This document shows, one piece after another, positions 1-64,000 of a DNA stretch of 64,000 nt. The notes under the pieces were generated by a model that saw only the letters and a program-made list of their open reading frames with translations, was not told where the DNA came from and made no database searches. A program made the position numbers and the translations under genes. Location: positions 123,380,001 through 123,444,000 of the forward strand of contig OX597814.1 of assembly GCA_951406725.2 (NCBI GenBank). Direction: 5' to 3'. Each line of letters starts with the position of its first letter. Positions within the stretch are counted from its first letter, which is position 1. The DNA comes from Octopus vulgaris (taxonomy: Eukaryota).

Positions 1-104
1 TTCCTGAACTTGCTCCTCCCTCAAACTTGCATCTCTCCTGAACTTTCTCCTCCCCAGAACTTGCTGGCATTGCACCCAAATTGGAAACTGTTATTGTTAC
101 TATT

Positions 105-320
105 AGGCTGGTAAACTAGCAGAATCATTACTGCACTGTACAAAATGCTTAGCAGCATTTCTTCTAACTTCACATCCTGAGTTCAAATTCCACCAAGGTT
201 GACTTTGTCTTTCATCCTTTCAGGGTCAATTAAATAAGTAACAATTGAGCACTGGGGTCAATTTAATCAAGTAGCCCTCTCCCACAAAACTTCAGCCCTT
301 TTGCCTATAGCAGAAAGGCT
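105..320 (+). mobile_element. tRNA-derived SINE, family B (GGCGGCGAGCTGGCAGAA...GAGTTCAAATTCC...TTTCATCCTTTCGGGGTC)
   Basis: B-box GAGTTCAAAT and the shared body also seen at ~1157-1350, 4129-4350, 11062-11290 and 42085-42250. Confidence 0.75.
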
Positions 321-673
321 TATTGTTGTTGTTGTTGTTTGTTGTTTTTTGTTTTATGTAAGCTGTTCAAAATCTACCCCCAGAGACCACAAACTACACT
401 TCTTACTGTATATGCTACTTATGGGTAACATTAGTATATTTCAGGCAAAGGAAACCAAATTTGAAGAATTAAAACTTTGTTTAAAAATTTGTAATATTCC
501 AAAGTTTCTCATATTTTCAGATAGATTTTTTTTTTTTAGTAGATCTGAAGGTTTTAATCTTAATTTGCTTCATAAAAGTACCATTTGATATCCTCCCCAA
601 AGCTTCATTAATCACAGATACAATAGCTGATTTTAGATGCCACATTTTTTGAAATCTCTCTTTCAAGTCTTTA

Positions 674-898
674 TCCCTTTAGCATTTAAACTGGCCATAT
701 CCAGCCAAAAGTATTCTGCCTGTTTTATGTTCAAACTGGCCAGATCTGGTCTCTCACACCAACCCTACAATATTGTTTTAAACATTAACAGCTGCCTCAT
801 CAAAATCTCATAGCTACAAGATAATGCATGATTAGTTCAACACAATGTGAATGAAGAAGCATTAATTTTGGTAGAATAATGCGAACACTAACGGGTTA
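674..898. mobile_element. piggyBac-like MITE
   Basis: Ends CCCTTTAGCATT...ACTAACGGG with TTAA-like flanks; a related copy lies in reverse orientation at ~12566-12788. Confidence 0.55.
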
Positions 899-917
899 TA
901 TTTATTTAACTTCTCAA

Positions 918-929
918 GTGGTGGTGGCG

Positions 930-1018
<89 letters not shown>

Positions 1019-1045
1019 GGTAGTAGTAGTAGTAGCAGCAGCAGT
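918..1045. repeat. Compound trinucleotide microsatellite (GGT/GCA/GTA)n
   Basis: Seen directly. Confidence 0.95.
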
Positions 1046-1367
1046 ATAGCCTAACACAGCCTGCTGTCTTGCCAGCCCCCAATCAAACCGTCCAATCCAT
1101 GCCAGCATGGAAAACATGTTAAACAATGATGATGATGATAATGATTAGCATCATTAAGGTGGTGCGTCAGCAGAATCATTAACATGCCAGGCAGCATTTC
1201 ATCTGTCTTTACATTCTTCTGAGTTCAAATTTTACCAAGGTCAACTTTGCCCTTTATCCTTTCAGAGTCAATAAAATAAGAATCAGTTGAATGCTGGGGG
1301 TTTATCTAATAAACCTATCCCTCTCCTCAAATTGCTGGCCTTCTGCCTAAACTTGAAAGCATTATTA

Positions 1368-1399
<32 letters not shown>

Positions 1400-1400
<1 letters not shown>

Positions 1401-1730
1401 AGCGTTACCTTACTGGCACTTGTACCAGTGGTATGTGAAAAACAACATTTGAGCAAGGGCGTTGCCAGTGCTGCTGGACTGGCTCCTGTGCAGGTGACAC
1501 ATAAAAATACCATTTGAGTGTGGCCATTGGCCAGTACTGCCTGACTGGCCCTCGTGCCGGTGGCATGTAAAAGCACCCTCTACACTTTCGGAGTGGTTGG
1601 CGTTAGGAAGGGTATCTAGCTGTAGAAACTCTGCCAGATCAAGATTGAAGCCTGGTGCAGCCATCTGGTTTGCCAGCCCTCAACCCATGCTAGCATGGAA
1701 AGCAGACATTAAACGATGATGATGATGATG
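1400..1730 (+). mobile_element. SINE family C with internal tandem subrepeats and an RTE-like (GAT)n tail
   Basis: Body GAGTGGTTGGCGTTAGGAAGGGCATCCAGCTGTAGAAAC...CCATGCTAGCATGGAAAGCGGACGTTAAA(TGA)n. Copies at ~6530-7210, 18790-19125, 47230-47582, 48840-49310 and 61990-62312 (+), and ~43830-43965 and 57740-58282 (-). Confidence 0.8.
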
Positions 1731-2022
1731 ATTAATGATCATCATTGTCATCATTTAACGTCTGTTTCCAATGCTGGCATGGGCTGGGCAATTCGACAGA
1801 AGCTGGAGAGCCTGAGGAGTACATCAAGTAATTTCTGCTACAGCTATTCTTCATTTTTGGAACATCTTTGATTTGACTGAAGACACAATTATCACCTGAT
1901 TGGAGCCTGGTGCAGCCATCTGGCTCACCAGTCCCTAGTCAAACCGTCCAACCCATGCCAGCAGGGAAAGCGGACGTTAAACGATGATCATGATGATGAT
2001 GATCATGATCATGATGATGATG

Positions 2023-2055
<33 letters not shown>

Positions 2056-2569
2056 GAGTGAGAGAGCAGTGCATGCCATCAAAGTAACATGAGGGTAAAA
2101 TATACTAAGCTGAGTATGGCCATCATGACTAGCCATCTGATAAGGGTACACCAGGCACATGCATCACAACCATATGTGCACGACATGGTGATCTCATATG
2201 ACCTTGCAGGTGGGGGCCCAGTTAGAATATTCAAGTTGAGTAGCCCATCCTGCTCAAAAGATCCTTGAATAAGGGTTGTTTAAGGATGTTGAATGAAACA
2301 CTCATGTTTCCAGAGGCAAATTATCCAAACCTCCAAGAATCCCTCTCAACACATGGCTATGATGCTCCCCAACTACTTCTGCTCATGACCGGGGATGCAC
2401 ATATCGTCAGCCACTGAGGGACGTGTTCAACTGGTTATGGTCAAGCAACTGATTAGCAAATCTGTGGTATTGAGCAGAATATTTGCTGAAACCCATCTTT
2501 TATACCAAGACAAAACAATGTACATAATAGCACTTCCAATTATTTAAGATTATTATTATTATCATTTTA

Positions 2570-3050
2570 TATTTGACTTTTGCTTTACATTTGTACAAGT
2601 TGGCTCCAAGTCTCACCCAGAGCTCTCAAGAGACAACAAGTTGTAAGTTCATGTTGGTGTTATGCCTAGGGTGCCATATATTTGGTTTTGTACATAGTGT
2701 TGTTCTAGAGAATGTTTAAAAAGCCATAAGAAAATTGTTTGTTTTAAAACTTGAGATTACATAGGAAGTATTTTGCGTAGGATATGGGCAGTTCCCATGA
2801 GCACTATCTTTTGAATTTCTGCCATTTTGGAGTTTCCTGGTATCTGAGCTAGGTAGCAACCAGTCCCTTTTGCTATCATTCCCAGGGCACCTATGACAAC
2901 AGGTATTGTTTTAGTCTTCAGGTTCCACATTTTGCTAATTTCTATTTCAAGATCTTTATACTTGCTCAGTTTTTGGTAGGTCTTGACAAATACATTTGTA
3001 TCAATTGGGACAGTCATATCAATGAGGAGGCATGATTTTTGTCTATTTGC
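2570..3050 (-). mobile_element. 3' fragment of an RLE-type (R4/Dong/NeSL-like) non-LTR retrotransposon
   Basis: Translation LLIDMTVPIDTNV...KLSKYKDLEIEISKMWNLKTKTIPVVIGALG is the restriction-like endonuclease C-terminus, followed by a 3' UTR and an (AAT)n tail. Confidence 0.8.
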
Positions 3051-4128
3051 ATCTAGCTTTTTGCATTCAGAGTTCACTAATGTCAATTTTGCCTTTAATC
3101 CTGGATTTATAAAATAAAGTATTACTCACATACTTTATTTTAACAACCCTGAAAAGATGAAATATAAAGTTGACCTTGGCAAGATTTGAACTCAGGACAT
3201 AAAGAACTGGAAGAAATGCTATTAAGCATTTTGTTTGACATGCTAACAATTCTACCAGCTCACTGCCTTAATAATAATGATAATAATAATTAATTCTGGT
3301 TTAATGATAATAATAACAATAACAATTCTTTTATTCTTTTACTTGTTTCAGTCATTTGACTGCGGCTATACTGGAGCACCACCTTTTAGTCAAAGAAATT
3401 GACCTCAGGACTTATTATTTGTAAGCTTGATACTTATTCTAGCAGTCTCTTTTGCCGAACTGCTATGTTAAGGGGACATTAACATACCAACATCAGTTGT
3501 CAAGCAATGGTGGGGTTGATATAATTGATTATATACCTCTTCCCTGAATCTGAAGCATTGTACCTGTGTTAGAAGCAGAATCATTCGAGCATTGAAAAGA
3601 CACTTTGCATTATTTGTTCTGACTCTTAATCTTTGAGTACAAATACCAAGAAAGTCAGTTTGCCCATGCATTTGTTCAGAGTTGATAAAGATAAAGCATC
3701 AATTAAGTATTGGTATTAACTCAATTGACTAAACCCTTTCTCCATATTCTCAGACATTGAGCCAATGTTAGAAACAAAGCAAGCTGGCAGAATTATTATG
3801 GCCTGTCCAAGACCATTCATGAGTCAAGTATTGGATGCTAAAGCATACAGGACATAGAAGAGAGCTGGTCCCTAGATATGTGACTAGACATGTGACACAC
3901 AGCCCTACTGGTGTGTGAACAAAGGCTGTTATGTCACATAAGTGAGTCCCTTTCCTAAAAGGTTAAACAGATTCTGTAGCTCAAAGGTAAGCAGGAAGAG
4001 CAGAGGATTAACCAGCAAAAAAAAAAGCAACAGAAAACCCATTGCTGTATCTTTCTCATTAAAATTGTGAATCCTCTTCACATTCTTCATTCAAATCCTG
4101 CCGAGGTAAACTTTACTTTTTTTTTTAA

Positions 4129-4350
4129 GGCGGCGAGCTGGCAGAAACGTTAGCACGCCGGGCAAAATGCTTAGCAGTATTTCATCTGTTGCTACATTCT
4201 GAGTTCAAATTCCGCCGAGGTCAACTTTGCTTTTCATCCTTTTGGGGTCAATTAAATAAGTACCAGTTACACACTGGGGACAATATAATCGACTTAATCC
4301 ATTTGTCTGTCCTTGTTTGTCGTCTCTGTGTTTAGCCCCTTGTGGGTAGT
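4129..4350 (+). mobile_element. tRNA-derived SINE, family B, near full length
   Basis: GGCGGCGAGCTGGCAGAAACGTTAGCACGCCGGGC head and B box; nearly identical to the copy at 11062-11290. Confidence 0.85.
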
Positions 4351-4954
4351 AAAGAAATAGGTAAACTTTACTTTTCATCCTTTCAGGGTCAATAAAATAA
4401 AGTACATAGTTAAGTAATTGGGTCAATGGTATTGACTGGCATTCTTCCTTCCTCATAATTCCTGGCCTGTTGCCGCAATCCAAAACTGTCTCCTCTTTCT
4501 GATTAATCAAATCAAATTTAATTATAAACTTCAGTAAAATCTGAGCCCAGTGACTAGATTAAAAGCTACGAAGTATTTATCCCCTCGTTTGGTGCTCCCA
4601 TTCTCATTTGATAATGATAAATTCTATTAATGATCAGTACTTTCAAGAAACACTGAAGAATATTCTGGACACTGTCTCTTTATAACCAAAACCAATGGAA
4701 TTATCATTCTATTAGTTCTTGTTCTTTCAAAAGCTTCAAATTTCAGTAAACCCAAACTAACATGTTCATACTTAAATTGATCTGGTAAACAAAATATTAT
4801 TACAACATAAACATCATGAGATCTCAATTAGTCAACATCACCATAGTATACCAATATATAAGTCACAAATATTATTTTGATTATATAATTTTGATTATAT
4901 TGAAATTTAATTTAAACACATGTGCAATTTAATCATTTTCTCACAGTCAGAATT

Positions 4955-5220
4955 GCTGAAGCATGGAATAAATTACCTGCATCAGTTTTTAGCTGTAGAG
5001 ACACTACATCTTTCAAAACTTCCATGCTTCCTGAAATTCGCTAACAGTATACCTGATGCTCCCCACCCCTGTTTCTTCACCTTCCTTTTTTTTTTAAGAC
5101 TTTTCCACTGTTCACTTTCTATGCATATTCTATGTGCTGTTCATGTGGTTTTAGTTGCTTTTTCTGATGAGATTTAGTGCACCTGAGCACTGTATACAAT
5201 AAGTTCATTATTATTATAAT
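4955..5220 (+). mobile_element. CR1/L2-like LINE 3' end
   Basis: GCTGAAGCATGGAATAAATTACC...GTGCACCTGAGCACTGTATACAAT(ATT)n tail shared with the copies at 6085, 9045 and 46212. Confidence 0.75.
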
Positions 5221-5897
5221 TATGGTCTCTTTCTACCTATAATTTATGGACTTTATAACTATTATTTGCTATTTTATATCCACATTTCCATACCACATAA
5301 ACAGAATGGATTATTTATTGCAACTATTATTTTTATAGTTAGTAGCCATTGTTATAGCTAACCTACTTCAACTGTGAATAAGGACAGGAACCTGTTTTTC
5401 AGTAATTAACAGCAGTGTTCATGCAGAGTAAGAGTATGACAAGGTGGATTTTCAGGTTCTCCATATTCCTAAAAATAAGTGCTGTGTTTGATGTCATATA
5501 AGATACACTTGTTTTCCAAAAAAATATTCTTTAAAAAATCACCCTGGATCCTAGATACAAAGTTGGGCCTCCCATTAACTAATTTTGTTTCTGATGCTCT
5601 CTTACATAAAAATGCGCTGCTGAAATTAAGGTGTGTCAAACATACCTGTATGTCGTTTATATCATCAAATATAATTGATAAATATAAATTGATAAAGTGA
5701 AGAATGTGGTGTGTTGCCAAAGATCAAAGAAAAATATACGAATTACATTTTCAATTAATGTAGTTCCTTACACAGAACATAAGAAACATCGAAGACGTCA
5801 CCAATTGTTAAAACGTTTTATCAGCTTCTCTCATCAAATCTTTACCTAAACAAAATCAATGAACCCAGAGGCCATAGTCTTTGCAGTGGATCTCTCG

Positions 5898-5944
<47 letters not shown>

Positions 5945-6084
5945 CCGCAGACTAAGGTTTCTATTCATATTGATTAACAACAACTTAATTTTTACCTCCA
6001 TATCAGATCAGACAATCTAAAGAGATAAGACACACTGTTAAAAACTGAAAGAATGTCAACAACTGATGACAGATGATATCAATC

Positions 6085-6483
6085 ACTGGCAGCTGACTTG
6101 GCAGACACCCATAAAATTATTAACCATCTTACTAACAATAACTCTGAGCACCTTTTCAAACTCCAGCTGTCTAACACCTGTGGACATGTTTACAAAGTCA
6201 GAAAGCTGCACAGCTCTCATGACTTTCGGAAACATTTTTTCATGCTAAGAGTTGCTGATGTATGGAACAAACTGCTGACATCAGTTGTTAGTTGTCGGAG
6301 CACTGCATCTTTCAAAACTTCCATAATTCCTGAGATTCGCCAACACTACACCTGATTTTCTCCCCTCCAAGCATCTATCTGACTCATACACTGTTATCTT
6401 TCCAGACATTTGTACATTACTGCATATCCTTTATACGCACTTTTGACAAGTTGTGGTGCACCTGAGCACTGTATACAATAATT

Positions 6484-6520
<37 letters not shown>
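6085..6520 (+). mobile_element. CR1/L2-like LINE 3' fragment
   Basis: ORF end ...TCGHVYKVRKLHSSHDFRKHFFMLRVADVWNKL typical of a CR1-group ORF2 C-terminus, with an (ATT)n tail. Confidence 0.85.
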
Positions 6521-7568
6521 CATTAATGACTAGCAACCGAGATTTTTGGAAATATGCTGTGCTCAAGAAGACCCGGCAAGTCAAATGAGACCATAACCCG
6601 TGGCCTATACCAGGAGCATAACCAGCCCGCTAATGCATACCTTTTCCTTCTTTGATCACTAAACTCTGCTTGCGAAGACCTGTTGAGGCAAATGAAATCA
6701 AAATCAAAATCAATTCGATGACTGGCATCCGTGCTAGCGGGGTGCAAAGAGCACCATACAAGTGTGATCGTTGACAGAGCGGCTATTCGAGTATGATCGC
6801 TACCAGCGTCACCTTACTGGCACTTATGCCTGTGCTAGTAGAGTGCCAAGAGCACCATCCGAGCATGATCGTTGCCAGAGCAACCAACTGGCTTCCGTAT
6901 CCGTGGCATGTAAAAGGGCACCATCTGGGCATGATCGTTACCAATGGCACTTCACTGGCACATGCAAAAAGATTTGAGCGGGGTCATTGCCAGTACCGCC
7001 TGGCTGGCCCCCGTGCCGGTGGCACATAAAAAGCACCCACTACACTTTTGGAGTGGTTGGCGTTAAGAAGGGCATCCAGCTGTAGAAACTCTGCCAGATC
7101 AAGATTGGGGCCTGGTGCAGCCATCTGGTTTGCCAACCCTCAGTCAAAATCGGCCAACCCATGCTAGCATGGAAAGCGGACGTTAAATGATGATGATGAT
7201 GATGATGATTAATGATCATCATTGTCATCATTTACCGTCTGTTTCCAATGCTGGCATGGACTGGGCAATTCAACAGAAGCTGGAGAGCCTGAGGAGTACA
7301 TCAAGTAATTTCTGCTACAGCTATTCTTCATTTTTGGAACATCTTTGATTTGACTGAAGACACAATTATCACCAATATCTCACCAATCAACAGCCATCCC
7401 AATATATACGATCAAGTATTAAATTGTAACATGTGCTAATTTTAAGAATTAAAATGGTCTACATATTAATTTATAGGACTTGTGAACCGTTTTTATTCTC
7501 AAATTATTTCAAAGATAACTTCATTTAATTTCTATTAACAAAATTTGACAATTCTTTTTTTAAGTCAA

Positions 7569-7961
7569 TCTCTATATATATAAAGCTGAAGTTGTCTGTG
7601 TATGGCAAGTTTGGTAGCCTTCAACTAACACTATCTCCTCCGAGACCCTGCAGCACAAGTTGATCAGAATTGAGAGTATGATAGAAGAAGGCTTGCTCTT
7701 CATTCCGTAGAAGAAAAAATTCAAGTCGGACCATGTTAACACCAAAAATTATTTACATCAAAAACGTGCTTTTTTTTCTATGAAAATCCCTATTTTTTAC
7801 GATTTTTTGATTGCTGTGTCGCCATTTTTCGGTGTATTTCAACCAGAAAAATGTTCACATAAAGAGAATAACAAGCTACATAATGCAAAATTTTTACTTT
7901 TCAAAAATTCCAATTCTAAAGGGTCGAAACAAACCCGAGCCACGCCGGGCGATACTGCTAG
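7569..7961 (+). mobile_element. Non-autonomous Helitron
   Basis: 5' A|TCTCTATATATATAAAG; 3' GC-rich hairpin CCCGAGCCACGCCGGG followed by CTAG|T; inserted in an AT dinucleotide with no TSD. Confidence 0.75.
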
Positions 7962-9044
7962 TAAAAATATAATTATATAACATCTGTACTTCAACAACAC
8001 TAAAAAATCTTACACTTTACACTATCCTCGCACAGTCACATTACATCGTCTGTGTTAACTGCTATGAACAGACAGTAACAGAGACCTCTTTCTTTTACTT
8101 TTAAAAGTTACTAACAGGATTTTCTTTCGTAGTGAAACAAAGAGTTACTTTCAGATACAAGGCGTTGAATTGTGTGATTAGTCACTTTTCAAGGGGAAGT
8201 AAATCTTGTGAACATACTTGGACAATTAAGTTGAAGATTATAGATTACGGAAATGGTTGGAATATAAAAGTATCTTTTTATGTAAGTGTATATAAATGTA
8301 ATAGATTAGTAGCTTTTAATGAAATTTATATTCTATATCCTTGAAATTAATTAAATTATCTATATCAAAATTTCGTACGAAATTCTTTAAAGACGAAATT
8401 ATTTAAGGAAGGGACATAACTCCTTCTTCTCTGCCTTTACTTACAATTTACATTTAAAAAGAAGTTATTCACGAAAAACGAGAGAATAAACTACGTGACA
8501 GTTTTTATGTCACATAAGATTAATGGTTTCCAATATCGACAATAGTTCGTGTGGGGAAGAGAAAAGCTGGGGAAAGCTGTGACGTTCACTAATTCTTTTA
8601 TATAATTAAAGCATTAAGTGAAGCTAATCCAGTACTATGAATTCCACTCACTATAAAATTGGTTCTCATAATATTAACAACAACCTTAATTATTCTTGTT
8701 ACACACCTGCAGCTTTCATTTAACATGCTTCTGCAACAAATATTAGCAACTAAATTGAAGCTGCGATGGTCACAGCTGGATAACATAACAACACACTATA
8801 TTCCATCATCAATTCTATACAGTTTTCCCATTCAGTACACAAATTAAAAAATATACCATGCAAAACAGTAGTCTGCCTAGCCGTAAATAGGTACCGTGGA
8901 AGGTATAATTTACTATATTATCTAGTCTACTTAGCTGTCAATTAACACTGTGTGAATGCTTTGTTTAACACTATTTCCAGACTGCTATGCTGCAAATACC
9001 ATTCAAATGAATTTTTAAAAATTCCATCTTTGAGCAAAACATTA

Positions 9045-9306
9045 TAATAATAATATAATAATAATGAAATTATTATATACAGTGCTCAGATGCACCACAA
9101 CTTGCCAAAAGTATGTACAAAGCATATGCAGTAATGTACAAATGTCTGGAAAGTGAATGGTGTACGAGTCAGATACATGCTTGCGTGTGTATGGAGGGGA
9201 GAAAATCAGGTGTAGTGTTGGCGAATCTCAGGAAGCATGGAAGTTTTGAAGGATGCAATGCTCCGACAACTAACAACTGATGCCGGCAGTTTGTTCCATG
9301 CTTCAG
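9045..9306 (-). mobile_element. 5'-truncated CR1/L2-like LINE 3' end
   Basis: Reverse complement of the tail at 6255-6520, flanked by 214-bp direct repeats. Confidence 0.85.
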
Positions 9307-10334
9307 TACACAAATTTCAAAATATACCATGCATAACAGTAGTCTACTTAGCCGTAAATAGGTACCATGGAAGGTATAATTTACTATATTATCTAGTCTA
9401 CTTAGCTGTCAATTAACACTATGTGAATGCTTTGTTTAACATTGTTTCCAGTCTGCCATGCTGCAAATACCATTCAAATGAATTTTTTTAATTCCCATCT
9501 TTGAGTAAAACATTAAAGTGGATTCGTTGGTGAGATTCCAGTTCGGGAGATGAAGAGTATGGAGTTAACTTTTAGTCCCCATTAATCCCAGATCTATTCC
9601 AGCTTAGGATGATAGTACCTGTCAAAGGCCCCATTTATGAATTAAATATCAGAAGATTGTGCTGTGACTAAAGCATACAGGACACAGAGGAGTGCTGGCC
9701 CCTAGACATGTGATACACAGCCCCACTGGTGTATGGACAAAGACCCTAAAAGGTGAAATAGACTCTGTTTTGCAAGGGTAACTAGGGAGAACAGAATGCC
9801 AACAGATTAAAGGCTAAATAAACTAGCAAAAAAGCAACAGGAAACCCATTGTTGAATCATTCTGGTGAAAAATCATGAATCTTCAGATTTTGGTGCAGAG
9901 ATCCAGGATTTGTGATGCCTGAGGTATGGCACCATGAAGAGAGGGGGGGGGTCTCCATACACACCATCATCATTATCTTTTCATATCCTCTTTTCCTGTT
10001 GGCATGAATTGAACAGTTTGACAGGAGTTGGAAAGTCAGAAGACTGTGTCAGGCTTTACTGAAGGCATTGGTATAGTTTCTATGGCTGGATGCCTTTCCT
10101 AATGTCAACCACTGTACAGAATGTACAGGGTGCTTTTTTACATGGTGCCAGCAACATTGAGGTCACAAGTAACTAGAAAAACAGGGAAAAGTAGTTTTGA
10201 AGGAAGTGGATTTGTGCCAGGAGATGACAAGTCAGTTTGAATAAAGGGTCAGACATAGGTAAGTTGCAGTAAAGGAACTAGATGGCTGCTTCAGCCGGAG
10301 AGAGAGATGGTGAAAATGTGACAAGACAGGATTG

Positions 10335-10555
10335 GATAGGGTGAGTGAATGGGTAAGGGTCCCCCGATTCCTTATCTGGTGGTCAATGAAGAAACTAGGG
10401 ATAGATGAATGGTTAGTGAGAGCCGTGCAAACCATGTACAGGGATGCTGTCAGTAAGTTGAGGGTTGGCAACGAGTACAGGTAGAGGTAGGGGTCCACCA
10501 AGGTTCAGTCCTCAGACCTCTCCTATTTATCATAGTCCTCCAGGCAATAACAGAG
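10335..10555 (+). mobile_element. RTE-clade LINE reverse-transcriptase fragment
   Basis: Encodes RVPRFLIWWSMKKLGIDEWLVRAVQTMY...VGVHQGSVLRPLLFIIVLQ (RT motif B). Confidence 0.8.
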
Positions 10556-13329
10556 GTAAGTTCACAAGATTACAAAAGGTGAATGGGAGGTGAAGGAGAG
10601 GGAATGTAGTGAGTGGACACAAATAGAGGGAGGGAGTGTTAGGAGGGCATGATGTGGAGAAAGAGATTCAATAGGGACACATTGTGTACAGGTAAGTTTG
10701 CAAGAGTGTGAAGAGAGAGTTGGAGGTAGAGGGAAGAGGAAAATAGTGAGTGGTGGACTTGACTGTGAGGATGGAGAATGTGTTAGAAAGATACATTGTG
10801 AGGGTGAGGTCTGTCAGGGACAGATTGTGTGCAGAGGTATGAGCTCAAATAACAGGCCTTTAAGGCCTTGATTTTTCCTGTCTTTATGGTTATCCTGCCA
10901 TCAAATTCTAATTTCTTGGCTTGAGGTTGTTTTGTTAGTTTAATGTTCACATTGTTATTTAGCCACAGGTCAACTGTAATCGTGTAGACCTATGATCAAT
11001 TGCATGCCTTTGTGCCCATCCAGTCTTTTCAGAGGTATGTCTAAGACTATATTATCCAATAGGGCAGTGAGCTAGCAGAATCGTTAGCATGCCAGGCAAA
11101 ATGCTTAGCGGTATTTCATCTGCCACTACATTCTGAGTTCAAATTCCACCGAGGTCGACTTTGCCTTTCATCCTTTCGGGGTCGATTAAATAAATACCAG
11201 TTACGCACTGGGGTTGATATAATCGACTTAATCCCTTTGTCTGTCCTTGTTTGTCCCCTGTGTTTAGCCCCTTGTGGGGAATAAAGAAATATATATAATC
11301 CAATATGTCCTTACCTTATTTAAGATGCTTGATGCATTTTGAAGATTTTGTTGCTTTTTCTGGGTACTTAAGTACCCAGAAAGAGCCTTCCTTGTTGCGA
11401 TTAATATGGGTGGTAGTTGATCTTGGTATTACTTTGTTAACCATAGCCAAGAAGAATGCCAGTTTAGCACAAACAGAATGACATTTCGTCAGAAAGATGA
11501 AGCAAGATTTACTCTCCTTACCAACAATATGATCAGTGAATAGCACCATAACTCACAGCAATTGTAAGTGGTAAACCATAATACAAGAAATCATGAAGAG
11601 TCATGAGCTTGACTCTCCCCTCCTGATTAAGTTATCATTATCCTCATCCTCATTTAACGCCAATGTTCCATGCTGGTATGGGTTGGCCTGTTCAGCTGGA
11701 TCCGATGGGTCCAAGGACCGCATCATGCCGCAATGTCTGCTTTGGCATGGTTTCTATAGCCAGATACCCTTCCTAACACCAATCATTTTACAGTATAGAC
11801 TGGGTGCTTTTGTTTGTTTGTTTGTTTTTTTGTGCCACTGAAGTAACCATGCAAATCACAGAACTATAAACTCGGTGGGATGGAATCAGCTTCATACTGG
11901 CAGATGAGAGGATTGAACTATGAGAAGTGGGGGCCTTGCAGGTTTTTGTAGAGGATTTGTATGGCTACTCACTTCTAGTAGAGAAGAAAAGAGAAAGAGA
12001 AAACGAACTGTAAGAGCTGTAAGACATAAGGAATGATGATAAGGGGCCTAGGTGACCCCACAAGGCACAAGGAGAGTTGAAGAATAAGTTTTCAAGATTG
12101 TACAGGAAAGAGAATGATGGGAGGGGATAGGGAAGTAGACTGATATAAAAGTCAGCCAATTATGTACTGGTGCCATGATAAAATGCACCTGAGCAAGCAA
12201 AGATAACATTGGGTAGAGGACTCTTTTAGTTTTGTCCCACAGAGGATGTTGACTATGCTATGATACCATACACTCAGTACATTCAGTAAAGTGTATAACA
12301 AATGAACAGAGAAAACATAGGACTCTATAGAAAAGGGTCTTGTTTTGCTGAAGACATGACATATACTTGCTTTAGTCAGCTTAATCCTCCTAATAGAACT
12401 GTTCAATAAGATTTTGTGGTTTTCTCACAAGACTGAGAAAAGCTGTAGCTCAATGTCGTTACATAAGAGAAAGACACACCATGAATATCATATTCTGTTT
12501 GCATCAGATTCAGGGAAAATGTGTGGAACAAAAAAGGCACTATATGTTTAAGTCTTCCTTGACTTTAACCCTCTAACATTCAGGTAACTCTGTCAAATGT
12601 AATGCTTATTTATTCACATTAATTTGAATTAATCATGCATTATCTTATAACTTTGAGATTTTGATGAGGTAACTTTAATTTTTGAGAATGATATTGTAGG
12701 GTACGCATGAAAAGAGATTTGGCCATTGGAACATAAAACAGGTTGAATATTTGGACCAGATATGGCAGGTTTAAATATTAAAGGATTTAGATATTTGACA
12801 CAACAAACTAGTCAAACCTATGGCAGGTCCTCAGAAGTTTTGGATGGTCGAGAAAGTTAGAGTCAGATGAAGTTTCTAGACACTGACATGAAGATTCTCA
12901 CTACACAACTGAATTGCTTAGGTTCAGGTTATAGAAGGCAAACAGGGCTGTGTTAGGGCCAGCATTATACTCAATTTCTCTATCAGCAATGTGTGAGGAG
13001 GCATTACAAAACTCAACCTAAAGTGTATATATTATCATCATCATCAATGTTTGTTTTCCATGCCAGCTAGTTGAAGAGCTGTCCAGGTTCCTTGTCTGTT
13101 TTGGCATGGTTTCTACGGCTGGACGCCCTTCCTAACACCAAATACTTTACAGAATGTACCGGGTGCTTTTACACACCACCAGTATAGGTGTGTTTACGTG
13201 GCACCAATGTGGGTGCTTTTTACATGGCACCAGCAACCACAAGATTAAGAATGCTCAGCTGGAGAGGGATGCAGGGGACAAGCCTGTATGGAAGGACAAC
13301 CTTGCTTTTACTTGGCTTGGCATGTTTTC

Positions 13330-13835
13330 TCAAGCACAGTGAACTGCCAGGAGTTAGGGTCCCTTGTCATCCCCTCTGTGAGGTCCAAAGTCTGTAGATC
13401 TTTTCTCACTACATTGTCCTGGGTCTACCTCTTCCAGATGTTCCCTCTACAATTAGAGATCAGCACCTCTTGATGCTACTGTCTTCATTCATATACATTA
13501 CATGGTCATACCAGTGCAGTCTTCTCTCTTGCACGCTATATCTGATGTTACATATACTCAGTTTTTCTCTCAAATCACTTAGAATCCATCACATATGCAC
13601 ACTGACATTACCCATCCAGTGGAGCATACTGGTTTCATTTCTTTCAAGCCTTCACATATCCTCAATAGTCACAGCCATGTAGCAAAGCTGTTCATACACA
13701 GGTATCATACAATCTGCCTTTCACTCTGAGACCCTTCATTACTAACAGAGGTAGTAGCTCTCTGAACTTGGCCCAGCCTACTCTTATTCTAGCAGCTATG
13801 CTTTCATTACAACCTCCCCCACTACTAACTTGGTT
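13330..13835 (-). mobile_element. RTE-clade LINE 3' fragment
   Basis: Homologous to the fragments at 16660-17460 and 43970-44490 (ARVGWAKFRELLPLL...RVKGRLYDTCV). Confidence 0.75.
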
Positions 13836-14264
13836 GAATGCTCAACACTGCATTGATGGATAAAACTTCTTTATTTATGGGTTAAAGCTACCATTGGCTT
13901 CATATTAAGCCTGCCACATGGAACAATGGTTCATCTTCATCTTGGATTAAAACTTGATAAAATCTCATAAGACCGTGATAAAGTAATTTGAAATCTTGGG
14001 TAAACAAACAAATAGTGTTCATTTGTTTGGCAAAAACCTTGCATTATTTTATCAAGATCTTACATGATTTTATTATAGCTTAATCCAAGATGGAGATGAG
14101 TACCAATACTCCATGTGACAGGTTAGATAACTGTTAAGAGATTTCTCTCTTAACATGAAACCAATGGTTTCATGAAGTGTGTGTCTGTGTGTGTGTATAT
14201 ATTCAACTTATGTTGAAAGTCAACAAGCAAAGTTTGCTTTAGAAGTGTTGGTATGTATTGAAAG

Positions 14265-14541
14265 ATACAGATAAGGAAATAATTTTATTCTCAAGTGCAG
14301 GATGATGCTAATAATATAACATGAACAGGATAAACTATCCATATTTTGCAGAAAAATTTGTCACCAGCCAGTCATGAGACTCGAACTCACATCCTTGGCA
14401 TTACGCGTCCAGGATGTGAGTCCGAGTCTCATGGCTGGCCACCAACAGATTTTTCTGCAAAATATGGATAGTTTATCCTGTTCATGCTATATTATTAGAA
14501 TTATCCTGCATTTGAAAATAAAATCATTTCCTTATCTGTAT
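14265..14541. repeat. Long palindrome / fold-back element (131-bp arms, ~15-nt loop)
   Basis: 14265-14395 is the near-perfect reverse complement of 14411-14541. Confidence 0.9.
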
Positions 14542-16659
14542 ATATATATATATGTATATATACACACACACAAGACTTTACCCTATCTTAAAACTTAGTG
14601 ACAGAAATGTTTGCTGATGATGATACACTTATCTGCCAGTGTAAGGAACAGGCAGAACATAGTGAATGCCTTTGGCAGGGCAGCCATAAAGTTCAACTTA
14701 AATATTCATTAACATTCAGAAAACATATGCATCAGTAGTTGTTAGATCAGTGACTTCATTGGTGTTCTTCTACTCCAAATGGTTGATCTGAGATGCAGGA
14801 AAGATCTACATTCAGGATGTCACAGCATGAAACACTAAGTTTGAAGATTTGACATTATAGCCTATTCTTTATTTGTTCTCTCACATGTGCCAAAGTTTAG
14901 TAAAAGAAACAAATTAAAAGTGCCTGTTGCATGGACAATCAGCTGGTGCCTTCTACAATATCCACAGATTGACTAACGTAATGTGAATAAAATTTATTAG
15001 AAGGAAAACATAAGCAACCTGCTGTGTATGTGTGTATACAGAGTTTGTCTTGGCATGTGTGCACTGATTGTAAACAGAAAAGACACTAACCTACAAATGC
15101 TGTCATTTGTTTGCAATCCTTCTGTAACAAGACGAAGGTCTCAGGAACACTTGAGGGGTGTCTGTCTTATCTTGTCACATACAATTGTCGAAGGGACAAC
15201 CAAAATCCAACTGTCTTCAATAGCAATAAATAATACTTTATTTTTCCGGGTTTTGCAAGTAAAAATATATAATATATACACATATTTTTTCCTTAAGGGT
15301 GAACCGGTAGCCAAGTCCACAAGACTGTTCACAAATGTTCACTTGTATGAGCCAAAATTACCGTCTCCGTTCCTGCTTAGAAGAGAGCTTCTCTATATGT
15401 AGGGTTTTCCCTGAGAGAAGGTTGGTCATGTCCTCTTGGTAGGGTTGCTGATTCAAAAAGACAGATTTAGTGGGAACGCTTTTGGTTTGCAGTTCTCTGC
15501 GCATGTGCATGAGGGAACTTCCAGAGGCCTGCCAGAAGTAATCCAACTCTGCACATGCGCGCTGAAAACTTCCAAAAATAGTGTCACTACACTTCTTAAA
15601 AGCATGTTCCACCAATGAGGTGTTCGTTGTTTGAAAGACTAAGGGAAATATTACCTTACTTGAAAACAGGTAAGCGTTGGCAACAGGAAGAGCATCTGGC
15701 TGTAGAAATATCTGCCTCAACAAGTCTTGTCTGGCACATGCAAGCATAGAAAAGGATGTTGCAATTAAGATGATAATGATATGATGATGAAAACCTATTC
15801 AATGTGGTATGACCTTGCTTGTTCATATGCTGCAAAGTGAAGATGAAATTTTCACCCAGCTACAACTTCTACAACTATTACATGTATCTTTTCAGTTAAA
15901 TGCAATACAGAATCATGACATTTGACACTGTGTACAAGACACATACCTTTTCAGACCACCAATAGAAAGATAACATTTATTATATGGTTGGCAGACATAC
16001 CCTTCCTAATACCAACCACTTTAGAGTGTACCGGGTGATTTTTACGTGGCACTATTACTGGCAAGGTCACCAACTAATATGCAAAACAAAAATAAAGGCC
16101 CTTCAACCAAAGAAGTAGTATTGAGGGAGATGGCTTTGAGTCAGATGATGAGAAGTTAAACTATGGTAGAGGGGCAGAAATAAGGGGAGATTACCCTAGT
16201 TAGAGGAAAGAAAGAGAGAGATGGAGTTGTTGTACCAGAGCATACTCTCAAGGTACAGGGAGGTAAATATAAATGGAGTGTTACAGAGGACTGGACAGGG
16301 TGAGTGAGCAGAGAGTTCATGAGAGTGTGAATGGAGAGTAGAAGACAAGGGTGGGGACAGTAATTGGTGAACACAGGTATGTAGGGGAGTGGCAAAATAG
16401 TAATGATATACAGATGGCAGGGGGAAGGACAGGAGAAAGAGATGACAAAGTAGCATTGGTCTACAGGAGCAGGTAGGGAGAGAGAGTCAAGCATAATACA
16501 TAGGGAAACATTGTTTGGTTCACTGAGGCAGTGGAGCGGTTAATGTAATGTATGGGTGGAGAATACATAATATACAGTGCTTCTATAACTCATTTTCGAT
16601 GAGGTGGGTAGATCTGCTCAAGAACCTCATACTGACTGACATTTTGACCTATTGTCATC

Positions 16660-17460
16660 TCTTCCATGACACTCAATATCTTGAGATCAGCCATCACTAC
16701 TTCATCCCATAATCTTCCTAGTCTCCTTCTTCTGCAGGTTCCACACACTTTAAGCAATCAGTGCCTCGTTATACAGCTGTCCTCAATTCTACATGTCACA
16801 TGACTAAACCATCGTAGTCTTCTCTCTTGCATGCTACATCTGATTCACCTTATGCCCAACTTTTCCATCAACACATTTACATTTTATTGCACATCCATAG
16901 GAGCATACTAGCTTCATTCCTCTCTAGTCTTCACATGTCCTCAGCATTCAGGACCCACATCTCACTTCCATGGAGCATGGCTGCTCATACACAAGCCTCA
17001 TACAATCTGCTATTCACTCTGAGAGAGGCATTTCATTACCAACTGAGGTAATAGTTCCCTGAACTTTCTGTATCCTATTTTCATTCTAGCAACTCTACTT
17101 TAGAAACATCCTCTTCCACTGCTAATTTGGCCACCTTGGTAACAAAAATTAATTACGACCTCTAGGGAGTCTCCTGAGCATTTGAGAAAATCTAATTTCT
17201 GTGTGTCTTATTCACATTCTTGCTAACTACAGCTTTGGTCTTAACTTGGAGGCACTTTGATTCCTCCATACCTGAAATTTCTTTTCCAGTTCAGCTACTG
17301 ATTTTGCTACAATATTAAGTTCATCAATATATGTAGTTGTTACCATGATCAGCCTGTCAGTTATGGCTTGGAGGGCTATGATGAATAAGAGGGGACTGAG
17401 AAACAAGCCCTGGCGAATTTCTACTTGTACACTAAGTTCACCATTGTACTCGTGGCAATA
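16660..17460 (-). mobile_element. Degenerate RTE-clade LINE fragment
   Basis: Same family as 43970-44490; RT motif B remnant near 17390-17420. Confidence 0.7.
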
Positions 17461-17676
17461 GCATATGTAAATATCTTCAGAACGGTCTTTGAAAGTAATT
17501 TTTAAATATTTGTGAAGTAGAACAGAAAGTTATATTATTTAGGTATGCATTACCATTGATTGAAGAAGGGTCTGAGCATTTTCCACCATTAACAAAACAT
17601 GCTCATAACATTATGAAAGGACTTAATAATACTTGTAAATTTATGGGCCGTGACTGTGGAGGACATGAGGATATAC

Positions 17677-17727
<51 letters not shown>

Positions 17728-17739
17728 CATATATATTCT

Positions 17740-18125
17740 TTTATTTGTTTTGGTCATTTGACCGCAGCCATGCTGGAACACCACTTTAAAGAGTGTTAGT
17801 TGAAGAAATCAACCCCAGGACTTATTCTTTATAAGCCTAGTACTTATTCTATTAGTCTCTTTTGCCAAACTGCTAAGTTACAGGGATGTAAACACATCAG
17901 TACTGATTGTCAAGTGGTGGAGTGGGGACGAACACTGACACACAGATATATATATATATATATATATATGCGACTGGCTTCTTCCAATTTCTGTCTATCA
18001 AATCCACTCACAGGCTTTGGTTGGCCCGGGGCTATAGTAAAAGGCAGTTGCCCAAAGTGCCATGCAGTGGGACAGAATCCAAAACCATGTGTTTGGGAAG
18101 CAAGCTTCTTACCACACAGCCACAA
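17740..18125 (-). mobile_element. tRNA-derived SINE family A with a central (TA/TG) microsatellite
   Basis: Head GGAGTGGCTGTGTGGTAAG...GGTTCAGTCCC and tail CAGCATGGCCGCAGTCAAATGACTGAAACAAGTAAAAGAG. Copies at ~20975-21320(+), 21368-21720(-), 24157-24553(-), 25460-25826(+), 27553-27953(+), 29112-29482(+), 48278-48485(-), 50175-50532(+), 54713-55172(-), 55861-56240(-), 56645-57052(-), 61215-61500(+) and 62900-63502(-). Confidence 0.85.
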
Positions 18126-19782
18126 GCTTATTTTTGCAAAGCTATGTACATAAACAACTCTATCAAAATGAAAAGATTAGAGAGATGCATTGCTGTAGGT
18201 GTTGTATAAAGGTAGTAAAGACACATGCATAAAGCCAAAGATTTGGAAGAAAATAACATGGAAAATATATGATAGGGTCAAGTGTATCTGGGATCTTCAA
18301 AAAAGAAAGTATAAAACAGAAAAGATATTTAGGAACTTTACTCTCTTTTGAATGAAGTTTGTGGTCCTTATTCAATTTCCTTTCTTCATAAGAAATTTGC
18401 TCCTCGGGTACATAGCACTCTGGGCAAGAATCTTTCACAATAATCCTACTTGTGCTGGTGCCACATAAAAAGCACTTGTTACACTTTGTAGAGTGGTTCG
18501 TGTTAAGAAGGGCATCCAGGTGTAGAATCTATGCCAAAACAGACAATGGAGCCTAGTGCAGTTTCTGGCCTTGCCAGCTCCTGTCAAACTCTCCAATCCA
18601 TGCCAGCATGGAAAACGAATGTTAAATGATAATGATGATGATAACAATGACAAGACCATTCTAAGGATCAGCTAAATCATTCATCCGACATTAATTGGTC
18701 CATTTTAGAACTCAGTCATCAAATTCCTATATAACACCTTTCTTGAAGATCTGCCAACTTCCAATAAAGCAAAACTTATTTTACACGAACTTAGTTACCC
18801 GCGTCACTTTACTGGCATGTGAACAAAACATTCAAGCGAGGTCGTTGCCAGTGCCACTGGACTGACTCCTGTGCAGGTGGCGCGTAAAAAACACCATTGA
18901 GATTGTGGTCGTTGCCAGTACCGCCAGACTAGCCCTCGTGCAGGTGGCACATAAAAGCACCCACTAAACTCTCGGAGTGGCTGGCATTAGGAAGGGCATC
19001 CGGCTGTAGAAACTCTGCCAGATCAGATTGGAGCTTGGTGCAGCCATCTGGTTTGCCAGTCCTCAGTCAAATTGTCCAACCCATGCTAGCATGGAAAGTG
19101 AATGTTAAAATGATGATGATGATGATCATCATCATCATGATTTGTAATGGACAAGCTCATGGCATTGACAGTGTTTTGGCAGAGGGGCCCAAATTTGGAG
19201 GAAATAGATTGCTGGATTCCATGCACAAAAAAATTAATGAGCGTGTTCCTCAAGAGATGCATTGCTAAAGGTAGACAAACGAAAAAGTAGTAAAGACACA
19301 AGCATGAATGTGGTTTCAATTCCCAGACCAGGTGGTGCATTGTCTTTTTGAGTAAAACCACTTCATTTTGACACAGCTCCAGTCCACTCAACTGTAAATA
19401 AGTTACCCTGTGATGGAGTGGTGTCTTGTTCAGAGAGAATGTTGTGATCTTAGTCATTTACATGTCCCCATACGGCCTGCCCACCTAACAAGCAATGTGG
19501 CTTCATTTGAAAGCTATAACAATACAAAGAACACATTGTAATCAGTGAAGTATAACATCCAAGAGTCTGACAGTCAGGTTGAAACACTGGATAGATCGCT
19601 AGCCACTACACATTCTTTATTTTCTCTCCTTGTTCCTTTCTGTGGAAGCTCGAAATGTTAGACTTTTTCACTTCCCAAGCATTATCCTAAAACATCTTAT
19701 TGTTGTCTACACCACCTGTCTTCGTCTTTTGTTTGTGAATTCTCCCTTTAGCATGGAAAGCGAACATTAAACGATGATGATG

Positions 19783-19813
<31 letters not shown>

Positions 19814-19946
19814 CAGGGTATCCCAGAAGTCGCGCACCACCCTGGTTTTATAAAAATAATACACCCTTATTGATTTCAAAAACACCTTTTGAAAATAATC
19901 ATACTAAATGCTCAAATTGAGCAACCCCTGATAATGGGACACCCTG
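19814..19946. mobile_element. Tc1/mariner-type MITE
   Basis: TIRs CAGGGTATCCCA / TGGGACACCCTG flanked by TA. Confidence 0.7.
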
Positions 19947-19988
19947 TATATACATATATACATGCATGCATGCATACATACATACATA

Positions 19989-20897
19989 TAGGGTGGGTGG
20001 AAAGTAACTAAGTATTATAAATTGCTTACAGAATTTTTAGTTTCACTGAAGTCATGACAAAAACATTTTTTAAACAGACAACACTAATGGGGATTTTTTA
20101 TTTCCTTATTGACTTAATTCTTATTCTTATTTTCCAGATGGCTGGTCACTTGACTGTTCAGGAGCGAGCTAAGATAGCAGCACGCTATGAAGTGTGGAAT
20201 TCCATTGTTTTGGTTCAGACTTGATGGTGTGCATGGAAAGGTAAGCATACAACCCTATATCTGAAGACAATAAAAAGTTGTCATGCAAAGCTGATGACTA
20301 TGGGCTCCGTGATCGATACAAGAAGTGGCTGTCCAGCGACATCGCAATTAGTGGAGAATGAGGCAACAGTGCAGGAGATGTTTAATTGCAGCCCACAAAA
20401 ATCAACACATCAAGCAGCTCATGAAAATGGACTGATAAGACACACAATACATATGGTGTTGCATAAGGAATTGAATTTTCGTCCGTGGAAACCCCATTAT
20501 GTGCAGGACCTAAAACCTGAAGACTGTGGCCACAGAATGGAATATGGAGAGTTAATGCTAGGTGGGTATGAAGACTGGCCTTAATCATTTGAAAACATCT
20601 TCTGGAGTGACAAGGCTGGGGTGTTATGATATCGATCACACACTGAAGGACTTGGAGTCATGGATTCAGGAGATTCTCAATGATATCCTAGACGACATCT
20701 TTCAGAGGGTTGTTCATTCCATCCCTAGCCGTTTGAGGAAACTGACTGACGCCGCCGGTGCTTATGTTGAAATATGAAGATTTACTTTCAGTTTCCCATG
20801 TAATAAAGAACATGTATCATTTGTTTCAATAAATTTGTAAAAGGAATATGGATTTTATTACCAATTTTTAATGCCTACTTACTTTTCACCCACCCTG
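19989..20897 (+). mobile_element. Internally deleted Tc1/mariner (maT/DD37D-like) transposon
   Basis: TIRs AGGGTGGGTGGAAAGTAA / TTACTTTTCACCCACCCTG in a TA context. Disrupted transposase N-terminus (MAGHLTVQERAKIAARYEVWNS...RSGCP) and C-terminus (FQRVVHSIPSRLRKL...GAYVE). Confidence 0.8.
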
Positions 20898-20901
20898 TAT
20901 G

Positions 20902-20967
<66 letters not shown>

Positions 20968-22759
20968 TACACGTGCAGGCATGGCTGTGGTAAGAAGTTT
21001 GTTTCCCAACCACATGGATCCAGGTTCAGTCCCATTGCATGGCACCTCAGGCCAACCAAAGCCTTGTGAGTGGATTTAGAAGACAGAAACTGAAAGACCC
21101 CTGTCATATATACGTGTGTGTGTGTTTGTCCCCCTCTGCCACTTGATAACTGGTGTTTGTGTGTTTATGTCCCCATAATTTAGTGGTTCAATGAAAAAGG
21201 CCAAATGAATAAGTACCAGGCTTTAAAATAAAGTCCTGGAGTCAATTCTTTTTACTAGAATTCTTCAAGGCAGTACTCTAGCATGGTCCACAGTCTAACA
21301 ACTGAAATAAGTAAAAACAATATAAAAGATATATTCTTAAGAAAAAAACTGGATTTGAAACATTGGTACTCTCTTACTTGTTTCAGTCATTTGACTTCAG
21401 CCATGCTGGAGCACTGCTTTTAGTCGAGCAAATCGACCCCAGGACTTATTCTATCAGTCTCTTTTGCCTAACCACTAAATTACAGGGATGTAAACACATC
21501 AGCATCAGTTGTCAAGTGATGTTGGGGGGACAAACAGACACACAAACATATATACGACGGGCTTCTTTCAGTTTCCGTCTACCAAATCCACTCACAAGGC
21601 TTTGGTCAGCCCGAGGCTATAGTAGAAGACACTTGCCCAAGGTACCACGCAGTGGGACTGAACCTGGAACCATGTGGTTGGCAAGCAAGCTACTTGCCAC
21701 ACAGCTACTCCTGCGCCTATAAAAAACCATAAAAAGAAATGAAAAAATAATCACTCTTTATTCCATGTACTGATTGTATTAGTCTGATTAATCTTCAGAT
21801 TAGGCTAAAATCTCACCTTAATCTCATGTATGCATACATGCATGAACCAGCAAAAAAAGCCTGTACATATCTTGATTGACAGACATAGTGCCTAACTGCC
21901 CTCATATTAGTTTATATAAGGATGAGTCCATGAAAGAGGCATCTAAATTACAGCTACACCTGATGGAAATAGCAGCCAATTCTCACTTAAATTGCAGCCT
22001 ACCGTCTCATCTAATGGGGAAGAGGAAGCCGCCCAGTGGTATCTCAAAATACTAGAAATAGTAACCAAATTTTCCTCAAACATTATTATCATTTGTGTTT
22101 ACATGCATGCATAATTGAGACAGCTGTGTGTCAGCGAGACATGCCACATATATTCCACCTCAAACTACATTCTTTTGTCCCCAGTTACTTAGACACAATA
22201 TCTGGGCAACACCAATACTTCTGTTAGTGTGTGTGTGTGATCATTTAATGTTCAGTAACTATGCTTGTGTGGTTTGGCAGGAGCGGAGCTGGCAAGGCAG
22301 AAAGCTACACCAGACTCCACTATGTGAGTGTGTGTGTGAGAGAGAGAGAGAGAGACACACATCATTATCATACCTGAAAGTAAAGAGGTAATATTTACAG
22401 ATGTTCTCAGTAGTTATCGCCACAAGCTTACATAATTTGTCTTCTGAAAGATTTTAGAAAATTTCTCCAGTTGGTCGGTCAAGGCCGAGGCTAGTGAGGT
22501 ATAAAAGGCATGAGAGTAGTCTGACCTAAGATAAAAATGCCAGTTCTAGAAAGTTGACATTACTGCCTGATTATTGACAAAGAAAGTGTTCAGCACCCAT
22601 GAATGATGTTGTATGGCAGTGGTTTGGGGGAATGTGCGTTACATCTGGTCCTTTGGATATCTTTTATCTTTACTGGTTTCAGCCAAAGGCTGGGGCCATG
22701 CTGGAGCACCATCTTTCAATGTTTTGGTGAAGAAGCAATCTGGATGAAACTGCTCTTCT

Positions 22760-23055
22760 TTGTGCCTTCTTCCATGATGTGGGCTCATCTGGGATTTCAG
22801 ACAGAAATTTGTCCAAGTAATTTTTTGAAGCTCCCCACATTTGCACCTCACAAATCTTTGAGGTTCTTTGGCAGGATATTTAACAGTTATGGTCCCCTGA
22901 AACTCAAGTTCTGACAGTACTGGGTCCTTGTCCGAGATGAAGAACTTGGGATCTTTGGTATTAAGCAATGCCATCCAGTTTGGTGGTTGACAAAGCTTTT
23001 AATTCCAAAGATGGGAGCTAGATCTGCATAGCTTTCTTGCCTTCTCTCCAATATA
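22760..23055 (-). mobile_element. Degenerate LINE (L2/CR1 group) ORF2 C-terminal fragment
   Basis: The minus strand reads ..SFRGP*LLNILPKNLKDL*GANVGSFKKLL.., resembling LINE ORF2 ends. Confidence 0.5.
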
Positions 23056-24357
23056 CTCTTTTACAAACAGACACACAAACATACATATATATATATACAT
23101 ACGACGGGCTTCTTTCAGTTTCTGTCTACCAAATCCACTCACAAGGCTTTGGTTGGCCTGAGGCTATAGCAGAAGACACTTGCCTAGGGTGCCACACAGT
23201 GGGACTGAACCCGTAACCATGTAGTTCGTAAGCAAGCTACTTACCACACAGCCACTCCGACTACTAGTTTAGAAATTTTGAAAGGTGCATCTGTGACTTG
23301 AACACACCACTCTACTTACCTTGATTCATACTGATACCTACATTAGCATCTTAATAAACAGGTTTCATTATTGTCTTTCATGCTGATGGGTCGAAATTAA
23401 AACAAATCATGTAGCTGTAACAGGACAGCTACAAATAACTCTACTTACAATTGTGTTTGCATTTGTAAACCCATCAAACCTGTATTAAAATGAAAACCAA
23501 AAAACAAAAGGGCGCAAACATACAAACAAAAATATAAAACCTATGCCAACAGAAAATAGATGTTCAATGATTGATTGGTTGGTTGATGGATGAATGGATG
23601 TACAGGAGTAGGCATGGCTGGGTTAAGAAGTTTGTTTCAGAAGCATATGGTTCAAGGTTCATACCTACTGCATGGCATTGTCAGCTGGTGTGTCTTATAT
23701 TATAGCAAGCTGTGAGTCAATAGGCTGATGACAGACAAACCAATGCCTTGTGATTGAATTGGTAGACAGAAACTGTAAAAAGCCATCATCATTTAACTCC
23801 CATTTTCCATGCTCACATGGGTTGAATGGCTTGACAGGCGCTGACAAGACCAGGATCCAGAGTCTGTTTTTGGTATGGTTTCAACAGTTGGATGCCCTTC
23901 CTAACAGCAACCACTTTACAGAGTGCACTGCTTGTTTTTTTACATGGCACATCAACAGTGCCTTTTACATGATGCCATCACCAGTGTGTTTTATGCGGTG
24001 CCAGCACCAGTTGTTTTTATGTGGCACCTTAATATATGTATATATTCATTCTTTGTATCTGTTTTGCATGCTAAAATGAGTTGGGCGAGGTGTTTGAGGG
24101 AGGATTTTACATATAGATACTCATACTGTAGCCAACCTTTACCTGTTTTCAAACAGCTCTTTTACTTGTTTCAGTCATTTGACTGTGGCCATGCTGGAGC
24201 ACCGCCTTTAGTTGGGCAAATCAACCCCAGGACTTATTCTTTGTAAGCCTAGTACTTATTCTATCGGTCTCTTTTGCCGAACCGCTAAGTTACAGGGACG
24301 TAAACACACCAGCATCAGTTGTCAGGCAATGCTGGGGGGACAAACACAGACACGCAA

Positions 24358-24404
<47 letters not shown>

Positions 24405-26390
24405 TATATACGATGGGCTTCTTTCAGTTTCCATCTACCTAATCCACTCACAAGGCTTTGGTCAGCCCGAGACTATAGTAAAAGGCACTTGCCCAAGGTG
24501 CCACGTAGGGGTTAGTAAGCAAGCTACTTACCACACACCCACTCCTACGCCTATAAGGGAAATTTTGTTTCAAAAGTCTTGAAGGAAGCAAGAGACTGGT
24601 AACAATATCTATCAACAAAGAATGTCAACATCATCATTGGTCAGCTTGAGCAGAGATAAGCAGGAGTGACTGTGTGGTATGTAGCTTGCTTACCAACTAC
24701 ATGGTTCCGGGTTCAGTCCCACTGCGTGGCACTTCAGGCAAGTGTCTTCTACTACAGCCTCATGTAATCACACATATACAAATGTGTTCCAGCGGTTTCC
24801 ATCTACTACCACTTTCATTCACAAGGAATCGGTTGACCTGGGGCTATAGTAAAAAGCACTGAAGGTACTACACAATGGAACCAAACTCAGAAACATAACT
24901 GCAAAGTAAGCTTTCTTAACCACATGAAATACTTGTATCTTCCTATTCTTGATGTTTGAGCACTGATTAAAACCAGTCTTTGTCTATATCAATAGTGTCG
25001 TTTTTTATAATCTCCTACAAATACATGTTTGACTAGTGAACAGTGTGTTGTTTAATATAACCTTGCTGGGGTAACAGAAAAAAGGTTGACAACAGGAAGA
25101 CTAACTGGTAATAGAAAAATCCGCTTCAACAAAATTTGCCTGAATCATGCAAACACAGAAAAGTGGATTTTAAAATGATGTTGATGATGATAATGGTATA
25201 TGCTCACAAATGCACTTGCTAACTTGATGTTTAGAAATGCAAATGAGAATAAATAGTACTAAATATGCATAGTAGAGGTTAATTATTGTGCAAAATCAAT
25301 GTTGTAGACTGTAGCTTCAGGTAGTCACAAATTACATACATTTGTGTGGATGTTTAGATTTCATCAATAAAGCTCAATGATAACACAAATGCATGAATAT
25401 CCAAGTAACTACCGATTGGATCACCGATTTTACAATTAAAGACGCAAATATATATATGTGCAGGAGTGGCTGTATGGTAAGTAGTTTGCTTACTAAACAC
25501 ATGACTCCGGGTTCAGTCCCACTGCCACGGGTCGACCAAAGCCATGTGAGTGGATTTGGTAGACGGAAACTGAAAGAAGCCAGTCATATATATATATATA
25601 TATATGTATGTATGTGTGTGTGTGTGTGTGTCCGTGTTTGTCTCCCCCAACATCGATTGACAACTGATGCTGGTGTGTTTACGTCTCCGTAACTTAGCGG
25701 TTTGACATAAAAGACCAATAGAATAAGTACTAAGCTTACAAAGAATAATCTCTGGGGTCGATTTGCTTGACTAAAGGCGGTGCTCCAGCAATGCTGTAGT
25801 CAAAGGACTGAAACAAGTAAAAGAGTATAGCATCATTGTTTTAATATCCATTTTTCAATGCTTGTATAAATCAGATGGAATTGGTTTCTACAACTGGATG
25901 TCCTTGTTTCTAAGCAAGTTAACATTTACCTATGACTGGACATCATTTCATAAGCCCGTTAAGGTCACTGAGGATCATACCATCTTCTTCTGACAGGGCG
26001 CTGATGCTATCTTTTCCCAAACATTGTTTTCCTTTTATGCATGTCAAGCCTCTATTCTCTTTGAGAGCTTTTAGTTAATTGTCTTCGTCATATTCTTTGA
26101 TGTCTGATGATTTTATAGGTTTCAATGTACTCCATGTTCTGAATTCTTGTCTCACTTCCCACTGAGCTGATGCAATGTCAAGATGAAGGGACACAAAAAC
26201 ACATAAATATACGCATATGTATATATGCAGAATTTATGTGAGCTGCTCAAAAACACACCACCAGTGTAGTAAATGGGGGAGGCTTAGTCTGCAATATCTG
26301 CAGACATGTATGTTTATCAAGGGCTGGATTCATTAGTCACCAGCAGAGTCACAAGAGCAAAGTATAAATTTGTCTGAGTACACAGTGTTC

Positions 26391-26613
26391 TTAACGCTTT
26401 CGTTACTGTATTTATTTTGAGATGCTCTGTGTTTCTTTCAATTAATTTTAAATATAACAAAGAATTTAGTAAAACAACTTAGTTATGATTAAGCTAGTGT
26501 TAGGAACATAAATTGTAACTCAGGTTTGGTGGAAGATTTTAATTTGATACTTATGAAAACAAGACATTCGTACTAAAGAGGCAGTTTCGGCCAGGTTGGT
26601 ATCAAAAGGGTCA
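26391..26613. mobile_element. piggyBac-like MITE
   Basis: TTAA CGCTTTCGTTAC ... GTATCAAAAGGG TCAA imperfect TIRs. Confidence 0.5.
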
Positions 26614-26748
26614 ATGATTTACCTTGGTCAAGACACTTGCCCTAGTTGTCACACAATGTGATTGAACCTGGAACCATGTGCTTGAGAAGCAAATTGCTTA
26701 ACCACATACCGATGCCTGCACTTATGTATTTATACACACACACACATA

Positions 26749-28505
26749 CAGTAGCAGCCATAATATAGGACTCAGTAAGAACAAGTGTATGGAAATAGTT
26801 ATTATAGAAGATTAGTAACACGTGAAGACTAGATATTTTACACATATATTTAATATCTATCTTTTGTGAAAATTTCAAGTGAATGGAATAAATATTACAT
26901 AATTTATGAAGGAATAAACAAAAAATTTTCCAAATTGCAGCAGCCAAATGTTAAGGGTCACTTAGAAAAAAATGAACTACTAACTAAGGTATTTGTTGTT
27001 TAGAAGGCTAATAGTTACTTCTTATGATCTTACCATATTGGAACATTCAACTGTCAACATGGCAGCTTTTGAGAGATAACCAGTGTCCTGTGATGAAAAA
27101 CAAAGGATTGTGTGCCTTCACCAAGAAGGCAAGTCAAATTCTGTGATCGCAACTACTGTAGGAAGGTCTTGAAGTGTTGTGCAATGAACTGTAGCTGGTA
27201 TTAAGTCACCAAGATCAACAGATGTTAAAACCAAAACTGGTAGACCTCATAAAACATCATGACAGGATCGTATTATGGTTAGAATGTCACTGAAGGATAG
27301 GTTTAAGAGTGCAGCTGAGATATCCCACGATATATCACGCAGAACAGTTCCTCGGAGGTTACAAAGTTCTGGGTTGCTTGCTCAGGCACCGACAAAGAAA
27401 CCTCTGATCTCCAAGAAGAATCAAAGAGCCTGTCTTTGTTTAGCTCAGGAACATATCATTGGACAGAAGAACAGTGGTCGCAGGTTCATTTTAATGATTA
27501 GTTCCGATGGCGGGATGCACATCCGATGAAGAAGTGGTGAAAGGTTATCTCGAAGGAGTGGCTGTATGGTAAGTAGCTTGCTTACGAACCACATGGTTCT
27601 GGGTTCAGTCACACTGCGTGGCAATTTGGGCAAGTGTCTTCTACAATAGCCTCAGGCCAATCAAAGCCTTGTGAGTGGATTTGGTAGACGGAACTGAAAG
27701 AAGACCGTCATATATATGTATATGCATTTATATATATGTGTGTGTATATGTTTGTGTGTCTGTGTTTGTCCCTCCAACATCGCTTGACAACCAATGCTGG
27801 TGCGTTTATGTCTACGTATCTTAGTGGTTCAGCAAAAGAGACCGATAAAATAAGTACTAGGCTTACAAAGAATAAGTTCTAGGGTCAATTTGCTTGACTA
27901 AAAGCGGTGCTCCAGCATGGCCACAGTCAAATGACTGAAACAAGTAAAAGAGTATGTGTGAAGAAGACAGTGAAATAAGGAGGCAGCGTAATTGTATGGG
28001 GAGTGATCTCTGCTGCTGGTCCTATTCCACTTATTCGCCTACAAGGGACTGTCAATGCTGAAATTTACAGATTCTTAGATAGCATGCCTTTCCACATCTC
28101 CAATCCTCATCAGTTCAACCTCCTGTCTTCATGCAGGACAATGCTCCCTTTCACACTGCAAAGAGGGTCAAAGATTTTTTGAGTAAAGGGGTTGATCTCA
28201 TGGACTGGCCACCTCAAAGTCCCATCTCAACCCTATAGAAAATGTTTGGAAGATTATCGAAGATGGGGTACGAAGGAGAGATGCAAAGAACCAAGATGAA
28301 CTCTGGGAATTACTGAAAAATGAATGGAACAATATTACTCCATCATTTTGCAAGAAATTAATTCAGGCCATTGATAGTAAAGGGATCTTCATAAAATATT
28401 AATAATAAAGGTTTCTTTTCTGTTCATATTCCATTTTTCATTGTTTTTCTAAGTGACCCTTAACTTTTGGCTGTTGCAGTTTGGAAGATTGTTTATTCCT
28501 CATAA
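26749..28505 (+). mobile_element. Degenerate Tc1-like transposon interrupted by a family A SINE (27553-27953)
   Basis: Inverted repeats at ~26902-26976 and 28437-28505. Transposase remnants GRPHKTS, SRRTVPRRLQSSGL..PTKKPLISKKNQRACL, FMQDNAPFHTAK, MDWPPQSP..NPIENVW. Confidence 0.85.
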
Positions 28506-30129
28506 CTGTGTGTCCTTAGCTTGACATCATGCTCCAATTATAAACAAACATCACCCCTCTGGGCCAACCAATCCCTTGGTTGAATAAACTGAACAGAAGT
28601 CCATCATATTTAGGTGTGTGTCCTTAGCTTGACATCATTCTCTAATTATAAACAAATATCATCATCATAGAAGCAGTGTAATATATTTCCAATACTCCAT
28701 AAAAACATTTCTGGACTGGGAAAAGTATTAGCTTTGTTGGAAACAGGCGAGGGTTTTAGCAACAGGAAGAGCATTCAGCTGTAGAAAACCTGCTTCAAAA
28801 ACATTTTGCCTGACCCATGCAAGCTAGGTTGATGGTAAAATGATAATGATGATGGTGATGTATAAACATAGGCAGGTATGGCTGTGTAGTAAGAAATCTG
28901 CTTCCCGGCAACATGGTTTCAGGTCCAGTACCACTACATGGTACCTTTGGCAAGTACCTTCTACTATAGCCCTGGGCTGACCAAAACCTTGTAAGTGGAT
29001 TTAGTAGAGGGGAAACAGCTATAAGCAAATGAAGTTAATCATTTTTTCCTTTGTCATCTCTTTTCTTATTTCTGTGGAAACATGACTTATCATGGGGAAA
29101 TTATTACCTATAGACGCAGGAGTGACTGTGTGGTAAGTAGCTTGCTTAGCAACCACATGGTTCTGGGTTCAGTCCCACTGCGTGGCACCTTGGCCAAGTG
29201 TCTTCTACTATAACCTTGGGCCAACCAAAGCCTTGAGTGGATTTGGTTGACGGAAACTGAAAGAAGCCTGTCGTATATATGTGTGTGTTTGTGTTTGTTC
29301 CCCCCAACATCACTTGACAACCGATGCTGGTGTGTTTACGTAACCGTAACTTAGCGGTTCGGAAAAACAGACCGATAGAATAAGTACTAGGCTTACAAAG
29401 AATAAGTCCTGGGGTTGATTTGCTCGAGTAAAGGTGGTGCTCTGGCATGGCTAGAGTCAAATGACTGAAACAAGTAAAAGAGTTGTTTGAAAACAAGTAA
29501 AGGTTGGCTACAGTATGAGCATCTATATATAAAAATCCTCTCTCAAACATCTTGCCCAACTCATTGTAGCATGCGAAACAGATACAAGTTTCATCCAATC
29601 CATGCAAGCACTGAGGGGCAGACATCGAAAAGGTGATGATGTACACATCAACAGAAATAAAAGTTGTCAAAAAAATTATATCAACACGTTACCTTTTGCT
29701 TATGACAACAACAACAAAAAAAAACACATAAGAAACATGAAAATAATGAAATATAAAGAAATAAAAACAAAACAATTTTTATAATAATGATAGTAATAAT
29801 AATAACTAAACAAGACAAAGATTCTAAGATTTTTCAAAACTGGATCATTATATTCTAATATTTGCACAACTTACAAAAATAACTTTCACAGGGTTGGCCT
29901 CTAGAGAAAACAAAAAACAAAAAAAACAGCACCTGGCATAGAGAATAATAAATGGTAAACCAAAAAATGCAAGAACAGAAGAAGGGTAGGAGAAATAATA
30001 AGACTTAAAGGGGTGGATGGGATTCAAGGCTTAAATTTCATTTTTCTTTTTTTTTTTTTCGTTTTTCTGCTTTTTGTTTTTTGGGTTAAGCAAAATGTAT
30101 AGAGAAAATTAGAATGAAATAGCTGTGGA

Positions 30130-30208
30130 AGTACACACATGTATAAATGTACAGATATGGTGCATACATACATAGATATACATATACATATATATACACA
30201 CATGCATA

Positions 30209-30239
<31 letters not shown>

Positions 30240-31461
30240 ACAAACATATACACACAACTTCATAATAGATGAGAACATACATGAACATGTGATGCAGTCA
30301 GTGTGCACACACATATGCTTGTGTTCCTGTGGGCGTATATATGAGTGTATATGTACATACATAGACACACACACACATACATATATATGTATACATATAC
30401 ACATACCTAAATAGCAAGACACACATTATATATTGATGTGTGTTTGTGTACGTGTATCCATATGTGTATGTATGTATGTATATATTTACATGCATACATG
30501 TATATATATACACATATATATAAATACATATATATACACACATGCATATATATATACATACTTATATATACATAAATATATATACATATATATATACACA
30601 CATATATATACATTTATATACATAAATACTAGTATACATACACATCTATGTATGTTTGTTTGTGTGTGCATTTTATATATAAACATAGATGAAAACAATT
30701 AAACATTAACTGAAAAAGCACTCAATACATTTAAGTAGAATACAAAAATTTATTGTTGCAAGTAAAATGTTGACAGTAACTTCAAAGTCTTGTTGGCAGT
30801 TAACTTCATCAGAGTTATGAAGCCAATCACTAGTGAAACTTCAAAGTCACTGCCAACTTTTTCCTTGTAAAAATAATATATGTGTGTGTATGTATATATA
30901 TATGTGTGTGTGTGTGTATATATGTGTATGTATATGTGTGTGTATATATATATATATATATACATACATGTACATTATATATATATATATATATATATTA
31001 CATATATATATACACACATTTATATAGTAGTATTTTTATATATATAAAATGTTATATAGACATATATATATATATATATATACACATGTGATTATATATG
31101 TGTGTGTGTATATATATATATATATTACATGTGAAAAGAACTTTGTAGTGTTACAAATAATACTGGAAAAAGTGGCATAGACTGAACAACAAAAAAATTT
31201 ACAGGAAAAATGAAAATGCAGTAGAAATGTCATGCACAAGTGTGATCCCTTCATTAGCCGTTAATTGTAAGTCATTGCAATTTTGACACATCCAAATGCG
31301 CAGTCTTTTCATTTCCCATGTAAATTTGCCACTGTTTCCAATATACATACATGTATGTGTGTATATGCATATGTGTATGTATACATAGAAGCATACTAGG
31401 ATGAGCATGTGTATGTATATATTTATAGATAAATATATGAAAATATGTGCAGCTGTGTTTA

Positions 31462-31492
<31 letters not shown>

Positions 31493-31785
31493 CAGGCATA
31501 TACACATATGTCTGTTCATATATATACACACACACACACACATATGTATGTGCATATATATATATATATGCATGCACACTATATTGGTACATATACACAA
31601 TGTACGCACGCACACGTCTACAGGTGTATAGGTTAAAAGTGAATGCAAGAGTGAAATTAGTAAACAAAAATAATCATAAGTAGAAAACTAAAAAAAAATA
31701 TACATCCACACACACCATATATACATAAGTGTATACATGTACATATATATATATATATATATAGGAATACGTGTGTGTGTGTGTT
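30130..31785. repeat. Compound (TA)n/(CA)n/(TG)n microsatellite arrays downstream of NIPBL
   Basis: Degenerate dinucleotide arrays seen directly; they are the source of the poly-YI/HT/VC ORFs in the track. Confidence 0.95.
30749..30754 (-). terminator. Candidate NIPBL polyadenylation signal
   Basis: AATAAA on the minus strand in non-repetitive sequence, followed by U/GU-rich downstream sequence. Other AATAAA hexamers occur in the 3' region, so this site is not unique. Confidence 0.35.
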
Positions 31786-32796
31786 GTTTAACTGAATAAA
31801 TAGATCATAAAATACAAGAGAGGCCATTGACAAAAGTGAGGTTCCCCAACTGAGGTGGGGTCCACTCACTTCAAAAAAAAAAAAAGAAAAAATTCCAGGC
31901 ACGTCCAGGGAATCAATGGAAAATGTTGTTTGATGTTGGGTTTGTGGTTTTTTTTTTACCTTTTTATTTATTTATTTATTTTAATATTGATTTTTTTTTT
32001 TTTTTTTTTTTTTCAATTCTGAGATGGGACTGTGTTTAAGAATATACCATTCTCAGAACAGTGGTCTGAAGAAATAGGGTAATGTCCCGTTACTCAAACC
32101 CTGCAGAGTGTGTATGTGCACATATATATATATATATATCATCATATATATATATATATATAATTCAAATTTCAATTTAGGACATGTTTGGGGGTAAGGG
32201 ACAGTTTAGTGTCTTGCAGGTTTTTTGTTTAAGTTTTCTAGTCAAGATATATGGAAAATTATATTTTGTTCATTGAAAGTTTGTGCATATATATGTGTGT
32301 GTGTATTTATGTATGAAATACAAATGTTTAAAACAACCCTGCAAATGATAATAAAATTTATTTTTAATTATTAGCAAAATGCTTATTACAGTGTTAATGT
32401 TTTGTCTTGTCTTTTATTAATATAATAATAATATTATTATTATTTTTATTTATTATTATTATTATTATTAGTGATGGAGGTGTTATATGGAGTTAATGAA
32501 AACTCCAATGAGTGTTGTGTTTTTGGGTTCAATAACCATGAATTTTGATGAAAAATAAACCCCAGTCAACATGGCATGAAAAGTCAATTGATAGTTATAT
32601 TTTATTTGACGCCGTTAAATGTGGATGGCTATTTTTTAGTTTGTTTTGTTTTTTTTTTTTGCTTTTTTTTATTGTTATTTCATCTCCAATGATAGGAAAT
32701 AAATTTCAGTAAAATTTTTATTTTTGTTTTCAAAATTTTAGCACAAAAATAATTTGTTTTACCATATTTTCAATCAGTTTGTTATCCTTTTATGTG

Positions 32797-32828
<32 letters not shown>

Positions 32829-33050
32829 ACCATTTTGTAATTCTGCATATAACAGTGATCATTTTACAATGTTTCATGGTGTTTTAGCCTCCAATGAAAG
32901 AAAATTAACCAGTCCAGAATGTATACCCCAATCCCCATTTCCCTCCCGACAGACAATTCCAACTCTTAACCCTAACCCAAACCACTTTTGCTGCTGCTCT
33001 TCATCTCAACTATTTCAGTGATTTGCATTCTAGTAATGAACAACAATGAA

Positions 33051-36000
33051 TCAAGCAATGAAGTCAGGGTCTTCATCGCTATCGCCGTCATCTTCACTGT
33101 CACTCAGACGACGACGTTTCTTGCGCACCTTCTTCTTAACAGGAGGTTTTGGAGTTAACTTGGGAGACGGTTTGATTTTCTTTTTCTTTTCAAGTAAAGA
33201 AGCGTAATGCTGATTACGAGGAGTGTGATGAAATGATGGTTGTTGCTGGCTTCGAGGTTTGATCCCATCAGAGCCATCTGAAACTTTATCAGAGACTTGC
33301 ATTTCAGTGGCGTCTTTAGACTCGACATGATTCTCAGCTCCTTCAGGTACCGAGCTCTTTGTATGTGGACTGGTTTTGACATTGTCGTCAGAGTCATCAT
33401 CATCTGGAGGGTCAATACTCAACATTAAATGTTTGAAATCAATGAATTCTTCAACCAATTTTCGTTTCTCTTCATCACTAATAACATCTGATGGCTTTTT
33501 CTTTAGTAACTCAATAGTTGAGCTTGGTTGAAAATCTATAGCATATTTCCTTGCCAAGGGCTTATCATAAACTTTAGCTGCTTCTGCCGGTGAATAACGA
33601 TGGACTTTCGTGTCGGTGAAACCATATAACTCTTTGAGATGCTGTTTCAGGACAAGAAGCAGGACACATCCTTGAGAGATGCGGCAAATCTCCTGCAGCG
33701 GCATCACGTTCTCAGGTAATCTTTCCATGATGCTTTCAATTTCTTCATCATCTTCATCATCAAATGTTTCCCCTTTCTTTCTATCAATATCCTTCCTTGG
33801 AAGAAGGCATTCTTTGAAAGACTGTAGCAGGTTAGAGCCAGACACTGAGACAATGATGTCTATTTGATGAATGATAAATAATGGTTCGTCTTGAGATTGG
33901 TAAGCGAAAAAGGCAAGGTTATCAGCTATATACAAGAGTTCTTCAAGTGATGCACGTGCCGAATCATCAAACAGATTCAGAAGGGAAGTGAGTAAAGCTC
34001 TTCGATAGGTTCGATTAGCTCGAAGAACTGTATAAAGGAATGCATTTAAACTAAGATGGACAGCATCCTGGGTCCTAAGGCCTCGAACTGGCTCTGAAGG
34101 ATCTTGAATGATACTTTGGAATTTATATGACATCTTTACACCTTGTAGAGCCTTCATATGAATGAACCCAGGATACTTCTTATCAATATCTTGAAGTTGT
34201 TGATCTGATCTCACCCTCACGCTTGGATCTATTTCTGTTCCCATTGTTATTAAATAGGGAACACACTGTACAGGGTGAATGAGACCCTGGCGAAGAACAA
34301 GCTGAATAATATCAAGAGCAGACTGTCGTACCTGGAAATTGGCACAAATGAAAGATTCAAGCACTTGTTTCAGGTACACCTGTATGATGGTGCTCGCCAT
34401 TCCTGACTGTAAATCTCCCATGTCTCGTAGATCTTCTGCTTTACATTGTTTTCTCCATTCAGCATCAGCTATGATCATCTTGGTTTCTTCTTCGACCAGA
34501 TAGCTGTGCAGATTTCGCAATGCTTGGATCTTCAGCTTTATAGATGCTTCACTGTTTGTAAAGAGATAATAATAGAGTCCTTTCAGTGTTTTTCCAAGCA
34601 TATATTCATAATGACGGACACACATGAAGCCAAGCCCAGTCAAAGCTTTTACACGCACTTCCTCGTCTTCGTGCTCAATAAAATAGTACAGAACATCAAA
34701 TACTCGGTCCTTTATCGGAACTTTTGCTTTTGTCTCTCCCATCTCCTTGGAATCAAAATCAAAATGACGGCACAAAAGGCCAACAGTGAAAAGTGACCGC
34801 AGCAATGTAGGTCTTCTCTTTTGAAGGGTTGGATTGTTAGAATTTTCTTTGTGGTCAGCCATCAACTTGGAAAGAACTCCAAAGAATTTCTGGAAACAAT
34901 CTTTAACAAGTCGATAATTATGACTGACATTATTAACAACGGCACCAAGGCAGCTGACACAGCTCTGTAAAACCATCATTCCATGTTTTAGAATCAACTT
35001 CATCATGTCTTCCTCGAGTTGTGCCAAAAACGTTTCACTCGGATGGTCCATAAGAGGCACCACCATCTCAAGAATACGTGCAACAAAATGCAGCACCATA
35101 ACGTCACCTTGTGTGTTACATCTGATATTTAAATATGGCTGAAGTGTTATTGCATGTTGAACCATGAGATCAGGTTTAATCTTGCTGAAAAGATGTAGTG
35201 TGGTCAAACATGCTATCAAACGCTGAGGATGAGAAGTATTATCACCATCCACTGACTTTTCTTCTAAGCTCATGACATTTTCAACAAGGCAGTTAACAAT
35301 TTGCTGAGAAGCCAACAAAGCACTCTTATTATAGTGACCGTCATCATCTTTTTTTAACAAATTTTCCAGTAAATGTTCAAAGAACTCCAAACCACTATCT
35401 TTACAGGCAGCAACAACTTCTGTAATATTCACAACACGTCTCAAAAGTCTGGAAGAGTCTTTCTCTCGTAAAGGACAAAACCACATCATTTGGAAAACCT
35501 CGTTGACTAGTTTTTTTATGCCTTCTTCATCGTTTACTCTGCGGATCATTTTCACACACATCTCAGGTATTTTGTTAAAATCAGGTTGTCCGAGGCAAAT
35601 GTCTTTGAAAATCTTTATCACTCTTTTTCTTACACTGATACCTGTATCGAGAATTCGATCACATAACATGTCGTAATATTTAGGGATCAATTCAGGTTTA
35701 ATCAGTATGAACTTTCCAACAAGTTCTACTGCCGCTTCTCGGACAGATGTCGATTGATCTAGAAATCTCCCATGCACTCCACGCTGCATATCATCACGCG
35801 CCAAAATTCCAGGGTCAGCTTCTACAACAGCTGTTAAACATTTCATAGCCTTTGTTCGTACTGCCACGGCTGTTTCACTGAGCACACGCAAAATTTGAGT
35901 TAGGTATATGTCAAAACTCTGAGCAAACGGTCTCTTAGAGCTGAGGTAGCGTGCTACAAGGCATGAATCTTCAGCATCTAATCTACACTGTAACTGTCTC

Positions 36001-39000
36001 ATGTTATTTGCTGGCTTGTTGGGGACTTCAATGATTGTCATTAAAAAGGTTTTCCCTTTCTCTGCAATCTCTAAGGTTTGGTTCACTTCTTCAGCCCTTT
36101 CATCTTCATCTTCTTCTTTTAGTTGTGAAACTTTCTTTTGTAATTTTTCTGCTTCAACAGTGAGATCCCGATACCACTGGGCAATATAAAACTGTCTCGC
36201 AAACAATAATGCTGGATCACTTTGTCCATTCTCAGCCAAATAATACAACATGGCCTTTTGTAAACTTTGTGTTTGCTTTATTTCATCAAGACTTTCCGTA
36301 TTGCCTTCTTTCTTAAAGTCGTTCTCTTCAGTTACTTCATTGTCTATTTTTGAAATAATTTCCTCGATCATTTCTGGGTTCGTCTGACTAGTGACGGCGT
36401 CACTGCGAAGACGAGCAGCAACTATGCCTAAATATTCTAATGAAGCAACCCTCAAAGACATATCTGTAGATTTATTGCTGAACTGCTGTACAAGAATTCT
36501 CCCAAGAAGACTAAGCAACAATTCTGAAGCTGGCCATTCTGGCTTGTTCACTGTAGATAGTAAATCCTGAACAAAGTTTTCAAAAAGGGGCCGATAGTCA
36601 TCTTCACTTTTGGCAGTACATTTCTTAAGAAAGACAGAGAGGAAGTTATAACCAGTTCTCATGGCTGTCTCGTATGATGTTACAATAATGACATCATCAT
36701 CTGCTTCCCTTTTTTTCTTCTCCAATGCTTTTTTATCTGCTACAGGTTTCTCATCAATACAAATTTCAGACTCAACAGATTTTGGTGAAGGCAATTTAAT
36801 GACACACTGGATCAACTGCAAGGCAAGTGCTGTCACCATTTGTATGGACTCGTCAGCATTTAGGCGATAGTTGCGGAGGTTCCGCTTGGTGGATGGTAGT
36901 CGAGCTAAAGAGGCAAAAATATCTTCCAAAATAAGTTGTCTGTGTTTATCATACTTACAAAAAATATTTGTTACCAACTTCATTGAATTTAACTGCATTT
37001 CACTAATGTTCTCAACAAAAAAGGGGGACACACTTAATGTAGACACTTGCAAAATGACTGTGTCTGTCAGTTCTTGAATGTGCAACAACTCACTCAGAGC
37101 CTTGATGAGCTCACAAAGTTTATTATATAAAGTTATTGTAGCTTTGTGCTTTACTGAGTGGGTACGAGCTCGTTTGGATTTCAGGTTACCTTGGTAACCT
37201 CCTTTTGCATGAGGATCTATTTTATATACAGGATCAAACTCTGGGTAAATTGTATTCTGAAGCTGCCACTTACCAAATAGAATGATTCTTTCAATAACAT
37301 CATCTAAATATACCTGCTTTGGCATTTCTGGAGCAGTGATTATGTAAAGAGCTGCTAGAGATGCATCCATACTCCTCATCACTCGCTCCATCATCATTTC
37401 TCTCCACATTACAGACTCTTCGTCATCTTCATCTTCGTCTTCTTCAGGTCTTATATTTGGTGCCAACTTCACACCATCTCGTACGTTCCACTGAAGTATT
37501 GTAAGTAACTTTACAAGTTTATCGGAGGGAATTTGATTCGTTACTTTCTGGGCTTTCAATTTTGCTGCCTCTCCACAAATTTCGGCAAGAACCTGTCTTG
37601 CAATAAGGGATTCTGGTGGACATTCTGTGTCATCATCGTTTGGATCAAGAGAACCAAAATCAATCTCCTCCGCACTATCAAATACGTACTCCACTGACTG
37701 AGCAAATTTTCTAAATGTTGGACTATCAAATAACTCCTCGGAACTTAATGCCCTCTGATTCATACGTTTGTGTCGCTTCCGACGTTTTTTCCGAGCTGAT
37801 TCGTCCATTTCCTCCTCTTCGTCACTTGAGTACAATCTTTTTGTACTTTTTATTTTTTTCATAGTGTCACAATCTGTCCTAATTCTTCCTCCAGAGACAA
37901 CAGACTGAAGTGTTTTGGCATCTAAAAGTTCTAACACCACAATAGGCTTAGAATTTTTAGCAACTAAAAGGTCAACTTGCTTACTAAAAGATATCTCTTC
38001 GACATCTTCTGGTTTGATTTGCCTTTGTTGTTGTTGCTGCTGCAGCAGATAATCCTCCTGTAGAACCATAGGGTAGGGGGGACACTGCTTTGCTTTATCT
38101 GTTTTCTCCGAAGACATGTTGCGTGTTCGTCGTTTACACAGCTCCATATCTGCCTCTACACAGGAAGAACTAGCAGTGGCTGTGAATGATGCAGGTAATC
38201 TGCTACTCTGGTGAAAATCTCCACTACAAGAGGCAGAATCTCCCTGTAGACCAAACTGCAACTGGTGCAGGGACATGTTATCTGATCCACTCTTCCTGCG
38301 ACCAGACATGTCCGGACAAATGTTCATACACTCAGGGGAAGGCTTGCTCTCGAAAGAGTCACTGCACTTCGGTCCTAAGGTAGATTTGGCACTACTGGTT
38401 CGCCTCTTACAGGAGTAAGCAGACCCTGCAGATTCAGGTGGAGATAATACATCTAAATTGATGTGTTCAGCCACTGCAGCCAGAGGGGGTGACACAGTAT
38501 TCTGATCAAATCTTTGATTTTGAGCAAAATGTTGAAACTGTTGTTGTTGCTGCTGCTGTTGATACAAATTTGGTGAAAGAAAATTAGCATGAGATGAATA
38601 TTGAGAGTTTGTTGGGTATCGTGGTGATGAATCTGACTGCATTTGTTGCAGCCTGGGAGAAACGTTATTCTGATTTAGATGATATGGCATGGTAAAATGA
38701 CCCGAATGGTATTGTGGAAGAGGTGTTTGCTGGCTTTGAATAAGTTCATGAGGGGGTTGTGGGTGAAGTAAGTGCTGCTGCTGCTGTTGCTGCCTGGTTT
38801 GAATGAAGTTTGCAGACTGCTGCTGCGATAGGTTCTGATGGGCTGTTCGACTGTCAAAACCTCGAACATCAAATCCACTGCCACTACTACTACTACTGCT
38901 ACTACTACTACTACTACTACTGGCAGTGGAAGTAGTTGTAGTAATGTTACCACCGACACCAGCAGTAGTGGTGGTAGCATTGTTAGTTTTAGTATGAAAA

Positions 39001-39374
39001 ACACTGGGGTTCTGTCGAAGAACCATTTTTAACAGATCAGGGATATCTCCTTCTATGGCATCACTCGCTAAACTGTCCTTTAATTCAATGTGATCTGTAG
39101 AAGTTTGTTTCAGAGCATGAGCAAGCTGCTGAGCTAGTGTTTCATCGTGAGTCTCAAGTATTTTTCGAGCGTCATCAGCAATTTTCGGATTAAAGAGGAG
39201 ACTTTTATTGTGCATAGCTGGGGAGAGAGGTGTTGGCAGGGGAAGCTCAGGCAGTAAGTCTGTAAGACTAGTTACTCCTGCCAATGTTATAATAGGAACA
39301 CTTGGAATTTCGCCGTTCATCATGCGATTCAATACATCGCTTCTGCTACATGCCACTACATCTTGAACAACCAT
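33051..39374 (-). CDS. NIPBL: Nipped-B-like cohesin loader (NIPBL/Scc2/delangin), single-exon CDS of 2107 aa (2089 aa from the conserved MNGE start at 39320)
   Basis: The N-terminus MNGEIPSVPIITLAGVTSLTDLLPELPLPTPL matches the metazoan NIPBL MAU2-binding N-terminus. HEAT-repeat core motifs are present (VRTKAMKCL, SVREAAVELVG, RILDTGISVRKRVIKI, QGLIHPVQCVPYLI), as are the Nipped-B_C region (YIADNLAFF..DEPLFIIHQIDIIVSVSGSNLLQSFKE) and a basic/acidic tail. The frame is open throughout and ends at TGA 33053-33051. Confidence 0.98.
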   Translation of the reverse strand: MVVQDVVACSRSDVLNRMMNGEIPSVPIITLAGVTSLTDLLPELPLPTPLSPAMHNKSLLFNPKIADDARKILETHDETLAQQLAHALKQTSTDHIELKDSLASDAIEGDIPDLLKMVLRQNPSVFHTKTNNATTTTAGVGGNITTTTSTASSSSSSSSSSSSSGSGFDVRGFDSRTAHQNLSQQQSANFIQTRQQQQQQHLLHPQPPHELIQSQQTPLPQYHSGHFTMPYHLNQNNVSPRLQQMQSDSSPRYPTNSQYSSHANFLSPNLYQQQQQQQQFQHFAQNQRFDQNTVSPPLAAVAEHINLDVLSPPESAGSAYSCKRRTSSAKSTLGPKCSDSFESKPSPECMNICPDMSGRRKSGSDNMSLHQLQFGLQGDSASCSGDFHQSSRLPASFTATASSSCVEADMELCKRRTRNMSSEKTDKAKQCPPYPMVLQEDYLLQQQQQQRQIKPEDVEEISFSKQVDLLVAKNSKPIVVLELLDAKTLQSVVSGGRIRTDCDTMKKIKSTKRLYSSDEEEEMDESARKKRRKRHKRMNQRALSSEELFDSPTFRKFAQSVEYVFDSAEEIDFGSLDPNDDDTECPPESLIARQVLAEICGEAAKLKAQKVTNQIPSDKLVKLLTILQWNVRDGVKLAPNIRPEEDEDEDDEESVMWREMMMERVMRSMDASLAALYIITAPEMPKQVYLDDVIERIILFGKWQLQNTIYPEFDPVYKIDPHAKGGYQGNLKSKRARTHSVKHKATITLYNKLCELIKALSELLHIQELTDTVILQVSTLSVSPFFVENISEMQLNSMKLVTNIFCKYDKHRQLILEDIFASLARLPSTKRNLRNYRLNADESIQMVTALALQLIQCVIKLPSPKSVESEICIDEKPVADKKALEKKKREADDDVIIVTSYETAMRTGYNFLSVFLKKCTAKSEDDYRPLFENFVQDLLSTVNKPEWPASELLLSLLGRILVQQFSNKSTDMSLRVASLEYLGIVAARLRSDAVTSQTNPEMIEEIISKIDNEVTEENDFKKEGNTESLDEIKQTQSLQKAMLYYLAENGQSDPALLFARQFYIAQWYRDLTVEAEKLQKKVSQLKEEDEDERAEEVNQTLEIAEKGKTFLMTIIEVPNKPANNMRQLQCRLDAEDSCLVARYLSSKRPFAQSFDIYLTQILRVLSETAVAVRTKAMKCLTAVVEADPGILARDDMQRGVHGRFLDQSTSVREAAVELVGKFILIKPELIPKYYDMLCDRILDTGISVRKRVIKIFKDICLGQPDFNKIPEMCVKMIRRVNDEEGIKKLVNEVFQMMWFCPLREKDSSRLLRRVVNITEVVAACKDSGLEFFEHLLENLLKKDDDGHYNKSALLASQQIVNCLVENVMSLEEKSVDGDNTSHPQRLIACLTTLHLFSKIKPDLMVQHAITLQPYLNIRCNTQGDVMVLHFVARILEMVVPLMDHPSETFLAQLEEDMMKLILKHGMMVLQSCVSCLGAVVNNVSHNYRLVKDCFQKFFGVLSKLMADHKENSNNPTLQKRRPTLLRSLFTVGLLCRHFDFDSKEMGETKAKVPIKDRVFDVLYYFIEHEDEEVRVKALTGLGFMCVRHYEYMLGKTLKGLYYYLFTNSEASIKLKIQALRNLHSYLVEEETKMIIADAEWRKQCKAEDLRDMGDLQSGMASTIIQVYLKQVLESFICANFQVRQSALDIIQLVLRQGLIHPVQCVPYLITMGTEIDPSVRVRSDQQLQDIDKKYPGFIHMKALQGVKMSYKFQSIIQDPSEPVRGLRTQDAVHLSLNAFLYTVLRANRTYRRALLTSLLNLFDDSARASLEELLYIADNLAFFAYQSQDEPLFIIHQIDIIVSVSGSNLLQSFKECLLPRKDIDRKKGETFDDEDDEEIESIMERLPENVMPLQEICRISQGCVLLLVLKQHLKELYGFTDTKVHRYSPAEAAKVYDKPLARKYAIDFQPSSTIELLKKKPSDVISDEEKRKLVEEFIDFKHLMLSIDPPDDDDSDDNVKTSPHTKSSVPEGAENHVESKDATEMQVSDKVSDGSDGIKPRSQQQPSFHHTPRNQHYASLLEKKKKIKPSPKLTPKPPVKKKVRKKRRRLSDSEDDGDSDEDPDFIA

Positions 39375-39961
39375 CTTTTAGTATTCCTGCTATGGTAATT
39401 CCATCAAATTGGTCCCCAAAATTGTCATTTAAAACACAAACGCAACTGCTGACACTGCCCAAAAACTGGTTCTTCGTTAATGGCATAAAGACAATTTTCA
39501 CTCACTGAGCTTTTGAAAAAATTCTGTTGAAAGTATTGTTGTACTTGGCACTTCACTGATTTTTGACAGTTTAAAACTTGTCATCAATATATACAACTGA
39601 TTGGCTGGAGTTCAATTTTTGTTTGGAGAGCGGTAGAGAGTTTTAATGTTTCTGCTTTGTTTTTCGATTAAAATAAATCAGAATCAGAAATGAAAAATAA
39701 GGAAGCTTCAGAATAATTCTAGCCAAATTTCTGTTACTTGGAAGTATGAAAGTTTGATAAAAACATGTGTGATATTTATTCAACGTTTGTTAAAGAGTTC
39801 AGACAAGAATTTCGTTCAGAGAATCTTCCTTAAAGCAATCTCCTGAGCAACGATTTAAAAAGTAAAGGATTTAAAGAGTACAAACTATTTTACTAAACTC
39901 TTTATCAATGATATTTTCGTCCTGGTGTGTTTCCATAATTATCTTTAAAAATAAGTGTAAG

Positions 39962-40930
39962 CTGGAGGTAGATAAGAGAAAACAGGAAAGTAGGAATTGA
40001 TTACAACACAAACGGGATTCAAAACAAACCCGATGTCAATGTCGCTGGAGGTTGCAGGTTCAATCCTGTTATGGTTATATCAAAAATGTAGAAATGCCTA
40101 ATCCTTTAGTATAACTTTGATCGGCCGGGGACGTTAACAATAGTAAATTTACTGCTGATATTCCGTGTCCGAGTGAGAAACTATAAAAACCATCATCTCC
40201 GACTGTGGTCTTACTTCCGGTTTAAGGTCAGCTGAAGCAACTTAATCAGTTCTTAATTATATTTAGTCAGTTTCTTATTTCGGGACGTTTATTTATTTAT
40301 TTAATGCTGCTACTACAACTTCTAGTGGTGATGGTGGTGACAGTGATAGGTGAATTTGACTTAGTCCGTGATTAAGTGAGATCGATTTCAAGACACGTTA
40401 TATCCGAATGGAATAAGAACGGAACTGACATATAAACATTAATCTCTCCTCACAACTTTAGGAGATATAATAAACTATAAAACACGTTGGTAGAGAATAA
40501 AAAACGAGGATGATACAGATAAAATGTCTTCAAAAATGAGAGGAAATTGTTATTTGAAAAGAGAGATCAGGGTATCCCGGCATAAGTCTTTGATAGGACG
40601 TATGTTACATACTTGTAAATATCAATTCAACTGAGAACGATGGGAAGGAGGAAGGGGGATTGCACTGTTGAGTATTTTAGATGTTTATATATAATATATA
40701 TACGTGTGCGTGTGTATATGGATTTGGTATGTGGAAACGGAGAAGATAATCAGTGTTTCGATTCTGGAGGTCGTAGTGGTCGATTGTAATATTCCTAGTG
40801 CGATTAAACTACATTGGTCGGTTTGTAGCGTTTTCTTTTAAACAGAAGATCAAATAATGTCGGTGGATAGAAGCAAAACAGAGTGTCAGGAGAAAAAGAC
40901 AACAATTATTGAGAAATGAGAAAACATTAC
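39962..40930 (-). other. Candidate intron in the NIPBL 5' UTR
   Basis: Minus-strand donor CAG|GTAATG at 40931/40930. Acceptor with a long polypyrimidine tract CTTTCCTGTTTTCTCTTATCTACCTCCAG| ending at 39962. Confidence 0.55.
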
Positions 40931-41639
40931 CTGAGGTCTGTAGCGACAGTTTTTGTTTGTTTTGTTTTTTTTTCTATTGTGTTTGTTGTTAATGAAGAAG
41001 TAATAAGTGGCGATGTGTTTGTTTTCGTTCACATCCTCTTCGTTTCATAAACAAACACACACACACACATATACGCTCACACACACAGTCACATTTATAG
41101 ACTCACAGCCATGTTCACACACACACGCATACACCGAAGCACTCACACACACACACTCTCACTTCTGGCTTTCACATACACAATATGGCGTCGTGGTGGC
41201 GGTGTTGGACAATTAAAGAAGAGTTACTGTTTTTAACTTCTTTGCTCTGTTGTGTTTGGATGTTCCACTTCTGCAGACTTATAAATAAAGAATCTTTTGA
41301 TAGATATCAATACAGTTTGCAATGAAAACAATAGATTAGACAAATATTCTCCTTGCTCAGTCTTTTCACTATATTCAGTGTTGATCTGTATAAGAGTGTG
41401 TGACACCCTACCAGGTTTTACGGCCTCCACCAAACTCCAAACAATAACAGCAACAACAAACAGACATCAAATAGAATAGTTCAGGTTTTAAATCAATAAT
41501 CAGTCCACATTGTTCCTGTCTAATTCTTCTCATCATCGTTTCGTTAACGTTTCTTCTTCCTCGTTTTTTGATGTTTTCTTCAAAACTAATGTTGTTAGAA
41601 TCGCCTATTTTCTGGACTTTGTCCGGGTTCTTCACTTAT

Positions 41640-41990
41640 TATTTCCATTCCTGTAGAGAAAGTAAACATCCAGGAGTTGGTTGTGTGGTAGGGCTGCAGA
41701 GATGGGACGAGCGTTAATTAAAAGATAATGAGAAGATAAAAAGAGCGAGTCGGGTAGGAGAGACGGTGAGCAGCCATTGTTGACGGTAAGTGGAGAGGTA
41801 GAGACAAGGGAGGTAACTAACTCACAGGTGCGCCGTCGAGCTTTGTAGCATGTGCTCTATGGAGATAAGGACAGAGTTTCTCTTCACAACAATAACATCT
41901 AAGATCCCTCTGTGACAGTTGTTGAGTCTGCTCAAGAAGGATATTAAAGAACTGTCGAAACGAAAACCTTCCTAAAAAATTTCACTAGCA
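41640..41990 (-). promoter_or_regulatory. Putative NIPBL promoter / transcription-start region
   Basis: Locally CpG-retaining and repeat-free, pyrimidine-rich on the minus strand. It has a GCCAT (YY1-like) core at ~41773 and lies just before the first upstream SINE at ~42085. Confidence 0.4.
41651..41825 (-). other. Candidate short first intron in the NIPBL 5' UTR
   Basis: Minus-strand donor CCT|GTGAGT at 41826/41825 and acceptor TTTACTTTCTCTACAG|G at 41651/41650. Confidence 0.35.
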
Positions 41991-42934
41991 TTTTAAGCCC
42001 ATAATTATATATATATGTAGTTGTAATTTCATATTGCTTTATTATTTTTCTTATATAATAATTTGCGAACCTTCACAATCGCCAGAGCGCCGAAAAAGAG
42101 CCCTGGAACATTTAGTCCGGCTCGATAAGTTCGGAGTTCAAATTCCTCCGAAATCGATTAAATAAATACCAGTCAAAATAGTTCCGAAGTCGATGGCATT
42201 AATTAATGCTCCTCCGTTCAAAATTTGTTGGACGTGTACTTATATTAGAAACTGTTATATCATAATAAGAATTCTCTCATTATGTGTTTACTGTGAATTT
42301 TTTGGCTTATTCTATTGTCAACATGTGTTCGAAGCTAAGTTTTAAGAACAGTAAAAATTTGGTATACTTTGATAGGAGTAGTAACAACTGGAAACACTAA
42401 TGTGTTTAAGCCGCTAATATATTTTTAAATTAAGAGCAATTACAAATATAACACTGGGAGCAATTAGAAATAATAAAGCGTATACTGCCTGCTGCACTTC
42501 AACAACAGTGTCAGAAGTCTGGTAGTGATGGTCATAAATAAACTATAGCCATAAACTGAACTTGAAAACTATTATAAATATTTTCTTTGGTGCCATACCT
42601 TATAAATGCATTTTATTTATTGTTATGTATGTGAATCAAGTGTATTTATTTCTAATTTGATTTTACGGAGGAAATAATGCTATCAGTTGTCTAGCACCGA
42701 TCCCTAATTCAATCCAACAGTGTGTCACCTTGGGCAAATGTCTTACTTTAGCTTCAATTCAACCTAAACCTTGTGAATAAAATGGGTAGGCAATACTAGT
42801 GTCTGTGGAATACTCAACCGGTTACACTTATAGTCAGTGAGTGAATAATTCACCTGATCAGACTATTAGATCGCTCTCTATGGGAAGCAATGGAGAAGCC
42901 AATTGTATGTATGCATACACACACACACATATAC

Positions 42935-42973
<39 letters not shown>

Positions 42974-43124
42974 TACACATGTTGCTTCAGATGGTGAGGT
43001 TCCAGTTCTGGAGTTGCAGGAACTGTTGAGTCACCCCTTAATTACTTGATGATAAAGCCATAATAAAACTAGCTGCTGTAGAATGAATCAACAGAAAGGT
43101 GTCCAAAGTCTGCAATACAGCTGC

Positions 43125-43432
43125 TTAATCCAGAGAGGGTGGTGTCTTCCAGTTTGCCAAAAGAAATTTGTCCATATGTTTGCATTTGATGAGAATCGCT
43201 GATCTAGAATTCAACAGTGCGGTGGAAATCTTAACTCTAAAAAGGATATGCGCTCTTTCAGCAATGTATAAGTTGCATTTCTTATATTCATTAACATGTG
43301 GCATGAATTTTTCTCTGATTTTCCACGGGATTGTATATTGCATGGAGTTGGTCTTCAGAGACCAAATGTGGTAAGCCAACTTAGTGGCTTTACTTTTGTT
43401 GATGTACTGGAAAGAAGATCTTACCTTAATAG
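43125..43432 (-). mobile_element. Penelope-like element C-terminal (GIY-YIG-associated) fragment
   Basis: TKLAYHIWSLK..WKI..KCNLYIAERAHIL..LLNSRSAILIKCKH matches the PLE ORF C-terminus pattern (CxLCxxEK...LNxRxE...CxH). Confidence 0.7.
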
Positions 43433-43443
43433 AAAAGTAAACT

Positions 43444-43516
<73 letters not shown>

Positions 43517-43529
43517 TATATATGAGCAA

Positions 43530-43816
43530 AATGCCCCCACGTCCAATGGACAGTGCTGAGTTGTCAAACATTTAAACCAAATTTTCTCAAAACAACTTGT
43601 CTGGCCGTCCCATTTATTCACACAAATATGCACATTCCCGCAGCTTTATCGATCGCATTCTCACCTGGAATCGATTTTTGTAATTTTTTCAAGACTTATA
43701 CACGCCCTGATACAATTGGTATCTACATATCAAATTTGAGCACAATCAGATGGAGGATGCCCGAGATCCTAGAAGACACACACAGAGACAGACAGAACGG
43801 ATTTTATATAATAGAT
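43530..43816 (-). mobile_element. Helitron-like non-autonomous element, 5' portion
   Basis: The minus strand begins ATCTATTATATAAAATCCGTTCTGTCTGTC, a typical Helitron/HINE 5' end. Confidence 0.45.
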
Positions 43817-43969
43817 ATATCATCATTATCATCATCGTCATCATCATCATTTAACATCCGCTTTCCATGCTGGCATTGGTTGGACAGTTTGACTGGGGAC
43901 AGGTGAGCCAGATGGCTGCACCAGGCTCCAATCTGATCTGGCAGAGTTTCTACAGCTGGATGCCCTCAA

Positions 43970-44490
43970 GGCACTTACACTCTGTCAAGTATGCACACTG
44001 ACATTACACATCCAGCAGAGCATACTGGCTTCATTCCTTGCAAGCTTACGCATGTCCTCAGCAGTCACGGCCCATGTTTCACTGCCATGTAACATGGCTG
44101 TTCATACACATGCATCATACAGTATACCTTTTACTCTTAGCACGAGGCCCTTTGTCACCAGCAGAGGTAAGAGCTCTCTGAACTTTGCCCAGGCTATTCT
44201 TACTCGAGCAGTTACACTTTCAGTACACCCACCCCAGCTACTGACTTGGTCACCTAGATAATGGAAGCTATCAACTACTTCTAGTTTTTCTCCCTGGAAT
44301 GTGGCGGAAGTTGTTCTCTGCACATTTTCAGTGCTTACTGTTCCTGAGCATCTGCCACATACAAAAACTATCTTCCTAGTTAGCCTTCCTTTGATATTGC
44401 TGCACCTCTTATGTGTCCATAGCTTACACTGGGTACATCTTATAAAGCTTCTACCTACGCCTTTTCTACAGATCGAGCAGGGCCATCTAC
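43970..44490 (-). mobile_element. RTE-clade LINE fragment
   Basis: LEVVDSFHYLGDQVSSWGGCTESVTARVRIAWAKFRELLPLL (post-RT YLG region). Confidence 0.85.
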
Positions 44491-46211
44491 CTGAAGGGGT
44501 TTGTGGTTTGTCTGTGTTTGTGATATATATATATATATAAACGTATATATATTAACGTTGTTTACAAGGTAGAAGTAACACAATAGGACCCAAATAGACA
44601 ACCAAGCATGTGGAAATATATGGAGGCAAAGGAAGGCCCCTTCAGAACCCATTTTAATAAACCACAAGTCCTCCTTCAACATCTCAGAGAGACATAACAC
44701 CACAACCATACCATGGAGTACAGATAAAATGGAAGATCCTGGAAAGATGCAAACCATACGTCAATAGCAACAGGAAGTGCAGATTATACCTGTCTGAGAA
44801 GAGAGCAATTTTAAAAGGTACCCAACACCCAGATGTTTACCTGAATAGCAAGAGTGAGGTGTTTAATCCTAGCCCACATGAAAGGAAGTACAATGTATTG
44901 TAGCTATGCACTCCACCATGACTGCAATCATGGGTCCCCTGCCTCGACCTTCCACCAAGCCCTCAGACCCAGAAAAAAGAGATTGACCAAAGCCCATACC
45001 AATGCACCCATGTACACACACACAAGCCTATAAGATGGACATTCAACAAAATAAACTGTCTCCCACCACCCCAACACATACCCATTCACACAAATTGTAC
45101 GCCCACATATACACAGATTTCCCACACATACATTACACATCACACTTACATACCCCCTCCACCAACCAACAAACACAGCTATATATACCTACATCACCAA
45201 TAAAATTATACATACTAGCAGAGATAACTGCCGTTGCCCGTGTTACAAGCAATTAAAGAATTAGACTTTTCTGTTATATTTTCTGTAATGAACTGGAATA
45301 CTTATGATTTGAATTTCATCAAAATTGCACATGAGGGTTCTTTCTGTCTTCACACACCCTAAAAAAATTCTAATTATGACACATGTATCCCATACTACTC
45401 ATCTTTATGCACAGATTCCAAAATTCCAGTCTTATGGAACCTGTTAAAAGGATTTTTGTTCCTGAAAAATGGAATTTCAGGGAGCTCCAAACTGTGGGAG
45501 TTAAGGCCCCTATTGGGGGTGGGTGTCTTAATGTAAACCAGAGAAGTTGAATTGTTGAGAATACATATATGTATTGTTCGAATTTCTTTGAAATAGGAAA
45601 TATATGTATGTTCACTGGGTTTGTAAAAGAGAGTAAAGCTACAGGAACCAAAAGATGAATGAGCAGAATAAGCAGTCAGCTACCCTAACCTACTCGTTAC
45701 TACTCCCCAATGTAGGATTCCTCACCATATAGGTGACAGGCACAGCCATAAGATGCATTACAGATCTATAGCAATTTGAAGGGCATGACCCAACTCAAAC
45801 ATTAACAACTGTGTGATGTGAGGGCTAAGGGGAAATGAAAGTGTCACTTCTGGAGTTTGTAAATGAACACTATACTGATAGGTAACTGGACAGAATAAAT
45901 TTACAATCTATAAATGTCTTTCAATAACCAGTCACTAATCTGGAAAGGCCTTGAAATCAATGTTGCCATCTGGGGACATTGTGTGACCCAGTGATAATAA
46001 AAAGACTCAAAGGAGATCTGCAATCAAATAACTTTACTCAACACTTTGCAACTGAATCAGTGGAGGCAAAGATGCCTCTCATTTACTTGACAATTTATGC
46101 ACCACATTGCAGAAATCATAATCAAAGTATATCTCAAAGCAAACTCTCACACTGTTGTACCATTGAATTACAAATAATGCTCATCTTTTATGCTTGGGTG
46201 ACCCTACAGCT

Positions 46212-46605
46212 TCCAAGAGTACCATATTCTGAGCGCCTTGTTTCCCTGGGCATGGATTCACTGAAGCTCCGGCGTCTAGCGACGGACTTGGTAAACACCC
46301 ACAAGGTTATCAACCACCTCACCAACAACAACACTGAACACCTTTTTGATCTCCATGTGTCTAACACACGTGGACATGCCTACAAAGTCAGAAAACAGCA
46401 CAGCTCCCATGACTTTCGGAAACATTTTTTCACGCTCAGGGTTGCTGAAGCGTGGAATAAACTGCCTGCATCAGTTGTTGACTGCCATGACACTGCATCC
46501 TTTAAGGCCCTCATGCTTCCCGAAATCCGTCGAAACTACACCTGATTATATATACACTTTAGATGAGTTGTAGTGCACCTGAGCACTGTACACAATTATT
46601 ATTAT
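46212..46605 (+). mobile_element. CR1/L2-like LINE 3' fragment
   Basis: PYSERLVSLGMDSLKLRRLATDL...TRGHAYKV...FFTLRVAEAWNKLP. Confidence 0.88.
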
Positions 46606-46629
46606 TTAATTGTATTCATCTTTGCTTAG

Positions 46630-47125
46630 ATAAAATGACTAAATTGTGGATGTTAAGTCCCCATTAAGGGGTCTTTCTAACTTCTAAGAGATGAAATTTT
46701 AGAAATATTAGTTCATTTGTGTTTAATATCTATGGTTAAAATTTCATCAACAGCACAAATATATGAATTTTCATGGGGGTTATGGCACTTATGCATAGAT
46801 TATAATTTCCAAATTTCATAAAGATCCATTCCATACTTTTGACCTAGTTTTGGATCATAAAAAATGACTAAAATATGGGTGTTAAGATCCCCATTAGGGA
46901 GTCTTAGAATCCTCAAGAGAAATGGTAACTTTGAGAATACTTCTTGATGTGTGTCAATTACCCATGGTTAAAATTTCATCAACATCGAAAATTTATGAAT
47001 TTTCATGGGGGTTCTGCCCCCTTTAAGCCATCTCAAATTCAAACCAAACATACTGCATTATACCTGCCCTTATGCATTGAATCTAAGTTCCAAATATCAT
47101 AAGGATCCATTCAATAATTTTGGTC
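46630..47125. repeat. Two diverged ~230-260 bp tandem units (Helitron-associated type repeat)
   Basis: Repeated blocks AAAATGACTAAA..GTTAAG..CCCCATTA..GGTTAAAATTTCATCAAC..TGAATTTTCATGGGGGTT..GATCCATTC; related sequence at ~45300-45600. Confidence 0.6.
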
Positions 47126-47679
47126 CATGAAATTGTATGAAACACACAGCATTACCCTTCTCCCATAACAACAGGTAGCTCACTATCTTACCTATGGACA
47201 TGCCCAGAATCATGCAGACAAAATTTCCAGTGACAATCGTTGCCAGAGCGGCTATCTAGCCTCTGTGCCGGTGGCACGTAAAAGACACCATTCAAGCATG
47301 ATCGTTACCAGCATCGCCTTACTGGCATCTGTGCCGGTGGCATATGTAAATGATTTGAGCAAGGTCATTGCCAGTACTGCCTGACTGGCCCCATGCCGGT
47401 GGCACGTAAAAGCACCCACTACACTCTCAGAGTGGTTGGCGTTAGGAAGGGCATCCAGCTGTAGAAACTCTGCCAGATCAAGATTGAAGCCTGGTGCAGC
47501 CATCTGGTTCGCCAGACCTCAGTCATTCGTCCAACCCATGCTAGCATGGAAAGCGGACGTTAAATGATGATGATGATGATGAATCAAGGTCTACAGTGTT
47601 GTCAGCAGTGAAGGTGACACCATACCACTCCACTTCTTCCCTGAGAGGCCTAGGCTGAACATCATTTGCTACACCTGTG

Positions 47680-48155
47680 TTCTGGATGAGATGGTAAGGC
47701 CCTGGATCAACAGAGTAGCTGCTGGGAGGCCATACATGCAGCAGCATGACTCTGCGCCCTGCCACACCAGCCAGAAGACCCAGGCCTGGCTATCAAAGAA
47801 TTTCTTCAATCACACAATACCTGACATTTGATCTCTCAACTTGTCTGATTGCAACCCCATCGACTTCTTTGTGCAGGGGCATGGTGGAATGAGAGACCAA
47901 CAAATCTAGCTGCAACATAAAGGACAAGCTGTGGGTTAGGATTACCAGGTCCTCATGAACCTAAAACAGGAGAGAGTGACGAAGGCCCGTGGCGGGTTCC
48001 AAGGTTGCCTGGAGGCTGCCATCAAGGTCAGAGGTGGGTTCAGTGAGTGAGATTGATAGAGCATGTCATGAAGACAAACTTATCCAAATTTATATCTAAA
48101 AAATAATAACACTGTTTGATTTTTCCCTGAGACAGTTATCATGTGAACAACCCCT
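47680..48155 (+). mobile_element. Mariner/maT transposase C-terminal fragment
   Basis: QQHDSAPCHTSQKTQAWL...DCNPIDFFV catalytic-domain remnants. Confidence 0.7.
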
Positions 48156-49326
48156 ATATATGGCCACACCCTATGTATGAGAAATAAGGATAAACACAAA
48201 TTTATATTGTAGTTCCTATGCACATTTCATTGAATCTTTCTCATTAAATTCTACTTAAATTTAACTTTCATACTAATTACTCTTTTACTTGTTTCAGTAA
48301 TTTGATTGTGGCCATGCTGGAGCACTGCCTTTAGTCAAGCAAATTGACCCTAGGACTTATTCTCTGTAAGCTTAGTACTTATTCTATCGGTCTCTTTGTC
48401 GAACCGCTAAGTTATGGGGACATAAACACACCAGCATCAGTTGTCAAGCGATGTTGGGGGGGGGACAAAACACACACACACACACTGCTTAGAATATCGC
48501 AATAGCAGTTCCAAGTACATTTAGATGCTCAACCATAACAGATCATCGAAGAATTCTTTATTGCATTAAGTTACAATAATCCATTGTGGCTGAACATTTA
48601 AATGCACTTGAAATATTTGTTGCAAGTCTCCAAACAACGATAATGGTGAAATTATGCATAGGTATTATAATATAAACTTGTGTTTATCCTTATTTCTCCT
48701 ACATTTACTCTGCAGCTCATAACTACTCAGTATAGTAGTTACTTAATAACTATTACAGCAAGCAGATTAGGTTATGATAACATACATGGAGTTCTAAACA
48801 TAAGAGTAACAGTCAAACATCTATTTGTTCACACAATTGAAAAGACCCATCAAACCAAGTGAAATTGTAGTCCTGGCCAATGCTGATGTCACATAATTGG
48901 TACCTGTGCTGGTGGCACATAAAAAGCACCTTTCAAGCATTGGGCCTCATGGAGGCAAAGTGGCCGATGTTGATGGCATGTGAAACGCTCCTTACAAGTG
49001 TTGGGCCTCACAGAGGTAATGACAAATGACCAAGACCTTTGGCATTATGTAGTGCTTGAGGAGAAGACCCATCAAGCCAAGTGAAATCATAATGATTGCA
49101 GATATTGGTGTCATGCAAATGGCATCCATACCGGAGGCATGTAAAAGCACCCATTACACTCTCGGAGTGGTTGGCATTAGGAAGAGCATCAAGCCATAGA
49201 AACCATGCTAAATCAGACTGGGGTCAGGTACAGCCTTCCAGCTTGCCAGCCCTGGTCAAACCATCCAACTCATGCCAGCATGGACAACAAACATTAAATG
49301 ATGATGATGATATATATATATGTATG

Positions 49327-49362
<36 letters not shown>

Positions 49363-49816
49363 AATAAGAAAATGGAGGAACAGATTCCTTTCAATCATCG
49401 ACTTACAGATATTTTTATGGTATTATCTTACTTATTGATGTATATTGTTTTATTCTGTTTTACTCTGTTGGATTTGGATGTTCCTATTTAAGTAGTTAAT
49501 AAATAATATGAATTGGTATTATCTGTAAGTCGATGATTGAAAGGAATCTGTTCCTCCATTTTCTTATTTGTATTATGATTTTGAGGTAAAATATTTTACC
49601 TTCGCCCATCTAATACAATAAATGAATTAATTGCATTGCAATTATAAGCATTTATGTATTTGCCTTTTGGGTACTTCACTAGCAGTATATTGGGTAACTG
49701 ATATCCCATAGTGGGTTACACTCATAACCCCTATCTCACTTTGTACTTTTATATATATATATATATATATAATGGAATGTGGCTGTTTACTTTTGAGACA
49801 TCTGTGGATGAGGAAA

Positions 49817-50025
49817 TGCTGAAAAGTTCCTGGCTTTAAGAGTATCTTGAAGAACCTGGTTGGAGGCTCAGCATTACCAGTTCTTTTACAGGGCTTAGAA
49901 AAACTGAAGGACCACTGTTATGAGCATGTGAATCTGAGAGGGGAATATGTTGGATAAAATCATAATTAACTGATCCTCCTGTATTTTCTTTTACCCAAAG
50001 ACAGGAACTTTTCAGCACCCCCTTG
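49817..50025. mobile_element. Mariner-like MITE
   Basis: Inverted repeats TGCTGAAAAGTTCCTG / CAGGAACTTTTCAGCA. Confidence 0.55.
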
Positions 50026-50781
50026 TATGTATACATATGTAAATGTTATATATACAAACACTGAGGCTATTGCTCTCTCCTTCAGCACAAACCATCATTT
50101 TGTATTACTGTTATTCTTGAATATTTTCATTCTTTAAAGCGCAATTAAAACTTTGCTGGTTTGTACATAGAAATTAGCTTGCTTATGAACCACATGGTTC
50201 CGGGTTCAGTCCCACTGAATGGCACCTTGGGCAAGTGTCTTCTACTATAGCCTCGGGTCAACCAAAGCCTTGTGAGTGGATTTGGTAGACAGAAACTGAA
50301 AGAAACCCGTCATATATATGTATATGTGTGTGTGTGTGTGTGTTTTGTCCCCCCCAACATCGCTTGACAACCGATGCTGGTGTGTTTATGTCCCCATAAC
50401 TTAGTGGTTCAACAAAGAGACCGATAGAATAAGTACTAAGCTTACAGAGAATAAGTCCTAGGGTCAATTTGCTTGACTAAAGGCAGTGCTCCAGCATGGC
50501 CACAATCGAATTACTGAAACAAGTAAAAGAGTAATTAGTATGAAAGTTAAATTTAAGTAGAGTTTAATGAGAAAGATTCAATAAAAAAATAATGTTTGAT
50601 GCTGTCAAATTATATCAGGAATTAGATTGAAATGCTAGCAAGAAATTAAACAAAAATAAATTGAATGCAGCATAGAACAAAACACCACCAGGACAAAATC
50701 CCAACTTTTGAAATGTAAAGCAAGACAAAAATTCCCTTGGCTAAAGAAAAAGAAAGCAAAAAAGCATGAGTAAAATTTCCA

Positions 50782-53700
50782 ATTAACCATCTTACTAACA
50801 CTAACTCTGAGCACCTTTTCAAACTCCACCTGTCTAACACCCGTGGACATGTTTACAAAGGCAGTAAACAGCACAGCTCCCATGACTTTGGGAAAATGTT
50901 TCCGAAAGTCATGTGAGCTGTGCTGTTTTCTGACTTTGTAAACATGTCCGCATGTGTTAGACAGGTGGAGTTTGAAAAGGTGCTCAGAGTTATTGTTAGT
51001 AAGATGGTTAATAATTTTATGGGTGTCTACCAAGTCAGCTGGCAGACGTCGGAGTTTCAATGTATCCAATCCCAGGGACATAAGGCGTTCAGGATATGGC
51101 AAATGCCTGATGGAGGGTATTCTCTTGGTTGCACGTCACTGAAAGGTTTCCAGACGATTAATATCCTGGTCAAGATAGGGGTTCCAGACTGGTGATGCAA
51201 ATTCCAGGTGAGACTGCACCATAGCTATATAAAGCCTCAGATAGATAGCTGGAGAGTGGCTCAAAAAGGACTTGGTAAGTGATGCCAAGACACCCTCAGC
51301 CATCTTGGCAATTTTAGCAATGTGTTTTGTCCAATGCAAATTGCTGTCGACAATAATGCCCAGGTCACGTTCACAAGAGGACTTTTTGAGATTAGTGTTG
51401 TGGAGGGAGTAAACAGATGCTGATTTTTCCTCCCAAAAGGCATGGTGATACATTTGTCTACAGCCAGCTTGAGTTGCCAGTCCATGATCCACTGCTGCAT
51501 TGTGTCCAGGTCCGATTGCAATAAAGATCTATAGTGTACAGGATCTGTCCAGCTTGATGTCATCTGCATATTTCAGCACTGCGGAATTCTTTAAGTTGGC
51601 ATCTATGTCATTAACATATGCAACAAATAAAAGGGGGCCAAGAACAGATCCCTGTGGTACACCAGATGTCATCTCATAGGGGGAAGAGTGCTGTCCTAGA
51701 ACTGTGACAACTTCTTTTCGGCCGATAATGAAGGACTTCAACTAGTTATAGAGATCATCTCTTACACCCATTGCAGAGAGTTTCACCATAAGTCATTTGT
51801 GTGGCACAGAATTAAAAGCCTTAGCAAAGTCCAGGTAAACAACATCCACCCAGGAGCCGCCATCAGTGATTCGGGTAATGTCCTCAAGAAACTCGATGAG
51901 TTGATTACAGCAGCTGGAGAATAAATCCAAATTGTGACAGCTGGATGAAGCTGTGAGACTTCCAGAAGTTCCAGAGGGTTTCTCTGACACAGGATTCCAT
52001 CAGTTTGGTGATGCAGCTTGTAAGACTAATGGGGCAATAGTTGACAGGCGATGTGCAGTCACCTTTTTTGAACAGAGGGATAACACTGGCAGTTTTCCAC
52101 TGCTCTGGAGTAACACCATTGTCAAGACAGAATTGAAAGAATAGTGAAAGTTAGTTTAGAAGAAAGTACCCACCGTGTTTGAGAAGTAGGTATGTAACAC
52201 CATCGAAACCAGGAGAGGCATAGTTATGTTTATTCTTAATGTGGCATTGTAGCATTGCTGGTGTAAATTTCATAGTAGTTATAAAGTCTGGTGTCAGAGG
52301 TGATGGAGAGGGAACATTTTGATCTTCGACAGTAAAAATGCCTGCATAGCATCCAGCAATGATTTCTGCACATTCTTTGGGATTGTCAGTAATCTGGCCT
52401 GTGTGGGGATTGTGAAGGGGACCAATGGGAGAGTGAGGTCTCTGCTTTGAATGTACATACTTCCAGAACACTTTGCTGTCAGGGTTGGTTGCTATGTGTT
52501 GTTCGAATTCAAGCACTGCCTTTTTTGTCACCTGCTTGAGATGGTTGGCTGACCTATTGCACTTTTTCCTGTTGATCTCTGATTTGTGCAATTTGTATTC
52601 CTTTCAGCATTATGGCATTCTTTCCTGGCATGTTGGACTGCTGCAGTCTCCAAAATTGCACTATTGGGTGGTTTTTTTGTGCTTGCATGGTACTGATGCT
52701 GCACATGCCATCCATATTGAATTCAGAATGTTCTGAAGTATAGTGTTCACATCTCCAGAGGAATAAAATTTGAGCCAGTTTGGGTGTTGTAGCTCGGTAC
52801 AATAAGAGTTCCAGTCTGCTTTATTCCAGTCGAAGTGGGCAGTTTGAAGATGGTTGTGGTTTTTGTTACAACCAATCAGAGACAAGTCGGCCATGATCAT
52901 GGAATGATCAGAGTCACCTAAAGGTTCTTCAGTAGTGACACTAATAATTGTTTCAGGAGAAGCAGTAAATAGCAGATCCAAAGTGTTGTTACCCCTTGTA
53001 GGGGTGGTAACGACTTGAGACCAATTTGAATTCAGCACCAGGTCAAGGACATCATCTGCACTTTGCGGCCAATGGAAGGCCTCCCAGTCAATCTCAGGGA
53101 AATTGAAGTCCCCCGCAATATAAACATAAGTGGCTGTTTTCATAGCAGCAACTCTGAGGATATCAAAAAGTTGTCTTGATGAAAATTTGGGGGGTGGTAA
53201 ATAACTCCAAGTAGAAGTGTTGACATGATCATGTGTATATTGCAGAAAAATACTTCCTGATGAGATCAGTTCAATCCTCACAAGAAATTGCCGATAGATT
53301 TGAACAAATGTAGACCATCACACCCCTACCACGGTGATTAATGCGGTCTTTGCAGAACAGGTTGTAGCCAGTTATGCTGAAAACCCTATCACAGGGTGCA
53401 GAATGTGCCCATGTTTCCGTGACTGTGATAAAATCTGGGTCAATATTTTTGATGTAAGAGTCAAAAAGATGCACCTTGTTGTATAAACTACAGGCATTCA
53501 AGGACAACAGTTTGTATCTGGATTTCAGATGATGATGATATACAGGGGATGGCTGATTGTTCTTGTTTAGTTTCCAATGATTTTTGTATTGCCAGTTATT
53601 GTGGGTGCAGTTGCTCAGACCAACTGATATCCCTTATCCACAACTCACTAGACTTGATGAATTTCCATATTTTCCCAACCTCGCATAGGCTAAAGCTTTC

Positions 53701-54120
53701 CTGTGGCACAGCATTGCAATTTAGGAAAGCTACAGATCTTAGCTTTGGGTATACATCAGGTAGTAGACCAGGACGTGTCTGAAAGGTAATTCTGTTTTCA
53801 CGCCAAGCCCTATCAGTGGCTAGATGGTATGCCCGCGCCTCAGTAGAGTTTGAAAACAACAGCCTAATCAATCTGGGTTTGGATCCTGGTCGGCCAATGC
53901 AGAAAGCACTTTTTGGAGGAACACAGCTTAAGTCTTTGGATGTGTTGCCAGTAAATGCCTGTAGATCTACAAACGTCTTCTGATACTCCGATGACAATTA
54001 CCTCATGGGTGGTTGATTCATGCATTAGAAACCCTCGAGTTTCCTCATTATCCCAGTACTATCTTAACTTGCCACAAAATAATCCAGGGATGGCAGCAAA
54101 CCTTTATGCATCAGACAAAT
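50782..54120 (-). mobile_element. Near full-length, frameshifted CR1-group LINE (ORF1 remnant, APE endonuclease, RT) ending in a fold-back
   Basis: APE motifs SLNACSLYNK, VTETW, IAGDFNFPEIDW, PTRGNNTLDLLFT, PLGDSDH. RT motifs VYLDFAKAFNSVPH, GVPQGSVLGPLLF, YADD, ERDLGI. ORF1-like IGRPGSKPRLIRL. Many stops and frameshifts. Confidence 0.92.
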
Positions 54121-54929
54121 TTGCTGTTCCACAGTAGATGAAAACATCTGGGATGAAACATATCTGGTGTATTAGATAAAATCAAGTGTGCTGGACATCA
54201 TTATAAGTTAAACTTCAATATTGTTTTATAAAATAGATGTCTATGAAGAGTGTTGACAGTGTGAAATTGAATTATGAAAGTGTATAAGCAACACGGTGTT
54301 AGTAGTTTCATTGGTTCTGTACTTGGAGAAAGCAATAAGATGAGAGGCAGGGCCACTGTGGTAGTGTAGCAGGAATCATTATATTATCAGCAGGTTCAGA
54401 AGTTCAAAAACTGGGGCTGGATAAGTAGAAGAATCAGAGAAAGGATACTCAACAATGTACCAATGGCTTAAACCTGTAAATCTCACCTGGGGTTTATACA
54501 AGATTTTGTAGTTAATAATTATGCCCAATAAATTGCTTATACATCTGCAATACATTTTTTAAAATACAATTCCTAATGCTATTTAATTATAAAAGTACAA
54601 CACAATATCTTTTTTATATACATCAAATGGCTATGGAGGTCCAGTAGAATAAGATAGGAATCAAAGGGATCCATAGGCAAAAAGTAGTTGAAAACCACTG
54701 GTTTAAACCATTACTCTTTTACTTGTTTCAGTCATTTGACTGTGGCCATGCTGGAGCACCGCCTTTTAGTCGAGCAAATCACCCCCAGGACTTATTCTTT
54801 GTAAGCCTAGTACTTATTCTATTGGTCTCTTTTGCCGAACCGCTAAGTTATGGGGACATAAACGCACCTGCATTGGTTGTCAAGCAATGTTGGGGAGACA
54901 AACACAGACACACAAACATATACACACAC

Positions 54930-55022
<93 letters not shown>

Positions 55023-56857
55023 CATATACAAATATACAACGGGCTTCTTTCTGTTTCCGTCTACCAAATCATCTCACAAGGCTTTGGTCGGCCCGAGGCT
55101 ATAGTAGAAGATACTTGCTCAAGGTGCCACTCAGTGGGACTGAACCCAGAACCATGTGGTTCATAAGCAAGCTATTCTTGGCTGTGTGAAGAATATATGG
55201 CTTCAGTTATACATTATTGACAAGTAGGTTTGAGGTGACAATTGATATCTCTGATTTGCATTTTAGACCAGCAGAAAAAAATTATCTAAAAAAAAACAAG
55301 GTATAATTATTTTTGGAATGAAAATCAACAAGAAACCACCAAAGGTTATTATTAGGATTGTAACAGAAGCAAATGTAAACCCAGTCTACGGTGGACAATA
55401 GGTTAATCTTAATAATTACTTATGAACAAACAGGATGTGTTATAAATGTTGTGTGATTGGTTTCTAGATATGTCATAATAATGTATTCTGTTGTTGAATG
55501 AAATGTGGCAGACTAAGACCTATTGGTTTCAAAGTTTGGTACAAGGCCAGCAAGTATGGGGGTGGGGGTAAGTCAATTACATCATCAACCCCAGTGCTCA
55601 AAAAAAAAACCTCAGTAGAATTTGAACTCGGAGATTAAGGATGAACGAGATGCTTCTAAGCATTTTATGCAACATGCTAGCAGCCCTGCCAGTTTGTTAA
55701 CTTAGTAGCATAAGACATATTACATGATAGGTTTGAAATAACCAAATGTTTAGGTCCCACACAGACAAGATGGGTATGTTTAATCCTTTCTTTGTCATGA
55801 ATGTCTACGAGCAAATTACCAACACCCTGATACATCTGATTTCATCCAACTAGACACATACTCTTTACTCCTTTACTCTTTTACTTGTTTCAGTCATTTG
55901 ACTGCGGCCATGCTGGAGCACCGCCTCTTCGAGCAAATCGACCCCAGGACTTAAACTTTGGAAGTCTAGTACTTATTCTATCGGTCTCCTTTGCCGAGCC
56001 GCTAGGTTACGGGGACGTAAACACACCAGCATCGGTTGTCAAGCGATGTTCAGGGGACAAACAAAGACACACAAACATATACACACATACATATATATAC
56101 ATATATATATATATATACGACGGGCTTCTTTCAGTTTCCATCTACCAAATGCACTCACAAGGAGACACTTGCCCAGGGTGCCACGCAGTGGGACTGAACC
56201 CGGATCTATGACGTTGGTAAGCAGCTACTCCTGCGCCTATAACATTAACATTTATTTTGTCATAATCCCGGTTTCTTTTTTTTCCTTTTTTTTTTTAATG
56301 TTGCGTGGCTGTTCCATCAACCGAACATCAGCTTCACTTGTGGTCATACAACATTGAATGGGTTATGCTTCTGGGAGAGTTACTCCCCTGTGTAATTGCA
56401 TTTATATAGTGAAAGGAATATATTAAGTTAGGGATGTCAGGTAAAGGAAATAAGTGAGTCTAACGGTCAACACCTAATTTGGTAGAATGAAGATCAAAAA
56501 GAACTCCTTCAACACAATAAATTAACATTATTGAGTGATGTTTATAGACAGACAGCTCCATCAGAAGCTTCTTATGCTAGGCACAGAATTCTGTCAAGGG
56601 CAACAACTTTGTTCTACCAACGTATTCACTTATAAGAAATCAACTCTTTACTCTCTTACATGTTTCAATTATGTGATTGTGGCCATGATGGAGCACCGCC
56701 TTTGGTCGAGCAAATCGACCCCAGGACTTATTCTTTGTAAGCCTAGTACTTATTCTATCGGTCTCCTTTGCCGAACCGCTAAGTTACGGGGACGTATACA
56801 CACCAGCATCGGTTGTCAAGCGATGTTCAGGGGACAAACACACAAACATATACAAAC

Positions 56858-56898
<41 letters not shown>

Positions 56899-58281
56899 GA
56901 TTCTTTCAGTTTCCGTCTACCACATCCACTCACAAGGCTTTGGTCGGCCCAAGGCTATAGTAGGAGACACAAGGTGCCACGCAGTGGGACTGAACCCGGA
57001 ACCATGTGGTTCATAAGCAAGCTACTTACCACACAGCCACTCCTACGCCTATAACTTCGAGGCTTTTCCATAATAAATTCTGCAGATGCAGATATGATCG
57101 CCTGGTTAAGTAGTATCCTTCATTTCCTGTAGTCGTGAGTTTGATCCCACTATGCCCTATCTTAAACACATTTCTTCTTCAATAGCCTTGAATTGAAAAC
57201 TGGCGTTGTTATTTTATGTATTTGTGTACAGCAATATAAATACTTTAAACCTGTTGATAGAGACCAACACAAGACTGCCAGTGATTCTATGAGACAAACC
57301 TTTGTTTTCAAGTGTTTAAAATTCTAACTTCCCATCAAAATTTCATGCTTATTAATGTTCTAGGCTCTAACTTTGAAAGAGAAATTCTTTTTAATATATT
57401 CTCTATTATTTTGAAAATTAAATGAAGTTATGTGTCTATATATAAAACTGATACTTTCACTATTATATGGTTTCAATTTCAATTACTTTCACTATGTATT
57501 TATAACTTTATTGCTCTTGACCTAGATAGGTAAAAATATTTCTTTACCTTCACCCGTTTAATACAATAAATGAATTAATTGCAATGCAATTAAAAACATT
57601 TATGGATCAGGAATTTGGGTACTTTACCAACAGTATAATGGATAAAGGATATCCCATAGTGGGTTACACCCATAACCCCTATCTTACTTTATACTTATGT
57701 ATGTATATGTATGTATACATATATATATATATATATATATATCATCATCATCATTATCATCATCGTTTAACGTCCACTTTCCTTGCTGGCATGGGTTGAA
57801 CGATTTCACTGAGGACTGGCGAACCAGATGGCTGCACCAGGCTCCAATCTGATCTGGCAGAGTTTCTAAAGCTGGATGCCCTTCCTAACGCCAACCACTC
57901 TGAGAGTGTAGTGGGTGCTTTTACTTGCCACCGGCACGAGGGCCATTCAGGCATTACTGGCAACAGCCACGCTCAAATGTTGTTTTTACGTGGCACCTGC
58001 ACAGGAGCTAGTCCAGCAGCACTGGTAATGACCTCACTTGAATATTTTCCCACGTGCCACCAGCAGAAGTGCCAGTAAGGCCACACTGGTAGCAATCACA
58101 CTTGAATGGTGCTTTTTATGTGCCACCGGCACGGAAGCCAGTCAGCTACTCTGGCAATGATTACACTCGGATGGTGCTCTTAGTACTCCACTAGCATGGA
58201 TGCCAGTCATCGAATTTGATTTCGATTTCACTTGCCTCAACAGGTCTTCGCAAGCAGAGTTTAGTGTCCAATGAAGGAAAG

Positions 58282-58337
<56 letters not shown>

Positions 58338-58361
58338 GTGAAAAGGAACACACGAGTTGAT

Positions 58362-58622
58362 ATATATGAAAAAACAAGTCAAAAATAGAAAATGCTCGAA
58401 CACACAAGTGCAAACAAGGGAGTCAGAGAAAGGCAGAATGCCACTTATATCTGAACACTACTATAGAAATATTCCTTTAAAAAACTTTTCTTCTAATTTT
58501 TCTAAATTTAATTATTTAATCGTTACAGTTGAAAAGGTCTCAAAATGACCGAAACCGGTACTGAAATGTTCACTATAAAATTATTTTAGCATTTTCTATT
58601 TTTGACTTATTTTTTCATATAT
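58362..58622 (+). mobile_element. Small element bounded by ~35-bp inverted repeats and carrying the hammerhead motif (Penelope-like terminal remnant or retrozyme-like)
   Basis: ATATATGAAAAAACAAGTCAAAAATAGAAAATGCT (58362-58396) is inverted at 58588-58622; the element is embedded between (TA)n arrays. Confidence 0.6.
58521..58568 (+). ncRNA. Minimal type I hammerhead ribozyme motif (U3-A8 core variant)
   Basis: CGTTACAG-TTGAAAA-GGTC-TCAAAAT-GACC-GAAA-CCGG-TA-CTGAAATG: stem I, core, stem II, GAAA, palindromic ACCGGT stem III and a GUA cleavage triplet. Confidence 0.6.
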
Positions 58623-58834
58623 ATATATATATATATATACATATGTGTGTGTGTGTATCTTTATGTATATATGTATATATATATTTCACATCAATAACAA
58701 AGTCACTTTGATCCGTGAAGGAGAGGTGCAGCCAGGGTAAGTATCCAGGAGGTAAAGAAAATCCAATGTAGAGGTAAGAGTTGATAGTGGTGTTGGTAGA
58801 ATATAGGATGAAAGTGAGACCACGTAAGCGCGTA

Positions 58835-59217
58835 ATATATAACGGGAAGCTTTATGAAAATAAACAAAAGACGAAGGCAGGTGGAATACAAACAAACAAT
58901 TGTATTAGTATGGCGCTCAGGAATATAAATAAAACAAGTCTTTTACGTTTCGAGCCTACGCTCTTCAACAGAAAGATACACAGAAAAGAAACACGGAGAG
59001 AAACAAGGAGAGAAAAAAATTGATTCGCAAGCTTCTGCACGCATTTTTTTTCTCTCCTTGTTTCTTTTCTGTGTATCTTTCTGTTGAAGAACGTAGGCTC
59101 GAAACGTAAAAGACTTGTTTTATTTATATTCCTGAGCGCCATACTAATGCAATTGTTTGTTTGTATTCCACCTGCCTTCGTCTTTTGTTTATTTTCATAA
59201 AGCTTCCCGTTGTATAT
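58835..59217. mobile_element. Fold-back element with ~175-185 bp inverted arms, each carrying a hammerhead-like motif (Penelope-type inverted pseudo-LTR)
   Basis: 58835-59020 is the near-perfect reverse complement of 59043-59217. The motif TCTTT-CTGTTGAAGAGCGTAGGCTC-GAAACGTA-AAAGA lies at 58939-58976(-) and, with one change, at 59076-59113(+). A decayed relative lies at ~19610-19748. Confidence 0.75.
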
Positions 59218-60059
59218 ATATATATGTGTGTGTATGGATGTAGGATCTTGCAGGCATGAAGTGGATTCAATCCACCATAGCCAAATTTAAATTAACATTT
59301 CAACAGAACTTTTCTCACGGTAGAATAATGGTTTTTCTCTGACAGCAGTTTTATATTTGCCAGATTGCCTTAGCTAGGCCGAAATAATGTCTTCACCACT
59401 TGATTCTTTCAAACCTCTTCTACTTTACCAAAAGCTAAAACAGAGAAATCACAGTACCACCAACGAAGCCCATTGCTCTCAATGATATGTCTATCCTTCT
59501 GGATAGTTATAAAAACAAGAACCTGCAAGCAAAAGACAAGTAGTTACTTGATGACAACAGAGTGAGGCGACTTGTGACGACTCAGTTAGTTAGGGAACAG
59601 ACTGCTAGAATCATGATCACAATGAAGGCAGCTACTAAAGACAATGATCAGCAAGAGAAATGAAATTTACTGTCAGCAACTGTGAGACAACGTCCCACAA
59701 GCCTACAACTTTCACTAGCTCTAATTCTGTTCTCTTACAACATCGTTCTATCATTATCTGTGGATTACTACTAACAATTTGTGTATGCCAAACTATGCAA
59801 ATAAAAATTCTACCACATCTAACTTTCTTTCGCATTGCTCTCAGATGTTATAACCTGCCCATCAAAGTAAGGTATCTTTCAATGTGATGGTAAATAGAAA
59901 CTTTCTTAAAACTTCATGCATTGTTCACCTTTCACATCCTACAACTTGCCGTTATAACAACAAATTTTTATCGTTACAACTGCTGACTCTGACATTTCAT
60001 ATTATTGTGTACTTAATCAATCTTAACCATTACATATATTTTTGTATATGATGATGATG

Positions 60060-60092
60060 ATGATGATATATATGTATATTTATCTATATATG

Positions 60093-60151
<59 letters not shown>

Positions 60152-60360
60152 ATACATATATATGTATGTATATACGTGTATATATATGTATATATGTGTA
60201 AATATATATGTATGTATATATATATATAAATATATGTATATATATGTGTGTGTGTATATATATATGCATATATGTATATATATGCATATATATGTGTATA
60301 TGTATATGTATATATGTGTATATTTGTATATATGTATATATGTATGTATATATGTATATA

Positions 60361-60424
<64 letters not shown>

Positions 60425-60541
60425 GGAGAGGAAAAAATAATTTCCTCTCCTATCATTTCTCCACATGCGGTTAACACAACCCCACCATTTACTGACTTAT
60501 ATATATATATATATATGGATATATATACATATGTTTATATA

Positions 60542-60597
<56 letters not shown>

Positions 60598-60716
60598 TGA
60601 GATAGAGGTTGTAAATGCAACCCTAGTTTCTTATGTGGTGGTTTAATAAAGTATGTGATTGAGTATTATCGTGTAATTGATATTTGATTTAGATGTATTT
60701 CTCCATTTTCTTATCT

Positions 60717-60802
<86 letters not shown>

Positions 60803-60827
60803 TATCTGTATGTGTATATATATATAT

Positions 60828-60860
<33 letters not shown>
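60060..60860. repeat. Long (TA)n/(TG)n/(GATA)n microsatellite complex
   Basis: Seen directly. Confidence 0.95.
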
Positions 60861-60862
<2 letters not shown>

Positions 60863-61162
60863 CGTGACTGACCAGGCTATCAGATATTGCTACACATCGC
60901 TGGTCACAATGCGCTTCGCATTGTTTTAGCCTTCAAATGATGCCACCCCGCTGGCTAAGTGAGCAGGCCAACAGAAGAAAGAGTGAGGAGAAAGTGGTGG
61001 TGAAAGAGTACAGCAAGGATCGCCACTACCCCCTGCCAGAGCCTTGTGGAGCTTTAGGTGTTTTCGCTCAATAAACACTCACAACACCCAGTCCGGGAAT
61101 CGAAACCATGATCCTACAACCGCGAGTCTGCTGCCCTAACCACTGGGCCATTGCGCCTCCAT
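60860..61162 (-). mobile_element. tRNA-derived SINE family D
   Basis: Minus-strand head GGAGGCGCAATGGCCCAGTGGTTAGGGCAGC...GGTTTCGATTCCC with A/B boxes; a second copy lies at ~63518-63791. Confidence 0.8.
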
Positions 61163-61911
61163 ATATACATATATATATATATATGATGATGATGATATAT
61201 ATGTATGTATATTATAGCCTCAGGCTAATCAAAGCCTTGTGAGTGAATTTTGTAAATGGAAACTGCAAGAAGTATATATGTGTATATTTGCGCGTGTGTG
61301 TGTGTGTATCTGTGTTTGTACCCCCACAATTGCTTGACAACCGATGTTGCTGTGTTTACATTCTCATAACTTAGTAGTTCAGCAAAATACATTGATAGAA
61401 TAGTACTAGGCTTACAAAGATTAATCCTGTGGTCGATTTGTTCGACCAAAGGCGGTGCTCCAGCATGGCCGCAGTCACATGACTGTAATAAATAAAACAA
61501 TAAAAAAAAACTATGACATTTTAATCGCCAGGTACCTCTACTAGTTTCAAAATAAATTTGATGACAATGGAGTTAAAGGGAGATAATATTCAATAACACT
61601 ACCAGACTACATACAGGAATTATATTTCACTGAAGTTCCTTGTAAGCAGAGCTGAAGCACAAACGGTATCTAATGATTGGAACCAGTAAAAGAATCTTAT
61701 AGAATGCTTCCGATTTAGTAAATAGACTAATTGTAGTGGTAATGAGCACATAATGCATTATCTGATGAACATTATGGTAAATGCTAATTTCAGAGAATCT
61801 ATGCTAATGAGAAAATAGAAATCGAACACCAAGCTTGCTCTGCAATCACAGAGTCCTGGGTTAATCCCTTCTGAGTGAATTCGCTTGATGGAAACCATGT
61901 AGAAACCTGTC

Positions 61912-61947
<36 letters not shown>

Positions 61948-61950
61948 TCT

Positions 61951-61985
<35 letters not shown>

Positions 61986-62314
61986 TGGTGACCTGCTGTG
62001 CTTGAGGAGACCTATTGAGTCAAGTACATCAACATCAAAATAAAAATCAAATGGAAATTGTAGTTGTGATATCCATGCTGGTGGCACGTAAAAAGCACCA
62101 ACCAGTCGTGGCCACAGCCAGTCTCCCCTGGCACCTATGCCGGTTGCACGTAAAAAGCACCCACTACACTCACAGAGTGGTTGGCGTTAGGAAGGGCATC
62201 CAGCTGTAGAAACACTGCCAGATCAGACTGGAGCCTGGTGCAACCTCCTGGTTTCCCAGACCACGGTCGAACCGTCCAACCTGTGCAGGCATGGAAAACA
62301 GACATTAAACGATT

Positions 62315-62371
<57 letters not shown>

Positions 62372-63267
62372 ACAGATAGATAGGTAGAGAGAAGGAGGGG
62401 GAGGTATTTCTTTTCAATTTGGAATGTTTTTTACTATTTATTTATTTAGTCTTTTACCATCTATAGCTACTGGTACGAGACATGAGTTCAAGGATGGTAA
62501 CCCCTTTTAGGATGGGGAAAATAATGAAAAGAGGATGGGGTGCGGTTATCACTAAAAGCATTTTTCTTTTTTCCTTAAGGTGCCAAGAAGGAAGATAAGA
62601 AGTTCAATGAAATATTAAATATGTGTGTGTGTGTATACATGTGTGCATGCATATGTGTGCCTGTGAGTTTATGTGTTTGGAAATATATCTATGTCTACAC
62701 TGTTAATTTCAATATTTTGCATTGAAAAATAAAGTCAGGTTTCTTTGAATTTCGTGTTTTTGCATGAACAAACATTTGTACAATATTTACAAATTAGAAA
62801 ATTACATAAAGTTAGAATATTCCAATGTTGTATATATATATAGATACCTGAATATTTGCATATGTATATACATATATATATATATATATAATTTTTCTTT
62901 CTTTTACTTGTTTCAATCATTTGTCTGTAGCCATGATGGAGCACCACCTTTTAGTCAAGCAGATCGACCCCAGGACTTATTCTTTGTAAACCTAGTACTT
63001 ATTCTATCAGTCTCTTTGGCCAAACCGCTAGGTTACAGCATCACTTGTCAAGCGATGTTGGGGGACAAACACAGACACACAAACATATACACACACATAC
63101 ATATATATAAACATATATACGACAAGCTTCTTTCAGTTTCCTTCTACCAAATCCACTCACAAGGCTTTGGTCAGCCCGAGGCTATAGTAGAAGACACTTA
63201 CAGGGACATAAACACACCAGCATCAGTTGTCAAGCGATGTTAGGGGGACAAACACTGACACATAAAC

Positions 63268-63358
<91 letters not shown>

Positions 63359-63789
63359 TATGACAAGCTTCTTTCAGTTTCTGTCTACCAAGTCCACTCA
63401 CAAGGCTTTGGTCAGCCCGAGGCTATAGTAGAAGACATTTGCCCAAGGTGCCCCGCAGAGGGACTGAACCCAGCTACTTACCACACAGCCACTCCTGCAC
63501 CTATATATGTACATATATCACCGTGATCACTGTGACTGACCAGGCTATCAGATGTTGCTACACAGCACTGGTCACAATGCATTTTGCTAAGCGAGCAGGC
63601 CAATAGAAGAAAGAGTGAGAAAAAATTGTGGCGAAAGAGTACAGCAGGGATCGCCACCGCCCCCTGCCGGAGTCTCATGGAGCTTTAGGTGTTTTTGATC
63701 ACTAAACACTCACAACGCCCGGTCTGTGAATCGAAACTGCGATCCTACAACCGTGAGTCCACTGCCCTAACCACTGAGCCATTCTGCCT

Positions 63790-63827
<38 letters not shown>

Positions 63828-64000
63828 GTGTGTGTGTGTGTGTGTATGCACGCATGCATGTATGTATGTATGTATAATGGAATGGAAGGTTTATGATACC
63901 TGTGGAGTATCTCCTTCTCCCATTATAATTGTTTTGTAGTTTCAAGGAACTGTAACAGTTCACCGATTTGTGACCTCTGTGCAAAGCGAGGTAATGAGAA

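Follow-up and report, generated by a model that had tools for sequence, protein, structure and literature searches.

We found that the analysed window, a stretch of 64,000 nucleotides of the Octopus vulgaris genome (contig OX597814.1), contains an intact and intronless second NIPBL gene, retained as a paralogue of a parent gene that is itself intact and carries 48 introns. We consider it likely that the copy descends from a full-length mRNA retroposed before octopods and decapodiforms separated, and that it is a working cohesin loader. A first-pass annotation had described an uninterrupted NIPBL frame running from the N terminus to the acidic tail, and the description holds: a single minus-strand frame reads 2,107 codons from ATG to TAG with no internal stop, and the runner-up among the 27 ORFs of at least 100 aa in the window is an ATG-started frame of 160 aa. 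The parts of the gene are the following:

33051..39374, minus strand: intronless NIPBL paralogue in one coding exon, 2,107 aa (ATG-to-TAG frame, Pfam and structure-chain matches)
38991..39374, minus strand: conserved N-terminal segment, aa 1-128 (identity counts and alignment)
37800..38990, minus strand: low-complexity, fast-evolving linker with poly-S, poly-T and poly-Q runs, aa 129-525 (identity counts)
33405..37799, minus strand: HEAT-repeat core with predicted DNA-binding basic patches, aa 526-1990 (matches to 6wg3_E and 7w1m_E)
35718..35843, minus strand: Cohesin_HEAT domain, aa 1178-1219 (Pfam)
33852..34397, minus strand: Nipped-B_C domain, aa 1660-1841 (Pfam)
33054..33404, minus strand: acidic/basic C-terminal tail, aa 1991-2107 (translation and sequence comparison)

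Pfam membership was judged against curated cut-offs, which both domains exceed: Nipped-B_C with E 8.5e-51 and 173 bits versus a cut-off of 26.4, and Cohesin_HEAT with E 2.2e-13 and 50.7 bits versus 21. The human NIPBL chain 6wg3_E matches aa 525-2037 with 1,685 bits, and the structure chains of Mis4 and Scc2, together with 7w1m_E, also match the HEAT core. At the other end of the protein, aa 19-128 can be aligned to molluscan, amphioxus, and mammalian NIPBL N termini; we take this segment to correspond to the region of NIPBL that binds MAU2/Scc4 in other species. Over aa 1-128, the identity is 124/128 to Argonauta, 97/116 to the paralogue on chromosome C4, and 63/109 to hedgehog NIPBL; over the HEAT core, it is 1351/1464 (92%), 1105/1450, and 785/1418, respectively, and the linker retains 343/395 identical residues in Argonauta and 123/343 (36%) in the C4 paralogue. 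Judged by these matches, the frame encodes a complete NIPBL.

Three regional searches of the octopus's own genome, with N-terminal, central, and C-terminal pieces, gave the copy count that the first-pass annotation had called for: there are two NIPBL loci, the window copy on chromosome C1 and, unlinked to it, the other on C4. The C4 gene spans 166 kb and has at least 49 coding exons, with GT-AG boundaries in 48/48 introns; its model is an open frame of 2,096 codons with no internal stop and a terminal TGA, and its five N-terminal exons are backed by tblastn or by alignment. Every one of these 48 coding introns is absent from the window copy, as expected of a coding sequence that had been called intronless, and 42 of the 48 junctions are gap-free within three codons on either side, the remaining six lying in gapped alignment. 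The copy had been thought either to have replaced the ancestral NIPBL locus or to be a retained second paralogue. It is the latter, since the intact spliced gene on C4 rules out replacement. The two proteins are 69% identical, and a search of the 193 kb preceding the first exon of the parent model did not find the 12 N-terminal residues of the window copy. Comparison with other animals points to intron-bearing NIPBL as the ancestral state, because junction 48 is common to Sepia, where two Logan single-exon frames of the parent-type gene (P0125 and P0126) run into an intron at that point, and junction 46 to two frames from unrelated animals (P0190 and P0191), which terminate exactly there; these are the two junctions at which the comparison was possible. 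Intronlessness as the original condition of the gene, which would have removed the novelty of the copy, is thus not what we found.

The tree comprised 19 proteins and 1,587 columns, which remained of 32 rows after removal of the Logan rows that were unnamed and not from cephalopods, a near-duplicate of P0004, and several outgroups, with the C4 parent entered without its five N-terminal exons. The window protein groups with molluscan NIPBL, and the pair formed by the window copy and Argonauta joins Sepia CAE1303158 and Logan P0004, as opposed to the C4 parent and Sepia CAE1178724, with every cephalopod node at 100/100. Sepia carries both paralogues, CAE1303158.1 being of the window type and CAE1178724.1 of the parent type, and the Argonauta orthologue of the window copy (GAB1597401.1) is annotated on a 138-Mb sequence. 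A duplication restricted to octopods was rejected by a topology test in which forcing the window copy, Argonauta, and C4 together was 345 log-likelihood units worse (p-AU 4.2e-7). By this topology, the duplication predates the octopod-decapodiform split, dated to ~275 Mya in PMC9068888. The lineage-specific change suggested by the first-pass annotation stands only in part: the second gene does not appear in the gastropod and bivalve matches, where 26/26 named species are represented once among the best 120, but it is not a peculiarity of octopus, being common to octopods and decapodiforms. Nautilus was absent among the matches listed in the homologue search, a search with the Sepia parent-type protein returned no additional cephalopod protein, a shorter-protein search gave one decapodiform piece among 26 matches, and nothing was retrieved when decapodiform genomic DNA of the orthologue was sought in metagenomes.

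The substitution pattern indicates that the window copy is under strong purifying selection, as had been proposed from its intact frame. In the core, pN between the window copy and C4 is 0.149 (dN 0.17) and pS is 0.79, a saturated value, and the NG86 dS is undefined through saturation. Fourfold sites differ in 65% of cases (n=361), with a Tajima-Nei distance of 1.9 and a lower bound of 1.4, which together with the dN of 0.17 give a pairwise dN/dS of ~0.09-0.12. Near-invariant columns are retained at 421/437 in the window copy and 422/437 in the C4 parent. The predicted DNA-binding patches H1-H5 of NIPBL, taken from a table in PMC11970657, were mapped via hedgehog NIPBL with a self-calibrated offset (35/38 basic); the basic residues amount to 12/13 in H2, 9/13 in H1, 3/4 in H3, 5/5 in H4, and 1/3 in H5, and the counts are identical across all six cephalopod NIPBL proteins. 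The 12/13 lysines or arginines of predicted patch H2 are likewise found in abalone, scallop, and the C4 parent.

The copy is likely transcribed. In 13 runs from five studies, labelled as RNA by a guess and all in the form of contigs (36-119 million letters, versus a genome of 2.8 Gb), 97-99% of the words of the window ORF are present. Coverage was examined at the ORF start and upstream of it; in 3/3 of these runs placed on the window, the first 445 coding bases have zero differences and the coverage reaches 40945 without a joint. Two features flank the coding exon:

39375..41785, minus strand: likely transcribed upstream leader/promoter region (coverage by contigs guessed to be RNA; end from record lengths)
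32357..32722, minus strand: candidate poly(A) signal cluster, 330-690 bases behind the stop (AATAAA/ATTAAA scan)

The leader region has 28 upstream ATGs versus 40 expected from composition, and the CpG observed/expected ratio is 1.1 at 40001-41000. Its end at ~41,769-41,785 derives solely from contig record lengths, by which the contigs guessed to be RNA stop near 41.77-41.79 kb and one guessed to be DNA extends to ~42.9 kb. An apparent 2.4-kb leader with 28 ATGs and no splice joint is hard to reconcile with efficient translation, unless the mature transcript has a shorter or spliced 5' end. The contig ends could alternatively be due to a putative divergent gene on the plus strand, with its start near 41.2 kb and a donor site at 41787; no coding exon of such a gene was found. 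A strict YY1-type consensus is not matched by the site at 41770-41782, located at the inferred 5' end; matches to this type of motif at 41182 (plus strand) and 41115 (minus strand) are weak leads only. Behind the stop, there is an A-rich run after the AATAAA at 32673, of a kind common in the region.

The mobile elements in the neighbourhood are decayed, as the first-pass annotation had noticed: a domain scan covering 150/188 filtered window frames found RT/endonuclease fragments at 17.2-17.5 kb and 51.5-53.3 kb and a Tc1-like remnant at 27.3-28.4 kb, all of them broken. A PHD finger at 44105-44551 belongs to a high-copy element, and its 34,399 candidates in the genome rule it out as a host exon. 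When Pfam was run on 445/483 filtered frames of the window plus 50 kb on each side, the search for a host gene around the copy returned only mobile-element pieces, a SQSTM1-like gene, and weak matches, at a resolution from which small exons would escape. The SQSTM1-like gene terminates ~1 kb before the window start.

Regarding the origin of the copy, we propose that a LINE reverse transcriptase, an enzyme whose fragments are abundant in the octopus genome, copied a spliced full-length NIPBL mRNA, that the product was reinserted elsewhere, and that the retrocopy then acquired its own upstream promoter. We infer that it has been intronless ever since the duplication. It seems unlikely that the gene was instead duplicated at the DNA level together with its introns, before octopods and decapodiforms split, and that the copy lost all of them later in octopods, whether through recombination with a cDNA of its own or because a second retroposed copy took its place. 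The tree dates the duplication and not the intron loss, and the model of the Sepia orthologue (CAE1303158) lacks the true N terminus and rejoins homologous sequence at parent intron 5, just where the Sepia parent model does, a pattern for which either an intron or an assembly error could be responsible. However, this course requires two events, and retroposition one. The cluster of the Sepia orthologue has a single member and no exon-sized frame, whereas 2/4 members of the Sepia parent cluster are exon-sized. Logan P0166 (211 aa), identical to the Sepia orthologue, spans junctions 46-48, and two full-length decapodiform frames each lie on a single contig, although in both cases the source may be RNA. 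Neither were signs of a shared genomic neighbourhood seen: the one neighbour tested, the SQSTM1-like gene, has no match on C4. Inherited UTRs were rejected as well, neither flank of the ORF resembling those of the C4 parent beyond simple repeats.

A retroposed copy of this kind would give the cell a second NIPBL protein. We propose that it acts as such, with an N terminus that binds MAU2 and a body that clamps DNA on the cohesin heads and drives loading and loop extrusion, because the relevant residues are equally kept in both paralogues. Both copies would then have been kept by sharing the job through expression (dose, tissue, or timing), not through new chemistry. A transcription unit of ~9 kb can be completed far sooner than one of more than 166 kb, which would be an advantage in cells that divide fast or must respond rapidly, an idea that we find about evenly poised. 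Since the duplication, the copy lineage has accumulated 0.24-0.26 changes per column and the parent lineage 0.20-0.24, a difference so slight that these branches give no sign of new function. It is doubtful, in our opinion, that the paralogues diverged in biochemistry or partners (STAG/MAU2 contacts, or loop extrusion versus cohesion) beyond their expression. At 83 core columns, the four orthologues are set apart from the two parent-type proteins, the linker is poorly conserved between the paralogues, and derived residues of the copy's clade cluster in two runs, aa 608-610 and aa 725-733; the second adjoins predicted patch H1, which according to PMC11970657 STAG1 covers in the gripping state. 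With four versus two sequences, however, shared ancestry by itself would produce such columns; derived states are divided 30 versus 38 between the clades, basic patch counts are equal in both paralogues, and domain searches for MAU2, RAD21, and STAG found one exon-split locus each (lower bounds), with no duplicated partner evident. On sequence grounds, the copy is likely an old, functional retrogene with conventional-looking biochemistry.

The chance that cDNA or foreign DNA was put into the chromosome during assembly is negligible, even though a flag marks each of the four DNA-labelled runs with ORF words as a potential assembly source, and 4/4 runs placed lack one base at two upstream sites outside the ORF, pointing to small assembly errors. 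A protein only 69% identical to that of the C4 gene is not C4 cDNA, which disposes of the contamination considered in the first-pass annotation; a contig guessed to be DNA and labelled as a second organism runs unbroken through the ORF start and 1.57 kb of the upstream flank, the Argonauta orthologue sits on its long annotated sequence, and the genome-sized run X19, not flagged as an assembly source, contains 97% of the ORF words. Equally remote is a young processed pseudogene yet to decay, also raised there, for which the processed structure amid mobile-element debris might speak but which is refuted by the age and constraint of the copy, that is, by synonymous saturation versus the parent, the existence of Argonauta and decapodiform orthologues, and the near-invariant columns kept. 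As a separate observation, the contig of the second organism has 0 differences in 445 ORF bases and 5 private ones in 1,571 upstream, too few to count.

Human NIPBL has 47 exons, and the gene is dose-sensitive and usually single-copy. The window copy has in common with animal NIPBL/Nipped-B/Scc2 (human 6WG3 chain E) the N-terminal segment, the HEAT core, PF12765 plus PF12830, and the predicted DNA-gripping patch, but it has one coding exon where its parent has at least 49, and it is a second full-length gene that arose without whole-genome duplication. Two full-length paralogues have also been long kept as teleost nipbla/nipblb and as spider NIPBL pairs; among the best 120 matches, Nephila pilipes and Argiope bruennichi have two entries each and fishes carry A/B names. 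Those duplicates are attributed to whole-genome duplication and retain their introns. In contrast, the octopus copy is intronless, and cephalopods had no such duplication according to PMC9068888. The amphioxus SYCP1 retrogene, as presented in PMC5803294, is likewise a large chromosome-structure gene with one coding exon and a newly gained 5' region, but its parent is lost and its exon measures ~3.2 kb, whereas in octopus the parent survives intact beside an exon of 6.3 kb. According to PMC5470649, retrogenes at large show the same intron loss, new location, and recruitment of a new regulatory region (newly evolved in 86% and bidirectional in 11% in mouse/human), although at the age of the octopus copy neither a poly(A) remnant nor a target-site duplication is recognisable, and the latter would not be expected to last so long.

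In the literature, screened by title and the start of the abstract, we found no description of the gene, its paralogy, or its retro origin; both copies may be included in the gene-family tables of published cephalopod genomes. The proteins were already deposited under automatic names (GAB1597401.1, CAE1303158.1, and CAE1178724.1), and the new part, not found in print, is the paralogy and the retro origin. The coleoid Micro-C paper PMC13652810 discusses loop extrusion, with Nipped-B absent from its main text and "cohesin" present in its references only.

It is unusual for a full-length 6.3-kb processed copy to persist next to its parent over ~275 million years or more, as this one would have done, and the gene in question encodes the rate-limiting factor of chromatin looping in a group, the coleoids, with a 3D genome that is being actively investigated. 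The link that the first-pass annotation had drawn with the rearranged coleoid genomes amounts to a coincidence in time only. We would advance only tentatively the broader picture of two loaders, born by retroposition in a coleoid ancestor near the time of chromosomal rearrangement and now serving different cells or tasks (e.g., postmitotic neurons or germ line versus cycling cells, or loop extrusion versus cohesion). Loader knock-down and expression studies in octopus, squid, and cuttlefish must reckon with two genes. If tasks are indeed split between them, cephalopods would represent a natural division of NIPBL functions outside whole-genome duplication, bearing on their distinctive 3D genome.

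The intronless NIPBL copy is a single long frame on the minus strand (33051-39374), with 2,107 codons and no stop. Its protein contains the Pfam domains Nipped-B_C and Cohesin_HEAT, both far over their cut-offs, and its top relative among solved structures is human NIPBL (6wg3_E, 1,685 bits). These data bear out the uninterrupted NIPBL frame described in the first-pass annotation, and by each sequence feature examined the copy belongs to the family of this cohesin loader. Among the 120 best full-length matches, the nearest named protein is "nipped-B-like protein A" of Argonauta hians (92% across the HEAT-repeat core). The copy shares with Argonauta and with the decapodiform orthologue an N-terminal extension (aa 1-18, window 39321-39374) that is missing from the aligned abalone, scallop and mammal proteins; the final six residues of this extension are present in the first modelled exon of the parent.

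Searches of the octopus genome with a central piece, the N-terminus and the C-terminus gave two loci each time, the copy (contig C1) and exon-sized matches on contig C4, the parent. Proteins were aligned to the C4 region with a purpose-written spliced aligner, and spurious short N-terminal exons were removed. In the resulting model, 49 coding exons span 166 kb (C4 112,043,507-112,209,959), all 48 introns have GT-AG borders, and the stop-free coding sequence of 2,096 codons has a TGA terminus. Since the first 12 residues of the copy had no match in the 193 kb further upstream, translation of the parent may begin from the second methionine, or the gene may possess an extra exon. The first-pass annotation had proposed either replacement of the ancestral locus or a retained second paralog; with an intact spliced parent on C4, only the latter stands. 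All 48 parental introns are absent from the copy, in which 42 exon junctions align gap-free and six fall in gapped low-complexity stretches. At junction 48, single-exon Sepia frames continue into the intron, and at junction 46 two frames from unrelated animals end; at these two junctions the intron-bearing state is the old one, contrary to an ancestral intronless gene. The coding sequence of the copy has a CpG o/e of 0.54 (parent, 0.36) and a GC3 of 0.35 (parent, 0.29), and the higher CpG o/e may stem from lower gene-body methylation in this copy.

Among the 120 best full-length matches, Sepia (Acanthosepion) pharaonis has two NIPBL proteins, one of which groups with a protein from Logan, and 26 named species of gastropods and bivalves are each represented once; a second homologue search gained no further cephalopod NIPBL. 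The maximum-likelihood tree of 19 proteins places ((copy, Argonauta), (Sepia CAE1303158, Logan P0004)) as sister to (C4 parent, Sepia CAE1178724), with support of 100/100 for all these groupings and gastropods and bivalves outside. The duplicate is common to octopods and decapodiforms, and an octopod-only duplication was rejected (p-AU 4.2e-7). The public Sepia SCC2 models (P0003 and P0005) both have wrong N-termini, and one real exon is read out of frame in the parent-type model. Cephalopods and gastropods split ~530 Mya, and Nautilus and coleoids 400-420 Mya. Branch lengths scaled between the former date and the octopus-decapodiform split put the duplication very roughly at 375 Mya, near the Nautilus-coleoid split; in this tree without a Nautilus sequence, it may be coleoid or cephalopod-wide. 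PMC9068888 gives ~275 Mya for the octopus-decapodiform split and describes cephalopods as lacking a whole-genome duplication. Measured from the duplication, branch lengths to the tips total 0.24-0.26 in the clade of the copy and 0.20-0.24 in that of the parent. Pfam domain searches for MAU2, RAD21 and STAG gave one exon-split locus each (lower bounds); the duplication of the loader thus does not seem to have included these partners. In the tube worm Ridgeia piscesae, at least 10 separate gene models have the NIPBL C-terminal part only (P0168, P0169, P0177, P0178, P0181, P0182, P0187, P0188, P0192, P0194), which may be haplotypes left unresolved or a 3' fragment that a mobile element has moved.

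Copy and parent share 69% identity across 2,033 aligned residues and 77% in the core, where pN is 0.149 (dN 0.17) and pS is 0.79, past the Jukes-Cantor limit. At fourfold sites 65% of 361 differ (Tajima-Nei distance 1.9, lower bound 1.4), and this distance together with the core dN gives a pairwise dN/dS of ~0.1, an average over both lineages. The copy itself is constrained, as its sequence shares 1351 of 1464 core residues with Argonauta and keeps 421 of the 437 columns near-invariant in 30 other animals (parent, 422). The purifying selection suggested earlier is therefore upheld, and the copy is both old and constrained, not a young pseudogene. A table in PMC11970657 predicts DNA-binding patches of human NIPBL, and these were mapped via hedgehog NIPBL with a self-calibrating offset (35/38 basic at offset 8, no other offset giving more than 10). 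In the predicted gripping-state patch H2, 12 of 13 positions are basic, a count shared by both paralogues, their four cephalopod relatives, abalone and scallop; according to PMC8563363, DNA binding and loop extrusion require a NIPBL basic patch. Judged on these residues, the protein most likely acts as an ordinary loader. Divergence of the paralogues in their partners, which would be favored by the 83 columns separating the two clades, some adjoining predicted patch H1, is possible but unsupported.

By those features able to survive such age, the copy is a retrogene. The loss of 48 of 48 introns requires one cDNA-mediated event, and in the simplest history this event is the duplication itself, in which LINE reverse transcriptase would have copied a full-length NIPBL mRNA into another chromosome; LINE-type elements are abundant in the genome. 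A duplication of DNA with later intron loss in octopods is the less likely history, of modest probability; in its favor, the Sepia orthologue model breaks at a parental exon junction. After retroposition, the preferred origin, the new copy would have acquired its own promoter, as most retrogenes do (PMC5470649). A short transcription unit, finished faster than one of 166 kb, would be a possible reason for keeping it. The long retention of both copies would be best explained by work shared by expression or dose; NIPBL is dose-sensitive.

The surroundings of the copy contain the following features:

L049:9468-9689, L047:3219-3455 and L046:8946-9143 (loci near the window), plus strand: SQSTM1/p62-like gene (PB1, ZZ, UBA), ending ~1 kb before the window
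G000:C1:123573411-123573551, minus strand: second UBA of the SQSTM1/p62-like kind, 51% identical to the first and ~194 kb away
Window 44105-44551, minus strand: PHD-finger frame of a very high-copy young element
Window 50635-53317 (minus), 46072-46545 (plus), 17230-17529 (minus) and 27263-28399 (plus): fragmented LINE sequences (endonuclease/reverse transcriptase) and the remnant of a Tc1-like transposase

The second, similar UBA on the opposite strand places the copy between two convergent p62-like genes. The PHD-finger element has 34,399 candidates, and the 150 scored were 79-100% identical, some in frames of >1,000 aa. The broken LINE pieces and transposase remnant agree with the decayed neighboring elements reported previously.

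Sampled words of the copy were at least 97% present in 19 of the 24 sequencing runs listed: 13 guessed as RNA (five studies, 36-119 million letters), four guessed as DNA, all flagged as possible assembly sources, and two unlabelled, one of them genome-sized. Reads were aligned over window 38930-40945 for three RNA-guess runs, each from a different study, and for a DNA-guess run that carries a second organism label. All four covered all 30 bins with no joint and had no differences in the 445 coding bases. One base is missing in all four at 39792 and 40185, and all have G at 40653; at these places upstream of the ORF the assembly is probably in error. At 40200-40229, a 705-base contig of one RNA-guess run branches off with no canonical splice site, and its other sequence had no match in the window or the other loci compared. 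Judging from record lengths, three RNA-guess contigs end at ~41,769, 41,782 and 41,785, adjoining a CpG-rich kilobase (40001-41000, o/e 1.1), and the DNA-guess contig reaches ~42,927, weakly suggesting that a transcript boundary lies near 41,769-41,785. The apparent leader, of 2.4 kb with 28 ATGs, is puzzling. The 5' end of the mature mRNA may be spliced or extend less far, or the contigs may be lengthened by a plus-strand transcript that overlaps the leader. The first exon of such a transcript (41160-41790, plus strand) could be delimited by a YY1-type motif at 41182 and a strong donor at 41787; no coding exon was found downstream of it.

Two NIPBLs are also known in teleosts and spiders, where the pairs are attributed to genome doubling. 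By mechanism, amphioxus SYCP1 (PMC5803294) comes closest; its parent was lost, unlike the C4 parent. A literature search outside subscription journals and supplements found no published account of a cephalopod NIPBL duplicate, and the main text of a coleoid 3D-genome paper (PMC13652810) makes no mention of Nipped-B; the duplicate is apparently undescribed, and the proteins are already in public annotations under automatic names. The copy is a real, ancient and intronless cohesin-loader paralogue that is likely functional. The route to it is familiar and its protein looks conventional; the finding would be of high interest if the paralogues split the tasks of the loader.
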